A DNA stretch of 64,000 bases from an uncultured Methanosarcinaceae archaeon (GCA_963847185.1 CAWJYV010000007.1:480001-544000), one strand, 5' to 3'. Counted from the first letter of the stretch, positions 1 through 64,000 are shown. The notes: generated by a model from the letters alone, not told the origin. A program made the numbers and translations.

Positions 1-2
1 TT

Positions 3-953
3 TTACCAGAGAATAGAGGTATAAGCTCCCACATAAATGCACAGCACCACATCAAGGATCATTGACCCAAACATAATTGCTCTGTAGTTTGAGCCGTTAA
101 GGAAGAGTGCGCCGCCTCTCTCAGGGGTGGGATGTTTGATAAAGTCAAAACATTGCATAAGCATCCAGAGCCCTGAAGCAAGGGCTCCTGCAAAATACAC
201 AGGTCCGAGCTGAGCTGACCAGCCTATGATTACTGAGGCAATAACCCCGATAACCCACCAGAAAGTAACGAATCTGGCAGTTAAAGGAATTCCAAAGGTT
301 ACTGGAAGTGTTGGAGCACCTTTCAGCCTGTCTCCTTCAACATCTCTGGCAACACCTCCAAGGGTAAAAGCCCAGTCCGTAACACACATCATGAGCCCGA
401 AACAGATCGCTGAGAGGGGCAGAATTACTCCGTCGCTGCCTTTCAGAATCCCAGCCGGGTCAAAGGCAAGCCAGACACCAACAGGTACAAGCCCGTATGA
501 AATTCCCACAGGCAGAAAGCTGAGGAAAGTACTCCTCTTTGCAAAGATTGAATAAACAGTAATAATCCCCGCCGCGATAAAAAGAATCAGGAGAGACTCA
601 GGGTTCAGGTAAAAGGCCGCTGCACCTGCAATTCCCAAAAGCAGGATTGCATAAGCAAGTGCTGCACTCTTTGAAACTCTGGAAGAAGGCAAAGGGCGAT
701 TTGGAATATTGATTGTATCAATATCAACATCACACCAGTCATTAAAAACATATGAACTTGTAATAGCTGCAAAGCCTCCTATGACTGCAATCAGGAAGGG
801 TAATAATTCAGGAAGCCCTCCGGTCGCCAGGTAAGAAGCCAGGATTGCACTCGAGGCCGGGAGGGTGAGATCCATGTAGTAGAGTTCGGGTCTCAAAAGC
901 CGGAGATAAGGGCTGATTTCCCCGATCCTTGCTGTAAGGGACAATAGTTTCAC
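3..953 (-). CDS. UbiA-family prenyltransferase (integral membrane)
   Basis: Asp-rich motifs NDWCDVDID..N.PNRPL and RDVEGDRLKG..TLPV; about 8-9 hydrophobic helices; GTG start. Confidence 0.85.
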   Translation of the reverse strand: MKLLSLTARIGEISPYLRLLRPELYYMDLTLPASSAILASYLATGGLPELLPFLIAVIGGFAAITSSYVFNDWCDVDIDTINIPNRPLPSSRVSKSAALAYAILLLGIAGAAAFYLNPESLLILFIAAGIITVYSIFAKRSTFLSFLPVGISYGLVPVGVWLAFDPAGILKGSDGVILPLSAICFGLMMCVTDWAFTLGGVARDVEGDRLKGAPTLPVTFGIPLTARFVTFWWVIGVIASVIIGWSAQLGPVYFAGALASGLWMLMQCFDFIKHPTPERGGALFLNGSNYRAIMFGSMILDVVLCIYVGAYTSILW

Positions 954-1208
954 CTGCGCTTTTCTATTTTCTTTTGATTTTATATTGAATTTTTGTCTCA
1001 GGAATTTTATTCTTCAGGCTCTTTCTCAATTTAGAAGGTTGTTTACAGGTAGTCCTATAAGTGTTTGCATCTCAAAAAAGTTTTCTTTTTATCTTCTTAG
1101 AGGCAGGTTTTGTGTAAGAAAGTCCTAAGAATTCAGAAATAATCAGGTAAAGTTTAAAAATTTATGAAATATTTATAAAATATTTCTCTTTATTTTCACT
1201 TTCAAAGT

Positions 1209-2681
1209 TCATTCTTTTTTCCAGGCTTCTCTGTATATCAGTTTTGCTTTTTTACTTATATCTTCAATTAGCGGATGGCTGAACTCTTTTTCGCAGACAA
1301 ATGTATATTCTGCTTGCGGATTCAGGTCAATCAGTTTAAGGGTATTCGAGAGAGCTGTGCTGAGGGATTCGTAGTCCGGAAATTTCGGAACCTCTGCGTT
1401 AAAAGGATAAACTTCCTCCATTTCGACAGGAAACGCTCCAAAGGGTGCTTTAAAAGTGAGGACTTGATCATAACTTCTCTCTCCTTTTAACTGGCCTGTG
1501 CGAATAAGTACGGAGCCTTCCAGACTGAACCTTTCCAGCCTCTTCCCAAAGCGCAGGACTTCCGGACGGGAGGATGATTCTGGCCCGCAGTAGAAATAAG
1601 TTCCTTTTGTCGCCGGGTCAAACTGTTCCAGCCAGGAGGAATGGGTATAAAGCTTTTTCAGCCCATCAAGAAGCTTTGGATGAGCACGGCAACGCTGCTC
1701 TACAAGCTCGAGTAAATTTCCATCCTTTATGCACTGCTTAATCAGCCGGATTTCAGCAAAAGTTGCATAGAGGTTATGCCTTCCCAGAAGCTCTTCTTTA
1801 TTTTCCGCCTTTTTCAGTTCTTCGGCAGTATATTTTGAACATATGGGACAGGAACAGGGCAGATAATTTAGTTTCTCCACATGGTAAGTCCCATGTGCAG
1901 TAATATATCTTCCGTCCTTGGCATAGAGGGCATACGCTGCCGAATCAAAAAGATCACAGCCCAGAGCCACTGCAAGAGCGAACATCATTGGATGCCCTGC
2001 CCCGAAAAGATGTACAGGTGATGCTGGAGAAAGCCCTTTTTTGGACGCTGCAATCACATCAACAAGTTCTGCGTACCGGTAGGCTTCCATGAGAGGGACA
2101 ACTGCTCCCAGTGGATATACTTCAAAGTTCAGGGTTTTGAGGTGGGAAGCTGCTTTTTCTCTCAGTTCCGGATAAGTTGAACCCTGAACCGGGCCTGCAA
2201 GGAGCTGTTCCCCCTGAATGAATTTACGGGCAGCTTCCAGCCTTTCGGCCGTAATTACCAGTTCCTCTTCAGCCCTCCTGAAGTGAACGTCAGGAGGTGT
2301 GGGAATATCCAGAGGGACAATAATATCGCTTCCTATTTTTTGCTGGAAGCCGAGAATTTCTTCGTTCGTAACTTCCACTGATCCGTACACGGATAACTGG
2401 AAAGAACCCGAGTCAGTCATTATAGGTCCATTAAAGTCCAGAAGTCCGTGCAGTCCTTTCTCAAGGGCGACTTTTTTAAGCTCTTCCTTTCGGTATATAA
2501 TATAGGAATTTGTAATCAGGATCTCTGCCCCGAAACTTCGCATTTCTCTCGGGGGGATAAGCTGGATATTTGGATTAATTACAGGCATAACTGTAGGTGT
2601 CTCAACAGTCCCGTGGGGAGTTTTGAGCCTTCCTATTCTGCCGCCTGCGTCCTTGTCGAGAATTTCGAATATTGTTGACAT
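1209..2681 (-). CDS. tgtA: Archaeosine tRNA-guanine(15) transglycosylase, catalytic subunit lacking a PUA domain
   Basis: GRIGRLKTPHG.VETP, MTDSGSFQ, GPVQGS, HLFGAGHP, DLFDSAAY and Zn motif CSCPIC...HN. Confidence 0.95.
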   Translation of the reverse strand: MSTIFEILDKDAGGRIGRLKTPHGTVETPTVMPVINPNIQLIPPREMRSFGAEILITNSYIIYRKEELKKVALEKGLHGLLDFNGPIMTDSGSFQLSVYGSVEVTNEEILGFQQKIGSDIIVPLDIPTPPDVHFRRAEEELVITAERLEAARKFIQGEQLLAGPVQGSTYPELREKAASHLKTLNFEVYPLGAVVPLMEAYRYAELVDVIAASKKGLSPASPVHLFGAGHPMMFALAVALGCDLFDSAAYALYAKDGRYITAHGTYHVEKLNYLPCSCPICSKYTAEELKKAENKEELLGRHNLYATFAEIRLIKQCIKDGNLLELVEQRCRAHPKLLDGLKKLYTHSSWLEQFDPATKGTYFYCGPESSSRPEVLRFGKRLERFSLEGSVLIRTGQLKGERSYDQVLTFKAPFGAFPVEMEEVYPFNAEVPKFPDYESLSTALSNTLKLIDLNPQAEYTFVCEKEFSHPLIEDISKKAKLIYREAWKKE

Positions 2682-3100
2682 GCCGGCGTTATAGATGCCT
2701 CTCAGATATATTTATCTTTGGGGTGACGGCTTTACCATAAATTTACTTATCTTTTTCCAGCTTTTTGGATGGTATTTCACATTCTTTATATTATTTGTCT
2801 TTTTTACTTTAAACTAATATTTTTGCTCCAAAAAAGATGAAGTAATAATTTTGGGAGTCCCCCCTGATAATGACAACACTTTACTTACCTTGAGAATTAG
2901 TTTAGAATAATTTAATTAAGTTTATATAATAGCATTCCGCGAACATATAAATAAAAATCATGGATTTAGAAATCTCAGCCTTAAAGTATTTTTATCCATT
3001 TAAACCGTATTACTTCTAGGTTCAAAAATCGATGTCAATAAAAGCAGAGCTTTTGAAGGCTAATCAAGTGATGTAAAAATAATTAGTAGAGGTCTTTGTT

Positions 3101-5005
3101 TTGTGGCAATTAAAAAAAATTGGAATATTATTAGTTCTAATAGGCTTTGCACTACAGGCCGCTATTGGCAGTGCAGCAGCTACAACGTTTTACGTTGACA
3201 CTGGAGGGCAGGGAAATTACACAACGATCCAGAGTGCTGTAAATGACGCTAGCGAGGGCGACACGATCATAGTCAATTCTGGAGTGTATTCTGAGAGAGT
3301 TACTGTGGATAAGATGATTATTTTAAAAGGCGCGTCAGGCTATCCAACAGTTGTCGATGGATTTGAAATAGATGCAGCTGGTACCCAGGTAAATGGGTTT
3401 ACCATTAAAGGTTGGATCTGGTTTGATATGGGAGCTGGATCCTGCATCATCCGGAACAATAGATTTGAAGGAGCCGGCGTGAGTATAGGTAACAACTATC
3501 TTCATGGAAATCAGACTATAATAAATAACATCTTTACGGACAGTTCAGCCGCTATATCAACATATGATAGTATGGACAATAAAATTATCGGAAATAAGAT
3601 TCAAAACTGTAGTACAGGTGTAGAGCTTTTGTCCGGGGGAGGAGGCCACGTCATTACCGGAAATAATATCACAGATTGTGATGTGGGCATAAAATTATCC
3701 GATGAATCTGCTACAATTTATAATAACTACTTCAATAACAATATTAACCTGCAGACAGCAGATGAATTTGCAGGAACAACTCTAAACACTACTAAAACAA
3801 AAGATACAAACATAATAGGCGGTCCTTACATAGGTGGTAACTTCTGGGGCTCTCCTTCAGGAGACGGGTTTTCTCAGACTCAGTTAGATGCAAATAATGA
3901 TGGTATCGCTGAGTCTATATTTCAAATAAATGAGAATATCATTGACTACATGCCTCTGATAATCTCCAGAGCCGAGCCTGTGCCTTCACTTCCAGTAGCA
4001 AATTTCCAGATAAATATCAGTCAGGGCCCTGCTCCTCTTTCTGTTACATTTACTGATCTTTCTGAAAATATAGTTTCGAGGAGCTGGGACTTTGAAAATG
4101 ACGGAAAGATCGACTCTACAGGCAAAACCGAAGTCCATGTGTATATTGTCCCAGGAACATATACAGTAAATCTTACAGTTGCCAATGAGATTGGACTAGC
4201 TTCGAAACTTGCCACGATAACTGTTACAGAAACAAATGGAAATAGTGGAACAGAGAACACCGGAACGAGTGGAGATTCTTCTGATGGTGGAGATAGTGAT
4301 GGAGGCAATCACCACAGCAATGGTGGTGGAGGCGGTGCAGGGGGATCTCCTGAACCTCAAAAGAATGTTGACGTCAAGGAACTCTCACAAGCATTTGTCA
4401 CAAGTGGAAAAAATGTAAAGTTTGATTTTACGAAGAATGCAACATGTGTTGTTTATGTGACTTTTGGTTCAAAAAAGACCTTTGGAAAGACCACAGCTAT
4501 TGCTGAAATGCTGAAAAATAAATCTTCTCTTGTTTCCGAGCTTCCTGAAGGTGAAGTTTATAAATCCTTTAATGTGTGGGTAGGGAACGGTGGAATAGCT
4601 TCAGAGGAAAACATTGAGAATCCTGTCCTTTGTTTTAAGGTTGAAAAGTCCTGGCTTCAGGATAAAAGTATAGATCCGGCTTCAATCGCCCTCAACTGGT
4701 ATAACGATAAAAAATGGGAGCAGATTCCGGTTAATATGTCAGGGGAAGATGAATACTATCTGTATTTTACGGCCAATGTTTCTGGATTCTCTTCTTTTGC
4801 AATAACAGGAAAATCAAATGACACTGCTGCACAGGAAGTTTCTAAGCAACAGGAAGATAATTTACCTTTCATTGGATCAGTAAGGCTGACCAGTGATGCC
4901 AATGACACTATAGTAAAAGGCGGCCCTGGAAAGAAAACTCCAGGATTTGAGTTTGTTTTTGGAACTGCCTGTTTCTTTGGTGCATTTTATTACAGACGAA
5001 AATAA
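3101..5005 (+). CDS. Cell-surface protein: signal peptide, NosD/right-handed beta-helix, PKD, PGF-pre-PGF domain, PGF-CTERM anchor
   Basis: YTTIQSAVN..GDTIIV.SGVYSE; NIIGGPYIGGNFW; PKD WDF.NDG; GGGGGAGGSPEP.KNV; GFSSFAITG; C-terminal TPGF + hydrophobic stretch + RRK. Confidence 0.9.
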   Translation: MWQLKKIGILLVLIGFALQAAIGSAAATTFYVDTGGQGNYTTIQSAVNDASEGDTIIVNSGVYSERVTVDKMIILKGASGYPTVVDGFEIDAAGTQVNGFTIKGWIWFDMGAGSCIIRNNRFEGAGVSIGNNYLHGNQTIINNIFTDSSAAISTYDSMDNKIIGNKIQNCSTGVELLSGGGGHVITGNNITDCDVGIKLSDESATIYNNYFNNNINLQTADEFAGTTLNTTKTKDTNIIGGPYIGGNFWGSPSGDGFSQTQLDANNDGIAESIFQINENIIDYMPLIISRAEPVPSLPVANFQINISQGPAPLSVTFTDLSENIVSRSWDFENDGKIDSTGKTEVHVYIVPGTYTVNLTVANEIGLASKLATITVTETNGNSGTENTGTSGDSSDGGDSDGGNHHSNGGGGGAGGSPEPQKNVDVKELSQAFVTSGKNVKFDFTKNATCVVYVTFGSKKTFGKTTAIAEMLKNKSSLVSELPEGEVYKSFNVWVGNGGIASEENIENPVLCFKVEKSWLQDKSIDPASIALNWYNDKKWEQIPVNMSGEDEYYLYFTANVSGFSSFAITGKSNDTAAQEVSKQQEDNLPFIGSVRLTSDANDTIVKGGPGKKTPGFEFVFGTACFFGAFYYRRK

Positions 5006-5010
5006 CAAGG

Positions 5011-5044
5011 TGAAGGGGGGTTACCCTTCATCCCAATCTTTTTT
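5011..5044 (+). terminator. Hairpin plus T-tract after the surface-protein gene
   Basis: tgaaggg/cccttca inverted repeat followed by tcttttttt. Confidence 0.5.
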
Positions 5045-5289
5045 AGCAATACTCATATAAGTGTCAACTATCTAAATATTTTTCATAAAATAGCCACGAC
5101 ACTAGTAAATAGAATGTCGATAAGTATACGGGCTGTTAAGCGATAGATTTAGCAGCGCAAACAAACCCCCAGTTATAAACCCTATATAAAGCAAAATATG
5201 TCAAGGTACTTTCGGATTGGACTCGAACGTTGTATCACAAAGAGCATTCTCTAATTAAAAAAAATATGATGAGTGATAAGTAAATTTTC

Positions 5290-5412
5290 GGCTCTGTAGA
5301 AAACCTACGGAATAACAAATCTACATTAATTTGAACTGAACCTTATGATCTACATTTTCCATAGTTGGTTTCAGTCCCTTAATGCTGATTTAGATAGGTT
5401 TTCTACAGAGCC
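5290..5412. mobile_element. MITE (non-autonomous IS derivative), 123 bp
   Basis: Perfect 18-bp TIRs ggctctgtagaaaaccta (5290-5307) and taggttttctacagagcc (5395-5412); 8-bp direct repeat aaattttc at 5282-5289 and 5413-5420; no ORF. Confidence 0.88.
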
Positions 5413-5448
5413 AAATTTTCTACTATTAAAATACAAGGCGGTATATAA

Positions 5449-6339
5449 ATGAGAAAAAGAAATTTGCTGCTAATTCCTATATTTCTTACTCTTCTAATTG
5501 TGGGATTGTTTGCCCATGCTATTTACATGGATCAAAATGATTGGAGAGAGGACTCACTTAGATATAATTGTGGTTATACGGTCAGTGTGACAGGCCTTTC
5601 CGGAAAAGAAGTACAGGGGACAACAGTGATAATGGTTCCTATCCCCGCATCTAAGGAAGGCAAATTTTTTACTCCACCTACTCAGAAAGATCCTTATTTT
5701 ACCCAGAAACTAATGCATGAGATCCTGAATTGGCCTGAAGAAGACCGCAAAGGGCCCTATTTCAGAAATGCAACTGAATTTTTTGATGACAAAGAAACAA
5801 TTGGAGACTGGACAACTTTCATTGCAGAAACCGACAAAGGCTACATGCTCGGATTCAGGACAAACGAGACGAGGCTCAAGGATATCGAATTTGGTGATAG
5901 CTTCGTCGTAGATCATTTTGATGTTTTTGATCCTATAAATAATGGGAGCCCTATATTATTCCCAATTGAAAACGTTTCTAATATTTCTTCCGTCCCTTAT
6001 GGAGATTACAATATGTATGCTTCAAGTCCGACATATGATACCTACGTCTATGTAAGTGATAATCTAAAACGAGGGGAACCATTATCTTTCGATATCGAGC
6101 TGGATGCAAATAACGATCCGACAGAGTGGCCTGAAAAATACAGGGGTCGATACTTAAATCTAGTATTATCGAATGTTAACGACACAGGCTATGTAAAAGT
6201 CAGGGTTTTTCTGGGACAGGTACTGCCTCAAGGAAATAATATTATTTCTCTATTTGAGAGTCAATATATTAGAGATTACTATGATAATAAAACGTCTCAC
6301 GTTATAAACGAAACTCTCAGTTACACAGACGTTGAATGA
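5449..6339 (+). CDS. Hypothetical N-terminally membrane-anchored protein, paralog of 8191-9090
   Basis: MRKRNLLLIPIFLTLL N-terminal helix; aligns over its full length with 8191-9090. Confidence 0.85.
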   Translation: MRKRNLLLIPIFLTLLIVGLFAHAIYMDQNDWREDSLRYNCGYTVSVTGLSGKEVQGTTVIMVPIPASKEGKFFTPPTQKDPYFTQKLMHEILNWPEEDRKGPYFRNATEFFDDKETIGDWTTFIAETDKGYMLGFRTNETRLKDIEFGDSFVVDHFDVFDPINNGSPILFPIENVSNISSVPYGDYNMYASSPTYDTYVYVSDNLKRGEPLSFDIELDANNDPTEWPEKYRGRYLNLVLSNVNDTGYVKVRVFLGQVLPQGNNIISLFESQYIRDYYDNKTSHVINETLSYTDVE

Positions 6340-6724
6340 AGTCTTTCAGTTGGCCAGATTTCTATGAATTTTACCTGGCCATTTTAATGGTTTCACTTGA
6401 TTGCAGTGACCAAAATAAGGGTGACAGAGGCTCCCTTAGAACAACTTTCTGGTCTTTTTTTGATTATCTTGCTATATGATCTTTTAATTCTTTTTAAAAC
6501 CACTTTGCTAAATTGTTATAATATATTTTCAAGCATATTGACTCAAATATAGCAAAAGTGAACGTAAATTTTCAAATCTCCATTTTTTTATTTAAACTAA
6601 TTCTATTTATTACGACAGATGTACTATTATATAATCTTTTTGTGCAAATTCTCGAACAATAGGGTTCATAAAATTATTAAAAGCTCAAAAAGACTCTAAA
6701 ATCAGTCATTTCAAGGATTGAGTC

Positions 6725-6739
6725 CCAAATATATATAAA
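6725..6739 (+). promoter_or_regulatory. Probable BRE/TATA promoter of the phospholipase gene
   Basis: ccaaatatatataaa about 160 nt upstream of the ATG; 10-bp inverted repeat at 6763-6772/6789-6798 in the leader; aggag RBS before 6897. Confidence 0.45.
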
Positions 6740-6896
6740 CACGTGGCTAAAAGTAGTTTGTAGAGTTTAAATTCACTCTGGGGAGCCTATTTAAACTCCA
6801 CATTGCCCTAAAAGGCATGATTATGTTAGCTTTGCGTATATTTAAGGCTTAGCTTACCTGATTCTGCCTCCTGGGAGATTAACAGGAGTAGTATAA

Positions 6897-8072
6897 ATGA
6901 CGTTAAAGAGAACAGGAATAGGAATACTTCTTTTGACAATGCTGCTGGTGAGCGTAACATTTGTGCCAGCAGCGAGTGCAGCGGCTGATAAGGCAAGCGC
7001 AAAGAATGCCTCTGATAGTAAAGTCGAAACTTACGGTATCAAAGGGCTTGATGCTAAGAAGGTAAAGCAGATAGAAGAAGAAGTCAGTAGTATCAAGAAG
7101 ATGCCGAATACTGTCAAGAAATGTCCTTACATGGCTCTGCTTGTAGCGAACGATAAGGAAAAAGAGATTTTCCTGGGCTATATTGACAAATTGTCAGTAT
7201 CCGATTCTGAAAAAAGTGAAATGAAAAATGCACTGCAAGATATCTGGAGCCGTGTTCCAAATGGAATCACGGAAGAAGATTATCCAGTAATGAAAAAAAT
7301 TGGAAAGGAAATAACCACATATGTTGAAGAGACTTATTGGGCAGGCGATCAAAGTGCTAAATGGATGACAGTAGCACACAAAAATCTAATTTCCGCTGGT
7401 GTCAACCTGATATATACAAACTCTAATTGGGCAAACACGGCATCTGGTGCTGCCATGCTGCCTGATACTACTATTGATACGGGTTCAATCTCTGTACCTG
7501 TACCTACTCCGTTGGGTTTGGTAACGATTTCGATTCCTAAAACATGTTATTACCACTACTATAATCCTGATGTCAGTTTCGGGGGAGCTCCAGGGAAATG
7601 CTCTTCCTACGCAGCAACAGCGAAAACCTACTATAAGAACAAGGACTACACAAACGCTTTCAAAAATCTTGGAATTGCCAGTCACTATCTTTCAGATGTA
7701 GGACAGCCAATGCACTCTGGTGGGGAATCAGGATCGCTTAAGGATTATTTGCTAAATTGGAATGGAAATTATTACCATTATCGATACGAAAAATACGTGG
7801 ATAATAATTGGATCAATGGCCACAATTTTGGGAAATATGTTACTAGAAACACCCAAGTGAAGACAGTAACCGACCCTGCTGCAGCGGTAAGATCGATGGC
7901 ACAATATAGCAATGCTTACTCCACTAAGTTATGGGCCGAAATTTATGCTCATCCAAATTTCGATAAATCAGGTAATGCGGATGATACTACATATATACAA
8001 TATGTAACGATAATTATGAACCAGGAAGCAGCAAAGTATAACGCTGGTCTGGCAAAATATATGAAGAGTTAA
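6897..8072 (+). CDS. Secreted Zn-dependent phospholipase C / P1-S1 nuclease fold protein with a pro-region
   Basis: Signal peptide; trinuclear-Zn ligand pattern W156xxxxH, PD, HYYNP, HYLSDVGQPMH, HYRYE. Confidence 0.85.
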   Translation: MTLKRTGIGILLLTMLLVSVTFVPAASAAADKASAKNASDSKVETYGIKGLDAKKVKQIEEEVSSIKKMPNTVKKCPYMALLVANDKEKEIFLGYIDKLSVSDSEKSEMKNALQDIWSRVPNGITEEDYPVMKKIGKEITTYVEETYWAGDQSAKWMTVAHKNLISAGVNLIYTNSNWANTASGAAMLPDTTIDTGSISVPVPTPLGLVTISIPKTCYYHYYNPDVSFGGAPGKCSSYAATAKTYYKNKDYTNAFKNLGIASHYLSDVGQPMHSGGESGSLKDYLLNWNGNYYHYRYEKYVDNNWINGHNFGKYVTRNTQVKTVTDPAAAVRSMAQYSNAYSTKLWAEIYAHPNFDKSGNADDTTYIQYVTIIMNQEAAKYNAGLAKYMKS

Positions 8073-8190
8073 AAACGGATTATGGAAGCTGAAAACATAA
8101 TTCCACCTACCTCTAGGCTGAAAAATTAGTTTCCATTTTTTTTCTATTTTATAATATTGTTTATTAGAAAAAATACAAGGCGGTATATAA

Positions 8191-9090
8191 ATGAGAAAAA
8201 GAAATTTGCTGCTAATTCCTATCTTTCTTACTCTTCTTGTTGTAGGCATACTATGTTTTTATTCAATCTATACCATAAATGCGGGTATCCATGCGAGGGA
8301 GCCAACTCAAAGATACTACTTTGATTATGATATCAAAGTGACAGGCCTTTCTGGAAAGGAGGTGAATGGAACAACCGTAATAATGGTTCCTATTCCCGCA
8401 TCTAAGGAAGGAAAATTTTTTACTCCATTTACACAAAAGCCTGATTTACTCCAGAAATTTCTGCTAAAAGTTACGCACAAGCCTGAACAAAACCGTGTAG
8501 GTCCCTATTTTGAAAACATGAGTGAGGGACTTGATACTAAAGAGATAACAAAAGGGAAATGGGTAACTTTCATTGCAGAGACTGACAAAGGCTCTATGCT
8601 TGGATTCCGAACAAACGAGACCAAACTTGAAGATATTGATTACGGTGCCTGGTTTGTTGCAGATTATTTTGATATTTTTGATCCCATAAATAATGGAAGC
8701 CCCATGTTATTCCCTGTCGAAAACGTATCTAATGTTTCTTCTGTTCCTTATGGGGACTACACATTGTATACTTCAAATCCGGCTTATGATACCTATGTCT
8801 ACTTAAGTAACAATCTAAAAGGAAGAGAAAATGTGTCTTTCTTTGTCTATTTGAGTGCAAATAATGACCCAAATGAGTGGCCTGAAAAATACAGAGGTCG
8901 GTACAATAATCTACTAGCAGCAAAAGTTAATGACACGGATTATGTAAAAGTCAGGGCTATTCTTGGACAGGAAGTACCATGGGGAAATGACAGTCTTGAA
9001 GTAATGCATACTCAGTATTTTTTAGAGTTTTATGATAATGAAACGTCTAATTATATGAATGAAACTTCCAGCTACACAGAAGTTGCATGA
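8191..9090 (+). CDS. Hypothetical N-terminally membrane-anchored protein, paralog of 5449-6339
   Basis: Same N-terminus and shared blocks (GTTVIMVPIPASKEGKFFTP, FIAETDKG, FDPINNGSP, ANNDP.EWPEKYRGRY). Confidence 0.85.
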   Translation: MRKRNLLLIPIFLTLLVVGILCFYSIYTINAGIHAREPTQRYYFDYDIKVTGLSGKEVNGTTVIMVPIPASKEGKFFTPFTQKPDLLQKFLLKVTHKPEQNRVGPYFENMSEGLDTKEITKGKWVTFIAETDKGSMLGFRTNETKLEDIDYGAWFVADYFDIFDPINNGSPMLFPVENVSNVSSVPYGDYTLYTSNPAYDTYVYLSNNLKGRENVSFFVYLSANNDPNEWPEKYRGRYNNLLAAKVNDTDYVKVRAILGQEVPWGNDSLEVMHTQYFLEFYDNETSNYMNETSSYTEVA

Positions 9091-9481
9091 AGTCCTTAAA
9101 TTTGTTATGTTTCTGTGAAGTCTTCGTTACCTAGTCACCTAATATTTACCTTCATTGCAGTGGGCAACCTAAAAGCAACGAAGACATTCCATGACCCAAC
9201 GCTGTAATTTATGTGTACACTATTTGAATATCGAGTGTTTATAATAATTCAATAAGTGCCTTATAGGTTGGCTTTCCACAAATGTGTTCGTAATTACATT
9301 TTTCTGGACACTAGATATTCACTTCCGTTAATATTACAAAAATATTCATAAACGTTATTTTTTACACTATATTCCATAATTAAATAACCTGAAGTATGTT
9401 TTTATTCGAAGATAAGCGCCTGTAGTTTGAAACATATCGGGAAGTCAGGTAAAGAGATATTGATACTGGAGTGTAACGAAT

Positions 9482-11656
9482 ATGTTGAAAAAAATTGCGA
9501 ATCATTCACAAAAAATAGAAATGAAATTACTAAGCATAAGCTGCATATTAATATTATTAATATCGTTGTTCTCATTTACGGCATTAGCTGAGAACATAAA
9601 TGTATCTGACAAAACTAACACAGATAACAAGATCTCAGCGACACTTTCTTCCAAGATTGCTGAAGCTTCAGCGAGTGAAAAAATTCCTGTAATTATTTTA
9701 TTGAAAAACCAGAGTATTTCATTTAATTCTATAAAAGGTAGATCTCAAATCAACAGCGAACAAAAGAATTTAATGAACATTCTTAATGCTGCAGAATCTA
9801 ACAAAAAAGCACAAAATATCAAGTCCATAAAAATTATTAATGCTATTGCAGCCAACGTAGCTCCTGAAACTATAGCTTCCATTTCTGAAATGCCTGAAGT
9901 TTCAGTAATCGAGCCTGATGAAGTTGTTTCCATAGCAGAAGGCCAGGAAATTCAGGTAGAGGAAGTAAAAACTTCAGGTCTTGTACAGAAGAATGCATGG
10001 GGAGTTGATAAAATTGGAGCGCCGACAGTATGGCAGCAAGGTATAACCGGAAAAGGAATAACTGTTGCTGTTGTGGATACCGGTATTGATGTGCAGCATC
10101 CCGATCTTGACGATCTTGATGACAATCCGAGTACAAACGATCCAAAGGTTGTAGGTTGGATTGATTATACAAATGGGAAGAGTTCTTCGTATGACGATTA
10201 TGGGCATGGAACTCACATAGCCGGAACTATATCAGGAACAGGTGCTAATGGTTTACATACCGGAGTTGCTCCGGGTACAAAGCTAATTGCAGCAAAAGTT
10301 CTTGATGAATCTGGTTCTAGGATATGCATCTAATGTTATTCTTGCTTTTGAGTGGGCAGTCAATAATAATGCTCGTGTTATAAGTTACAGTTGTGGAGGA
10401 TTACGTCATTATTCACCATACACAATTGCCATAGATAATGTTGTGGCAGCAGGCGTAATTCCCGTTATAGCTGCTGGTAATTCAGGGATGAGCTCTTATA
10501 CAATTGAGTGCCCTGGTGATGAAATCAACTCTACAACTGTTGGTGCAACTGATTCCTCTGATACGATAGCTGATTTTAGTAGCCGCGGTCCTGTTGATCT
10601 TAACGGGCAAAAATACATTAAACCTGATGTTTCTGCGCCCGGAGTGGATATTGAGTCCACGTATCCTGGCGGTTCCTATGAGGTAGCAAGCGGGACTTCC
10701 ATGGCTACACCGCATGTATCGGGTACTGTGGCTTTAATGCTGGAAAAAAAGCCTGCTCTCAAACCATCTGAGATAAAACAGATCTTAGAAAGTACCGCTG
10801 TGGGTCTGGGGGCTGCAGGAAAGGACGCTGACTATGGATCAGGCAGAATAAATGCATATGAAGCAGTATTCTATAAAGAAGAAATAATAATACTTCCTGT
10901 AGCAAACTTCAGTATGAATCTAACCAGTGGTTATGCTCCGCTTAATGTGCAATTTACAGACCTATCGAAGGATGCAACCGGAATAAATTGGGACTTTGAC
11001 AACAATGGAGTGGTAGATTCCACAGATCGAAACCCAATCTATATATATGCAGCTCAAGGGGTCTACACTGTTAACCTGACTGCAAGTAATAAAAATGGCA
11101 CCAATTCAAAGTTATCTAAAATAACTGTTTTAGAAAAACAAATCGTTCCAGTTGCTGATTTTTCTGCCTCCACTACTTCAGGAAATGCACCCCTGACAGT
11201 TAAATTCACCGACAAAAGCAGTGGAGCACCAACTGCATGGAAATGGAGCTTTGGAGATGGATCTCCTCTTGTAGCTCAATATAATCCAACGCACACATAT
11301 TCAAAACCCGGAACTTACACAGTGAAAGAGACTGTAAGTAATGCAGCAGGCAAAGATACAGAAATAAAAACAAATTATATGACTATAAAAGCCGCCCCTA
11401 TAAAACCTGTTGCAGCTTTCTCTGCATCTCCAAGATCAGGAAAAGCACCACTGAAAGTTCAGTTCACTGATAAAAGTTCTAATAGTCCAACTTCATGGAA
11501 ATGGAGTTTTGGAGATGGAACGTACTCAACATCTAAGATTCCTTTGCACACATATAGTAAATCAGGAAAATATACTGTCAGCTTTGACGGCAAAGAATGA
11601 ATGCTGGAAGCAACACAAAAACTATGTCCGGATATATCGTAGTATCCAAAAAATGA
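9482..11656 (+). pseudogene. S8 subtilase (signal, I9-like propeptide, catalytic domain, 3 PKD) interrupted by three +1 frameshifts; pseudogene or sequencing error
   Basis: Triad motifs VAVVDTG, HGTHIAG, GTSMATPHV split over ORFs 9482-10333 and 10287-11600; extra bases at about 10319, 11583-11585 and 11600-11601; the repaired frame ends ...GYIVVSKK* at 11656. Confidence 0.85.
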
Positions 11657-11783
11657 AAATTGATTCTCGTTTTCAAGAAGATTTGCTGAAAGACGGGAAA
11701 ATAGAGGTTTTCTTCCGTCTTTCTCTTTTTTTGGATTCCGAAATACAGATTTTTGATTTTCTTCTTGCCTTAATCTTCTTTTC

Positions 11784-12371
11784 TCAATCTTCTTTTACTC
11801 GTGGCATAGCAATTATTTCCCTAACCTGAAGGGAGAAAAAGTCGCTGCTGTGGGCTGGCCTGAGTACAAGAGCAACATCTGCTCCCCATCTTGTGCCTCC
11901 TATTGCTATAATCTCAGTTGTATCTGAGACCGGTATATGGCCTGAGTCAGCTGCCATAATTGCAACCTCAATAGCTACTTTGAAGCCTTTCCCGAAGAGA
12001 GATCTGAGAGTATCGGAAATTACTTCTACTCTGGAATAGCCTCCGAACTTCTTTGTAATCGAACGCTCAATTCCGGAAAACATGTGGGATTGAGTGGTAA
12101 TTACTGCCCCGAGAGCTTCAAGTTTCTTTTTATATTCTTCTTCAACTTCCCACTGGCCTTTCTCTTTCTGCCCATACTGGTGGCTTACTCCAATAACTTT
12201 TATGCCGCTGCCTTTTACAGCTTCTGCCATTTTCAGAGCTGTTTTCCCGCTGGTGCTGGCGACTACAATATGGGAAATCCCCAGTTCTGATGCCCTTTTT
12301 GCTGCCGCTTCAATAACTGCGTCGGTATTTTCTTCTCCTACATTGTCAAAGTAAAGAACAGATTCTTCCAT
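11784..12371 (-). CDS. Pyruvate kinase C-terminal alpha/beta domain-like protein (MTH1675 family)
   Basis: YF...GEENT, IVVASTSGKTA, GFKVAIEVAIMAADSG, AIGGT..GAD.A. Confidence 0.85.
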   Translation of the reverse strand: MEESVLYFDNVGEENTDAVIEAAAKRASELGISHIVVASTSGKTALKMAEAVKGSGIKVIGVSHQYGQKEKGQWEVEEEYKKKLEALGAVITTQSHMFSGIERSITKKFGGYSRVEVISDTLRSLFGKGFKVAIEVAIMAADSGHIPVSDTTEIIAIGGTRWGADVALVLRPAHSSDFFSLQVREIIAMPRVKED

Positions 12372-12790
12372 TTGCCTTTTTCTCCTGATTTCGTATTTTT
12401 CTTTCTTCGTATCTCTCTTAAATGATCTTTTTACGTTTTGTAAGCTTCTTCTAAGGTTCCTTTCTTTTATTATGCTTTTTATGATTGTCTTTTTTTGGCT
12501 CCTTTTTTGATATCCAACCTTTTATGGCATCTTTAGATAGCCTGTTTTTATCTGATGTTAACTTTAAAACAATAGTTTCCGAAATTATTTTTCTCTATCA
12601 GGAGAAAAGATATATATTAAAAAGATTCTCTTTTATTAAAAAAGAGGGCTATGGTATTCTGAAACCCGGCTTCATTGCATATTTTCGATGTCTGTGCAGG
12701 AAGTGATATATATCGGGGCTGATGAAAACTTGTTTATCTAGGATTAGGTCAAATATAATCATAGGGGTTGTATTTTATCGAGGTGGTTAT

Positions 12791-13540
12791 TTGTCAACTA
12801 CGGATTATGACAACAATGATGTAAAGATTATTACCAAACCTGTGCAGTCAAAAAATCCGGTTTTGATTGAAGGTTTTCCCGGTATCGGGCTTGTGGGGAA
12901 TATTGCAAGTCAGCATATGATAGAAGAATTGAAGATGGAATATATCGGCTCTATTGAATCCAGATATTTCCCTTCTATTGCAGTGCTTTATGAAGGGCTC
13001 ATAAACATGCCTGTCAGGATTTATGAGAGCATAGAGCACAACCTGCTTATTGTAATCTCCGATATCCCCATTAGTCATACAGTATCTTACGATGTAAGTA
13101 ATGCTCTTGTTGATTGGGCCGAATCTATCAATGTAAAAGAGATTGCTTCCATTGCAGGAATCGCCATTATGGATACAGGGCACAAAGTTTTCGGGGCAGC
13201 CACCACTTCAGAGATGCTGGAGCGGCTCAAGGATAAAGTAGAAATTTTCCAGATGGGAACTATTTCCGGAATTTCCGGTAGCGTAATGGCTGAATGTCTG
13301 CTGCGTGAAATTCCTGCAATTAGTCTGCTTGGAGCTACCAAAACTCAAAATCCTGATCCAAGGGCTGCTTCTGCTGTTATTGAAGTTTTAAACCAGCTAT
13401 ATGGGCTTTCAATAAATACCGAGAGATTAATAGAGCAGGCTGAACGCATAGAAATTGAACTCCAGAGGCTTGCTGAAGATGTTCAGAGTAGTGAGCAGAA
13501 AGGCGGCGAAGTGAAAAAGGAGTTCCCAATGTACGGGTGA
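12791..13540 (+). CDS. Proteasome assembly chaperone (PAC2 family)
   Basis: LIEGFPGIGLVGNIA and PDPRAA motifs; likely TTG start at 12791 after gaggtgg RBS (ORF track starts at 12722). Confidence 0.85.
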   Translation: MSTTDYDNNDVKIITKPVQSKNPVLIEGFPGIGLVGNIASQHMIEELKMEYIGSIESRYFPSIAVLYEGLINMPVRIYESIEHNLLIVISDIPISHTVSYDVSNALVDWAESINVKEIASIAGIAIMDTGHKVFGAATTSEMLERLKDKVEIFQMGTISGISGSVMAECLLREIPAISLLGATKTQNPDPRAASAVIEVLNQLYGLSINTERLIEQAERIEIELQRLAEDVQSSEQKGGEVKKEFPMYG

Positions 13541-13544
13541 TCCC

Positions 13545-13934
13545 ATGGAGTACATCGCGTTAACAGGAATTGCTGAGTCTATAATCGAGATCCTGAAGAA
13601 ACATCAACTCAAAACTCTTGAAATTAGAAATCCTCAAAATTTCTTAGGGGTACTTGGGCTCAATGCAGGAGATAAAGTTCTCCTGACTTCTACCAGTCTT
13701 GAGGATCTTAAGGACGGGAGCCCTGGTCTCATAGCAAAGGTTGTGCAGAGGCAGATCTCTGCTCACTCCGTCGTTAGTTCAAACAATCTCTATGTTGAAG
13801 AACGAGAGGCTATTTCAGCTCGTATTCAGCTTGAATGCAAGTGTATGGGAAGAGTGAAAAGTGTCATTTCAGATGAACTGGGGAAACCGGTTAGGGTGGA
13901 TGCTATAGAAATTTCTTGCTATGAAGCCAGATAA
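13545..13934 (+). CDS. DUF473-like archaeal protein
   Basis: ALTGI...L.....KTLEIRNPQN N-terminus; 4 nt downstream of the PAC2 gene. Confidence 0.7.
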   Translation: MEYIALTGIAESIIEILKKHQLKTLEIRNPQNFLGVLGLNAGDKVLLTSTSLEDLKDGSPGLIAKVVQRQISAHSVVSSNNLYVEEREAISARIQLECKCMGRVKSVISDELGKPVRVDAIEISCYEAR

Positions 13935-14246
13935 CAGCCTATTAAATAAAGCTGATTTCTAAAATAATTTAAAAAACGTTTTTTCTCTATTTTTCTTGTA
14001 TCTCAATATTACCAACATTAAGATGTTTGCTATTTTTGTGAGAAAAATAATTTTCTGGCGCAAGAGACTCTTATCTAGAAGAGAATTCCAAAATACTATT
14101 ACTATTCTGAATAAAACTATTATTCTTAAAATGATGCTATTATTTTTTGAAAAAACATTATTTGGAAATACTACCACTATTTTTCTGAAAAAATAATGTT
14201 CCTGAAAGAAGTATTTTTTAAGAGGCGAAAAAAGATAGAAAAAGAA

Positions 14247-14280
14247 AGTTGCCGGAAAAATTAAGTTTTCTCCGGCAACT
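14247..14280 (-). terminator. Hairpin between convergent genes, downstream of the thermosome gene
   Basis: agttgccgga/tccggcaact 10-bp inverted repeat next to T-rich tracts on the minus strand. Confidence 0.55.
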
Positions 14281-14340
14281 CGGGATTGCTATTTTTTAAT
14301 TTATTTTTTATTTATTTTAATTTATTTATTCATTTATTTA

Positions 14341-15963
14341 TTACATATCTTCGGGCATTTCGCCGCCTGGACCTGCTGGAGCTCTCCCAGTGCCAGATGA
14401 AGCTATTACATCATCGATTCTGAGAATCATAATTGCAGCTTCTGTGGCTGCATTAATTGCCTGGGTCTTAATTCTGAGAGGTTCGACAACATTGTTTGCG
14501 AACATGTCCTCTATCTTACCAGTGTAAACGTTAAGTCCTGCACGCTTATTGCCTTTCTCGTGCTGGGAACGCATTTCCACAAGCATGTCTATAGGGTCAA
14601 GCCCTGCGTTTTCGGCAAGTGTCTGAGGAATGACCTCGAGAGACTCTGCGAATTTCACAACAGCAAGCTGTTCCCTGCCTTTAAGGGTTGCTGCGTATTC
14701 CTTGAGTCTGAGAGACAGTTCAATTTCAGGTGCACCGCCACCTACAACGATCTTCTGATCTTCGAGAGCGACACCAACTACTCTGAGAGCATCTTCGAGA
14801 GCTCTCTCAAGACCTTCAACTACATGCTCTGTTCCGCCGCGGAGGAGGATTGAGGTGGTCTTGCTGTCTTTGCAGCCTGTGACAAAAGTCATTCTGGAAC
14901 CTGTAACGTCCCTTTCTTCTACAAGGCCGGCATAGCCAAGGTCAGACTCCTCAATTTCGTCCAGGCTGGTAATAACTCTTGCACCTGTTGCGCGGGAAAG
15001 CTTATCCATATCACTCTTTTTAACCCTGCGCATTGCAAAGATTCCTGCCTTTGTCAGGTAATACTGAGCAAGGTCATCGATACCCTTCTGACAGAAAACA
15101 ACGTCTGCGCCTGTGCCAATTACCTTGTCCACGATTTCCCTGAGCATTGCTTCTTCCTGGTCTAAGAAGAGCTGCATCTGGTCAGGAGTAGTAATCTTTA
15201 TTTCGGCTTTGGTTTCTGTCTTTTTGAGTTCGATAGGTACGCTCAAGAGCAGAACTTTTGCATTTTCTACTACTTCTGGCATACCTGTATGGACACGTTC
15301 TTTATCGACAATTACACCTTCGACGATCTCGGAGTCCTTTATGCTTCCGCCTGGTCTCTTTTCCACCTTAATATCCTCGATGTCTACGGTAATCTTTCCG
15401 TCTTCACTTACCTCAACAACTGATTTGACAGCTTTGACTGCAAGCGCAGAGAGGTGCTCCTTGTTAGCTTCTGCACCCTTTCCTGTTATGGCTGTGGCTG
15501 CAAGCTTTTCAAGAGTTTCGGTATCTTCGGGAGACGTTCTGATGGTGATGGTGTCAAGTATCTTTGTAGCCCTGTCTGCTGCAAGCCTGTAACCGCTTGC
15601 AATTATTGTTGGGTGAACGCCGCTTTCCAGCAGTTCTTCTGCCTTTGTCAGGAATTCTCCTGCAAGTACGGCTGCGGTGGTTGTTCCGTCTCCTACTTCG
15701 GCATCCTGGGTCTTGGCTACTTCTACGATCATCTTTGCACCTGGGTGCTCGATGTCCATTTCTTTGAGGATTGTGGCTCCATCATTGGTGATTACAACAT
15801 CACCCATGGAGTCTACAAGCATCTTGTCCATACCTTTGGGCCCGAGAGTAGTTCTCACAGCTTCAGCGACTGCCTTTGCGGCCATAATATTGTTGTGCTG
15901 GGCGTCGGAACCATGGGTTCTCCTACTGCCCTCCCTTAAAATAAAGATCGGTTGTGCTGACAA
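14341..15963 (-). CDS. thsA: Thermosome (group II chaperonin) subunit
   Basis: [35 protein letters not shown]; likely TTG start at 15963 after aggag (track start 15981). Confidence 0.95.
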
Positions 15964-16377
15964 GCTTCTATCTCCTTTCAATGATTATGAATTCATATGA
16001 ATTTTAATTAGTTGTATTACTGAGCACATTACCTTTGTGCGTAATTTTTCATATTCTTAATGCAAGCACTTCTATATAAGAATTACTCTGGATCAAAGAG
16101 CTTAAATCTAAAAAAAAGGGTCTCCTGAATCGTTTAATATCTTTTCCTGATCTCTTTATGGGAATTGAGTCCAGAAGTTTTATTTCATAAATCAGATTAT
16201 GTTGTAAAATCCTATCATGAAAAGGATTAATGAGGATGAATGAGAAATTTTTGACTTAGTTAAAAGGCAATATCTCAATAGGTTCTAGAAAATAAAGTAG
16301 AAGGCTTTTACCACTTTACCTTCAACTTTTTCTGCACAACTTTACGAGAAAATACTCATGCGTTTGTTAGACAATGT

Positions 16378-19300
16378 TCAATGTGTTTTTATATACTCAA
16401 TCATCCGTGGGGTCAGCAGGGGAATAATCTCGGGAAGCATATTGGGCATCAGGTTCTCCATAGCTTTTGGCATAAGGTCAGGAAGCTGCTCTCTCATATA
16501 ATCCGGCATGGGGACTCTCCTTTCCACAGCTTTGAGCATATCAGGCATGACTTTTGGCATGACAGAAGGCATAAGCTTCGGCATCATGATCGGCATCATG
16601 GGTTTCATCATGGCATCCATTCCTGGGATGTATTTGACCATTTTCATCATGGTCTGAAGCGGAGAAGGCATTGCTGCCATCATCTGGGGCATGAGCTCAA
16701 CCATCAGCTCGGTCATATTTTCTGGCTGCATGAGGGCGATCATCCTTTCGAAAGGCACCCATGATTCCAGGGTATAGGTTGTAGAGTCTGGAATGTTATA
16801 TCCAAGACTTCTTCCCACCAGAGCGCCGAGATCCTGAGCCTGGATGTTAAGGTTATTTTCCTGTGCTGCCACACGGAACTGGAAGATACAGCATGGACAA
16901 AGAGCTGCAATAATGTCGGCGTTAACGTCAACAGCTTCCTGAAGTCTCATATTTCCCAATCTATATGCAACAGGTGGTTCTGCAATCAGGCTTACCACCG
17001 AACCACAGCAGTGAGCCTTTTCCCGGTTATACTCAAGTTCTCTGAACTGGATTCCAGGAATTGACTTCAAGAGCTCTCTTGGAGGCTCGTATATTTTTCC
17101 TCCGGCTCTTCCTAGATGACAGGAATCGTGCCAGGCAACTACTTTATCCAGAGGCTGCTTGAACTTCGGTTTAAGGACATCAAGGCGTTCCACAAGGACT
17201 TCGGAATAGTGCTTCGTCTCAATTCCGAATTCTATTCCGAGCTTTTCCGCCCACTGGGGATAGACTGTGTGCCACATAAGCCAGCATGCAGGGCAGGAAG
17301 TGATAACTGTTTTTACGCCTTTCTTTTTCATGTTCGAGACGTTCATTCTCATTATCTTTTCAAAAACGTCCCATCTTCCGGCAACAAGCATTGGAATCCC
17401 ACAGCATGCCTCTTTATCAAAGAGACCTGTGAACTCAATTCCCGCATCATCCAGCATGCGGACAGCTCCCACAGCCACGTCGTTTTCTACAAAGGAAGCC
17501 GTACAACCCGCAAAGTAAGCATACTCAGCTTCATCTTTCATTTTTGCCCGGATATCATCCGGGATCCATTTGTCCCTATCTTTTCTATAATTTGCCCAGA
17601 TATTCCTCTCTTTTAGCAGGCTCGCAGCCATGATTTCGAAAGGTGGAAAGGTCATCTTTTTCTCTTTTCTCACCAGCTTTTCGCGCATGGTCATCCAGGA
17701 GTGTTCTATTGGCATGTCCAGTTCACAGCGGGAGTCGCACATCTGGCAGGTCGTGCAGCCAAGAAAAGTATTCGTCTGCCTCTGGTCAAGTTTTTCCCTG
17801 CCTGCAAGATATTCCTTGATAAAGAACCATTTCCCGCGAGGAGACTGGGATTCCCATCCCCTGCCGTAATACTGATCACACTCACTTACACAATACCCGC
17901 ATTGGGAACATGAGTAGGCAAGTTCTGCAACCTCGGCAGGAATATTTTTTTCGTCTTTGAAGGAGACTTCCCCTATTCCCGACATATTTCCCACAAGCCT
18001 TCCCATAGGTTCGAAGGAAGATCCAAGGGATACTGCAGTATTGAGAAGCTTTTTTCCCTCCAGTTTCTCAGGGTTCATGATCCCATTGGGATCAAATTCT
18101 TTTCTGAGGGCTTCGATTTCGGAAAGCCTGTCTCCAAAGACGCTCTTTTTCTTCGAGGCAAAGAATAGGCCGGAGGAATATGCTCTTCCCCCGTTTTCTT
18201 CTGCAATTTTCAGGATGCTCAGGGAAAGAGCAAAGGCCGTATTAAAGAGTAAGGAGCGCTCGGAGTGACGCATGAAGCAGAGGAGCACGACATTTCCATC
18301 GCTTATAACCATTCCTTCAGTAAGCACCGGAAGTTTGATCCTCTTTTCGATTTCTTCAAAAGTAGTGTCCATCTTCTCAAGCGGTACCAGTATCTCGGCA
18401 GGAATGAAGGAGGGACCGAGCCTTTTTACTTTCATGGACTTGAACCATTCTTCAGTCTCGTGCTTTGCAACTTCTTCCGGAAGGATTGAGCCATCTGCAC
18501 TTTCGATTGCCTCCTTCAGACCAGATACGTCTCTGGAAGCAGGGTACATGAAAGTACAAACATAAGCGGCAGGCAAAACAGGTCTGTCTTTATCCACGAT
18601 TTCTCCATAGTGGAGTTTTCTGGGAGCTTTGTTTTTCATATATGCCCATTCAGGGTTCAGGAAAGAGATGGACCAGAGAGGAATATTCTTTTCTCTTATG
18701 GTTTCTACAGCTTTTTTCATGGCTAAAGCGCTGGGAAAACTGGCAGAAACAGCTTTTCTCTCTTCAAGCTTCTGGACCTTCAGGGTTACTTCCGTGATGA
18801 TGCCTGTTGTTCCCATTGTCCCTATTAACTTTTTCAGTTCAGGACCTGAAAAATCCTTTATTTTTCCATTCGGAAGGACAACACGGACTTTTTCCATGCT
18901 TTCGTAGCCCCATCCAAACTCATAACTCCCATAACCTGCCCCGCTTTGAGCCAGCCAGCCTCCTACTGTCGAAGAAGGCGCACTTGAGGGGAGTGCTCTT
19001 AATGAGAGCCCCCTTTCTTTTAGCTTCCTCTCTAACTTTTCCCAGATTATCCCGCTCTGCACAACTGCTTTCTGTCCTTCGGGATCGATACTTATAACCT
19101 TATTTAGTAATGTAACATCGGCAACTATTCCTCCCTTTGTTGGAATTACTCCTCCGTATCCTGAGGAAGCTCCTGCGCGGGGGACAACCGGAATTTTGTG
19201 CCTGTTTGCAAATTCCAGAAGCTTTACTGCATCTTCTTCTGTCCGGATTTTTATAACAGCTGCAGGATCTGTGTTCCCAATTACTTTCTTGACAAGCGGA

Positions 19301-19428
19301 GGTAAAGCTCCTATATCGTGATTGTAATAGTGGCGTTCGCGCTTGTCAAGATTGACGCATTCCCCAAAGAGTTTGGAGAGCTCTGTTTTTTGGACTTCTG
19401 AAAGTTCCGGTACATTTTTTGCTGGCAT
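16378..19428 (-). CDS. FAD-binding/(Fe-S) oxidoreductase, GlcD + GlcF/HdrD-like fusion with CCG domains and Met/Pro-rich tail
   Basis: PRAGASSGYGG FAD motif; FDPNGIMNP; two CxxCxxCxxxC motifs; CCG motifs; TSCPAC, HDSCH. Confidence 0.88.
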   Translation of the reverse strand: MPAKNVPELSEVQKTELSKLFGECVNLDKRERHYYNHDIGALPPLVKKVIGNTDPAAVIKIRTEEDAVKLLEFANRHKIPVVPRAGASSGYGGVIPTKGGIVADVTLLNKVISIDPEGQKAVVQSGIIWEKLERKLKERGLSLRALPSSAPSSTVGGWLAQSGAGYGSYEFGWGYESMEKVRVVLPNGKIKDFSGPELKKLIGTMGTTGIITEVTLKVQKLEERKAVSASFPSALAMKKAVETIREKNIPLWSISFLNPEWAYMKNKAPRKLHYGEIVDKDRPVLPAAYVCTFMYPASRDVSGLKEAIESADGSILPEEVAKHETEEWFKSMKVKRLGPSFIPAEILVPLEKMDTTFEEIEKRIKLPVLTEGMVISDGNVVLLCFMRHSERSLLFNTAFALSLSILKIAEENGGRAYSSGLFFASKKKSVFGDRLSEIEALRKEFDPNGIMNPEKLEGKKLLNTAVSLGSSFEPMGRLVGNMSGIGEVSFKDEKNIPAEVAELAYSCSQCGYCVSECDQYYGRGWESQSPRGKWFFIKEYLAGREKLDQRQTNTFLGCTTCQMCDSRCELDMPIEHSWMTMREKLVRKEKKMTFPPFEIMAASLLKERNIWANYRKDRDKWIPDDIRAKMKDEAEYAYFAGCTASFVENDVAVGAVRMLDDAGIEFTGLFDKEACCGIPMLVAGRWDVFEKIMRMNVSNMKKKGVKTVITSCPACWLMWHTVYPQWAEKLGIEFGIETKHYSEVLVERLDVLKPKFKQPLDKVVAWHDSCHLGRAGGKIYEPPRELLKSIPGIQFRELEYNREKAHCCGSVVSLIAEPPVAYRLGNMRLQEAVDVNADIIAALCPCCIFQFRVAAQENNLNIQAQDLGALVGRSLGYNIPDSTTYTLESWVPFERMIALMQPENMTELMVELMPQMMAAMPSPLQTMMKMVKYIPGMDAMMKPMMPIMMPKLMPSVMPKVMPDMLKAVERRVPMPDYMREQLPDLMPKAMENLMPNMLPEIIPLLTPRMIEYIKTH

Positions 19429-19614
19429 ATTCTTCTTCTCCTAAGTTACAGCCGATTTGTGGACACTCTACAGTATGCAGATTATTTTACCAGGTCAGAT
19501 TTTGGAAATGTTTTTCTGACTCCCCTATATTTTATATTGTATATTTTTCAATTTAAAATATTCTTTGCAATGATATTATTCTATTCTTTTAAAAAGAAAA
19601 TGCAAATCGTAAAA

Positions 19615-20256
19615 TTAAAACTTAAGAGCATCTTTCGGACATACGGTCACGCAACGCCCGCATTTTATACAATCGGGTTTTGTTTCACTCTCGCGAATTT
19701 TAAGCTGCATGGGACAGACTTTTTCGCACTTTTTACAGTTAATGCATTTCTCCTTTGCAAGCTTGAGCTGGTATCTCTTTCCTCCAAGCAGACGCTGAGC
19801 TGTCCCCATAGGACAGAAGGAACACCAGGTTCTTGGGCTCAGGAAGCTTCCCAGGAGAATTGCAATTGCAGTTGTCACAAGGCACATGGTGACAAAAACC
19901 ATACCGATTTTTTCAAAGGTATTAAGGCTTCCGATAATGCTTGATATCCTGTATCCCATAAAGCCCATTAGGAGGAAGAATATAGGTAGGCGAACCCACA
20001 GACTCCGCAGAGTTCCAGGTATCCTCTTTTTCTTTGAAATTTTGCTTACCCAGAAGTCGACAAGGCTTCCTCTAGGACAGAGATTTCCGCAGAACCATCT
20101 GCCTCTGAAAGGGCTGCTAAGGAAAATTGCTGCAAAAATGAGCAACATGAAATAGCCGAGGGCAGGATACCAGAGCCCTCCTATGGAAACGATAAGTACA
20201 AGGATTCCCAGATAGGGAGTAATTTTAAGCAACGAACTCAACCTCCACTTTCCCAT
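19615..20256 (-). CDS. Membrane-bound 4Fe-4S protein (NapH/MauN-like)
   Basis: RWFCGNLCPRG, RTWCSFCPMG, two CxxCxxCxxxCP motifs, four TM helices. Confidence 0.85.
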   Translation of the reverse strand: MGKWRLSSLLKITPYLGILVLIVSIGGLWYPALGYFMLLIFAAIFLSSPFRGRWFCGNLCPRGSLVDFWVSKISKKKRIPGTLRSLWVRLPIFFLLMGFMGYRISSIIGSLNTFEKIGMVFVTMCLVTTAIAILLGSFLSPRTWCSFCPMGTAQRLLGGKRYQLKLAKEKCINCKKCEKVCPMQLKIRESETKPDCIKCGRCVTVCPKDALKF

Positions 20257-20597
20257 TTTTCAAGTTCCTGCCCCAATCGATCGGCCCAGGAATTCACTAC
20301 AGTCATTATAATGTTTTTTATTTTAGTTTTTGAGTGGATTTTGTATCTGAAGACATAGCCTCCTCCATCCAGATTCTGCTGAGATCGCTGCAGAATTTCT
20401 TTCTCATGCAGTTTTTTTACGGAACGCTGGATTGTAGAGATGTCCAGGCGCAGGATTTTCGAAAGAGATTCACTGTCTATCCACTGCTCGGTTTCATTTA
20501 AAAAATATTTCATTACCTTAAGATCTGCCTTTGTGAGATTAAGAGCACACTTGATTACATCTTCTACTTTGAATTCTTTGCAAGCGAAGTCTATCAT
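20238..20597 (-). CDS. Winged-helix transcriptional regulator (TrmB/MarR-like)
   Basis: HTH LSKILRLDISTIQRSVKKL, wing GGGYVFRY; overlaps the downstream Fe-S gene. Confidence 0.8.
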   Translation of the reverse strand: MIDFACKEFKVEDVIKCALNLTKADLKVMKYFLNETEQWIDSESLSKILRLDISTIQRSVKKLHEKEILQRSQQNLDGGGYVFRYKIHSKTKIKNIIMTVVNSWADRLGQELEKWESGG

Positions 20598-20616
20598 TTA
20601 AATCCCTCAGAAACAC

Positions 20617-20668
20617 TACAGTACTGTAATTTTGTCACAGTAGTATATATACACTGGCAAGTACTGTA
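20617..20668. promoter_or_regulatory. Palindromic operator-like sites around the TATA box of the HTH operon
   Basis: Perfect palindrome tacagtactgta at 20617-20628; related agtactgta at 20660-20668; tatatata between them. Confidence 0.5.
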
Positions 20669-20879
20669 TCATTAAGCCAAAAATAAGAAGTACTTTATTT
20701 TTTTATTCTATCTGGTTTTAAAGTTTTTTCCAAAAGAGCTTTTTTGCTTTCCAAAATAACTTTTTTTGCTTAACTTCCAGCTCATCAAAATTTACAAAAA
20801 TTACATAATTTATAACTCTAAAAAACAAAAAAGAAATAGAAGGAAAGGTTTTGTCTTTCTTTCCTATCCTCTCTAGAAT

Positions 20880-22100
20880 TTAAGCTCCAAAAGCTGTTTG
20901 TGCGATTGTATCTTCAATGTCTTTCTTTAGCTCATCCGGAATTCCCCTGATTCCTACATCCAGGAAACCACGAACGATCATACCTACTGCCTCTTCTTCC
21001 GTAAGTCCTCTGGCCATCAGGTACTCTACCTGGTCTTTGGCAATTTTACCGACTGCTGCTTCGTGGGTAAGTTCTACATCGTCAATGTTTGCTTCAAGAA
21101 CCGGGATTGCGAGCTGGCTTCCTTTTCCCAGGACAAGCCCCTTGCACTCCAGATGACCTTTAGCCCCCTTTTCATTGGCTATCATTTCTCCCCTTGCAAC
21201 TATTCTGCCGCCGATAGTGATCGTTCTTGAGATCAGTTCAGCTTTGGTGCCAGGGGCATTGAAAACAGCTCTGCTTCCAAGGTCGAGTTCAGAGCCAGGA
21301 TGGGCAATTGCTATGGTATTGAGCCTTGTTACTGCCCCTTTACCTTCGAGCTTTACAGTCGGGTAAGTCTGTACTGAGCGTACGGGTTTAAGGCAAATGT
21401 AATTGCTTACGTAAGTCCCCCCTTCTTCCACATGAATCACTGTTCTGGGACGCACTCCTATCTGCTCGGCCCAGTTGTGGATCATGGTGAAGTTCAGGGT
21501 GGCTCCTTTTTTCACGTACATTTCGGAAATTCCCAGATGTAGTCCTTCTTCTACTCCTTTCTTGGAGGTACAGCCTGTGATAATGTCAAGGCTTGCTCCT
21601 TCTTCTACGATAATTATATTGTGCACAGTCTGGGATACATTTTTACTGCCCAGCATAAGACAGGTCTGGACTGGCATTGAAGATTTCTTACCTGCAGGCA
21701 CCCTGATAAAATAGCCGTCTGCATCTTCAAGATAGGTTTTTGCCGTATATTTGTCAGCGTCTACCTGTACGAGTTTCCAGGAGTAATCTTTGAGCCACTC
21801 ATATTTTTCCATAGCTTTGTGAGTGGACATAAGTTCCACGTTTTTATCTTTCAGGGAAGAGTGTGCGACTGCATTATCCACTACTATAAGACTGCCTGAT
21901 CTGCCTTCTTCGCTTGGGACTACACCAACCTGGAGAAGAGTTCTTTTGCTTTCCTCATCAAGGGTTTTGAGATCCTCAATGGGTTTACTAACTTTGGAAC
22001 CTTCTTCAAACTCTTTCAGTTCAAAGTCTTCTCCGAAAGCTGCTTTTTTATTGACTGCACTCTCAGCTCTTTTTTTCAGGTTCAGCTCATCAGTCTGCAT
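20880..22100 (-). CDS. sufB: SufB/D-family Fe-S scaffold (SmsB)
   Basis: GHLECKGL, ELTHEAAVGKI..DQVEYLMARGL; likely ATG at 22100 overlapping the sufC end (track start 22184). Confidence 0.9.
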   Translation of the reverse strand: MQTDELNLKKRAESAVNKKAAFGEDFELKEFEEGSKVSKPIEDLKTLDEESKRTLLQVGVVPSEEGRSGSLIVVDNAVAHSSLKDKNVELMSTHKAMEKYEWLKDYSWKLVQVDADKYTAKTYLEDADGYFIRVPAGKKSSMPVQTCLMLGSKNVSQTVHNIIIVEEGASLDIITGCTSKKGVEEGLHLGISEMYVKKGATLNFTMIHNWAEQIGVRPRTVIHVEEGGTYVSNYICLKPVRSVQTYPTVKLEGKGAVTRLNTIAIAHPGSELDLGSRAVFNAPGTKAELISRTITIGGRIVARGEMIANEKGAKGHLECKGLVLGKGSQLAIPVLEANIDDVELTHEAAVGKIAKDQVEYLMARGLTEEEAVGMIVRGFLDVGIRGIPDELKKDIEDTIAQTAFGA

Positions 22101-22831
22101 TTTATACACTCCTGGTATCCTCTCTCCTTTATTTCTTCCAGCATTTTCATGGGGTTTCCGGAACACATAACTGTCCCATTGCAAAGGATATATCCTCTAT
22201 CTGCCTGCATGTAATCCAGGATCTGACCTGTATGAGTAATAATAAGGGCTGATTTTCCTTTATTGCATCTTTCGCCCGGGCAGTCCGACCCTTCTTCTAT
22301 TAATTCTTTTATTGTTATTCCAACCTGTTCTATACTTACAAGGTCAACTCCGGATTCAGGTTCGTCCAGAAGATAGAGGCTCGGATTCTGCGCAGAAAGC
22401 TGCAGAAGCTCGGAGCGTTTGATTTCTCCTCCTGAAAAGCCAACATTAACATCTCTGTCCATAAAACGCTTCATATCGAGCTTTTCGGAAAGCTCTTCAG
22501 AATTTCTCTTTCCTTTCGACACTGCTTTTACAAGATCTTTTAATTTAATCCCGGACATGTCTGGAGGACGTTGCATCATAATTCCAAGTCCGCGACGGGC
22601 TCGCTCATCTACGGGCAGGCCTGTAATATCTTCTCCATTGAAAAGAATTCTTCCTTTTACAACCTTATACTCGCTAAAGCCCATAATTGTTCTCATCAAA
22701 GCTGATTTCCCGGCTCCATTTGGCCCGAAAAGCACATTAGTGTACCCTTTTTGGACTTCGAGGTTCACGTCATGAAGCAAAGTTTTCCCGTTGACCTCTA
22801 CAGTCAGATCTTCTATTTTCAGCATCGACAT
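22082..22831 (-). CDS. sufC: SufC-family ABC ATPase (SmsC)
   Basis: GPNGAGKS, VNVGFSGGEIKRSE, LLDEPESGVD, IITH, C-terminal CxxC. Confidence 0.92.
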   Translation of the reverse strand: MSMLKIEDLTVEVNGKTLLHDVNLEVQKGYTNVLFGPNGAGKSALMRTIMGFSEYKVVKGRILFNGEDITGLPVDERARRGLGIMMQRPPDMSGIKLKDLVKAVSKGKRNSEELSEKLDMKRFMDRDVNVGFSGGEIKRSELLQLSAQNPSLYLLDEPESGVDLVSIEQVGITIKELIEEGSDCPGERCNKGKSALIITHTGQILDYMQADRGYILCNGTVMCSGNPMKMLEEIKERGYQECIKCRLMS

Positions 22832-23139
22832 TTTCTCCCTTTATTTTTGATACGGTTCCCCTTTTTTCTTCCGTATCTCCAGAATTCACTCAAAGTACTA
22901 TTCACTTGAAGTATCAGAAAAACGGTAATAATCAGACAATTTCCGGCATCTTTGCCTAATCTCCGTTATTCTGCAAAAAGTTCTGTATCCTCTTTAGAGT
23001 GCATTCTATTTCTAATTATAGATTCTTTTAAAATTTGTTTTATCTGTTTAAAACCAGAGTTATTTAATTATTCCAGATTAGAGAGAAAAGTCAGTGCTAA
23101 AAATAAGCAATGTGCAGAAAAATTTTTAATTCTGCCAAT

Positions 23140-23802
23140 TTATTTAAGATCAAGGCATAAACCTGCTTCGATCTCGATGAATTCCAGGGGAAAAATCTCT
23201 TTTATTTTTTCTCTGTGAAAAGTGCAATGTCCTGCAGCTATGAGTTCCAGTCCTTTCAACCTTTCAAAATCCTCACTCTTGTGCAACCCTCCAAGTATTC
23301 CCCTTACTCTTCCATAGCGAAGGGCAGTATCTAAAATTGCGGCAAGACCTGGATGGGCACAGCCTGTAAGTACGTAAAGTCCACTTCCTGTGTCCAGAAT
23401 AAGGGCCTGTTCTTTTATTTTATCTCCGAGTTCCCCTGTACTTCGCACACCCTGGTAGATCTCTACAGGTTCTTTTACTTCAATAAGAGCGGCTCTTTTT
23501 TTAATTTCGTTTTTAAGATTCTCCGAAAAAGAAATCGGAACATAGACTATAATTTCAGGATTTGCCTTAAGTATCTCTGGAAGGCCGCCTATATGGTCCC
23601 AGTGCTGGTGAGAAAGAACAAGTTTCTTTATGTGCCCAGGATCAATCTCAAGTTTTTTCATGTTTTCCAGAAGAAGAAGGCCATCCCACCCAGTATCGAA
23701 AAGAAGGGTATCGTTGCCTGTCTCAACAAGAACGGAAAACCCCCAGCTTCCTATAAAATTCTGACTGGCTTTACTGTCATATACTACAGTAAGCCTTAAC
23801 AT
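23140..23802 (-). CDS. MBL-fold metallo-hydrolase (MJ0301-like)
   Basis: LFDTG, SHQHWDHIGG, TGCAHPG, GGLH, GHCT. Confidence 0.85.
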   Translation of the reverse strand: MLRLTVVYDSKASQNFIGSWGFSVLVETGNDTLLFDTGWDGLLLLENMKKLEIDPGHIKKLVLSHQHWDHIGGLPEILKANPEIIVYVPISFSENLKNEIKKRAALIEVKEPVEIYQGVRSTGELGDKIKEQALILDTGSGLYVLTGCAHPGLAAILDTALRYGRVRGILGGLHKSEDFERLKGLELIAAGHCTFHREKIKEIFPLEFIEIEAGLCLDLK

Positions 23803-23811
23803 CTACTTTTC

Positions 23812-24783
23812 TCAGATTTCTGTCATGGTTCTGTATTCCAGAACCGTAGAAACCGGGTGTGTTTCAATTTTTATTCCCGATTCTTCAAGGGCACAGATGC
23901 CGTTAATTCCCCCTACAAGTGAAACTCCGAACTTCCCTGTTTCAACAGGTGCCCCATATAACAATTCATCAATTTCCCCCAGGGGGAACCACCCTCCCAA
24001 TCCTACTTTTTCAGTTGTTTTAATTATTTCGAAAGTTTTTTCATAAGCTGAGGAGTTTATCTGGCGCATATTGGCAAGAATTCTACCTTCTCCTTTATCA
24101 AGTACCTCGAGAACAGAAGTAGTTTTTCTTTTCATGAAGATCTGTATTGGATCAATAGAAGTTCCGCTGTAAGATATCAAATCCAAAAAGTGTGAAGGTT
24201 TTTGGCTTTCTATCTGGAGGATTCCTCCGTAGGCAGGTTCAACAGGAATGCCTGCTTTCAAGAGAAGCCCATCAAAAGTAACACTGCATACCGTAGCTAT
24301 TCCAACTTTTCCCGGGGGCATATATATTGATTCGTCATCTTCTTCAAAAATTTTCACACGGGAGCTTATCATATACCCTGCATGTGCAGTATAGGAAATA
24401 ACATCAATAACAGTTTCCATATCGTCTTTATCAAAATAAGAGATATTTACTGCTACTACGCCGTCACCGGTTTCGGGGTTATAGGTTGTTCTAAAAGCCA
24501 TCTCTTCTATCCGGGAAATCACGAAACCAAAACGGTCCCCGATAAGGGCGTCATTCATCTCACTTTCTCCCAGCTCGGTAAGTGTACGCCCTGCATACCC
24601 GTGTTTATGTGTGAACCCTCTTTCATCCAGGATCCTCAGATGGTAGCGGACAGCCCTCTCTCCTATATCATAGCCCCGGTTATTCAATTCGTCAGCTATA
24701 GCTCGGGCACCTATGGGTTTGTCACTTTCGTGAATCACCCTCATAATCTCAATGAGTTTTCGCTCTATTTGCGGATCCATCAT
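23812..24783 (-). CDS. nrpR: Nitrogen regulatory repressor NrpR(I) (wHTH + NRD/DUF128)
   Basis: PIGARAIADEL..RGYDIGERAVRYHL, TVCSVTFDG, GTSIDP, GGING; likely start MMDPQ at 24783. Confidence 0.9.
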   Translation of the reverse strand: MMDPQIERKLIEIMRVIHESDKPIGARAIADELNNRGYDIGERAVRYHLRILDERGFTHKHGYAGRTLTELGESEMNDALIGDRFGFVISRIEEMAFRTTYNPETGDGVVAVNISYFDKDDMETVIDVISYTAHAGYMISSRVKIFEEDDESIYMPPGKVGIATVCSVTFDGLLLKAGIPVEPAYGGILQIESQKPSHFLDLISYSGTSIDPIQIFMKRKTTSVLEVLDKGEGRILANMRQINSSAYEKTFEIIKTTEKVGLGGWFPLGEIDELLYGAPVETGKFGVSLVGGINGICALEESGIKIETHPVSTVLEYRTMTEI

Positions 24784-25251
24784 GTTATAACACCATTCTC
24801 CCTTTATTATAAACATGAACTTACTGGTGATCGTAAAAAAACACAAAACATGAGTTTAATTTGTTCAAGTTGCGCAATTATTTTCAGATCAGTATGAATG
24901 AATTTTCCTGGAATTCGTTCCAGGTCAACATGAGTTTATATAAATAGTTTTTGAATTCTGCCTATTCTCCTTTGGATGCTCAAGAAAGATTCTCTTTCAT
25001 TTAAATATGCAGTTATAGTGAATCTTTTCTTATTAATATAATTTGTCTATTTAGTTTTGGAATCAATCTATGAGATATTTCAGAAAAACAAATTCTACTA
25101 CTTGCTAAAAAGGTTTACTGGATGAATATTCTATAAGCTTTTTTCTTCTTCAACAATCTGGCGGCCATCTAGTTACCGGATTAATTAATTGATTGATACT
25201 TTATATCGGTGTCAGGTCAATTGATACACTAAATAAGCTTCAATTGATCTG

Positions 25252-25797
25252 TCATACCAGTTTTATTATTCCAGGTCCAGGAGAATAAAGTTCTCCTGTC
25301 TCCAAAAGTTTATCAAGAATTACATGGAGTTTTTCCCGATTTATTCCTTTTTCCAGAGCTTTCTGCCGAAGGTCTTCAACTCTTATTTCTCCATCTGCGG
25401 CTTCTAGAATTTCCAGTAATATTGATTTCTGGTCCTTTTTAAGGGGCTCATTCTCAGAAACTCTGCTATCTGAAAGCTCAAATGTTTTTTCTGTCCCCTC
25501 TCCTTCAGGTTTCAATATTCTGCATTCTTCAGCAGAAGGCTTAATCGAGAAAGTTTCACTTCCCTTTCCTCCTGAGATTTCGGCTTGCAAGCGAGTTCTA
25601 AAGGCCACTGCATCTGTCAGTTCTTCTGAAGAATGGAGGACTCTCAGTTTTCGGACCTGCAGGAGAGCACCACAGTGCTGGCAGCTAAGGGTCTTTTTTC
25701 CGATTTCTGTAATCTGAACATGCTGTCTGCATTTCGGGCACACAATAACTGCGTAGCGAGACCTTTTTTGGTTATTTCCTAGCTCCGGTTCAATCAC
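25252..25797 (-). CDS. Zn-ribbon plus C-terminal wHTH hypothetical protein
   Basis: YAVIVCPKC...CQHCG; C-terminal L...GELYSP.PG. Confidence 0.7.
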   Translation of the reverse strand: MIEPELGNNQKRSRYAVIVCPKCRQHVQITEIGKKTLSCQHCGALLQVRKLRVLHSSEELTDAVAFRTRLQAEISGGKGSETFSIKPSAEECRILKPEGEGTEKTFELSDSRVSENEPLKKDQKSILLEILEAADGEIRVEDLRQKALEKGINREKLHVILDKLLETGELYSPGPGIIKLV

Positions 25798-26468
25798 TTT
25801 CCATACCTTCTCTGTCTCTTCTGAAAATCTCTTATTATTCTCAAAAGATCAAGTTTTCTGAAGTCTTTCCAGTTGACATCTGTGAAGTAGAGTTCAGAAT
25901 ATACTGACTGCCATACCAGAAAATCCGAGAGTTTCTGTCCTCCCGAACGAATCATAACATCTGGCTCATGCTTTACAAGAAGGTGTGATTCGAGCATCTT
26001 CTCATCCACCTCCTCCGGCTTTACACTTCCTACCTTTACTTCATTAAGAATGGTTAATACCGCTCTGGTAATTTCATCTCTTCCTCCAAACCCCAGGGAC
26101 ATATATACAAAAAAGTCTCTTTCCAGAGTGCTGCCGTTTAACTCTCCCTCCAGGCCGTAAATTGTATAACCTGTACCTGCAGGAAGGTGGGAAAAGCTTT
26201 CTTTCAACCGGTCTCTGAGTGTCGATGCAATTTCTGTTTTCAGCGAGGGGTCGGTCTTGAGAATATCTACGTATACGCTTACAACTTCCACCTTAAATCT
26301 TCTAAAAACTATGAGTGCGGATAGAAATTTTTCCATTCCTTCAAGGTCAAGAAGGTCGGTTTCCTTGAGTATGATCGCTATATGCCGTGGGATCTTTGAG
26401 GATGACCTTGTTATTTGCCAGGCAAGGTATCTTTCATAAAAAGGGTAAACAATAGAAAATAAATCCAT
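25794..26468 (-). CDS. cis-prenyltransferase (UppS family), non-catalytic NgBR/Nus1-like subunit
   Basis: PRHIAII without DGNRR; GGRDEI, PDVMIRSG, LSDFLVWQSVYSELYF, C-terminal RRYGK. Confidence 0.8.
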   Translation of the reverse strand: MDLFSIVYPFYERYLAWQITRSSSKIPRHIAIILKETDLLDLEGMEKFLSALIVFRRFKVEVVSVYVDILKTDPSLKTEIASTLRDRLKESFSHLPAGTGYTIYGLEGELNGSTLERDFFVYMSLGFGGRDEITRAVLTILNEVKVGSVKPEEVDEKMLESHLLVKHEPDVMIRSGGQKLSDFLVWQSVYSELYFTDVNWKDFRKLDLLRIIRDFQKRQRRYGK

Positions 26469-26581
26469 CTGGACAATATCCTCCCTGACAAGCTAAAACA
26501 ATTCAGTATTTTTTCTTTTCCGTTGTTTCAATAAAAATTTAATTAGATTGAGATTTTTTCCTGTCCATAACTTTTTTCAGT

Positions 26582-27766
26582 TTACTTTGCAGTAGATACG
26601 ATCTTAATTACATCTTCATTCTTCATCTCGTGCTTTTCTCCAAGTCTCAGCCTTGTACGCGCATCTACAGCGTACAGAAACCTGTCCCCGATCTCAGTAT
26701 GAATCTGGTAAGCAAGATCATGGCACGTAGAGCCTCTTTTCATGAGATAGGCGTCAGGAAGCATGTTTCCGGTTTTGTCGGACCATTTTCCTTCGTCTTC
26801 CACCGGATAAACAACAATAAGGTCAAGAAGCTCAAAAACAGTCCTGTTTATACATTCCTGAACACCGGTACCGCCCAGCCTTTCAATTACTTTCTGGATA
26901 GCTTCAAGCCCTTTTTTCTGCGCCTTTGTGAGTTCCTCGGTAAGAATATCGAAGTTTTTATCTCCTGGTGCGTATCTGATAATGCCACTTTTTGCTGCGG
27001 ATCTGAGTGCCAGTTCGGCTGCTGCACTTGTAGGTACCACTATTCTGTCAAGGTCCCGGAGTTTATTCAGATTTTCTCTTGGGGCAATATCTGCTTTATT
27101 TGCAGCAATGAGCAGGGGCTTGCTAATCTCCCTCATTTTGTCGCAGAGCCGAATCATGTCTTCTTCGCTCCATTTAATGTGGTCTATCCTCACAAGCCCT
27201 GTTTCTACCAGAGCTGCGTTTACATGTGACTCTCTTATTCCTGCGCCTGCAACCTGTTCTGCAATTACCACTTCGAGTTTAAGCCCTTCTGCCTGGATTT
27301 TTCTGGCAAGCTTAGTCCAGTTTCTTTCCAGAATACCGTACAGCCACATGGTAATTTCTTTGTTTAAGAATGCCACATCTTCAAGAGGATCATGATCCCC
27401 TATTTCTACAGGGTTGCCTTCTGCGTCTGTCCCGCCTGAGGCATCCACTACATGGACGATTGCTTGAGCCTGCCGGAGTTCATCCAAAAAAGTGTTTCCA
27501 AGCCCTCTTCCTTTATGCGCATCCGGGACAAGTCCTGCAACATCAATTATATCAATAGGAACTAACCTGACCCCATCCACACATTTTCCGCATTTCTTCT
27601 CCTTTTCTTTGCAGGGACATTCGGCCCTCACATAGGTAACTCCGTGATTTGCATTGATAGTTGTGAAAGGGTAATTTGCAATTTCAACTTCTGCAAGGGT
27701 AGCAGCTTTGAAAAAAGTTGATTTTCCCGCATTGGGTTTTCCTGCAAGTCCTATGGTCATCGACAT
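26582..27766 (-). CDS. ychF: Obg-family ATPase YchF (archaeal type, TGS domain)
   Basis: GKPNAGKST, ANYPFTTI, DVAGLV, GLGN.FL, NKAD, IHT. Confidence 0.9.
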   Translation of the reverse strand: MSMTIGLAGKPNAGKSTFFKAATLAEVEIANYPFTTINANHGVTYVRAECPCKEKEKKCGKCVDGVRLVPIDIIDVAGLVPDAHKGRGLGNTFLDELRQAQAIVHVVDASGGTDAEGNPVEIGDHDPLEDVAFLNKEITMWLYGILERNWTKLARKIQAEGLKLEVVIAEQVAGAGIRESHVNAALVETGLVRIDHIKWSEEDMIRLCDKMREISKPLLIAANKADIAPRENLNKLRDLDRIVVPTSAAAELALRSAAKSGIIRYAPGDKNFDILTEELTKAQKKGLEAIQKVIERLGGTGVQECINRTVFELLDLIVVYPVEDEGKWSDKTGNMLPDAYLMKRGSTCHDLAYQIHTEIGDRFLYAVDARTRLRLGEKHEMKNEDVIKIVSTAK

Positions 27767-27938
27767 GAATTATAAAAACGAACTTGTTGCATTTAATCTT
27801 TATTGATATTGATGCCAGGGAAAATGGATTTTTTCCTTTTGCTTCCATAAAGGCCGGATAAGCGAATTTTGGAGTGAACCACCTTTCGAGGAATAAGGTT
27901 TATATTCTTGAATGTGCTTATGAGTGGTGCTCGCTTGC

Positions 27939-28010
27939 GTCCCGATAGGGTAGTGGATATCCTTGAGGCCTGCGGAGCCTTAGACCTGAGTTCAAGTCTC
28001 AGTCGGGACG
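27939..28010 (+). tRNA. tRNA-Arg (GCG)
   Basis: Acceptor stem gtcccga/tcgggac, D-loop tagtgga, anticodon arm gaggc-ctGCGga-gcctt, T-arm ctgag-ttcaagt-ctcag; T-rich terminator follows; no encoded CCA. Confidence 0.95.
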
Positions 28011-28242
28011 TAAATTTTATTTTTGTTTTTCTTCTTACTTCATTTTTGTTTCTTTTAATTTCTCCTTTCTTCTGGTGGCTTCTGTATTTTTTTCTTTAGT
28101 TTTGCTCGTCCTTCATTCTGCTTGTCCTCTTTCTTTTCCTGAACCTCAAATTTATATTTTTGTTTCTATTCTTCTCTCCTATCAAAAAGGTAATGAATAT
28201 AAGCTGAACTTATATTATAAAGACCAAAAGATGGTGATAATT

Positions 28243-28656
28243 ATGAAGGGCAAAATTTTGATTTTACTTCTAATGATTGTGTTCTTACTCGCCTCAGGTT
28301 GCGCTGACAAGAACACAGGAACCGTACCTGAGGACTCCAATGCCTCTGCACCTGAAGCCAATGTGACAGCACAGAATGAAAATTTAAGTTCAGGATCAGG
28401 TGAAGACCATATTGTCCGCCTTGAGTATTATGAGGTCATCAGGCCATCAGAACTGGATATCAATACGGGAGATACGGTTTCCTGGTGGAGCGGCAAAAGG
28501 CAGGGGACTTACGTTCTTGTCAGTGAAGAAGGATTATTTCCGGATGAAGAACTGGCTTACAGCGTACCTTACAGTTACACCTTTAGCAAACCCGGAACCT
28601 ATCTTTTCACTGTAAAAGATGTTCCAAAGATGAATTGCACAATTAGGGTAAACTGA
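28243..28656 (+). CDS. Lipoprotein with a cupredoxin-like domain
   Basis: Lipobox LASGC; I..GDTVSW, YSYTF.KPGTY; ggtga RBS before ATG 28243 (track start 28075). Confidence 0.7.
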   Translation: MKGKILILLLMIVFLLASGCADKNTGTVPEDSNASAPEANVTAQNENLSSGSGEDHIVRLEYYEVIRPSELDINTGDTVSWWSGKRQGTYVLVSEEGLFPDEELAYSVPYSYTFSKPGTYLFTVKDVPKMNCTIRVN

Positions 28657-28789
28657 AATCTTTCTATCTGACTGGAAAACCGATTTTTCCTTTTTTCCGA
28701 AGAGCTGTCTCTTAAGTGAAGGAAGGAACAGAGCTTCTTTGAGGGAGCCTGTTCCAAATTAATTTTTGTAGTTTGGGAGAAAATCTCTT

Positions 28790-29578
28790 TTATACTCTCA
28801 TAATAGGTCTTGCTATACTTTTGTAGTGATCAAAAAGTTCTTTTCCCCATTTGAGTGCGCTCTCATCAAAACTTACCAGGTTATGATTGTAATAAATGCC
28901 GCTGTTACAAAAGAGCGAGAGCGCCATGAATTTTTCCGTAACTATGCTTGATGCTATCTTCATGTTGTTATTATTACAAACATACAGCTTGGTATATTTG
29001 AGATTCAGAAAATGTTCAAGTTCTCTTTTGTAATCGTTGAGCATTCTGTCATATACGTATTCTGTGAATACCAGCGTTATATCCGTACCCTTTGCTGCGA
29101 GCTCTATACAAAGAGAAGGATATATGGGCAGGAAAAATGAAGATGAGATCATCACCTTTTCCGATTCTGAAAGATGTTTTACAACTTCTTTAGGGTATTC
29201 AAACACATGATTTCGGTCAGGGTTTACTTCAATATAGTCTCCAAGTTTCCCGATATTATCCAGAAATTCCGGGGGAATTGATGTCATATCCTGATTTATC
29301 CAGTAATCATGGTTTTTATCAAATACGTTGAATGTTTCAAGGATCGTCCTCATTTTCGGGACCAGAATTTCTCCGATACTGGAAAGTTTGTAGAGCCTGT
29401 TGCTCTCAACAACCACGTCGTGCTTCATCAGGATCTTTATCTGGGTCATTATCGGGCTTGAGCGGACATCAAGTGTATCCTTGATCTCTTCGATACTTTT
29501 AGGCCCATCCAGAAGCAGCAGAAGGAGATTTTTCCTTTTTTCTGAAAGAAAGAGAACATCCAGTAATGATGACTCCAT
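28790..29578 (-). CDS. msrE: Msr-family (ArsR-like wHTH + DUF1724-type) regulator, probable MsrE
   Basis: FLSEKRKNLLLLL.DGPK, C-terminal SALKWGKELF; tandem pair downstream of mtaCB, as recalled for M. acetivorans msrDE (symbol from synteny). Confidence 0.75.
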   Translation of the reverse strand: MESSLLDVLFLSEKRKNLLLLLLDGPKSIEEIKDTLDVRSSPIMTQIKILMKHDVVVESNRLYKLSSIGEILVPKMRTILETFNVFDKNHDYWINQDMTSIPPEFLDNIGKLGDYIEVNPDRNHVFEYPKEVVKHLSESEKVMISSSFFLPIYPSLCIELAAKGTDITLVFTEYVYDRMLNDYKRELEHFLNLKYTKLYVCNNNNMKIASSIVTEKFMALSLFCNSGIYYNHNLVSFDESALKWGKELFDHYKSIARPIMRV

Positions 29579-29622
29579 CTGATTCCCTCTCTTAATGTCT
29601 CATCCTATTAGATCTTATATTG

Positions 29623-29660
29623 TATATATCTTTATGCCAGATATATATCTCTATACCAGA
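29623..29660. repeat. 19-bp tandem duplication containing a TATA-like box upstream of the msrE-like gene
   Basis: tatatatctttatgccaga / tatatatctctataccaga. Confidence 0.6.
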
Positions 29661-29941
29661 AGCCTCTTGGCCTCGCTTACCTTTATCCCTTGCCATTATT
29701 CTTTTTTTGTGGGAAAAAGGATCTTCTAAGTGTAAACTCGGGGACATAAAGAGAATACCATTTTCACGTAACAGATTACTACTATAAAATATATAATTAT
29801 ATTTTATTATTTTTTCCTAATGTCCCCTTAAGAAAATTTATACGGCAATTTTTCTTGAGTTTTTGTTATCATAGTCTGACTTCTTGGGATTGGAATTACA
29901 CTCAAAAATAGCTGTGGGGTTCATCTGTATCCTTCCTTTAT

Positions 29942-30727
29942 TCATATTTTGTTTACCTGTCTGGAAAGTTTCTTAAAGTAATCGAAAAGTTCTTGGCCCC
30001 ATCGCAGGGCACTGGGCTCAAAACTCATAATAAATTGCTGATCGAATTTCCCGTTTTTATCAAAAAGCCCAAGAAGCATTATCCTGTCAGTCACAGTGAC
30101 TTCACTAATCTTTATTCCTTCTTTGGAGACATAAAGGCTTACATTATCCCTGCCCATTAACTCCTTTATCATATTTGAGTGCTCGTTTGAAAGATGATCC
30201 CATACAGACTGTGTAAAATTCAGGGAAAGTTCAGCATCTTTCCTGCCAAGTTCAACATATAGAGGCAGATAGGCGGGGTTGAAATACGAAGCAAAGGTTA
30301 AAACTTTCTTTGCATTAGCCATATTTTCGATAATTTCCTGAGAGGGCTCATATATATGATTCAGATCGGGTTCAATAAGGATGCAATCTCCCAGTTCTGA
30401 TATCCTTTCCAGGAGATGCCTGGGAATCGAATTCAAGTTGTGACCTACCCAGTAACAGTTGTTCTTTTCCACTACTTCAAGAGCACTTATCAGAGGCTTA
30501 ATCTTCTTGACGATAAATTCTCCCAGGACTGTGAGTTTATACATCCTGTCTTCCTGAATTATAAGATCATTATCTATCAGTTTCTTAATCTGGGGAAGAA
30601 TTGACGTAGCAGTAACATCAAGTTCGCCTCTGATTTCATCAATATTCTTTGAGCCGCTATCCAGCAATATAAGAAGGTTTTTTCTTTTATCGGAGCGGAA
30701 AACAAGATCAATAAGTGAAGAATCCAT
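29942..30727 (-). CDS. msrD: Msr-family regulator, probable MsrD
   Basis: FRSDKRKNLLILL, SALRWGQELF; paralog of 28790-29578 and 52895-53689 (symbol from synteny). Confidence 0.75.
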   Translation of the reverse strand: MDSSLIDLVFRSDKRKNLLILLDSGSKNIDEIRGELDVTATSILPQIKKLIDNDLIIQEDRMYKLTVLGEFIVKKIKPLISALEVVEKNNCYWVGHNLNSIPRHLLERISELGDCILIEPDLNHIYEPSQEIIENMANAKKVLTFASYFNPAYLPLYVELGRKDAELSLNFTQSVWDHLSNEHSNMIKELMGRDNVSLYVSKEGIKISEVTVTDRIMLLGLFDKNGKFDQQFIMSFEPSALRWGQELFDYFKKLSRQVNKI

Positions 30728-30869
30728 TTACCTTTACTTCCTGCGGTCTAATCTCTTGAGTTGCCGTCGATCCTTCTTTCGGCAGGCTGGTTCCTTGGTA
30801 TTCATGTTTAATTTCAACATTTCTTCTGCTTTTTTCAATTAATTTTTCTATCTAACAAAGAATCATGCT

Positions 30870-32798
30870 TCAGTTAATTGAAATCCCGGGGGTGCAGACT
30901 CCTACAAAGGTTATCTTTGTTTCCATTGGGGTCTGCTTCCAGCCTGGAGGAGAAAGGTACTTTACACTCGTGTCTATTTTTATTGAATCTTCCGAAAGAC
31001 CGAAATCTTTCATTGAATCGAGGATAAGCTCTTCACCTGTTTTGTAGGAGTATTCTATTGCTGTTCTGTACTGCTCAAATTTCTTCCTCCCAACCGGAGT
31101 GAACACCAGGAATTTTTGATCTGGGTTTTCCATTGAGTAAGGCCTGATAGTTATCTCAATCCTTTTAATTCCTTTTCCTACGAGAGCTCCAACTGCATTT
31201 CCTACTCTTGCCTGCTCAGGGACTATAACTTCTGCATCAATCAGACCTTTCAGCTCTTCGTAGTAAGCTTTTACCGGTCCTCCTAGCAGAACTATAGGAA
31301 TGTTTACCTTGTACTGGACAGGGATCTCTTCTTCCAGCATCTTTTTTATTCCGTCTTTCCCTCTCCCTTCCATCATAAAAGACATCAAGCCGTAAGCCAT
31401 ATTTTTCGCAACCTGATGCTTTACTCTCTTGCAGAAGGCATGGACGCCCATATGTGTAAAACGTGAAAGTTTTCTCGCTCCTATCTGAGCGGCTTCTACA
31501 TCCCATTCAGTATATTCTCCCAATACGTGCAGGGCATCCGTAGGTGTGAAACCTATCGCCTGGATTACTCTCTGCTGAATCAGTGAGTCCATAACTGCAG
31601 GAGAGGGGAAACGCTTCGTTTTGTTTAAAATATCGTGGATAGAAAGGGGTTCATCCCCTATAAATTTTAACAACTTTTTCTCATTTTCTGTGGGGTCGAT
31701 GGGTACTATCCCGGTACTGACAAAGAATTTGGTGGGCTGAATATGTTCATTAAGCATGGTCCTCAGGGGGACAGGATTCTTCTCCAGTTTTTCCTTGAAA
31801 TTAGGGTATTTCACTGCAGCATAACAGAGGGGCATTACCCTTCTCGGGCCGATGCGCGTACATTTTTTGAACCATACATGGCTATCTCCACCGTTTGCGG
31901 AACTTTCCATCTTTATGGCCTTTACACGGGTTTGCCAGCCTCCGACAATTGCTCCTTTCTCACAAAGCTCGGGAACTCCTTTTTTTATAATGGAAATATC
32001 CGTGCTCGTCCCTCCTACATCTATTACAGCGCAGGTATCCAGTCCTGAAAGGTGAGAAGCCCCCATGATACTTGCCGCAGGGCCTGAAAATATGGTTTCA
32101 ATAGGGCGCAATTTTGCTCCTTTTATATCAATGACTGAACCATCACATTTCAACATAAGGATTTTTGCTTCAAGATTTCTTTCCTTAATCTCACTTATTA
32201 TGGAATTGATAAACTGATAGGTTATGGGAATAAGCTGCGCATTTAAAACTGCGGTTGCTGCTCTTTCATAGGCCCCCAGTTCCTGGGAGAGTTCATGTCC
32301 GCAGACCACAGGATGCCCTGTCAATTTAAGGATTATTTTCTTAATTTTAAGCTCATGTTCCGGATTTCTGGTACTGAAATAGGAAGACACAGCAAATGCA
32401 GAGACTTTCTTTTTCAGGCTCACTGCAAATTGTTCTACAGCGGTGATATCCAGAGGTTCCAGTTCATCTCCGTTGTTGTCATGTCCTCCTCTAACAGTAA
32501 TGCAATAGTCGGCCGGAAGTTCTCTTGGGATAGTATAGTCCCCTACAAGAATCAGGCCAACAGGATATCCTGTTCTTTCGAGAATCGTGTTTGTTGAAAG
32601 AGTTGTTGATACCGATACCAGTTTTACTTTGCTCAGGTATTCAGGATTTAATTTATCAATTGCATTTCGAATCCCGGTCATAAGGTTTGGATAGGTAGTA
32701 ATTGCTTTGCTAGTATCAAGGATCCGACTGTCCGAATCTCTCAATATTACAGCATCGGTATAGGTACCACCTGCATCAATACCCAGACTATATTGCAT
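30870..32798 (-). CDS. Hydantoinase/oxoprolinase A-family (ASKHA ATPase) protein, copy 2
   Basis: LGIDAGGTYTDAV, STTLSTN, SGPAAS, DVGGTSTD, TPTDALHV, NAVGA. Confidence 0.88.
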   Translation of the reverse strand: MQYSLGIDAGGTYTDAVILRDSDSRILDTSKAITTYPNLMTGIRNAIDKLNPEYLSKVKLVSVSTTLSTNTILERTGYPVGLILVGDYTIPRELPADYCITVRGGHDNNGDELEPLDITAVEQFAVSLKKKVSAFAVSSYFSTRNPEHELKIKKIILKLTGHPVVCGHELSQELGAYERAATAVLNAQLIPITYQFINSIISEIKERNLEAKILMLKCDGSVIDIKGAKLRPIETIFSGPAASIMGASHLSGLDTCAVIDVGGTSTDISIIKKGVPELCEKGAIVGGWQTRVKAIKMESSANGGDSHVWFKKCTRIGPRRVMPLCYAAVKYPNFKEKLEKNPVPLRTMLNEHIQPTKFFVSTGIVPIDPTENEKKLLKFIGDEPLSIHDILNKTKRFPSPAVMDSLIQQRVIQAIGFTPTDALHVLGEYTEWDVEAAQIGARKLSRFTHMGVHAFCKRVKHQVAKNMAYGLMSFMMEGRGKDGIKKMLEEEIPVQYKVNIPIVLLGGPVKAYYEELKGLIDAEVIVPEQARVGNAVGALVGKGIKRIEITIRPYSMENPDQKFLVFTPVGRKKFEQYRTAIEYSYKTGEELILDSMKDFGLSEDSIKIDTSVKYLSPPGWKQTPMETKITFVGVCTPGISIN

Positions 32799-32946
32799 GT
32801 CAAAACAGCCCCATTTTTATTTTATATCGGGAAATTTATACCCTTTTTTTAGCTGTATATATCCCTTTTTATCCAGATTTTTGAAATTATACATCAAGTC
32901 TTATTATAACCTGCAGCTACTGACATCTCGATCCGTCTTTCTTCTT

Positions 32947-34953
32947 TCACATAATTGTTTTTTTCGGGATCCCTACGCCTACAAAAACAAGTTTTGTTTC
33001 GAGAGGTGTATCTGTCCAGCCACTGGGTGCCAGATGTTTTCTGCTCACATCTATTCTTATGTCCTCTTTCCCAAGCCCTGCACTGATCATGTAATCCATA
33101 ACTAGTTGCTTTCCGAGATTCTCTGCGTATTCGAGCGCTTCGCTATATGCATCAAATTTCTTCCTTTCAGAAGGAGAAAAGACAATAAATTCTTTTTTAT
33201 TTTCACCCTGCAAAACAGCTTCTACAACGCAGCTTTCATGAGCTTCTGGATCTACACTTTCAATTTCAGACTCGCGAGATTTAGGAATAATCCTTGTTTT
33301 TATTAGAATCTCCACTCTTTTTATTCCTTTCCCCATAAGAGCGCCTACGGCATTACCTACATCGGCATGTTCAGGAACTATGAAATCTGCATTAATAAGT
33401 TTCCTCAGATCCTCACCATATGCTTTTACAGGCCCTCCGAGGAGAACCACGGGAATTTCTACTCCAATACGGGTGAAATTTTTTCCCATAAGAACCCTGT
33501 CAATCTCACTCCTGGGCATTCCTTCTATAAGATAAGCAATCAAATCTTCTGCAATATTGCGTGCAACTCTGTTTTTTACTTCCGCACTAAACGCTTCAGG
33601 GCTTTGCTTAAACGCTCTTCCAAGCATGGAAGCTCCTATTTTTGCGGCTTCAGCATCCCACTCAGTATATTCTCCAAGCACGTGAAGGGCATCTGTAGGT
33701 GTAAAACCAATTGCCTGAATAAGCCTCTTCTGGATCAATGAGTCCAGCATTGAAGGGGATGGGCGTTTTTTCAGCGCCACTAGCAGGTCACCAAAAGAAG
33801 CAGGTTCATTTCCTATTTGTCGGTAGATTTCCTTCTCGCCTACCTTCAGTTCAATAGGTCTGAAGCTTGTCCTTACAAAGAATTTCGTCAACTGAATATT
33901 TTCGCAAAGGTACCCCTTTGCTACTTTGTTATGTTTCAATTTATCCCTGAAACCAGGATATATAGCAGAAGCCCTGCAGAGGGGGATAACCCTGCGGGGA
34001 CCCACATAAACTCTGTCACCTTTTATCCACACGTGACTATCTCCGCCAGTTGCTGAAGTTTCCATGCGAATGGCTTTTACACGGGTCTGCCAGCCTCCTA
34101 CAACGGCGCCCGAGTTGCTGAGCTGCGGGAGCCCGCTCTGCATCATGGCTACATCAGTACTCGTGCCTCCAACATCAATAACGGCACAGGTACTGAGCCT
34201 GCTCAGGTGAGAAGCCCCCACAAGACTCGCGGCAGGTCCTGAAAATATTGTTTCAATTGGTTTTTCCAGAGCTTCTTCTATTCCTACAACCGACCCATCA
34301 CATTTTAACATCAGCAGATTTGCATTAATTCCTCTTATTTCAAATTCTTCGATTATTGACTGGATGAACTTATGAGTAATGGGAATTAGCTGGGCATTCA
34401 GAAATGCAGTTATAGCCCTTTCATAGGCTCCAAGATCCTGGGAAAGTTCATGCCCGCAAACTACAGGATGACCTGTCAGTTCTTTTATAGCTATTTTGAC
34501 AGCAAGCTCATGCTCAGGGTTACGGTTACTAAAATATGAAGAAACCGCAAAAGCTGAAACTTTATCTTTTACCCTGGAAGCAAATTTTTCCACAGAATCG
34601 AGATCAAGGGTTTTTAGTTCTTCGCCGTCACTATTATGCCCGCCAGAGACAGCTATCCAGTATTCCGTAGGGAGTCTTTCAGGAATGACATAGTCCCCTA
34701 CCATTATTAACCCCACCGGAAAGCCGGTACTTTCGAGAATTGTATTTGTAGACAGAGTAGTAGATACGGATACAAGATGGATATCTTTAAGGTATCTAGG
34801 ATCAACCTTGTCAATAGCATTTTTAATTCCTTCAAGAGGATCTGGATAGGTGGTAAGGGCTTTGCTGGACTCTATCACCTCTCCATCAGAATCTCTTACA
34901 ACCACAGCATCAGTGTAAGTGCCACCTGCGTCTATTCCAAGACTAAAATGCAT
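32947..34953 (-). CDS. Hydantoinase/oxoprolinase A-family protein, copy 1
   Basis: Same motifs; tandem paralog of 30870-32798. Confidence 0.88.
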   Translation of the reverse strand: MHFSLGIDAGGTYTDAVVVRDSDGEVIESSKALTTYPDPLEGIKNAIDKVDPRYLKDIHLVSVSTTLSTNTILESTGFPVGLIMVGDYVIPERLPTEYWIAVSGGHNSDGEELKTLDLDSVEKFASRVKDKVSAFAVSSYFSNRNPEHELAVKIAIKELTGHPVVCGHELSQDLGAYERAITAFLNAQLIPITHKFIQSIIEEFEIRGINANLLMLKCDGSVVGIEEALEKPIETIFSGPAASLVGASHLSRLSTCAVIDVGGTSTDVAMMQSGLPQLSNSGAVVGGWQTRVKAIRMETSATGGDSHVWIKGDRVYVGPRRVIPLCRASAIYPGFRDKLKHNKVAKGYLCENIQLTKFFVRTSFRPIELKVGEKEIYRQIGNEPASFGDLLVALKKRPSPSMLDSLIQKRLIQAIGFTPTDALHVLGEYTEWDAEAAKIGASMLGRAFKQSPEAFSAEVKNRVARNIAEDLIAYLIEGMPRSEIDRVLMGKNFTRIGVEIPVVLLGGPVKAYGEDLRKLINADFIVPEHADVGNAVGALMGKGIKRVEILIKTRIIPKSRESEIESVDPEAHESCVVEAVLQGENKKEFIVFSPSERKKFDAYSEALEYAENLGKQLVMDYMISAGLGKEDIRIDVSRKHLAPSGWTDTPLETKLVFVGVGIPKKTIM

Positions 34954-35141
34954 TTTTTTACTAACCTCTTTGCGAATTGGATATAAGTTCCTGTTATTTC
35001 TGTATTATAACCAACATCTGTATTGTGACCGATATATGCTGAAAATTGATATTCGGAATGGGTGAGTCCCGGTATTGATTAACTGTTATTTGGGTAAGAC
35101 TGAATAGTTGTTAAACATGTAGTAGTTAAATGGATATCTAT

Positions 35142-35192
35142 AAGACTAAATCTTATCGAAAACTAAATCTTATCGAAGACTAAATCTTATCG
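35142..35192. repeat. 17-bp tandem repeat x3
   Basis: aa(g/a)actaaatcttatcg three times. Confidence 0.85.
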
Positions 35193-35241
35193 AAAGTGAA
35201 TTTGTATCCTGAGATTCATTCTCTGGCTGATTTCCTAACAC

Positions 35242-35316
<75 letters not shown>

Positions 35317-35322
35317 CTGTTT

Positions 35323-36291
35323 TCACATTTTTATTGGTGTTTTTCTCTTTCCCTCTTCAGATGGCGTATTCCTATTATGGAGTGTGAGGGTTTTTAAGGT
35401 ATCAGGTTCCACTTTTATAAGAGTATATGCATCTTCCCCAAATGCCGCTTTCAATTTTTGTTCTACAATGTCTGTGATTTTTGCAGCATCCTGAATACTC
35501 AGGGAATTGTCCACACTGATACAGGCATTAATAGCTATTCCTTTTCCTATCTTCCGGGTTTTAAGTTCTTTGGACTCAGTTACCCCTTCAATTCCATTTA
35601 TTATTTCCCTGATTTTACAGTTCGTCTCTTCATCAAGGGAAGCTTCTATAAGCTCATTTACAGTGCCATAGAAAAGGTTGCCTGATGCCAAGAGGAGATA
35701 AAGACTCAAAATAACAGATGCAAATGAATCAGCAATATGCGTATATCTTCCTGAAAGGAATGTACATCCTATGCCAAGAATAACAAAACCGGAAACGAAT
35801 AATTCTTTTATATGTGGATAACCTTCTGAAGAGATATCCATAGTTTTTAATTCCGTAATTTTTTTATCCCCTATAACTATAAAAATGATATCTTTTAAAA
35901 CGAAGGTTAAAACTACTGCAAAGAGTGCAATTAATTCTGGTGTTTTTAATTCTTTGCCCTGTATATACATAAGAAGTTGCTCTGAACCCATATAAAGGAT
36001 GTAAAGACATGCACAGAGAATTATAGACGCTCCTGCCCCTCTACAGAGAGTCTCAATCTTTCCATGTCCATAATTATGGCTTTTATCTTCAGGTTTATCT
36101 TCAATAGAAATGTTCAGTATCTTTATACATTCGTTGATAAATTCTGAGAAAGAACGAACCGCATCGGCAAGGAGTAATGTACTGTTCCCTAAAAATCCCG
36201 CCAGTAATTTGAAAAAAGTGAGTAAAAAACTAAGAGCAACTTTTGTGTATGATATGTTTCGGGATTTGCCCGATTTTTTGTCCGCTTTCAT
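35323..36291 (-). CDS. Cation diffusion facilitator (CDF/FieF-like) with atypical metal site
   Basis: KLLAGFLGNS..LLADA, PED.SHNYGHGKIE, C-terminal ZT-dimer region ending IKVEP. Confidence 0.8.
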   Translation of the reverse strand: MKADKKSGKSRNISYTKVALSFLLTFFKLLAGFLGNSTLLLADAVRSFSEFINECIKILNISIEDKPEDKSHNYGHGKIETLCRGAGASIILCACLYILYMGSEQLLMYIQGKELKTPELIALFAVVLTFVLKDIIFIVIGDKKITELKTMDISSEGYPHIKELFVSGFVILGIGCTFLSGRYTHIADSFASVILSLYLLLASGNLFYGTVNELIEASLDEETNCKIREIINGIEGVTESKELKTRKIGKGIAINACISVDNSLSIQDAAKITDIVEQKLKAAFGEDAYTLIKVEPDTLKTLTLHNRNTPSEEGKRKTPIKM

Positions 36292-36589
36292 TCGAAGTTC
36301 ACCTTCTATATATTTTCTGGTCCTCCTTCGTAAAGCGAACCTTTTCGAAACCGGTCCGATAAAACAAAAACGGCGTTAATCCAAAAATAAAAAGTTTTCA
36401 AGTCCTATAATCGAAGAGAGTTGAATAAATGAAAACACAGATTTGAAACCTGCGTTTTCACTAGCTGATATTCATTTGGGCTATCTTTTATGTTTTTGCC
36501 CTTTCGTTTTTATGGTTTTCTTATAGGTCGTTAGATTGGCGAAGGTTTCTCACCAGATTTGCGGGTGTAATGTTGTCATTACTTTTTCT

Positions 36590-37174
36590 TCAGATCGGAA
36601 GAATTGTTTTCCCATGGATTTCATTCATTACCATGGCTAAAGCTGTATACAGAGATCCGAGGCCCATAATAAGTCCTACGTATCCGGCTATTACAAGTAG
36701 TCCTGCATTCCCGGTTGCATTTACAACGGCAAGCAGCATAAATAATATAAATAATGTCACAAATACGAACTGAAGAGCTTTAACTCCGATTTTCATTGTA
36801 ATAAGCAACATAACAAAAGTGTACGCACCCCAGATGAAGAGATATGCAGCCATTGCAGTTCCAGAAGAGGCTTCAGCCCAACCGATTGCGGGCATGATGA
36901 TCAGTCCGGCCAGTGAGAACCAGAAGAGGCCGAAAGCTGAAAATGCAGTCCCTGCAAAGACATCTCCTTTTTTCCAGGCCATGATTCCTGCAAATACCTG
37001 TGCGAATCCTCCTAAGAATATTGCCATAGAGACAATCATAGATTCAACAGGGTATACGCCGATGTAACTAAGACTCAACAGGACTGCAGAAAGACCCAGG
37101 CCAGTAAAACCAAGTGGGGCAGGGTTTGCGGTCTTGTCGATTATTTCGGTAGTGGTTCCTGCGTTTTCGCTCAT
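36590..37174 (-). CDS. satP: Acetate uptake transporter, GPR1/FUN34/YaaH (SatP) family
   Basis: ANPAPLG signature, GG.AQ..AG, F..FG.FW; six TM helices. Confidence 0.88.
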   Translation of the reverse strand: MSENAGTTTEIIDKTANPAPLGFTGLGLSAVLLSLSYIGVYPVESMIVSMAIFLGGFAQVFAGIMAWKKGDVFAGTAFSAFGLFWFSLAGLIIMPAIGWAEASSGTAMAAYLFIWGAYTFVMLLITMKIGVKALQFVFVTLFILFMLLAVVNATGNAGLLVIAGYVGLIMGLGSLYTALAMVMNEIHGKTILPI

Positions 37175-37228
37175 TTTTTATCCCCTGAAGCCATTTAATT
37201 TAAAAAAATAAAAAAAGAAGTTTAGGGC

Positions 37229-38614
37229 TTAAAGCCCGTAGTTTTCAGGTCTGAAAACTGCAACTTCTTGTTTGAATTTGGTCAAGTTGTCGCTCATGAA
37301 CTTGTCTGCATCGTCAGTGAGGGCTTCAAGGTCAGCTTTAACCTTTGCAAGAGCATTGGTTTCGAACCTTGTGAGTCTGAGTTTGCCGGAGTTGGCTCCC
37401 TCTTCGACAATCTTACAGCATTCGATTGCTGCATTCTTGGAACGGAGGTAGTTGTTGGTTCCGTCCTTTGCGATTGCCTGTCCTACCTTGTAGGCGTTGT
37501 CGTATGCAAGCACATAGCCCTGTGGGTCTCTGTATTTGTCAGAGAGCACGAGAATGTCCCTGAGGTCTTTTGCTTTGCCGGTCTTGAGTGCAACGTTCAT
37601 CATGGAACAGTCGTATGCAAGGGTTTCGGACCAGCACTGAACTGTGGTACCACCGAATTCACCGTGGTATTCAACAGACTCGTTGGACCAGAGGTCACAG
37701 CACTGCATGACAAGGTTACCCATCAGGTCAGAGTGGGCACAGGTTGAGGTCTTACCTTCCTGGGTGATTGGGACACCAGCAACGGACTTTATGATGGAGT
37801 TTTCGTAACCACAGTCTTTTCCAGGGCCTACTGCGCCTGCTTCATATGCACAGAGGGACCTTGCTGCAGAGATTGCTCTTGCAACGATTGCAGTTGTGTG
37901 GGCCAGGTTCTTGTCAAGCAGACCGCCTGCAATGAACATTGCAGTGTTTGCCTGAGCACAGTCTGTGTCACCAGCTGCAACAGTTCCGGTTCTCTTTGCG
38001 ACTGCTGCAATGTCTTTCCAGACCATTTCCATGTCCATGCTGCCGAGCACACCGATACCGAAGAGGATACCTGCAGTGTCGTTTCTCAGAATGGAGTAGT
38101 CGAATACTTCCTTACCACCCATGCTCTCTACTGAAAGCAGGTCAGCACCGTTCTTGGCGACTTCTTCGAAGGCTTCCATGAAGGTGTTGTATTTGTCTCC
38201 TCTGAGCTGGAGGTAGTCACGGTCTTCACGGATGTCACCAATTGTGTGGCGAAGTGCGCACTTTATGCCGTATTCATCGTGGTATTCTTCCATGATGGTC
38301 TTCTGGGCGTGTGCAACAGCTCCTCCCCAGGCGGGGTGGTTGGACATCTGCTGGACGTGTTCTGTTTCGAGTACGACTGAAGGAGCTCCGATCTGAACCA
38401 TTCTTGCCATGATGTCAGTGGTGATCCTTTCGTATTCTTTTACGAGTTTGTCTTTAGATTTGCCTGCCTCAGGTCTTGGAGCATAGTTAACTTCAGGGGA
38501 TGTGTAACCTGCACCAATCTCGAGTCCGAGGCCTGCCTTTACTGGGAATTTTGAGTTACCAAAAATAAGTTCATCTGCGCTAGCGTAAGCCATTGAAGTG
38601 TATTTCTTTACCAT
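37229..38614 (-). CDS. mtaB: Methanol:corrinoid methyltransferase MtaB (probably isozyme 2)
   Basis: PEVNYAPRP, ESMGGKE, GDTDCAQANTAM, GPGKDCGYE, EGKTSTCAHSD, WSNESVEYH. Confidence 0.96.
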   Translation of the reverse strand: MVKKYTSMAYASADELIFGNSKFPVKAGLGLEIGAGYTSPEVNYAPRPEAGKSKDKLVKEYERITTDIMARMVQIGAPSVVLETEHVQQMSNHPAWGGAVAHAQKTIMEEYHDEYGIKCALRHTIGDIREDRDYLQLRGDKYNTFMEAFEEVAKNGADLLSVESMGGKEVFDYSILRNDTAGILFGIGVLGSMDMEMVWKDIAAVAKRTGTVAAGDTDCAQANTAMFIAGGLLDKNLAHTTAIVARAISAARSLCAYEAGAVGPGKDCGYENSIIKSVAGVPITQEGKTSTCAHSDLMGNLVMQCCDLWSNESVEYHGEFGGTTVQCWSETLAYDCSMMNVALKTGKAKDLRDILVLSDKYRDPQGYVLAYDNAYKVGQAIAKDGTNNYLRSKNAAIECCKIVEEGANSGKLRLTRFETNALAKVKADLEALTDDADKFMSDNLTKFKQEVAVFRPENYGL

Positions 38615-38626
38615 TTTGCTTCCTCC

Positions 38627-39403
38627 TTAGTGCTTGTGGAATTCCTCTCTTAAGGCCGCGATATCTTTGATGCCTGAAACGATTGCGTCAGCAATCTTGG
38701 GGGCATCTGCAGCTTCTTCACCGTATACACCAAGGTCATACTGGGATACGAAGTCCTGGTTAACTGCTCCGCCACCACATGCGAATGGGACTTTTATTCC
38801 CTTCTCAAGGAGTTTGTCGTTAACTTCCTTGAATGCATACATTGTGGTTGTCATGAGGGCAGTACCTGTGACCAGGATTGGCTTCTCTTTTACAACTGCA
38901 GTGATAACTTCGTCCACTGGAACATCTCTTCCAAGGTCAACTACATCATAGCCGTTTGCTCTCAGGAGGGCAACAACAATGTTCTTTCCGATGTCATGGA
39001 CGTCACCTTCTGCAACGTGGCAGACGACTTTGCCCTTTGATTCGGGAACTTCTGTTGTCTTGGTTTTGCAGTAGTCGATACCTGCCAGCATTGCGTCAGC
39101 AGACATCATAACGTTAGGGAGGAAAATGATACCATCATCGTAGAGTCTGGTGACAACTCCCATACCTATCATAAGGGCATTGTCAATAAGGTCGATTGGC
39201 TTTTTGCCTGCGTCGATTGCTGCCTGGAGTGCGTCAACGACGTCATCTTCTTCACCCTCGTAGATTGCTTTTGCAATTGGGTAAACGAGTTCATCCTTCG
39301 GGTAAAGCTCTTCTGCGGCTTCGTCAGGTGTCATTTCCTTTTCGAGGGCGACGTTGTAGCGTACTAATATGCCATCGATGTCTTCCAGTTTAAAATCCAA
39401 CAT
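38627..39403 (-). CDS. mtaC: Methanol-specific corrinoid protein MtaC
   Basis: B12 motif EGDVHDIGKNIV, DLGRDVP, GTALMTTT, CGGGAV; directly upstream of mtaB; ggagg RBS. Confidence 0.96.
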   Translation of the reverse strand: MLDFKLEDIDGILVRYNVALEKEMTPDEAAEELYPKDELVYPIAKAIYEGEEDDVVDALQAAIDAGKKPIDLIDNALMIGMGVVTRLYDDGIIFLPNVMMSADAMLAGIDYCKTKTTEVPESKGKVVCHVAEGDVHDIGKNIVVALLRANGYDVVDLGRDVPVDEVITAVVKEKPILVTGTALMTTTMYAFKEVNDKLLEKGIKVPFACGGGAVNQDFVSQYDLGVYGEEAADAPKIADAIVSGIKDIAALREEFHKH

Positions 39404-39470
39404 ATTTTAACCTCCATTTAGTAAAAAGGATCCAGATTGCTCAGATCTTTGATCCCTCAAGTTACATTTC

Positions 39471-39646
39471 CCTGGAGTTCCAGACATAATTTTTGCAGGA
39501 TACTGAATGCAACGAGAATGAACTCGAAAACCTCCATAATCGAATTCATCCCATAACCTGGAGTTTCCAAGCATAATTTTGCCAGATACTTCTCTAATAC
39601 AATGAGAATGAACTCGAAAACCTCCATAATCGAATTAGTCTCATTG
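39471..39646 (-). repeat. Imperfect ~90-bp direct repeat x2 in the mtaC leader; each copy contains a hairpin with a GGAGG loop
   Basis: Identical core gagaatgaactcgaaaacctccataatcgaatt at 39514-39546 and 39604-39636, each preceded by cctggagtt..cataatttt. Confidence 0.85.
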
Positions 39647-41206
39647 TGGGGGATTTGGATAACTTCTTGGTGATGTACTTATCAGCTAGCAGCTAAAAAT
39701 TAAGTCATTTTTTCGTTTTTCTGTTTTCTACTGCTTGCGGATTTTCTCTTCCCAGTTAGTTAAGAGATGTACTCACTTTTGTATCCGGGAACGAACTTGC
39801 AAGTCAAAATTATATTTACTTGCTTATACCTTCACCGATGCTAATTTTTGCGCCACTATAATTTTATAATTATCCCTTCAATTTTCTCTGCAAATGATTT
39901 TATAAAAAAGAATTCTTTTTTTGTTGTCATTGTTCTAATCAATGGCATCAAAATTTATACGGTAATTGTCCTGTTTTCTGGGAATTGTTTGCTTGCAGAG
40001 TATGGATATATAGCAGGCTTTTGTTTGAGCTTTAGAGGTTATCAAGTTGATTTGCTTTTAGAGGGAATTTAAAGCTGGCAAAATAAGATTCTTGTGCTAC
40101 TTTTTTTTGAAGCACACAAGTAATGTGAATATCCCTCTCCATTTTCTCCGGAATTCTAAGGATTTCCTGTTTCTTCCGAAAAAAGGATGAAAGTTTTCAA
40201 AACTCAGTTGTTTTAATTTTTCTCTGAGTTTATTTCAGTCCTAATTTTGCCGTTTTTTATTCAATTTTGTGGCAGAGCCGAATTTTTCCCCCAGTAAGTT
40301 TTCATGTCTCTGTCTTAATTTCTTTCTTGGATAAACTTCCGAGCACCTGTCTGGAGTTACATTGTTACATTGAAGCCACGTTCTTCTGGAAGTTTGAAAA
40401 AGAACTCTATCTTTCTACCTTAGAAGTTCTTTTCGGATAAATATCGATGATTATTTTAATCTATATAAGGTTTATGTATGTCAGGACATGACTGTCCTCA
40501 ACCGGAAATAACTTTCCTTCAGAAGTCTCTTTTCGTAAGATGGTATTACTCTTGCCTTAGCACTCCCGTGCGCGCTCCCGTCTTTTTTTTCGAAAGTACT
40601 GCTTCTGTTCTCCAGCTGTTTTCCTATTGCCAGATTCATAGTTTCAGTGAGTTATTATTTTGTTATTGATGTCACCTCAGCTAGTGCCTCTGACCCTGGA
40701 AATGAGTTCATTTCTCTTTTAAGAACTCTGTGTTGGTCTTTTTGTGTGCTGAAGTACACTGCAATTTACAGTTTTTCCTTTTTGGGTACTAATCCAGGGT
40801 GCTCTATATAATAGTATCAAGGATTTAGACATCAGACTTAAGCGATGGCAAGATTTCTCAGGATATATTCATGCTGATTCTACGAAGGATGCACAGACGT
40901 TTGTAATCTTCTCTAGACTATTTCGTATACCTGAGAGGGTATTCCTCGTAACTCTCGTGAATAATTCAATGAACTGATCCAGTTGAACTTGTCCAATATT
41001 ATATAGATTGCTCACTAAAATCCATTTTAAAAATAGCTGACATAGAAATATTTCCTGGTAAAATTAACGGGAAATTTGTGGAAGCTTTGAAAGAAGAGTT
41101 TTCAGGATAATCAATGAAGATTTGCTGGAGCTTTGAAAAAATTTTAGAAAATGGTGTTTAAGGGAAATATCTCACTTTAAGCACCTTTTCCTTTCGTCTC
41201 ATTCTT

Positions 41207-42385
41207 TCATTTTTTAATACTCGTGATTCTCTGCACTTGTTCGGGATGTTCATGCTCGTGATGCCCATGTTCAGAGTGCTTATGTTCATGATTATGGCTT
41301 TTTTCCATTTTATGAACTACTATCCCCGATTTTTTGAAGGTTTCCTGAACAGAGCTTTCAACTGCATCTTTAAGGCATCCCTTTTCAACGTTTGAGACTG
41401 CTGAGAGAATTTTGAGCGTTGGTAAAGCTCCTTTCTTTGATTCGATAATATCTTCCTGAGGCTCTTCGTAGTAGATAGTAACGCTTTGTTTCACGGTTTC
41501 GAACCCATTGTCAAGAAAGAGTTTTATATGTCCCACAAATTCGGGATTTAATCTCAGAGCCTTTGCTTTTATTTTATTCATTAATTCATTTGTGAGCTTC
41601 CGGGAAGTTTCAGTGTCTATATTCTCGTTTCCTATGGCAAATTCTGCAGAATAACTGCCAACCCCGGAGGCTTCAATTGAATCCTCTGTTTCCTTAGGGC
41701 CAGAAAGACTGGACTTTACTTCTGGTGCGGTTTCTGGGGGTTTTGCTGGTTTTTCTTCGAGGTCCGGAAGCAATATTTGCATGAAACTTTCAAACCTTTC
41801 ACCCATCTCTTTTCCTGAGAGCAGAACTATTCTGGCTTTTGGATTCAGCTGCTGCACAGAAGTTTCGATAATTGGAAGCCTGATAGGTTCAATAAGGTCT
41901 ATCTTGTTTATTCCAAGGATTTCAGCATCTATAATCTGCCTCATGGCAAATTCTTTTACTTCTTTCATCAGGTACTTAAAGCGGCTACCATCGATTAGAG
42001 TCACCAGAGGAGCTATTTTTACTTGTTCCCCAAGGTTCATAAGCTCAACTTCATTTCTGATTACATTTGGAAAAGCAATCCCTGTGGGTTCTATCATAAG
42101 AATATCAGGTTTGTATTCTTTCATAAGAAGGGTGATTGTTGTCCTCAACCCCACTTTCAGGGAGCAGCAGATGCAACCGCTTGTGATCTCCTTGGTATCG
42201 AAACCGAACCTTTTGATCACATCTCCGTCAATTCCTATTTCTCCGATCTCGTTCACTATGATGGCAACTTTTTTCTCTTTTTCTGCCAGGTATTTACCCA
42301 TGTTGATAATGGTGGTCGTCTTCCCGCTTCCCAGGAAACCTCCCACAACAATCACTTGCATGTACTTTCCTCCGTTTTCTGCCAT
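41207..42385 (-). CDS. CobW/HypB/UreG (G3E, COG0523) GTPase metallochaperone with His-rich tail
   Basis: GGFLGSGKTT, NEIGEIGID, GCICC, IEPTG, NKID; HNHEHKHSEHGHHEHEH. Confidence 0.9.
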   Translation of the reverse strand: MAENGGKYMQVIVVGGFLGSGKTTTIINMGKYLAEKEKKVAIIVNEIGEIGIDGDVIKRFGFDTKEITSGCICCSLKVGLRTTITLLMKEYKPDILMIEPTGIAFPNVIRNEVELMNLGEQVKIAPLVTLIDGSRFKYLMKEVKEFAMRQIIDAEILGINKIDLIEPIRLPIIETSVQQLNPKARIVLLSGKEMGERFESFMQILLPDLEEKPAKPPETAPEVKSSLSGPKETEDSIEASGVGSYSAEFAIGNENIDTETSRKLTNELMNKIKAKALRLNPEFVGHIKLFLDNGFETVKQSVTIYYEEPQEDIIESKKGALPTLKILSAVSNVEKGCLKDAVESSVQETFKKSGIVVHKMEKSHNHEHKHSEHGHHEHEHPEQVQRITSIKK

Positions 42386-42786
42386 TTTTCGCTTATGTTC
42401 CTCTTCTTATACAGAACGTTGTGTAAAACTTTTCTACTTTAACTAGGCGTATTGTGTCAACTTTTCTATTCTCAAAGTATATTTTTCTATCTATGAATTG
42501 GAGCCTATCAAAACAGCTTGTAGCAAAAAAGAATGTTAAAAGTTAATTCAGGTTGAACCTTCAGGCTCTTAAATACTGGATAAAAGTAAAACAGATATGA
42601 ACAAATCTATTATTTTGGGGTTCAAAAAAGATCGGGAAATCCTTACAATGGATGAGCTGAGATACTTTATATAACAGAGTAAGGGTAAGCTCTTAAGGAG
42701 TAAGCAATAGTTTACAGTATTATAATAGAAAACCCGCAAACTTCAGTTCACGGGTTATCTACTACTTTGGATAAGTTTCTTTCCTT

Positions 42787-44406
42787 TTAGATGCCTGCTA
42801 CTGTCAGGTTTTCCCATTTAAACCTGTCATCAGGACAGGCGTGAAGGCAGCGCTGGCAGTTTGCTCCATCACAGAGGTCGGTTCTGATCTTCACAGTTCC
42901 GTTTTCCTCCATCCTTAGAGCTCCATTGGGACAAACCTTTACGCATTTATGACAGCTTTCGCAGTCTTCAATGACCATTGTAAGATAGGTCCCGACTTTT
43001 TCAAGCACTTCAAGTCCTTCGTTTCCGATATCCGGAATATCTCTTTCAACCCTGCGATCAATTTCCAGAATTGCTGATGGTTCATCAATCATCGGGAGTT
43101 TTTTCTTTTTCAGGAACTTCTGAAGCATCTTGAAAGCCATGCCTTCATTCCAGTAAGCAAGTTCAAGTAAATAGGCTTCTTTAAATGCCTCGGAGGTTGC
43201 AAACATTACATGAGTGCCCAGTATTTCCTTTGCAATTGCCTGCAGTTCCCAGAGTCTTTCTTCTGAAAGAAGGATTTCCCGAGCAACAATCAGAGAAGTA
43301 TTCCCTATCTGAGATACATAATGTGTATTGTAAGGGATCATTCCCACATGATGAGCTTTTGCAGCGTCCATGTAGGTTCCGGCAGCTCCTGACATGTGAG
43401 CTATCTTGAGATCTTCCATCTCGATCCCTGCAGCTCCACAGAGAGTAATATGTCCTGCCCGAAGTGCACCTATGGCTCTTCCGGCTGCAATGAGGTCTTT
43501 CTCTGTAAACTTGATTCCGTCCTGGAGGTAGATAATTCCCTCCGGAGTCTGAATTTTCGGCAGAACTATGAGCTTATTTCTCATCCCTGCTTCGATAAGG
43601 GCAATGACTCCTGTTCCTGTGATACCTTTTGCAGTGACCTCTCCTTTTTCTATTACTTCTCCAGTCTTGGGGTTCACAAGGTCTCCGACAACAGTCTTCA
43701 TGCTCTTGTCAAGAACGTAACAGCGCAGGTTTTCTCCTTCAAATTCTACATCACTGATTGTGTGAGGGGAAGCGATAGATCCGTATTCAATTTCCTGACC
43801 TTCAAGGGCAGGCCCTGCAGCAGCTGATCCAGTGTAGATGATTCCATTTGATTTCAGGGCCATTTCTGCATTTGTCCCGTAGTCAGTTGCAATCGCAATT
43901 TCATCACTCTCGATCATGCCTGCTTTTACAATAAGGGCAAGGGCGTCGGCTCCAACTTCGTGTTTAATTGAGGGGGGCACGAGGATTTTACAGTTTACGG
44001 CTTCTTCAAATCCCTCTATCTCAGTTATAGGTATAATCCGAGCATCTCTATTTTGCTCTTCAATATGATATTTTTGCTTTTTACGCTCTCCTGCATATGC
44101 CAGATCCTCGATAGGGATTCCCTGGAATATTGATAGCTGGATAGGGTTTCCACAGATTGAAAACTTTTCCATTTCAGCGAGGTTTACTCCAAGTTCTGTG
44201 AGAATGTTTTTTACCGCTGTTGCTGAGAGCCCATGGGCTTTATCAAGTCCGTAATGGATTGCAAAGTCAAGATGGTCCATTACGTTTGCTCCAGGCAGAG
44301 GATTCCGCAGCGTTATGACGGTTTTCTTGATTTCGCCGCTTTCCAGATCGATTTTCTGGGCCCTAAAACCACTGGTTCCCAGATCAATTGCAACTCCTGT
44401 TCTCAT
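42787..44406 (-). CDS. ramA: ATP-dependent corrinoid reductive activase (RamA/RamM/MAP family)
   Basis: AIDLGTSGFR, RNPLPGANVMDHL, TDYGTNAEM, AAGPALEGQ, two C-terminal [4Fe-4S] motifs; directly downstream of mtaA. Confidence 0.9.
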   Translation of the reverse strand: MRTGVAIDLGTSGFRAQKIDLESGEIKKTVITLRNPLPGANVMDHLDFAIHYGLDKAHGLSATAVKNILTELGVNLAEMEKFSICGNPIQLSIFQGIPIEDLAYAGERKKQKYHIEEQNRDARIIPITEIEGFEEAVNCKILVPPSIKHEVGADALALIVKAGMIESDEIAIATDYGTNAEMALKSNGIIYTGSAAAGPALEGQEIEYGSIASPHTISDVEFEGENLRCYVLDKSMKTVVGDLVNPKTGEVIEKGEVTAKGITGTGVIALIEAGMRNKLIVLPKIQTPEGIIYLQDGIKFTEKDLIAAGRAIGALRAGHITLCGAAGIEMEDLKIAHMSGAAGTYMDAAKAHHVGMIPYNTHYVSQIGNTSLIVAREILLSEERLWELQAIAKEILGTHVMFATSEAFKEAYLLELAYWNEGMAFKMLQKFLKKKKLPMIDEPSAILEIDRRVERDIPDIGNEGLEVLEKVGTYLTMVIEDCESCHKCVKVCPNGALRMEENGTVKIRTDLCDGANCQRCLHACPDDRFKWENLTVAGI

Positions 44407-44724
44407 GTCTTAACCTCCTCCAAAACAGTTTAAGACTTATTCAACGATGTACTGTAAATATATTTAGTTTTTATATTTAGTTTTTAACAAAATTCAATAA
44501 GTTTTATGCTGGATAAGCTATCTTTGTGAATTTTGCTCAATCATTCACTAGGCTAAACCTCCTGAACTGACAGCCTTTTTGGACTGGATCTGGATACTAT
44601 AATTCTTGAGGTTTTTCCTGGCAAATTCTAAAAAACATGAAACGGGATAGGATATTCCGAAGCTCTAATTATTCTAGAATTTCGGAATTTACCCGTGAAA
44701 AAATAAAATAATCTTGGTGCCTTT

Positions 44725-45753
44725 TCAGGCGTAGAATTCGTCTCTTGTTGCGACCATTGCTTTGATGTTTTCGAGTGGGGTCATGGGTGCAATACCACAG
44801 CCTGGTGCGAGTACATCAATGCCGCCTTCAAGAGCTTCTCTTGCTTCAGCTTTTATCTTGTCAATAGGTCCAGGCAGAAGAGTGAAAGGACTGGATACAT
44901 TTCCTACTAATCTTGCTCTGGTTCCGATTACTTCTTTTCCCTTCTTTACGCTGCCTATTTTTTCTTCAACGCTAAGACCTTCGAAGCCACAGTCTGCCAT
45001 GTAGCTGAGAATCGGGTTAACATTTCCGCAGACGTGGAGGATGGTTACTGAGTTCACACTTGAGGAGAACTTCTGCAGTCTTGCCTTAAGGAACTGCTTG
45101 AAGGAGTCAGGGCTCATGAGGTCAGGGGAACAAACAGGGTCTGCAATAGCAATAATGTCTGCGCCTGCTTCTACCATTGCATTTGCATACATGATTGAAG
45201 CTTCTGTGGCAAGGTCAAGAACCTGCTGGAAGAGGTCAGTCTTTTTAAGGGACCATTTCATGAAGGATTTTACACTTACCAGGTCGGAAGCGACTGTGAC
45301 AGGGCCTTCCATACCGCCGATAATTGGCACATCAGGACCTACTTTTTCCCTGACAATCTTTATGGCTTCGAGTACTGCTGGGATTCTGCCTTTTTGCAGG
45401 AGGTCTGCAGGAATGGATGCACCTTCAAGGTCCTTGGGGTAAGGATGAGCAGTGACAGACGGCTGTCTGTTCTTTGTACCCATGTTGATTTCACAGCCCA
45501 TGGCTTCAACAAGAACGGTAAGACAGTATGGGAGCCTTACAGCTTCAAGTCCGCTGAGCTCATAGTTGGCAATTGCCAGCTTTGCCATAAGTTCGGGGTT
45601 TGTGTGGGATTCGGGCCATGGTGCACCTACTGTGTCCATAAGCTCCACAATTCCGGTCTGGGTAACGGAGCAAACAGGTACTTTGTCGACAGGTTCGCCT
45701 TTGAGGGCAGCTAAAAGTCTTGTTTTAAGTGTAAATTCACTCATATCGGTCAT
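44725..45753 (-). CDS. mtaA: Methylcobalamin:coenzyme M methyltransferase MtaA
   Basis: UroD fold; Zn ligands LHVCG and APGCG; VPVCSVTQTG. Confidence 0.93.
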   Translation of the reverse strand: MTDMSEFTLKTRLLAALKGEPVDKVPVCSVTQTGIVELMDTVGAPWPESHTNPELMAKLAIANYELSGLEAVRLPYCLTVLVEAMGCEINMGTKNRQPSVTAHPYPKDLEGASIPADLLQKGRIPAVLEAIKIVREKVGPDVPIIGGMEGPVTVASDLVSVKSFMKWSLKKTDLFQQVLDLATEASIMYANAMVEAGADIIAIADPVCSPDLMSPDSFKQFLKARLQKFSSSVNSVTILHVCGNVNPILSYMADCGFEGLSVEEKIGSVKKGKEVIGTRARLVGNVSSPFTLLPGPIDKIKAEAREALEGGIDVLAPGCGIAPMTPLENIKAMVATRDEFYA

Positions 45754-45811
45754 ACCTTTTCATTTTTATCTTGATAGATTTATTTTTAATACGCTTTTAT
45801 TGTCTACTTAG

Positions 45812-45832
45812 CAATATTATATAGACCTTTTC
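45812..45832 (-). promoter_or_regulatory. Probable BRE-TATA promoter of mtaA
   Basis: Minus strand reads gaaaagg-tctatataatattg, about 60 nt upstream of the ATG. Confidence 0.55.
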
Positions 45833-46239
45833 TATCCAAAATGTTTCTAATCTCGGATAGGGTCTCCAGATTTTCGAAACATATTTAAAAAATTATTAGG
45901 TTGTGCTTGAAATCGACAATACCTTTGAGTCTTCTTTACGCCTCGCTTAGAGCATGGATGAGAATAACAATTCTAAAAACAATTCTCAAACCCCTTGCGA
46001 TTGCGTTAAAACGCGACATTTTTTTAGTTACCAAATTATAAAAGCTATTTGTTGGATATTTTTTTCTCTCTTTTTTTTGATAAATGGGCTCATAATTTTT
46101 GAGCTCATTATTCTCTCTTTCTATTCTATCAAGATTATGTATCGAAAGAGTCGTTCACTATTTTATTTTGATTTTGAGGAGCCGAATGATCAACATTAAG
46201 CTTCTTATTCTTATGCTACATTGAATCATAGGGGTTTCG

Positions 46240-49086
46240 ATGGAGAAGAAGCTGGCTGGCAGTAAAAGCAAGATTTGCTTTCTTCAAGGCAACGAACATA
46301 GTATTTCTTTTTCCGAGTTTCTTCAAAGGTTAGGAGTTGATGAGAGAGGACTTAGCGATCAGGAAGCCAAAAAGAGGCTTCAGGACTGTGGACACAACGC
46401 CCTCGAAGAAACAGGAAAGGAGAGTATATTAAAAAAGTATGTCCGACAATTCAGAAATTTTTTTACTATCTTACTGGCTATAGGAGCTCTTCTGGCTTTT
46501 CTCGGAGAATATCTCGATCCGGGAAAGGGGAATCTTTATATAGGAATTGCTCTCGCCGGAGTTGTAATCCTTAATGGAACTTTCACATTTGTGCAGGAGT
46601 ATCAGGCTGAGAAAACAATGGAAAGTTTTCGGCAGCTTCTCCCTCCTCACGCAAAGGTTCTGAGAGATGGAAAAGTAAAGGATATCCTGGCTTCGGAACT
46701 TGTTCCAGGAGATGTTATCCTTCTTGAAGAGGGAGATAAGGTTCCGGCAGATGGGCGTTTAATCGAAGTCAATGCTTTGAAAATTGATAATTCGGCTATC
46801 ACAGGCGAATCAGAACCTCAGCTGCGCTCCCTTGAATGCACTCATCCTAATATACTGGAGTGCAGGAACATGGTTTTTTCAGGAACGCTGGTACAGAGCG
46901 GAAACGGAAAAGCTATCATCTTCGGAACAGGGCAGAATACCCAGATTGGAAACCTCGCAACACTTACAGGACAGATTTCAAATGTGGATACTCCCATTCG
47001 AAGGGAACTCAATCATTTCATAAAAATAATCTCTGCAATTGCTATTTTTCTGGGAGTAACTTTCTTTATTCTCGCTTTTCTTCTTCAGGATGTCTTTCTT
47101 GCAAGCCTTATTTTTGCAATTGGGATTATTGTTGCCAATGTTCCTGAGGGGCTTTTGCCCACGGTCACTCTTGCACTTAGTCTGGCTTCGAGACGAATGG
47201 CTTCGAGAAATGCCCTTATTAAACAGCTTGAATCTGTAGAAACTCTGGGCTCAACTACTGTTATCTGTACGGATAAAACCGGGACTCTTACTCAGAATAA
47301 GATGACAGTCAATAGTCTTATGCTTGGATTTGAATGTATCGTTCTTGAGAACCCTCTCAGCTCTAAAAAACGGAATATGGAGCAGAAGATAGAAGATATG
47401 AACAGGGGTGCTGCTAAAGAAACTGCAGACTCAGGGACCGAAGGATTTTGTCTTATAGAAAAACCTGTGTGGAAGCCAGAAATATTATCATCTGTTCTCA
47501 TAAGAGTTGCAGGACTCTGTAATAACGCAAAACTTAGCGAGTTGCCTCCGGGATATACTGGTGATCCAACTGAAGGGTCACTCCTTGTTTTTGCGAACAA
47601 TATTGAAGACATAAAGCAGCTCAAGAGTGAATATCCAAGGCTTGAAGAGTTTCCTTTCGATTCTCTTACCAAAAGAATGGAAGTTATCTGCCGTACTCCT
47701 GGAGGAGAACTCGAAGTTTATCTTAAAGGCGCTCCGGAGGTAGTTGTGAAGATGTGCAGTTCAGCCACATATTCAGGAGGAATTAAGAAACTGAATGAAG
47801 CTGAACAACAGGAGCTTCTTGACCGGCACCTGAGACTTGCAAAAAAAGGAGAACGGATTATTGCTCTTGCTTACAGGCAGGCAGAAGAACAAAAGGAGTA
47901 TAACGGTGATTTTATTTTTCTTGGATTTATCGGAATTGTAGATCCCCCACGTCCCGAAGCTAGAGACGCTATTGCAAAATGCCACGCAGCCGGGATCAAA
48001 GTTGTAATGATCACCGGTGATCACCCTGTCACTGCAGAGTCAATTGCAAAGGATGTGGGACTTGCAGATTCCGGAAGCCTTGAAATTATTACGGGAGACG
48101 AGTTGAATTCACTCTCACGTACAGACCTTGCTTCAAGATTAAAAAACCCAAGCATTGTATTCGCCCGCACTTCTCCTGTGCAAAAATTAAAAATAGTACA
48201 GCTTTTCCAGGCTGAAGGGGAGATCGTAACTATGACCGGAGACGGCGTTAACGATGCTCCTGCAATCAAGAACGCAGATATGGGGGTTGCCATGGGCAGC
48301 GGCACGGATGTAGCACGCGAAGCTGCAGATATGATTCTTCTGGACGATAATTTCGCTACGATTGTAAACGCTGTTGAAGAAGGAAGGACAGTTTTCGATA
48401 ATATAAAAAAGTTCATTGTATACATTCTTGCCAGTAATGTTCCTGAGATCCTGCCTTTCATAGCTTTTGTTCTTTTTGCCCTGCCCCTTCCTATGCCTGT
48501 ACAGCTTATTCTTGCAATTGATCTGGGTACTGATATGCTGCCTGCGATTGCTTTAGGGCAGGAAAAAGGAGAAGGAGACATTATGAAAAGGCCTCCCAGG
48601 CACAAAGACGAAAAGTTGTTAACGCCTCCGATTCTTTTTACAGCTTATGGAGTAAAAGGGCCTATAGAAGCCGCTGCAGGCTTTTTCTGTTATTTTGCTG
48701 TACTTTTTGAAGGAGGCTGGAGTTTCGGCGAACAGCTCTCAAGTAATAATCCTCTTTATATGCAGTCAATAACTGCTTTCTTTTCAGCAGTTATTATCTG
48801 TCAGATTGCTAATGTTTTTGCTTCTCGAACCCGGTTCCAGTCAGTCTTCACAATGGGATTATTCAGCAACCGTATGGTTCTTCTGGGAATTGCATCTGAG
48901 CTGTTGATTCTTGCTCTTATTATCTGGAATCCATTTGCCAATCTTATTTTTAACACATCTCCCCTTGACCTCAAATATATCTTGCTTTCTGTTCCTTTTG
49001 CAGTCTTCCTGCTTGGAATTGATGAATTGAGAAAATATTTATTGAGAAAGAATGTTAGCTGGGCAGAGAGGTTCTTTAAGTGGTAA
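46240..49086 (+). CDS. P-type cation-transporting ATPase, P2C (Na+/K+-ATPase)-like
   Basis: TGES, IIVANVPEGLL, DKTGTLTQN, KGAPE, MITGDHP, TGDGVND, ILAIDLGTD. Confidence 0.92.
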   Translation: MEKKLAGSKSKICFLQGNEHSISFSEFLQRLGVDERGLSDQEAKKRLQDCGHNALEETGKESILKKYVRQFRNFFTILLAIGALLAFLGEYLDPGKGNLYIGIALAGVVILNGTFTFVQEYQAEKTMESFRQLLPPHAKVLRDGKVKDILASELVPGDVILLEEGDKVPADGRLIEVNALKIDNSAITGESEPQLRSLECTHPNILECRNMVFSGTLVQSGNGKAIIFGTGQNTQIGNLATLTGQISNVDTPIRRELNHFIKIISAIAIFLGVTFFILAFLLQDVFLASLIFAIGIIVANVPEGLLPTVTLALSLASRRMASRNALIKQLESVETLGSTTVICTDKTGTLTQNKMTVNSLMLGFECIVLENPLSSKKRNMEQKIEDMNRGAAKETADSGTEGFCLIEKPVWKPEILSSVLIRVAGLCNNAKLSELPPGYTGDPTEGSLLVFANNIEDIKQLKSEYPRLEEFPFDSLTKRMEVICRTPGGELEVYLKGAPEVVVKMCSSATYSGGIKKLNEAEQQELLDRHLRLAKKGERIIALAYRQAEEQKEYNGDFIFLGFIGIVDPPRPEARDAIAKCHAAGIKVVMITGDHPVTAESIAKDVGLADSGSLEIITGDELNSLSRTDLASRLKNPSIVFARTSPVQKLKIVQLFQAEGEIVTMTGDGVNDAPAIKNADMGVAMGSGTDVAREAADMILLDDNFATIVNAVEEGRTVFDNIKKFIVYILASNVPEILPFIAFVLFALPLPMPVQLILAIDLGTDMLPAIALGQEKGEGDIMKRPPRHKDEKLLTPPILFTAYGVKGPIEAAAGFFCYFAVLFEGGWSFGEQLSSNNPLYMQSITAFFSAVIICQIANVFASRTRFQSVFTMGLFSNRMVLLGIASELLILALIIWNPFANLIFNTSPLDLKYILLSVPFAVFLLGIDELRKYLLRKNVSWAERFFKW

Positions 49087-49370
49087 CTTTAAATAACTAC
49101 TATTATTTTTTTACCTGGCAATGTTGAAATTTATTTTGACTTTTAGGCCCTCATTTAAGATTCTTTTCTTGCATAAAAGGCTTAAAAGCTCTATTTTGGC
49201 CAAAAAGAAAAAAATTAATCCTATTTATCTAAAATTCTAAAAAAATTATTTTATTATGAGAACAATAGAAAACTTTTATATAGGATTCTAATTTAATTTT
49301 ATCTGTTGAATTTCTGTTATAATATTTTCCTGTTCATTCCAATCTCCAACCCATCGTCAGAGTTTAAAGT

Positions 49371-52300
49371 ATGAATGTTAGTAAAAAGATCCTTGTTATT
49401 ATTTACATTATTTTTGCTCTTCTTACTTCAGTTGTTATTTTCGCGTCTCAGAATATCCTTTATTCAAGTTTTTCTTCCCTTGAGGATGATGAGGCAAATG
49501 ATAGCCTGGAAAGTGCAAGAAACTTCCTCGATTTTCAGGTTATGCAATTAAATGAGACTAATTCCGTGCTTTCCTCAAGGGAAGATGTCAGAGCTTTTAT
49601 GTTCAGTCAGGACCCTGGAGATCTCAGCAGGATTTCTTTCACAGATCTTTTCTCCCTAAGTGGATGTGACTTCATTTTTCTTGCGAATAGTTCAGGAAAT
49701 ATAATTTATAAGTTTTCGGGATCAAATAATACCAGTGATGCCCTGATATTTTCCGAGATCACAAGAAAAATAGATGGTGGAAATCTCCTTTGCAAGGACG
49801 CAAAAAGTCCTCTAAGTGGGCTTCTTACAATAGGAAGCAACTTTTCAATCGTTTCTTCTCACCCTGTACTTGCGGCACCCAATAGTGAAGAGATGATCGG
49901 GACAGTTATTCTGGGTAAGAATCTGGAACCCGATTTTACCTATTCTTTGCGCAATATTGCAGGAAATCATGTTTCGCTTTTTACTGAGGAATCAGCACCT
50001 GATTATTTGCAGCAAGCATTTCTAGACAATAAAAGCGAAAGTGTCTCATATACTGTCACAGCAAATGGAGTATCTCGAAATTATTGTATTCTCAAAGATA
50101 TCAATAATGAAACAGCTGCTGCGGTCCAGATAGACGCTAACAGTGATATAAGTGCAGTAGGCCAAGAATCTCTCAGGTACATTGTAATTTTCCTTTTGTT
50201 TGCAGGTCTGATGATTGGGGCAGGCTGTAAACTTCTACTTGATAAAGAAGTAGCCTCGAGGATAGTAGCAATTGATAATTTTGTGGAAAAGGTCGGAAAG
50301 GATGAAAATTCTTCTGAACGCTTCTCCATGGATGGAGACGATGAACTTTCACGATTGTCAGAGGGAATTAACCAGATGCTTGACCGTCTGAAAACGACTT
50401 CTGATAAAATCAAAATTCAAGAGCGTGAAAAAAACGTAATCCTCAATTCTCTCAGTGAGATGGTGGTTTTTATGGATCCAGACTTGAAGATCCTCTGGAT
50501 GAATAAAGCCTCTCTGGGCCACCTAAATCTAAAGTTTGAGGGCATAGTCGGACACCGTTATGAAGAGATCTATAGCTTATATCATAAGAATCCGGGTAAA
50601 TCTCCTGTACTGAAGGCAATAGAGTCCGGAAGCGAAGAGCTAGGGGAAGTCGTTACTCCTGATGGAAAGGTATGGATGATTCGTGCGAGCCTTGTGAAGG
50701 ATGAAAATGGTAAAATTACCGGTATTCTCCAGACAGGTCTCGATATTACCGAACATAAGCGTTCAGAAGAAAAGCTAATTCAGGCAAAACTGGAAGCTGA
50801 AGCTGCCAACCGTACAAAAAGTGAATTCCTCGCTAATATAAGTCACGAATTAAGGACGCCTCTGAATTCTGTCATCGGATTTTCGGATATCCTGCTTGAA
50901 AGGGTTTTCGGAGAGCTCAATGATAAACAATTAAAATATATAAATAACATCTCTACCAGTGGGAAGCATTTACTAAAACTCATAAATGATATCCTCGATC
51001 TCTCCAAAGTAGAAGCCGGAAAAATGGAACTTCATTACAGTGAATTTTCTGTTGATTCAGTTTTTGAGGAGGTTAAAGTAGTTCTCATCCCTCTCGCTCA
51101 GACAAAATCACTTGAGATTTACTTCAACGTAAAATCCGAGTTTACAACTCTTGAGGCTGACAGAAGCCGCCTGATTCAGATCCTTTATAACCTTGCAAGC
51201 AATTCAATCAAATTTACTCCCGAAGGGGGAAAAGTCACCATTTCTTGTATAAAGAGTGGAAGCTTAGCGTTAATCTCAGTAACAGATACCGGCATAGGAA
51301 TTTCTGCTGAAGACCAGAGAAAACTTTTCCAGCCTTTTACCCAGATTGATGCTTCCTCATCCAGACAGTATTGTGGAACAGGACTCGGACTAGCTCTTGT
51401 GAAAAAAATTGTAAATTTACATCAGGGAGATATCTGGGTTGAGAGTGATATTGGAAAAGGCAGCACTTTTACATTTTCAATTCCTCTTAGAAAACCGATC
51501 GATTCCAGGAAAGCTAATGAATCAGAACTCGAAGATGTTGTCCTGAATTTCGAGACGAACAAAGCGGAGGCGTTCTCAAAAGAATCTGCCGATGATCTTC
51601 AGGCCGATATAGAGATACTTGAAAGTTATCTCCCTGAAACAGAAGGTGGGAATCAGGGGCTTGTTCTTGTAGTTGATAACGATAAAAATTCCAATGATCT
51701 CCTTTCTATTGTATTAAGAGAGGCAGGGTATAGTATAGCTTCTCTTTTTAATGGGAAAAGTGTTCTGGAGACTGCAAGGAGGCTCAAACCTGATATTATT
51801 ACTTTTGATGTCCTCCTTCCAGACATTGATGGTTGGATTGTTTTGAGACAGCTCAGAAATGATCCTCAAACTGCCTCAATTCCGATACTTATTATTTCTT
51901 CGACAAATAATAACGAACTTGGAATTGTTCTTGGAGCGACATATTCCTTTACAAAGCCAGTAAAAAGATCAGAGATTGTGGGTTCCCTCAAAGAAATCAC
52001 CGGTAAATTACGGTTTGAAAATCCAAGAATTCTCGTTGTCGACAATGATGAAAATAACGTAGAACTGTTGAGTTCTATGATCGAACCCGAGGGTTTTGAG
52101 GTGGTCAAAGCTTATAGCGGAAGAGAAGGTCTGAAAAAGCTCTTTTCAGAAAAACAGCCTGATGTAGTAATCCTTGATCTTATGACGTCTTGTGTTAGTG
52201 GTTTTGATGTGATCTCAAGCATGAGGGCACATTTAAGCACAAAAAATGTTCCTCTTATTGTCTGCACGTCTGGGCAACTCACTGAGAAAAACATTAAAGA

Positions 52301-52436
52301 ATTGAACAGTAAATTGAAAGAGCATTTTATTTCTATTTTGAAAAAAGGCACTTTCGGAAGAAAAGAGTTAATTAATAGGATAAAACAATTAGCTATGCTG
52401 AAGAGGCTTAACGATGAAAGAAATTCTGATTGTTGA
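49371..52436 (+). CDS. Membrane hybrid histidine kinase (CHASE4-like, HAMP, PAS, HisKA, HATPase, 2 REC)
   Basis: Two TM helices; SHELRTPLN H-box; N, G1 (DTGIG), F and G2 (GTGLGL) boxes; two receiver domains. Confidence 0.93.
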   Translation: MNVSKKILVIIYIIFALLTSVVIFASQNILYSSFSSLEDDEANDSLESARNFLDFQVMQLNETNSVLSSREDVRAFMFSQDPGDLSRISFTDLFSLSGCDFIFLANSSGNIIYKFSGSNNTSDALIFSEITRKIDGGNLLCKDAKSPLSGLLTIGSNFSIVSSHPVLAAPNSEEMIGTVILGKNLEPDFTYSLRNIAGNHVSLFTEESAPDYLQQAFLDNKSESVSYTVTANGVSRNYCILKDINNETAAAVQIDANSDISAVGQESLRYIVIFLLFAGLMIGAGCKLLLDKEVASRIVAIDNFVEKVGKDENSSERFSMDGDDELSRLSEGINQMLDRLKTTSDKIKIQEREKNVILNSLSEMVVFMDPDLKILWMNKASLGHLNLKFEGIVGHRYEEIYSLYHKNPGKSPVLKAIESGSEELGEVVTPDGKVWMIRASLVKDENGKITGILQTGLDITEHKRSEEKLIQAKLEAEAANRTKSEFLANISHELRTPLNSVIGFSDILLERVFGELNDKQLKYINNISTSGKHLLKLINDILDLSKVEAGKMELHYSEFSVDSVFEEVKVVLIPLAQTKSLEIYFNVKSEFTTLEADRSRLIQILYNLASNSIKFTPEGGKVTISCIKSGSLALISVTDTGIGISAEDQRKLFQPFTQIDASSSRQYCGTGLGLALVKKIVNLHQGDIWVESDIGKGSTFTFSIPLRKPIDSRKANESELEDVVLNFETNKAEAFSKESADDLQADIEILESYLPETEGGNQGLVLVVDNDKNSNDLLSIVLREAGYSIASLFNGKSVLETARRLKPDIITFDVLLPDIDGWIVLRQLRNDPQTASIPILIISSTNNNELGIVLGATYSFTKPVKRSEIVGSLKEITGKLRFENPRILVVDNDENNVELLSSMIEPEGFEVVKAYSGREGLKKLFSEKQPDVVILDLMTSCVSGFDVISSMRAHLSTKNVPLIVCTSGQLTEKNIKELNSKLKEHFISILKKGTFGRKELINRIKQLAMLKRLNDERNSDC

Positions 52437-52779
52437 AGATAATCCAATGAATATGGAACTGATTCTGGATCTTCTGGAATTCTATGGGCACAACGTAACA
52501 GAAGCTGAGGACGGGATAAAAGCTCTTGAACGCCTTGCTGAGAAAAAGTTTGATCTCATCCTGCTGGATATGCAACTTCCAAAAATGGATGGTTTGGAAG
52601 TTCTGGATCGAATAAAAAAGAATCCTGCAACTGCGGCTATCCCTGTGATAGCTGTTACAGCCCATGCTATGAAAGGTAGTGAAGAGCATTTCATTGAAAT
52701 GGGCTGCGTGGATTATATTTCCAAACCCCTTGATATCCACAAGTTCAGGGCTTTGATTGATAAATATCTGGGAGAATAA
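52414..52779 (+). CDS. Single-domain response regulator (DivK/CheY-like)
   Basis: ILIVEDN, ILLDMQLPKMDG, VTAHAM, ISKP; overlaps the kinase stop. Confidence 0.93.
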   Translation: MKEILIVEDNPMNMELILDLLEFYGHNVTEAEDGIKALERLAEKKFDLILLDMQLPKMDGLEVLDRIKKNPATAAIPVIAVTAHAMKGSEEHFIEMGCVDYISKPLDIHKFRALIDKYLGE

Positions 52780-52879
52780 TCACCTGAGAAAATAACCGCC
52801 TGAGAAAATAATCGTCTGAGAAAATAATCGTCTGAGAAAATAATCGCCTGAGAATAATTCCCCGGAGAATAATCACCTG
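52772..52879. repeat. ~16-bp tandem repeat, about 7 degenerate copies, between convergent genes
   Basis: Unit gagaaaataatcg(t/c)ct; the first copy includes the receiver gene stop codon. Confidence 0.85.
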
Positions 52880-52894
52880 GCTTCATAATTAAAA

Positions 52895-53689
52895 TTATAT
52901 TTTCTCAATACGTCTGGACATCTCTTTATAATATACGAAGAGCTCTTCGCACCATCTAAGTGCGGTTTCGTCAAAACTCATCAGACGTTGATGGTCAAAC
53001 TTTCCCTTTTTATCGAAAAGTACAAGCGAACAAAAACGTTCTGTTACAACATCTTTAAGCGTTACGTTTTTGTCACAGACGTATATTTCAATGTTTTTCG
53101 ACTCTACAAGAAATTTCAGACTCTCGTAGTAGTCTTTTTTCATCCTCTCAAACACAGACTCTGTCAGGATGAGACATATTTCAGCTTCCTTTCTTACGAG
53201 TTCAGAGTAAATCTCAATGTAAAGGGGGTTGAAATAAGAAAGAAACATTTTTATGTGCTTTGATTCTAGAAGGTTATTCTTAAAATCTTCAGGCACCTCA
53301 AAAAGCCTGTTAAGATCCGCCTCAAGCATGAAATAGTTTCCCAATTCATTAATCCTGTTAAGAAGATGTTCGGGAATTGCAGTAAAATCATGGTTTGTCC
53401 AGTAATCGTAATTTTCCTCAAACACCCTTACGGTATCCAGCAGGGGCTCCATCTTTTCTACTACTATCTCCCCCATTTCAGAGAGTTTGTAGGTGTTTCT
53501 GTCATCCTGCACTATTAATCGTCCCTCTTTTAATTTTTTTATCTGGGGCATGATAGAAGTCGAATTGACATTAAGGGCAGTTTTGATTTCATCTCCAGTT
53601 TTAGGTCCTTCCTCAAGCAGGAGCAGCACATCTTTTCTTTTTTCTGATAAAAATGCCAAGTCAATAAGTGATATTTTCATTTTATCCAT
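52895..53689 (-). CDS. Msr-family wHTH regulator (third paralog)
   Basis: FLSEKRKDVLLLLEEGPK, ALRWCEELF; start probably 53689 or 53680 (track start 53761). Confidence 0.85.
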   Translation of the reverse strand: MDKMKISLIDLAFLSEKRKDVLLLLEEGPKTGDEIKTALNVNSTSIMPQIKKLKEGRLIVQDDRNTYKLSEMGEIVVEKMEPLLDTVRVFEENYDYWTNHDFTAIPEHLLNRINELGNYFMLEADLNRLFEVPEDFKNNLLESKHIKMFLSYFNPLYIEIYSELVRKEAEICLILTESVFERMKKDYYESLKFLVESKNIEIYVCDKNVTLKDVVTERFCSLVLFDKKGKFDHQRLMSFDETALRWCEELFVYYKEMSRRIEKI

Positions 53690-54349
53690 CTCCCCGGAAA
53701 CTCTTGAATGTACCTGAAAAAGCTCTTCTCTTTTATCTCTTGGAAAACAATAATATGACAATAGTCCTTTCTATTTTCTAAAGAATATAATTGAGGGGCT
53801 TTGCGAAATAATACTACACTATTTTTCAGTTGATTCCTTATATTTTTTTCCAAAAAAACTTATTTTTTATATAAATTCCTTTTTCACTCTTTTTTTCTTT
53901 TTAGAAATTTTCTTTAAAAATTACTTTCCGTCAATTACTTCTTTATTCAAAGTTTTAAACTTCTTTTTGACTTTTAGGCAATTTTTTAGTTCCTTCCCTA
54001 ATTTTTCTCTATAATATCAAGCTGTAATTTCCGTTCTGGGGTTAAATGTTGTTTTTCTCAGTCCTTGAAAAGTATCTGATGCTCTCTTTGAAAATTCATC
54101 TTTAAGGATTCTCTTTTCAATTTCTCCATGTGGGATAACCTAACGTCTAAAATTATGTACTATTATTTATATTTTTTCCAGTATCTTAATTGGCTTTGTT
54201 TACGTCCTCATAAAACTGAAGATAAAAGAGATCGGTCTGAAGATATATTTTTATAAGAAAAATGAGATAAAACCAGAGAAAAGGTAAGAGTGAAGTGAGG
54301 AATAAACGAAAAAGGGATTTTCTGCACGGGGCAGAAAAAATTTCATAAA

Positions 54350-54877
54350 TTATTTTGAGGCTTTTTTTACAAGAGCAAGAATTCCGCGCAGGATTTCTTT
54401 CGGTGAGGGAGGGTTTCCCGGAATCTTCATATCAACTGGCAGAATCTTATCAACACCTCCGAGAACGGCATAAGAACCTTTATAGATCCCGCCGTCGCAG
54501 GCATCGTCTCCTGCTGCGACCACAAATTTTGGAGAGGGCATGGCTTCATAGGTTTTTCTGACTGCTTCAGCCATATTCAGGGTTACTGCACCTGTGACTA
54601 GCAGGATATCGGCATGTCTCGGAGAAGCTACAAAAGATATCCCGAATCTTTCAACATCATAGTAGGGTGTTCCCAAATTCGAAATTTCAATTTCAGTTGA
54701 ATTATCGCTTCCGGAATCCAGCTCGCGGATTGCAAGGCTGCTCCTGAAAACTTTCGGGATTTCCTTCTTTATTTCCGCACCAAGGGTTTCTAATTCTTCA
54801 TCTCGAAATTCAAAGGTCTCAGTAACTTTCGGACGGAGGAATAGGGAAAGAGGATTTACCATAGTTAAGCCTCGCAT
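54350..54877 (-). CDS. NuoB/HyfI-like small subunit of an Ehr complex, lacking Fe-S cysteines
   Basis: YDVERFG.SFVASPRHADILLVTG.VT; canonical Cys positions read SDNST, GDDA and PGNPP. Confidence 0.85.
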   Translation of the reverse strand: MRGLTMVNPLSLFLRPKVTETFEFRDEELETLGAEIKKEIPKVFRSSLAIRELDSGSDNSTEIEISNLGTPYYDVERFGISFVASPRHADILLVTGAVTLNMAEAVRKTYEAMPSPKFVVAAGDDACDGGIYKGSYAVLGGVDKILPVDMKIPGNPPSPKEILRGILALVKKASK

Positions 54878-54903
54878 GTTTCTTTATTTTTTCATCATAA
54901 TAC

Positions 54904-56521
54904 TCAAAGGTCGGTTCCTGCATACGAAAGGTTAAGACTCTTATTAATCAGGGGGAAGTCAGGAACAATATTTCCGAGCACTGCATGTTCTATGGCCTGC
55001 CAGTTGCAGAATGAGGCAGTCCTTACCTTATAACGGTCAATGATCCCGTCTTTCAGGTAAACCCAATGCAGGTTCTGTCCTCTTGGAGCTTCTATCAGGG
55101 CAAGAGAGTAGCCGGTGGTCCGCATGTCGGAGTCATATTTAGCAGCATACACAGGCCCTCCAGAAACTCTTTCTATAAGCTGCAGGATAAGTTTTAAGGA
55201 AGCCCGAATTTCATCGGCTTTTACCTCAAACCGGGAGAATACATCTCCTTTTTTTCGAACTGAGGATTCAGGAGCAAATTTTTTGTAGGCTCCATAGGGC
55301 TTATCAATCCTGGTATCTGCAGGACAGCCCGAAGCTCTTGCCAGGGGGCCTGTGAGGTTAAGTGGGGAAATAAGCTCTTTTTTTATTACTCCCTGTCGTT
55401 GCAAATCTATCAATAAGGGAAGATGAGGACATAGCCCTCTCAAAAGCCTGTTCAAATACCTTGGAGAATTTTTTCAGGAAAGCAGGAAGTTCATTTAGGG
55501 ACGTATCTGATAAATCTTTTTTAAGCCCGCCAGGGGTCATAATTCCTCTTAAAAACCTTGAACCTGTAAGCTTTTCGTTTTGTCTCAAAACCTCTTCTCT
55601 TAATATCAAGAAAGGGCTTGCTACAAGAGCAAAACCTACATCTACAGCCATGCCTGCGAGGTCCCCAAGTAATGAGTAAATCCGTTCAAGTTCCAGTACC
55701 ACTGCTCTCAAATGTTCTGCTCTTTCCGGCACTTCTATTCTATAGATCTGTTCCACAGCCATGCAAAATCCTGCTGCATTTGCCGCACTTTCGTCCCCAC
55801 TTACGGCCTCGGCAAGAGGGACACACTCCAGGGGAGTCTTTCCTTCAGCCAGTTTTTCTATGCCCCTGTGCTTGTAAAACAACCGGATTTCCAGGCTGAA
55901 AATGGGTTCTCCTATTACACTGAACCTGAAATGTCCGGGCTCAATAATTCCTGCATGGACAGGCCCTACAGGAATCTGGTACACACCTTCTCCTTTCACC
56001 TGCCTGAACCTGTATTCTGTACTGGAGGACTCGGCAGGAAGGATGGGCCCATTTTTGAATCCTTTTTGCAGGGGATGGAAGTCTTCAGGATAACATTCAT
56101 GCAGGAAGAGTCTTCTGTTATCAAACGCTCCTGCAAACTCCAGTCCGAAGCCATCTCTTATTTCCCGCTCAAACCAGGAAGCTGAAGGGAAAATCTCAGC
56201 AACTGAATGAATCTTTTTTTCTTTCCTGGTTTCAAGGACAAGAACCAAAATATGCGCCCTACCGGCCTGCTTGAAAACATAAAAAAGATTAAAATCAGTG
56301 TTTTTCTCAAAAGCTTCTGCGCAGAAGAGCCCTATAAGGCTGAAGCTCCTTTCTGCGAGGATTTCAGATACCTTTCGAAGTCCGGTTTCCGAGATACCAA
56401 TATATGTCTCGTTTTCGCGGGTATTGAGGAGTGTTGCCTCTTCTTCTGCAATACTCGAAATTTTTGAAACTATTTCAATTGCACTTATGTTAGTTTTCAT
56501 ATCCATGTACAAACCCCTCAC
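54904..56521 (-). CDS. NuoCD/HyfG-like large subunit of an Ehr complex (no NiFe cysteines); frameshifted at 55391-55393
   Basis: WFERE, GPVHAGIIEPGHFRF, HRGIEKL, ELERI, GPLARASG, EAPRG, DFPLINKSLNLSYAGTDL; removing one G joins ORFs 55358-56521 and 54904-55455. Confidence 0.85.
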
Positions 56522-58065
56522 AAATATCCAAGCTCAAGAATTATTGAATCAAGCAGATTTCTCAAAGGTTCTGGGAAATAAAGTCCCAGAACAAGGGCAA
56601 GGACCAGCAGGAAAATTGTCGGGATCCTCATTCCTCTCCTTACATTATAAGGTGAAATCAAATTACTTTTTTTGTGGCTGATTTTTTCAGTGAGTTTTTC
56701 AGTGAGTTTTTCAGATCCCGTTCTTTCAGAAGCCAGGGATTTGTTCTCATGTCCTTCTTTTCCTTCCTCGAGAGAAACTCTTGAGAAAGCTTTTAACAGG
56801 AAGTTTGCAAAGGATGCGGATGCAAGGATAAGCATTAGCAGCAGCGCCAGGGTCAGATAGGGTGAAATTTTTGCGCTCTCCAGAAGAATAAAAAACTTCG
56901 CCGGGAAAAGAGGGAAAGGCGGCATCCCTACTATGGCTATGCTCCCCAGAATAAGAGTCCATGCTGCACGTGGTTGGAGTTTAAATACATCCTTTATATC
57001 TTCACGCATGTTGCTTCCGTACTGCCTGTGCAGGACACCTGCAGAAAAGAGCAAAATTTCCTTTATCAGGACATGGCCAAGCATATAAAAAAGAACCCAG
57101 AAAAGAGCAAGAGGAGTTCCTATTCCTATCCCTATAAGAAGAAGTCCCATGTGCTCGACACTTGAAAAGGCTATCAATTTCTTCAGGTTTCTCTGCTGAA
57201 GCATACTGAATGAAGCCAGAGCAATTGAGAAAACTCCTGCTGCTATCAGGATTAAAGACGCCTGTGGAGCTACCTCACTCTCTTTAAGCAGAGCATATAT
57301 CCTGATAATGCCGTAGATCCCCAGATTTTGCATGAGCCCTGAGAGAATTGCACTTACTGATGGGGCTCGTGCGTAAGCATCCGGAATCCATGTATGGAAA
57401 GGAGCTATTCCTGCTTTTGCTCCGAAACCTATGAAGACAAAGGTAAAACTCGCAAGGAGGAGGGGAGGTGAAAAACTTGATGCATTCGCTGCAAGTTTTG
57501 TCCAGCTAAGAGTTCCTTCCCCTAGAGTTAGTTCCGAAAGAGTGAAAAGGAAAATCAACCCAAGGAACGCAAAAAGCATGGATCCGGAGACTATGAAGAC
57601 ATATTTTAGGGCGGCATCTATGTTTTCTCTTGCGGAAAGGATTGCTACAAGTACGGCAGCGCAGACTGTCGTAAGCTCTACAAAGATCCAGAAAAGCGCC
57701 AGATTATCCGAAAAAAGCGCAATAGTAGCCGTGACAAGCAGGAGGTTAAAAGCAAGGTAGAAAGTTTTCAGGTTTTTGGGGTCAAGATCTCCTGCTTCCA
57801 TAAGGCTGTCGGTATATCCCTTGGCATAGAAGGCTGCTGCAGAGAATCCAAGTGCAGTTATCAATTCCACATAAAGGTTGAGGTGGTCCAGGTAAAGATA
57901 GTCTCCATACCGGGCAGGCAAATCAAGGACTAGTAATGCTGCGCAGGTTAGAACAAGATGCAGCAGGGCATTGCCTGCGGCAAGGAAATTCATGAGTTTG
58001 TGGGATTTTGGAATAAGGCCCAGAGCCAGAAAAATTCCCATTGTTAAGAGGTAGTAACGGATCAT
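56518..58065 (-). CDS. hyfF: HyfF-like proton-translocating antiporter-type subunit
   Basis: WIFVELTT, AALKY, GFGAKAGIAPFHTWIPDAY, KKLIAFSSVEHMG; likely ATG at 58065 coupled to the hyfE stop. Confidence 0.85.
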   Translation of the reverse strand: MIRYYLLTMGIFLALGLIPKSHKLMNFLAAGNALLHLVLTCAALLVLDLPARYGDYLYLDHLNLYVELITALGFSAAAFYAKGYTDSLMEAGDLDPKNLKTFYLAFNLLLVTATIALFSDNLALFWIFVELTTVCAAVLVAILSARENIDAALKYVFIVSGSMLFAFLGLIFLFTLSELTLGEGTLSWTKLAANASSFSPPLLLASFTFVFIGFGAKAGIAPFHTWIPDAYARAPSVSAILSGLMQNLGIYGIIRIYALLKESEVAPQASLILIAAGVFSIALASFSMLQQRNLKKLIAFSSVEHMGLLLIGIGIGTPLALFWVLFYMLGHVLIKEILLFSAGVLHRQYGSNMREDIKDVFKLQPRAAWTLILGSIAIVGMPPFPLFPAKFFILLESAKISPYLTLALLLMLILASASFANFLLKAFSRVSLEEGKEGHENKSLASERTGSEKLTEKLTEKISHKKSNLISPYNVRRGMRIPTIFLLVLALVLGLYFPEPLRNLLDSIILELGYL

Positions 58066-58748
58066 AAGTATCTGCCTCCTGTCCATATCTGCAGTTTTCT
58101 AAATTTCTGCCTGTACTCCTCAATACTTGAATCCATTCCTACAGCCAGGATAGTTGTTAGCATTACCAGTATCACAAGGTCAATTATTATCAGGACTTCT
58201 ATTATGAAAGGAATTTCAGTGACAAAGAGTCCGAACATCAAGACTCCATTTTCCATACTGAGGTAACCCAGAGCTTTTGTAATTACTCTCTTCCTGCTGA
58301 AAATGACAAGCATCCCCATCAATGTTAAAGAAACTCCTATGACAGCCCCGAAGAAGAAGAGCTTTGAGAGGGAAAGGTCTTCGAAGATCCGGGAAAGGAA
58401 AGAATAGGAAAGCAGGATAAGGCCTATGCTTAACAGAAGAGAAGTTGTAGGTTCGAGATAGGTAAAATGCAAATCTCTTCCGATTTTGATTTTTTCTTCT
58501 ATCCTGGAGATAAAGTATGGGATTAAAATCACTTTACTTGTCAGGGTCAGGCCTGCCAGTAGCAAAAGCTGTCCCTTCCCGTCTATAAGGTAGAGAAGGA
58601 CCGAGACTGCAGCAAGCAGGAAGGATTGGATGGTATATGTGGTCAGAACTGAACTAAGGTTACGGGTTGAGATGATCAAACCTGCACTGATGAGGACAAA
58701 AACAAAAAGGATCTTGATTAGACCTTCAATAAAGAGGGGGTCAATCAT
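58062..58748 (-). CDS. hyfE: HyfE-like membrane subunit
   Basis: KVILIP, GYLSMENG motif, hydrophobic; operon position. Confidence 0.82.
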   Translation of the reverse strand: MIDPLFIEGLIKILFVFVLISAGLIISTRNLSSVLTTYTIQSFLLAAVSVLLYLIDGKGQLLLLAGLTLTSKVILIPYFISRIEEKIKIGRDLHFTYLEPTTSLLLSIGLILLSYSFLSRIFEDLSLSKLFFFGAVIGVSLTLMGMLVIFSRKRVITKALGYLSMENGVLMFGLFVTEIPFIIEVLIIIDLVILVMLTTILAVGMDSSIEEYRQKFRKLQIWTGGRYL

Positions 58749-59686
58749 GCAAACACCTCTATAAGAATTGTAAGGGCTGAGAAGAAAAATGCCATCACGT
58801 AAAAAGCAGGAAGCCTGAAGAGACGCATCTTTGCGAGGGATGACTCAAAGAGTCCTATAATGATGGCAAGCAGCCCGGCTTTCAGAAGAAAGAGGACAGC
58901 TGAAACTGCAATTTTTCCTGAATTTAACTCAGTACTGAGTCCTATCGGAATAATAGTATTGATTAATATTCCCATCAAAAGTAACTGTTTGAGAGCGTGG
59001 GCAAGCTCGAGTAGGGCCAGATTCTTTCCAGTCTGTTCCAGTATCATGGCCTCATTAATCATTGTTAACTCAAGATGGGTTGCCGGGTTGTCGACAGGCA
59101 GCCTGCCGGTCTCCACAATAAGAATTATAAAAAGAGAAATTGAGACCAGGACAAGTGTAGGGTTCAGAGGAAGAATCTTGCTTGCTGTCAGCGCAAACAT
59201 TTCATGCATATTCAGGCTTTTAAGGACAAAAGCAAGGGCTGCAAAAGATACCACCATACTTGGTTCTATTACGGCTGCCAAGCTCATCGAACGGGAACTT
59301 CCCATGCCCCCAAAGGCACTTCCTGCATCAAGTCCTCCAAGTGCCGTAAAGAAACGCTCCAGTGCCAGGAGATAGAGGAAAACGATAACATGGCCGAATC
59401 CTCCCACGGGTTCGGGTACAAACACCAGGGGAACAAAGAGGGAAGCAATGAGCAGGGTAGAAAGATTAAGGTATGGAGTAAAACGCATAATCCAGGAGGA
59501 TGTAGGAGAATAAACTGTCTCTTTGTGCAGAAGTTTCCTCAAATCATAATATACCTGGAAAAGTCTTGGCCCTTTTCTTCCCTGGGCATATGCTTTTACT
59601 TTCCTTATAAGAGCCATATACAGAGGGGCTGCCAGTAAAGCGAAGATGGGATTTAACACGGCGAAGAGCAGAAAGGAACTGTTCAT
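58745..59686 (-). CDS. hyfC: HyfC/HycD (NuoH-like) membrane subunit
   Basis: RKVKA..QGRKGP, GGMGSSR, ETGRLPVDNP.THLELTMI.EAM.LE. Confidence 0.88.
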   Translation of the reverse strand: MNSSFLLFAVLNPIFALLAAPLYMALIRKVKAYAQGRKGPRLFQVYYDLRKLLHKETVYSPTSSWIMRFTPYLNLSTLLIASLFVPLVFVPEPVGGFGHVIVFLYLLALERFFTALGGLDAGSAFGGMGSSRSMSLAAVIEPSMVVSFAALAFVLKSLNMHEMFALTASKILPLNPTLVLVSISLFIILIVETGRLPVDNPATHLELTMINEAMILEQTGKNLALLELAHALKQLLLMGILINTIIPIGLSTELNSGKIAVSAVLFLLKAGLLAIIIGLFESSLAKMRLFRLPAFYVMAFFFSALTILIEVFA

Positions 59687-61614
59687 ACGAGACCTCCGGT
59701 CACGAGAATCAGGATGAGAACTGCAATAAATGCATAGAGGACATAACTGTCAAGTTTTCCGTTCTGCAGTTTTGAGACCATCTTTGAAATACTGTCGATT
59801 GCATATGCAGGTGGAGTATAGAGATACTCCTCAAAAATGCGAAGCAGGCGAATTTCCACTTTTCCGTTTTTGAAAAGACTTTCCTGCATATCAAAATATT
59901 CAGGTTTATGTACTATTCTTGTTCTGTAGATACCTTTGAAAATCATTACAAGCGGTTCGGAGAAACCCGCAGAGCTGTATTCCATTGAAGAAGTAAGGGC
60001 TGGAATTCCACAGCCCCAGGTTTCGCTGATTCGGGCAGGGTTCTTTGAACGCATTATAAGGAAAAGAGCCGTGTATGTCAGACCAAGCAAAAGTCCGAGC
60101 AGGAAAAGATCCGGAAATTCTAAGTTCAGGCCTGCAAGGGAAAGGAGCTGTTTTGAAAAGAGTCCTGTAAGGATGCAGAGGACTGCAGGTACGGCCGGGC
60201 CAAAAAGCATGGGGTTTTTGACTTCTTCTGCCATTTTGCTTTGTTCCGAACGAGGAATGGCCAGACATGTAATCCCGAAAAGTTTTACGAATAGGACAGC
60301 TGCAAGAGCACCTGTAAGAGCAAAACTTGAGAGTGCGATTATTAAAAGCACGGTAAGCAGGGGTTCGGTAAGGGCTGAAGACTGTAGAAAAGCCTGGTAG
60401 AGCAGGAGTTCTCCGGCAAAACCGTTTGTCGGAGGAAGAGCTGCAATAGAAATTGACCCTATCATGAAGAGAGCCGAGGTTGAAGGCATGCTTTTTACAA
60501 GGCCTCCGAAAGCTTCGATGTTTCGCGTACCTGTAGCATGGACTATTGAACCTGCACAGAGGAAAAGGAGACTTTTGAAAAGGGCATGGTTAAAAGAGTG
60601 GAAACAGGCTCCTGCGAGGCTTAATAGGGCTAGAGCTTCCAGCCCCTCTACTTTAAATATTACATACATGCCTATCCCGATAAAAATGATCCCTATGTTT
60701 TCGATACTGCTGTAGGCAAGCAGTCTTTTTATGTCACTTTCTTTAAGGGCGTAGATCACTCCCAATAAAGCCGTGACACAGCCTCCTATAAGAATGAGCA
60801 CTCCCCACCAGAGTTCGGGGACGGAAACAGAGAGTAAAAAACGTAGAAAGCCGTAGATTGCAACCTTTAGCATGACACCTGACATAAGAGCTGAGGCGCT
60901 GGAAGGAGCTGCAGGATGGGCATATGGAAGCCATTTGTGGAAAGGTACAATCCCTGCTTTGATCCCAAAACCAGTGAAAAGGCAGAGGAAGGGCAGAGCC
61001 AGGGAGCTTGCCGGGTAATCCAGCTGTCCGAACTCAGCAGAACCGGTAAGCCTGAAAAGGCTTATAAAACCCAGGAAAAGAAAAGTTGTACTCAGGCTTG
61101 TCATTACAAAGTAAAAGAAACCTGCTTTTTTGTTTTCTTCCGAGGAATAATTATGGAGCACAAGAAGCAGGGAGGAAAGGGACATTATCTCCCAAAAAAA
61201 CAGGAAGCCTACCATATTTCCTGCAAGCACCACAAGGAGCATTGCAAGAATAAAAAGATTTGTGAGGGCTGTTTGCAGGTTCTTTCTGGCTTCGCTTTCA
61301 GCATGTTCCACGTATTCGACCGAATAAATTGAAACTCCGGGTATAACTGCTGCAATTAGCAAAATGAAGCCTGCTGAAAGTCGATCTGCAGCAAGAGTGA
61401 AATTCAATCCGGGAAGATATCCGAAGGTTGGAAAGGCAGGCTCTTTTCCTGTGTAAAGAATAATGCCTGCAAAAGCCAGGAGCAGGATTGAAGAAATTAA
61501 AGATAGGCCGAAGGAAGCCTTTCTTGTGTTTTTAGTGCGGTACAGAAGGGGGAGGAAAGTTCCGGATATCAGGGCTAAAACAGCGCTGTAAATAAAGGCT
61601 TCGAGCAAATACAT
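59683..61614 (-). CDS. hyfB: HyfB-like (NuoL/M, MrpD-type) antiporter subunit
   Basis: FWEIMSLSS, GFGIKAG.VPFH.WLPYAHP.AP, KRLLAYSSIENIG, NHALFK.LLF, LPP.NGF.GE, TWGCG. Confidence 0.88.
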   Translation of the reverse strand: MYLLEAFIYSAVLALISGTFLPLLYRTKNTRKASFGLSLISSILLLAFAGIILYTGKEPAFPTFGYLPGLNFTLAADRLSAGFILLIAAVIPGVSIYSVEYVEHAESEARKNLQTALTNLFILAMLLVVLAGNMVGFLFFWEIMSLSSLLLVLHNYSSEENKKAGFFYFVMTSLSTTFLFLGFISLFRLTGSAEFGQLDYPASSLALPFLCLFTGFGIKAGIVPFHKWLPYAHPAAPSSASALMSGVMLKVAIYGFLRFLLSVSVPELWWGVLILIGGCVTALLGVIYALKESDIKRLLAYSSIENIGIIFIGIGMYVIFKVEGLEALALLSLAGACFHSFNHALFKSLLFLCAGSIVHATGTRNIEAFGGLVKSMPSTSALFMIGSISIAALPPTNGFAGELLLYQAFLQSSALTEPLLTVLLIIALSSFALTGALAAVLFVKLFGITCLAIPRSEQSKMAEEVKNPMLFGPAVPAVLCILTGLFSKQLLSLAGLNLEFPDLFLLGLLLGLTYTALFLIMRSKNPARISETWGCGIPALTSSMEYSSAGFSEPLVMIFKGIYRTRIVHKPEYFDMQESLFKNGKVEIRLLRIFEEYLYTPPAYAIDSISKMVSKLQNGKLDSYVLYAFIAVLILILVTGGLV

Positions 61615-62347
61615 TCACTCCTGAAGTCGGAATTTGGCTGTTGAATCAAAATATGAAAATAGGTTTTCAGTCCGGGTGGAGAGTAAAGACTCTCCAGTTC
61701 GCATCCCACTTAAAGCGAGATTCTTGAAACTGTCCTCTGTATATGAGATAATGGGAATAGTTCTAAAATTCGTATTTACATTCCACCGTAAATTTCTATT
61801 TCAAGGATCATTTTTCCCGGAAACGTTTTTGCCTAATACTTATCAATATTATATAGGTTTACATTATAAAGTTTATTGTACGCTTATGTAACTATTATTC
61901 ATTATTCTTATTTTTTAACAATGAAAATGGTATAAAGTTCAAAAATCCTTCAAAAAAGATTTTCTTTCTCTTTTATGTCCTAAATTCCTCTTTATTTCAT
62001 CCTCTTTTCTATGGGTGAAATATATATAATTATCACGATTTTTAATGGAAATAATTTTAACTCTTTGATTATTTTTACATTATTCCACTAACTTATTCTA
62101 AAACTTACCTCTAACTTCTAAAGATTTTAAATCCATTTAGTGTAATTTATTCAAATTATGATCTGTGATTTTTTTCTTTCGTCTGTATTCTTTAATCAAA
62201 TGTGGTTAAGAGGATCTAAAAAAATGTCATTTTCAAACTTTCAGTTCCATAAAATACATAGACTTCTTTTAGAATAGGATCAATAATGAAAAAGAAATGT
62301 TAATCTCGGAAAGACCCGAGGTATATATTTTAAAATTCCAACTTCTG

Positions 62348-63367
62348 TTAATCAGATTCTTCATGTGTAATTTGGTATAATGTCTTCATAAGGGAATACT
62401 TTTTGGTGTGTAGGGTTGCAGTGTAGTAAGGCACAACTTCTGGAGAAAAACCCATTATGAAATCCGCAAATCTGGCAATGTTTGCTGCCATCACGTTCAT
62501 GTGATCGAAATTTCTGGATTTCAGGTCAAGAAACTCATTATAATACAGCAGGGAGTTGGCACCCGTCCGACCAAAGGCAGGGTTAAGGGCTGAAGACCAG
62601 GTAACCGTACATCCCTTACCGTACAGGTTTAGATGGGATGCAATGGCTTCTCCTTCGGGAGTTTCCGTGACAAACATATATCCTACGTCTTTCTCCTGAA
62701 TCAACTTAAATACTCTTTCAAAAAATTCTTTTGGAACAGGAAGTGCTAGATTTTGCTTTTCATAAACCATGGAAAGTAGATGGTAATAGATCTCGGGATC
62801 GTTTGATATTCTCGTTTTGAGTCCTGCCTCTTCTGCGGATTTAAGCTCCCTTCGGATCTTTCTTGAGAGGTTGCCATCTACATCTTCCTTGAGATTTAGA
62901 TAATGGGTATAGCGCACACTGGAGTCCCATCCATTCCATGTAAAAGGTCTTATATCCTCAATTCCCGGAGAAAATGTCAGATGAATACTCTCAAATCCCT
63001 GTTTGCAGAGAAACTCTCTGAGAGCATTAAAGACTTCATGAGTTTCCTGAACTTTTTTACTTGCTTTGGGGCTTGCTCCCTCTTTTATAAGGGGGCCGCA
63101 ATAGTCAGTCATATTACAGGTAGAAGATGCCACTTTCATAATTCCTTTCAAATTTTTAATGAATATAGGACACCCTCCCACAAGCTCATCTTTTCGGAAA
63201 CAACCATAAATCTTGAGCTCTCTCGAAAGAACATCCCTGCAGATTCCCAGCCAGTCACTCATGTGAAAGAGTGTCCCAGGTTGAGCTTTTTCTACAAGCA
63301 GGTCCCATTCCTTATATTCGGATGGCAGTAATTCTCTAACTTCAATTTCGTCCATTTTAAGCCCCAT
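62348..63367 (-). CDS. GNAT/FemAB-like acetyltransferase-domain protein of a glycan cluster
   Basis: EWD.LV....GTLFH..DWL, RKIRRELKSA, GANSLL; adjacent to a glycosyltransferase. Confidence 0.75.
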   Translation of the reverse strand: MGLKMDEIEVRELLPSEYKEWDLLVEKAQPGTLFHMSDWLGICRDVLSRELKIYGCFRKDELVGGCPIFIKNLKGIMKVASSTCNMTDYCGPLIKEGASPKASKKVQETHEVFNALREFLCKQGFESIHLTFSPGIEDIRPFTWNGWDSSVRYTHYLNLKEDVDGNLSRKIRRELKSAEEAGLKTRISNDPEIYYHLLSMVYEKQNLALPVPKEFFERVFKLIQEKDVGYMFVTETPEGEAIASHLNLYGKGCTVTWSSALNPAFGRTGANSLLYYNEFLDLKSRNFDHMNVMAANIARFADFIMGFSPEVVPYYTATLHTKKYSLMKTLYQITHEESD

Positions 63368-63382
63368 AATGATTATTCATTT

Positions 63383-63464
63383 CTTAAGCGTGGATAGATA
63401 GCTTCGTATCTTAGTGTGGATAGATAACTTCGTACCTTAACGTGGATAGATAACTTCGTATCTT
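63383..63464. repeat. 26-bp tandem repeat x3
   Basis: gtggatagata(a/g)cttcgta(t/c)ctt starting at 63390, 63416 and 63442. Confidence 0.85.
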
Positions 63465-63501
63465 TATAAGTTATAGGAAAACATAAGACAGATCAGTTTT
63501 T

Positions 63502-63999
63502 TCAGTCCTGAAGTTCTGCTTTGCAGACTCTGTCAACTTGTTTCGCAACGCTGTACCAGCTGTAATTTTCAGTAACATAACTTAAACCTTTTGAACCCAT
63601 TTTCTTACTTAATTCAGAATTTTCAAGCAGTTTTAAGATAGCTTCTGCAAGCTCACCAGGATTTTCCGGAAGGACAGGGATGCCTCCCTCGGAAGCTTCA
63701 AGTGCATCTGAAACACCGCTTATATTGCTTGCAACAACTGGTTTTCCGCAGGCCATGTACTCATATAGTTTTAAAGGAGATAAGCCAATCTTTGCATTTC
63801 TGGCAAATATGAAGGGGGCAACACAGGCATCGCTTGCGTTAATGTAGCGAGGTACTCGCTCGTAAGCAACTACACCTGTAAAAATGAACCTTTTTTCAAC
63901 TCCAAGTTCTTTCGAGATATTAATAAGTTCATTTTTCATTATCCCATCTCCAACAATCAGAAAATAGCATTCTGGAAATCGGGAAAGTACGGACGGAGC
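63502..63999 (-). CDS. Glycosyltransferase family 4 (GT-B); 5' part lies outside the window
   Basis: Frame is open to the window edge (…FLIVGDG…); SPLKLYEYMACGKPVVAS, YSW motifs. Confidence 0.88.
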   Translation of the reverse strand, partial: APSVLSRFPECYFLIVGDGIMKNELINISKELGVEKRFIFTGVVAYERVPRYINASDACVAPFIFARNAKIGLSPLKLYEYMACGKPVVASNISGVSDALEASEGGIPVLPENPGELAEAILKLLENSELSKKMGSKGLSYVTENYSWYSVAKQVDRVCKAELQD

Positions 64000-64000
64000 T

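Follow-up and report, generated by a model that had tools for sequence, protein, structure and literature searches.

What does a membrane complex of the complex I type do once the cysteines that would hold its metal cofactors have been replaced? The question is raised by six closely spaced genes on the minus strand of a Methanosarcina genome, at positions 54350-61614 of the window (the whole 64,000-nucleotide stretch of DNA that was analysed), which form a cluster of the ehrABCDLS type. Four encode membrane subunits and two encode a large and a small peripheral subunit, and neither of the latter keeps the residues on which a hydrogenase or a complex I would rely.

Gene Content of the Cluster

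The cluster, all of it read from the minus strand, begins with ehrA (59683-61614), whose 643-aa product is a NuoL/MrpA/HyfB-like antiporter-type subunit that matches Pfam Proton_antipo_M (E 7e-62), Proton_antipo_N weakly and under the cut-off, and the NCBIfam equivalog NF006418 "hydrogenase membrane subunit" (993 bits against a cut-off of 794). It overlaps by 4 nt with ehrB (58745-59686, 313 aa), which encodes a NuoH/HycD-like subunit with matches to Pfam NADHdh (E 1e-34) and, in the PDB, to HycD (7z0s_D, E 6.6e-38) and MbhM (6cfw_M, E 3.3e-24). Another 4-nt overlap leads to ehrC (58062-58748, 228 aa), for which no Pfam match and no PDB match by sequence was found; EhrC is assigned as a HyfE-like membrane subunit from its sole family match, NCBIfam PRK11492 "hydrogenase 4 membrane subunit", which lies under the cut-off (E 1.1e-16, 61 bits against 136). 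Its AlphaFold model (pLDDT 78.9) has seven predicted helices and gives middling fold matches (Z 7-8.5) that include MrpF as well as NuoJ, NuoK and MbhD, the last three at Z 7.5-8.5. After an overlap of 25 nt follows ehrD (56518-58086, 522 aa), encoding a NuoM/N-, MrpD- and HyfF-like antiporter-type subunit (Pfam Proton_antipo_M, E 1.3e-48; NCBIfam equivalog NF006427, 740 bits against 511) that finds its best PDB matches in the MBS subunit 6u8y_H and MbhH (6cfw_H), with MrpD at E 3e-26.

The gene for the large subunit, ehrL, overlaps ehrD by 4 nt and carries the Pfam domains Complex1_30kDa and Complex1_49kDa, and a gap of 26-41 nt separates it from ehrS (54350-54862, 170 aa), which encodes a NuoB/HycG-like small subunit without cluster ligands (Pfam Oxidored_q6, E 4e-27, 94.9 bits against a cut-off of 27). 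A further ATG lies upstream of ehrS at 54877 and is unused by the orthologs. Beyond ehrS, on the same strand, lies a gene for an HTH regulator of the FilR1 family (52895-53761; Pfam FilR1_middle, E 4.7e-38, and HVO_A0261_N). The ORF scan and Pfam agree with the original prediction of six tightly packed minus-strand genes of Ehr/Hyf type, and no ferredoxin- or NuoI-like gene was found among the ORFs scanned from 52.9 to 63.4 kb, also as predicted. Judged from the gene set, the Pfam, NCBIfam and PDB matches and the loss of the large-subunit NiFe motifs, the locus is an ehrABCDLS operon of the known Ehr family, as had been proposed.

A Frameshift in ehrL

The large-subunit gene had been described as a single fused NuoCD-like gene. 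Its NuoC- and NuoD-like domains are indeed both present, but they fall here into two ORFs in different frames, a one-base frameshift having been overlooked. The 5′ part (55358-56521, a 387-aa ORF) holds the NuoC-like Complex1_30kDa and the first 86 positions of the NuoD-like Complex1_49kDa, while the 3′ part (54904-55455, a 183-aa ORF in the +1 frame, the coding part of which truly begins near 55392) holds positions 84-170 of the latter. The junction lies near 55389-55393, where an extra G makes GGG of the GG of relatives: the window reads ACAGGGAGTAAT and relatives read ACAGGAGT(A/G/T)AT, the insertion falls in a plus-strand C-run at 55391-55393, and the shifted frame stops at a premature TAA (55360-55358).

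This could mean that the operon is a recent pseudogene in this strain, the insertion being real and the complex unmade or made only via rare slippage, and we regard that as possible but rather doubtful. The assembly does show two frames and a premature stop; homopolymer runs are favoured by real indels too; an A7 run 8 nt downstream of the insertion might permit occasional restoration of the frame; and the EhrA equivalog is missing from 11 of 39 high-quality Methanosarcina genomes, the complex therefore being dispensable for some Methanosarcina and the loss of the cluster tolerated. Against it, apart from the insertion the two halves of ehrL are undamaged and conserved, as are the remaining five genes; EhrL is encoded by one uninterrupted ORF at all 11 loci of one set and all 20 of another, and none of the 20 relatives has the extra base. 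The extra base is absent from near-identical environmental contigs in all three runs that cover the site (X1, X3 and X4, from three studies), the letter at 55389 being left out; a search for a sequencing run with the full stretch found none, the best share being 0.51. The same assembly has more such splits: 3 of 110 other long orthologs are frame-split with respect to a relative, with a G/C run at each junction, and a second hydrogenase small-subunit gene is also split at a G/C run. The two MAGs in which ehrL likewise appears as two ORFs (L037 and L097) fit this pattern of homopolymer errors. The extra G is thus quite probably an assembly error, strain-specific inactivation being the less likely explanation.

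Replacement of the Metal Ligands

For the large subunit, the intact ortholog from locus L017 was aligned with E. coli HycE (7z0s_E), which EhrL matches at E 1.2e-70. HycE RVCGICGFAHS aligns with EhrL EAVSGDESAANA, and DPCYSCTD with NLSYAGTD, so that the NiFe cysteine positions of EhrL hold Ser/Glu and Ser/Gly (CGIC becomes SGDE, and CYSC becomes SYAG). In the window, EAVSGDES (55787-55810) stands in place of the N-terminal motif RxCGxCxxxH, and LSYAGTDL (54907-54930), at the end of the 3′ part, in place of DPCxxC; the HycE alignment therefore upholds these two replacements as originally read. None of the four Cys ligands of group 4 [NiFe] hydrogenases is left in EhrL, and the Pfam NiFeSe_Hases score lies under the cut-off. 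Both CxxC motifs are absent likewise from the EhrL of 20 of 20 relatives, and among 67 EhrL sequences SGDE is at least 97% conserved and the C-terminus nearly invariant.

The small subunit keeps the NuoB-like fold. Its best PDB sequence match reaches E 8e-31 and the HycG match E 7e-30, and Foldseek places its AlphaFold model (pLDDT 92.5) with PSST/NuoB, HycG and MbhJ at E about 1e-15 and TM 0.7-0.86 (0.86 to MbhJ, about 0.8 to PSST). In the alignments, bovine PSST GSCANGGG falls on EhrS GDDACDGG and PGCPP on PGNPP, and CNSCNGCDIE of the paralogs in its own genome falls on DSGSDNSTEIE. The four [4Fe-4S] ligand columns accordingly hold D53 (54704-54706), T56 (54695-54697), D120 (54503-54505) and N150 (54413-54415), all four canonical ligands being lost as predicted, and their codons (GAT, ACT, GAT and AAC) are each two changes from a Cys codon, which extends to all four an earlier remark that they lie more than one change away. 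The one off-position cysteine previously noted exists, C122 (54497-54499) being the sole Cys of EhrS, but it is no novelty, since a Cys at this position is also present in 39 of 98 four-Cys representatives. The same genome encodes a normal FpoB with four Cys.

A Conserved State Rather Than Decay

The pattern is not particular to this strain. The motifs GSDN.., GD[DE]AC.GG and.G[NST]PP, with no ligand Cys, recur in 12 of 12 genus orthologs, in every row (17/17) of the alignment made for the genus and in each of the 120 best database matches, half of which (60/120) have a single Cys only, and the Cys-less pattern is likewise shared by the 16 aligned congeners. It is also held by a 71-member clade with sequence identities of 65-92%, whose MAGs of origin bear the labels of at least six archaeal groups. 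In this clade the ligand positions hold Asp, Thr/Ala, Asp and Asn; D53 is present in 71/71, and D120, C122 and N150 each in 70/71. Median dN/dS values (Nei-Gojobori), which show strong purifying selection, are 0.137 for ehrA, 0.072 for ehrB, 0.087 for ehrC, 0.105 for ehrD, 0.112 for ehrL and 0.076 for ehrS. Because the pattern is held in congeners and throughout the clade, and dN/dS stays at 0.07-0.14, the ligand loss is a conserved and selected state, neither decay nor miscall. This bears out the original argument against simple decay or miscalls, for which a Cys-less clade with dN/dS well below 1 had been proposed as the test. The idea of a vestigial peripheral arm fares worse: EhrS is the best conserved subunit within the genus (identity is 82-93%, whereas EhrD has 52-87% and the N-terminal portion of EhrL 56-79%), and three of its four replaced positions are nearly invariant.

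Retention of the cluster by the NuoB-like subunit, taken earlier to be the norm for Ehr complexes, holds in part. The Ehr clusters of four Methanosarcinales genomes from other families retain all four EhrS Cys, but of the nearest 150 representatives (50%-identity clusters) 20 lack every ligand Cys and another 16 keep one to three, and such sequences fall in several places of the tree.

Invariant Charges in the Membrane Subunits

Aligned across the clade, all four membrane subunits keep invariant charged residues: E142, K219, H226, K227, K347 and E402 in EhrA (50 sequences), E141, E192, D199, E206, E212, E217 and E227 in EhrB (62 sequences), E166, E184 and D190 in EhrC (62 sequences, and also the 32-row alignment A1), and E137, K224, H231, K342 and K397 in EhrD (54 sequences). 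The charged residues of EhrD align with counterparts in MbhH and the MBS subunit. The invariant set includes the MrpA/D-type charges E137, K224 and K397 of EhrD and E142, K219 and E402 of EhrA, which we take to be the TM5 Glu, TM7 Lys and TM12 Lys/Glu of MrpA/D-like subunits.

Distribution and Genomic Neighbours

Of 53 loci with sufficient upstream DNA, 40 have the genes in the exact order A-B-C-D-L-S, and the other 13 deviate via split genes, spurious antisense ORFs or divergence. Across 80 named loci the neighbours are lineage-specific and none is common to all lineages. Of 16 congener loci, 13 have a FilR1-family regulator gene after ehrS, as have 19 of the 80, all of these being of Methanosarcina type, and a beta-carbonic anhydrase gene (Pfam Pro_CA, E 1e-49) lies just upstream, on the opposite strand, in 10 of the 80, all of Methanoregula type. 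The six genes transfer between lineages as a self-contained block that carries no electron-input gene, and we found no partner gene travelling with it; in Methanosarcina no NuoI/HycF-like, NuoE/F-like or fdh gene was found in or beside the block. The EhrA equivalog occurs in 40 of 59 Methanosarcina genomes, and M. acetivorans was the only one of 14 control genomes to have it.

Comparison with Known Complexes

The closest described relatives are the Ehr complexes of Methanospirillum hungatei (six genes ehrABCDLS, Mhun_1817-1822; PMC4704411) and Geobacter sulfurreducens (GSU0739-45, with EhrA, EhrC, EhrL and EhrS subunits described; PMC7894505), which, in the accessible text of these papers, have the same six-subunit composition and order and a large subunit without NiFe CxxC. 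Compared with the Ehr of other Methanosarcinales families, the present clade has also lost the four cluster ligands of EhrS, the M. hungatei and Geobacter proteins being compared by description.

Among solved structures, E. coli Hyc/Hyf (7z0s) is the best match for EhrL (HycE) and EhrB (HycD) and a strong one for EhrS (HycG), and the likeness to Hyf extends to EhrC (HyfE-like, below cut-off) and to EhrA and EhrD (HyfB/HyfF-like); unlike Hyc/Hyf, the present complex lacks a NiFe site, Fe-S cluster ligands, ferredoxin-like subunits of the HycF/HycB kind and a partner formate dehydrogenase. In MBH and MBS there are clusters, a catalytic site and an Mrp-like Na+ module with MrpE/F/G-type subunits. 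EhrD is nearest to subunit H of Pyrococcus furiosus MBS (6u8y) and to MbhH (6cfw), and EhrS resembles MbhJ, but a counterpart of the Na+ module was not found by Pfam among the six Ehr genes. With complex I and Fpo, Ehr has the core NuoB-CD-H-L-M/N in common, whereas the N2 cluster ligands, NuoI, NuoE/F/G and separate NuoA/J/K are missing.

Mrp Na+/H+ antiporters (7qru, 6z16 and 7d3u), whose antiporter-type subunits share these conserved charges and which move ions without redox chemistry, are the functional analogy that we propose. None of the six genes has an MrpB, C, E, F or G match in Pfam or NCBIfam, the fold matches of the EhrC model to MrpF being middling. Homologs of MrpE, MrpF and MrpG are thus probably missing, and the complex is therefore probably not simply an Mrp antiporter; it also has NuoH-, NuoD- and NuoB-like subunits, its most conserved parts, which Mrp lacks.

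Ion Translocation without Electrons?

The metal-binding residues are all replaced, and yet the complex is strongly conserved among many anaerobic archaea, so the movement of ions without electrons is probable. We put at roughly 0.55 the probability that these archaeal ehrABCDLS complexes, with both metal sites replaced, carry out redox-independent H+/Na+ translocation with the EhrL-EhrS-EhrB pocket as coupling site; a complex I-like translocator uncoupled from electron transfer, as first proposed, would thus fit best. The clade has exchanged the NiFe cysteines for Ser/Glu and Ser/Gly and those of the [4Fe-4S] site for Asp, Thr/Ala, Asp and Asn, and has since kept these replacements almost invariant. 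Electrons could presumably no longer pass, and the complex would most likely translocate H+/Na+ independently of redox, perhaps by secondary antiport, perhaps as a device that is driven by a gradient or senses one. A conserved carboxylate-lined pocket at the subunit junction, to which EhrS D53, D119, D120 and N150 and EhrL SGDE and GTDL would contribute, may serve in coupling, gating or cation binding. A bolder proposal, which we offer tentatively and with more doubt than hope, is that the clade turned both metal sites into an invariant carboxylate/amide pocket that drives or gates the antiporter modules without electron transfer; such a pocket could be a cation-binding or proton-loading site.

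Coupling to non-redox chemistry appears unlikely, whether this were CO2 hydration driven by energy input, for which cyanobacterial NDH-1/CupA and the DabAB systems are the models, or a reaction at a new carboxylate-ligated metal site in the L-S pocket. The substitutes for the former ligands are conserved Asp, Glu and Asn rather than arbitrary residues, carboxylates are able to ligate metals, and the Methanoregula-type loci do have their carbonic anhydrase. However, that gene is read from the other strand and is confined to a single lineage, which makes it one synteny event; neither the Methanosarcina loci nor the scanned ORFs near the operon yielded a carbonic anhydrase gene, and no neighbour is shared by all lineages.

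Quite improbable is an enzyme that is still redox-active, in which a cluster or other redox cofactor is held by unusual ligands (Asp, Cys122) or a partner encoded elsewhere supplies the electrons. Asp-ligated Fe-S clusters do occur in other proteins, and C122 is almost invariant in the clade, but this residue is a common non-ligand of four-Cys homologs and the sole Cys in half of the best matches, every canonical ligand of EhrS and EhrL is gone, and the cluster-keeping sister Ehr clusters display what a retained site looks like. A link to formate dehydrogenase is proposed for other Ehr complexes in the accessible text of PMC6349859 and PMC7894505, but the Methanosarcina block has none of the electron-input genes sought in or beside it. 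Least probable of all is that the complex transports no ions and has kept the complex I fold only as a structural or sensory scaffold in the membrane: while no driving reaction can be named, none of the four membrane subunits varies in its buried charges among the lineages of the clade, which is hard to account for without ion conduction, and dN/dS is low for all six genes.

Implications for the Ehr Family

The name Ehr is about two decades old, and the function of these complexes is still given as unknown in the accessible text of PMC4704411, PMC7894505, PMC10284858 and PMC4378227; we found no experiments on any Ehr complex in the parts of the literature available. Automated names such as "hydrogenase membrane subunit" and "NADH-quinone oxidoreductase subunit B family protein" are no evidence of H2 or NADH metabolism. 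A version of the complex without NiFe or Fe-S Cys ligands, in which EhrS is nonetheless the best conserved subunit, narrows the question of Ehr function, and the complex I fold would here serve a purpose apart from redox-driven pumping. Many Methanosarcina have the cluster, the model species M. acetivorans among them, which puts knock-outs, point mutants and purification by tag within reach. If true, antiporter modules driven or gated by such a pocket would add a novel means by which the conformational engine of complex I is powered or controlled.

The ehr gene block and its family

The window sits on contig C7 of a 4.04-Mb genome in 10 contigs, and the close homologs of its proteins are named Methanosarcina in their source records. 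Six closely packed reading frames occupy 54350-61614 (-), to which Pfam and NCBIfam assign the antiporter-type EhrA (643 aa; Proton_antipo_M and the NCBIfam equivalog NF006418 above cut-off), the NuoH/HycD-like EhrB (313 aa), the membrane protein EhrC (228 aa), whose sole family match is a sub-threshold one to HyfE, a further antiporter-type subunit EhrD (522 aa; NCBIfam NF006427 above cut-off), the NuoC-NuoD fusion EhrL and the NuoB-like EhrS (170 aa). EhrL and EhrS are a textbook pair. Of 59 genomes in the genus, 40 carry the EhrA equivalog (28 of the 39 high-quality ones); among 14 control genomes it was found in M. acetivorans alone. EhrS orthologs, at 82-92% identity, occur in 18/24 sampled congeners.

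Ehr complexes are an already known family. In the accessible portions of the papers, the same gene set and order carries the name ehrABCDLS in Methanospirillum hungatei (PMC4704411), and the EhrA, EhrC, EhrL and EhrS of Geobacter sulfurreducens match the window subunits (PMC7894505). The published descriptions, in those portions, give the function of Ehr complexes as unknown and make no mention of the small-subunit ligands. A literature search, with Marreiros 2013, Coppi 2005 and supplements outside its reach, returned no paper naming an Ehr complex in Methanosarcina.

Loss of cofactor ligands in EhrL and EhrS

The original prediction described a large subunit without NiFe motifs and a small subunit without canonical [4Fe-4S] ligands, and alignment to characterized relatives confirmed both. 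Using an intact EhrL ortholog, E. coli HycE (7z0s_E) was matched at E 1.2e-70, with HycE RVCGICGFAHS aligned with EhrL EAVSGDESAANA and DPCYSCTD with NLSYAGTD; S, E, S and G thus stand in place of the four NiFe cysteines. In EhrS, GDDACDGG aligns with GSCANGGG and PGNPP with PGCPP of bovine PSST, DSGSDNSTEIE aligns with CNSCNGCDIE of the Ech-type paralogs in the same genome, and the codons at the four ligand positions (D53, T56, D120 and N150) are GAT, ACT, GAT and AAC. EhrS holds a single cysteine, the off-position Cys122, which does not qualify as a new ligand, since 39 of 98 small-subunit representatives that keep all four ligands carry a cysteine there too. The block was also predicted to lack a NuoI/ferredoxin-like gene, and a combined ORF and Pfam scan indeed found none in or adjoining the six genes. 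Judged from its sequence, the EhrL-EhrS pair is unable to hold NiFe or a cluster ligated by cysteines.

The predicted model of EhrS is confident (pLDDT 92.5) and superposes on complex I PSST/NuoB, HycG and MbhJ (Foldseek E about 1e-15, TM 0.7-0.86). The fold is thus kept, and by homology the four replaced residues would sit together in the former cluster location.

Conservation of the Cys-less state and its four-Cys relatives

The proposal that the Cys-less pattern marks a conserved clade with dN/dS well below 1 held on both points. The pattern is present in 12/12 aligned genus orthologs and in 120/120 best hits of a large protein database, at identities down to 70%. On named contigs the EhrS clade spans 65-94% identity, under the record labels Methanosarcina, Methanoregula and other Methanomicrobiales, Altiarchaeales, Bathyarchaeota, Thermoplasmata, Nanoarchaeota and Aenigmatarchaeota. 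Among 71 clade sequences D53 is kept in all 71 and D120, C122 and N150 in 70 each, while position 56 may be T, A, P or V; across 67 large subunits, SGDE and LSYAGTDL at the C-terminus hardly vary. For pairs within the genus that have a dS of 0.05-2.5, the median dN/dS is 0.137 for ehrA, 0.072 for ehrB, 0.087 for ehrC, 0.105 for ehrD, 0.112 for ehrL and 0.076 for ehrS, and of the six subunits EhrS is conserved most strongly, at 82-93% identity (EhrD, 52-87%). Across the sequences sampled, the Cys-less state is a conserved one. The G+C content of the operon is 44.4%, compared with 39.9% for the genome and 32-34% for flanking intergenic DNA, and members of the EhrS clade from MAGs that carry the labels of different archaeal phyla still share 65-75% identity, which fits a possible spread by horizontal transfer.

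What gives this finding its meaning is the comparison with a syntenic six-gene cluster in four genomes from other families of the same order. There, EhrL is likewise without NiFe cysteines (ERISGDNSAAHA / LSYSGNDM or near variants), whereas EhrS keeps all four cluster cysteines in GSCNACE or GSCNGCE, GSCAC.GG and PGCPP. Ehr complexes therefore exist with and without the cluster. Relatives of the small subunit numbered 6,864. A census of its 150 closest cluster representatives at 50% identity counted four ligand cysteines in 98, three in 7, two in 3, one in 6 and none in 20, with a gap at a ligand column in 16. In a 209-row FastTree the window clade lies inside a wider Cys-less group, itself nested among four-Cys lineages, and at least 7 changes between the four-Cys and zero-Cys states are required, a rough count since the tree is a quick one built on a short protein.

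The frame break in ehrL

The large-subunit gene had been read as one fused NuoCD-like ORF. The NuoC-NuoD fusion stood, but the single ORF did not: in the window ehrL lies in two frames, 55358-56521 and 54904-55455 (-). Where the window reads ACAGGGAGTAAT, its relatives read ACAGGAGT.AT, so that the window has one extra G. Rescue by programmed or transcriptional slippage at a nearby A7 run was considered as a possibility; relatives share this run and carry no frameshift.

We consider a homopolymer error of the assembly the better explanation, at roughly two chances in three, because relatives are intact, contigs from metagenome runs lack the extra base and other splits in this assembly fall at G/C runs. 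The gene is uninterrupted in 11/11 congener loci and in 20/20 longer loci (16 congeners and four other-family genomes). Logan contigs of four metagenome runs, mostly 95-99% identical, were placed on the region; the runs exclude the assembly's own reads, and the best of them shares 0.51 of sampled words. One letter is missing at 55389 in all three runs that span the site (X1, X3 and X4, from three studies), and the fourth, X2, has no contig across it. When 110 long orthologs were compared with a complete congener, 101 were full-length, 6 partial or otherwise unclear, and three more frame-split, at C6:33563-34355, C8:846836-848856 and C8:804271-804898 of the same genome. A run of four or five G or C lies at each of these three junctions, which suggests systematic homopolymer indels. 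Beyond the window, a second Oxidored_q6 gene (hydrogenase small-subunit type) at C10:613742-614264 is also matched as two neighbouring pieces that lie in different frames, covering profile positions 60-127 and 1-68.

The less likely alternative is that the break is a real and recent inactivation that has made ehrL a pseudogene in the window strain alone; against it stand the uninterrupted loci, the run contigs without the extra letter and the further splits in the same assembly. Two other MAGs (L037 and L097) also have ehrL as two ORFs. Elsewhere in the operon, one locus (L028, G005:C9) has an in-frame TAG in EhrA and a shorter EhrD of 459 aa, and another (L013, G019:C35) has an EhrA matched only from position 105; these anomalies may reflect gene breaks, errors of assembly or, in the case of the TAG, read-through.

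Membrane subunits

For EhrD the best alignments are to MBS subunit H, MbhH and MrpD. In 50-62 clade sequences for each membrane subunit, invariant charges were found at E142, K219, H226, K227, K347 and E402 of EhrA, at E137, K224, H231, K342 and K397 of EhrD, at E141, E192, D199, E206, E212, E217 and E227 of EhrB, and at E166, E184 and D190 of EhrC. The predicted model of EhrC has seven helices; the protein gave no PDB sequence match and its model no Foldseek match at E <= 0.001, and a wide VIA-align search reached Z <= 9.2 among unrelated helical bundles and gave Z 7-8.5 for NuoJ, NuoK, MbhD and MrpF.

Genomic neighbourhood

Across loci the only constant is the six-gene block itself. Crude ORF clustering of the 53 loci that extend 7.6 kb or more upstream of ehrS recovered the exact A-B-C-D-L-S order in 40, and the remaining 13 differ by split genes, antisense ORFs picked by the greedy caller, or divergence. 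A 20-kb locus from an Altiarchaeales MAG (L059) holds two ehr-type series, A-B-C-D-L and farther on A-B-C-D. In none of the compared loci is the block joined by an electron-input module (NuoE/F, HycB/F, Fdh).

The neighbours are lineage-specific. In Methanosarcina a FilR1-family regulator, a response regulator, a histidine kinase and a P-type ATPase lie downstream, and a DrrAB-type ABC exporter with a RibD_C protein upstream, where the window has a GNAT gene instead. The window's FilR1-family HTH regulator (52895-53761 (-); Pfam FilR1_middle) is on the same strand as ehrS, and its counterpart is found downstream of ehrS in 13/16 loci of congeners and 19 of the named loci. An ORF scan places a putative 1021-aa sensor kinase overlapping the start of a 121-aa response regulator at 49371-52779 (+). 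Synteny of ehr with the kinase/response-regulator pair and the P-type cation ATPase is seen in Methanosarcina alone; the downstream synteny, that of the FilR1-family regulator included, was discounted as functional evidence because of this confinement. A recurrent ABC-ATPase neighbour (20 loci) was likewise rejected as a cross-lineage partner because NCBIfam resolves it into a heterogeneous set: some loci have generic DrrAB-type exporters, another has PstB/PhoU.

An Rfam scan of 52000-64000 gave nothing above threshold, with no riboswitch upstream; a hit to the enterobacterial sRNA STnc540 at 61331-61495 (+) inside ehrA (23.9 bits against a gathering threshold of 38, E 0.11) was taken as chance. 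A look for RNA datasets containing the stretch listed none, a result that carries no information on expression.

A possible mode of action

At the level of sequence, the EhrL-EhrS pair is the most constrained part of the complex although it is without cofactor ligands, the membrane subunits keep their buried charges and the block is self-contained. We infer that the complex would move H+ and/or Na+ without electron transfer. A carboxylate-lined pocket between EhrL and EhrS would act as a coupling, gating or cation site addressing the NuoH-like subunit, by analogy with the quinone or NiFe site in its relatives, and the candidate driving forces are the ion gradient in the opposite direction, as for Mrp, or else binding of a ligand or metal.

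Coupling to non-redox chemistry such as CO2 hydration finds weak support in one lineage. Methanoregula-type loci are flanked by GNAT, beta-carbonic anhydrase, ferritin-, glutaredoxin- and FTR-like (ferredoxin-thioredoxin-reductase-like) genes and an alpha/beta hydrolase, and in 10 loci (for example L060:1606-2220 (-)) the gene directly upstream of ehrA, in opposite orientation, is this carbonic anhydrase (Pro_CA, E 1e-49). Unconventional redox ligation, in a pair whose one EhrS cysteine recurs in four-Cys proteins, and a non-transport scaffold, in a complex with invariant membrane charges, are both unlikely. The main value of the finding is that the unsolved Ehr family is present in the genetically tractable Methanosarcina.
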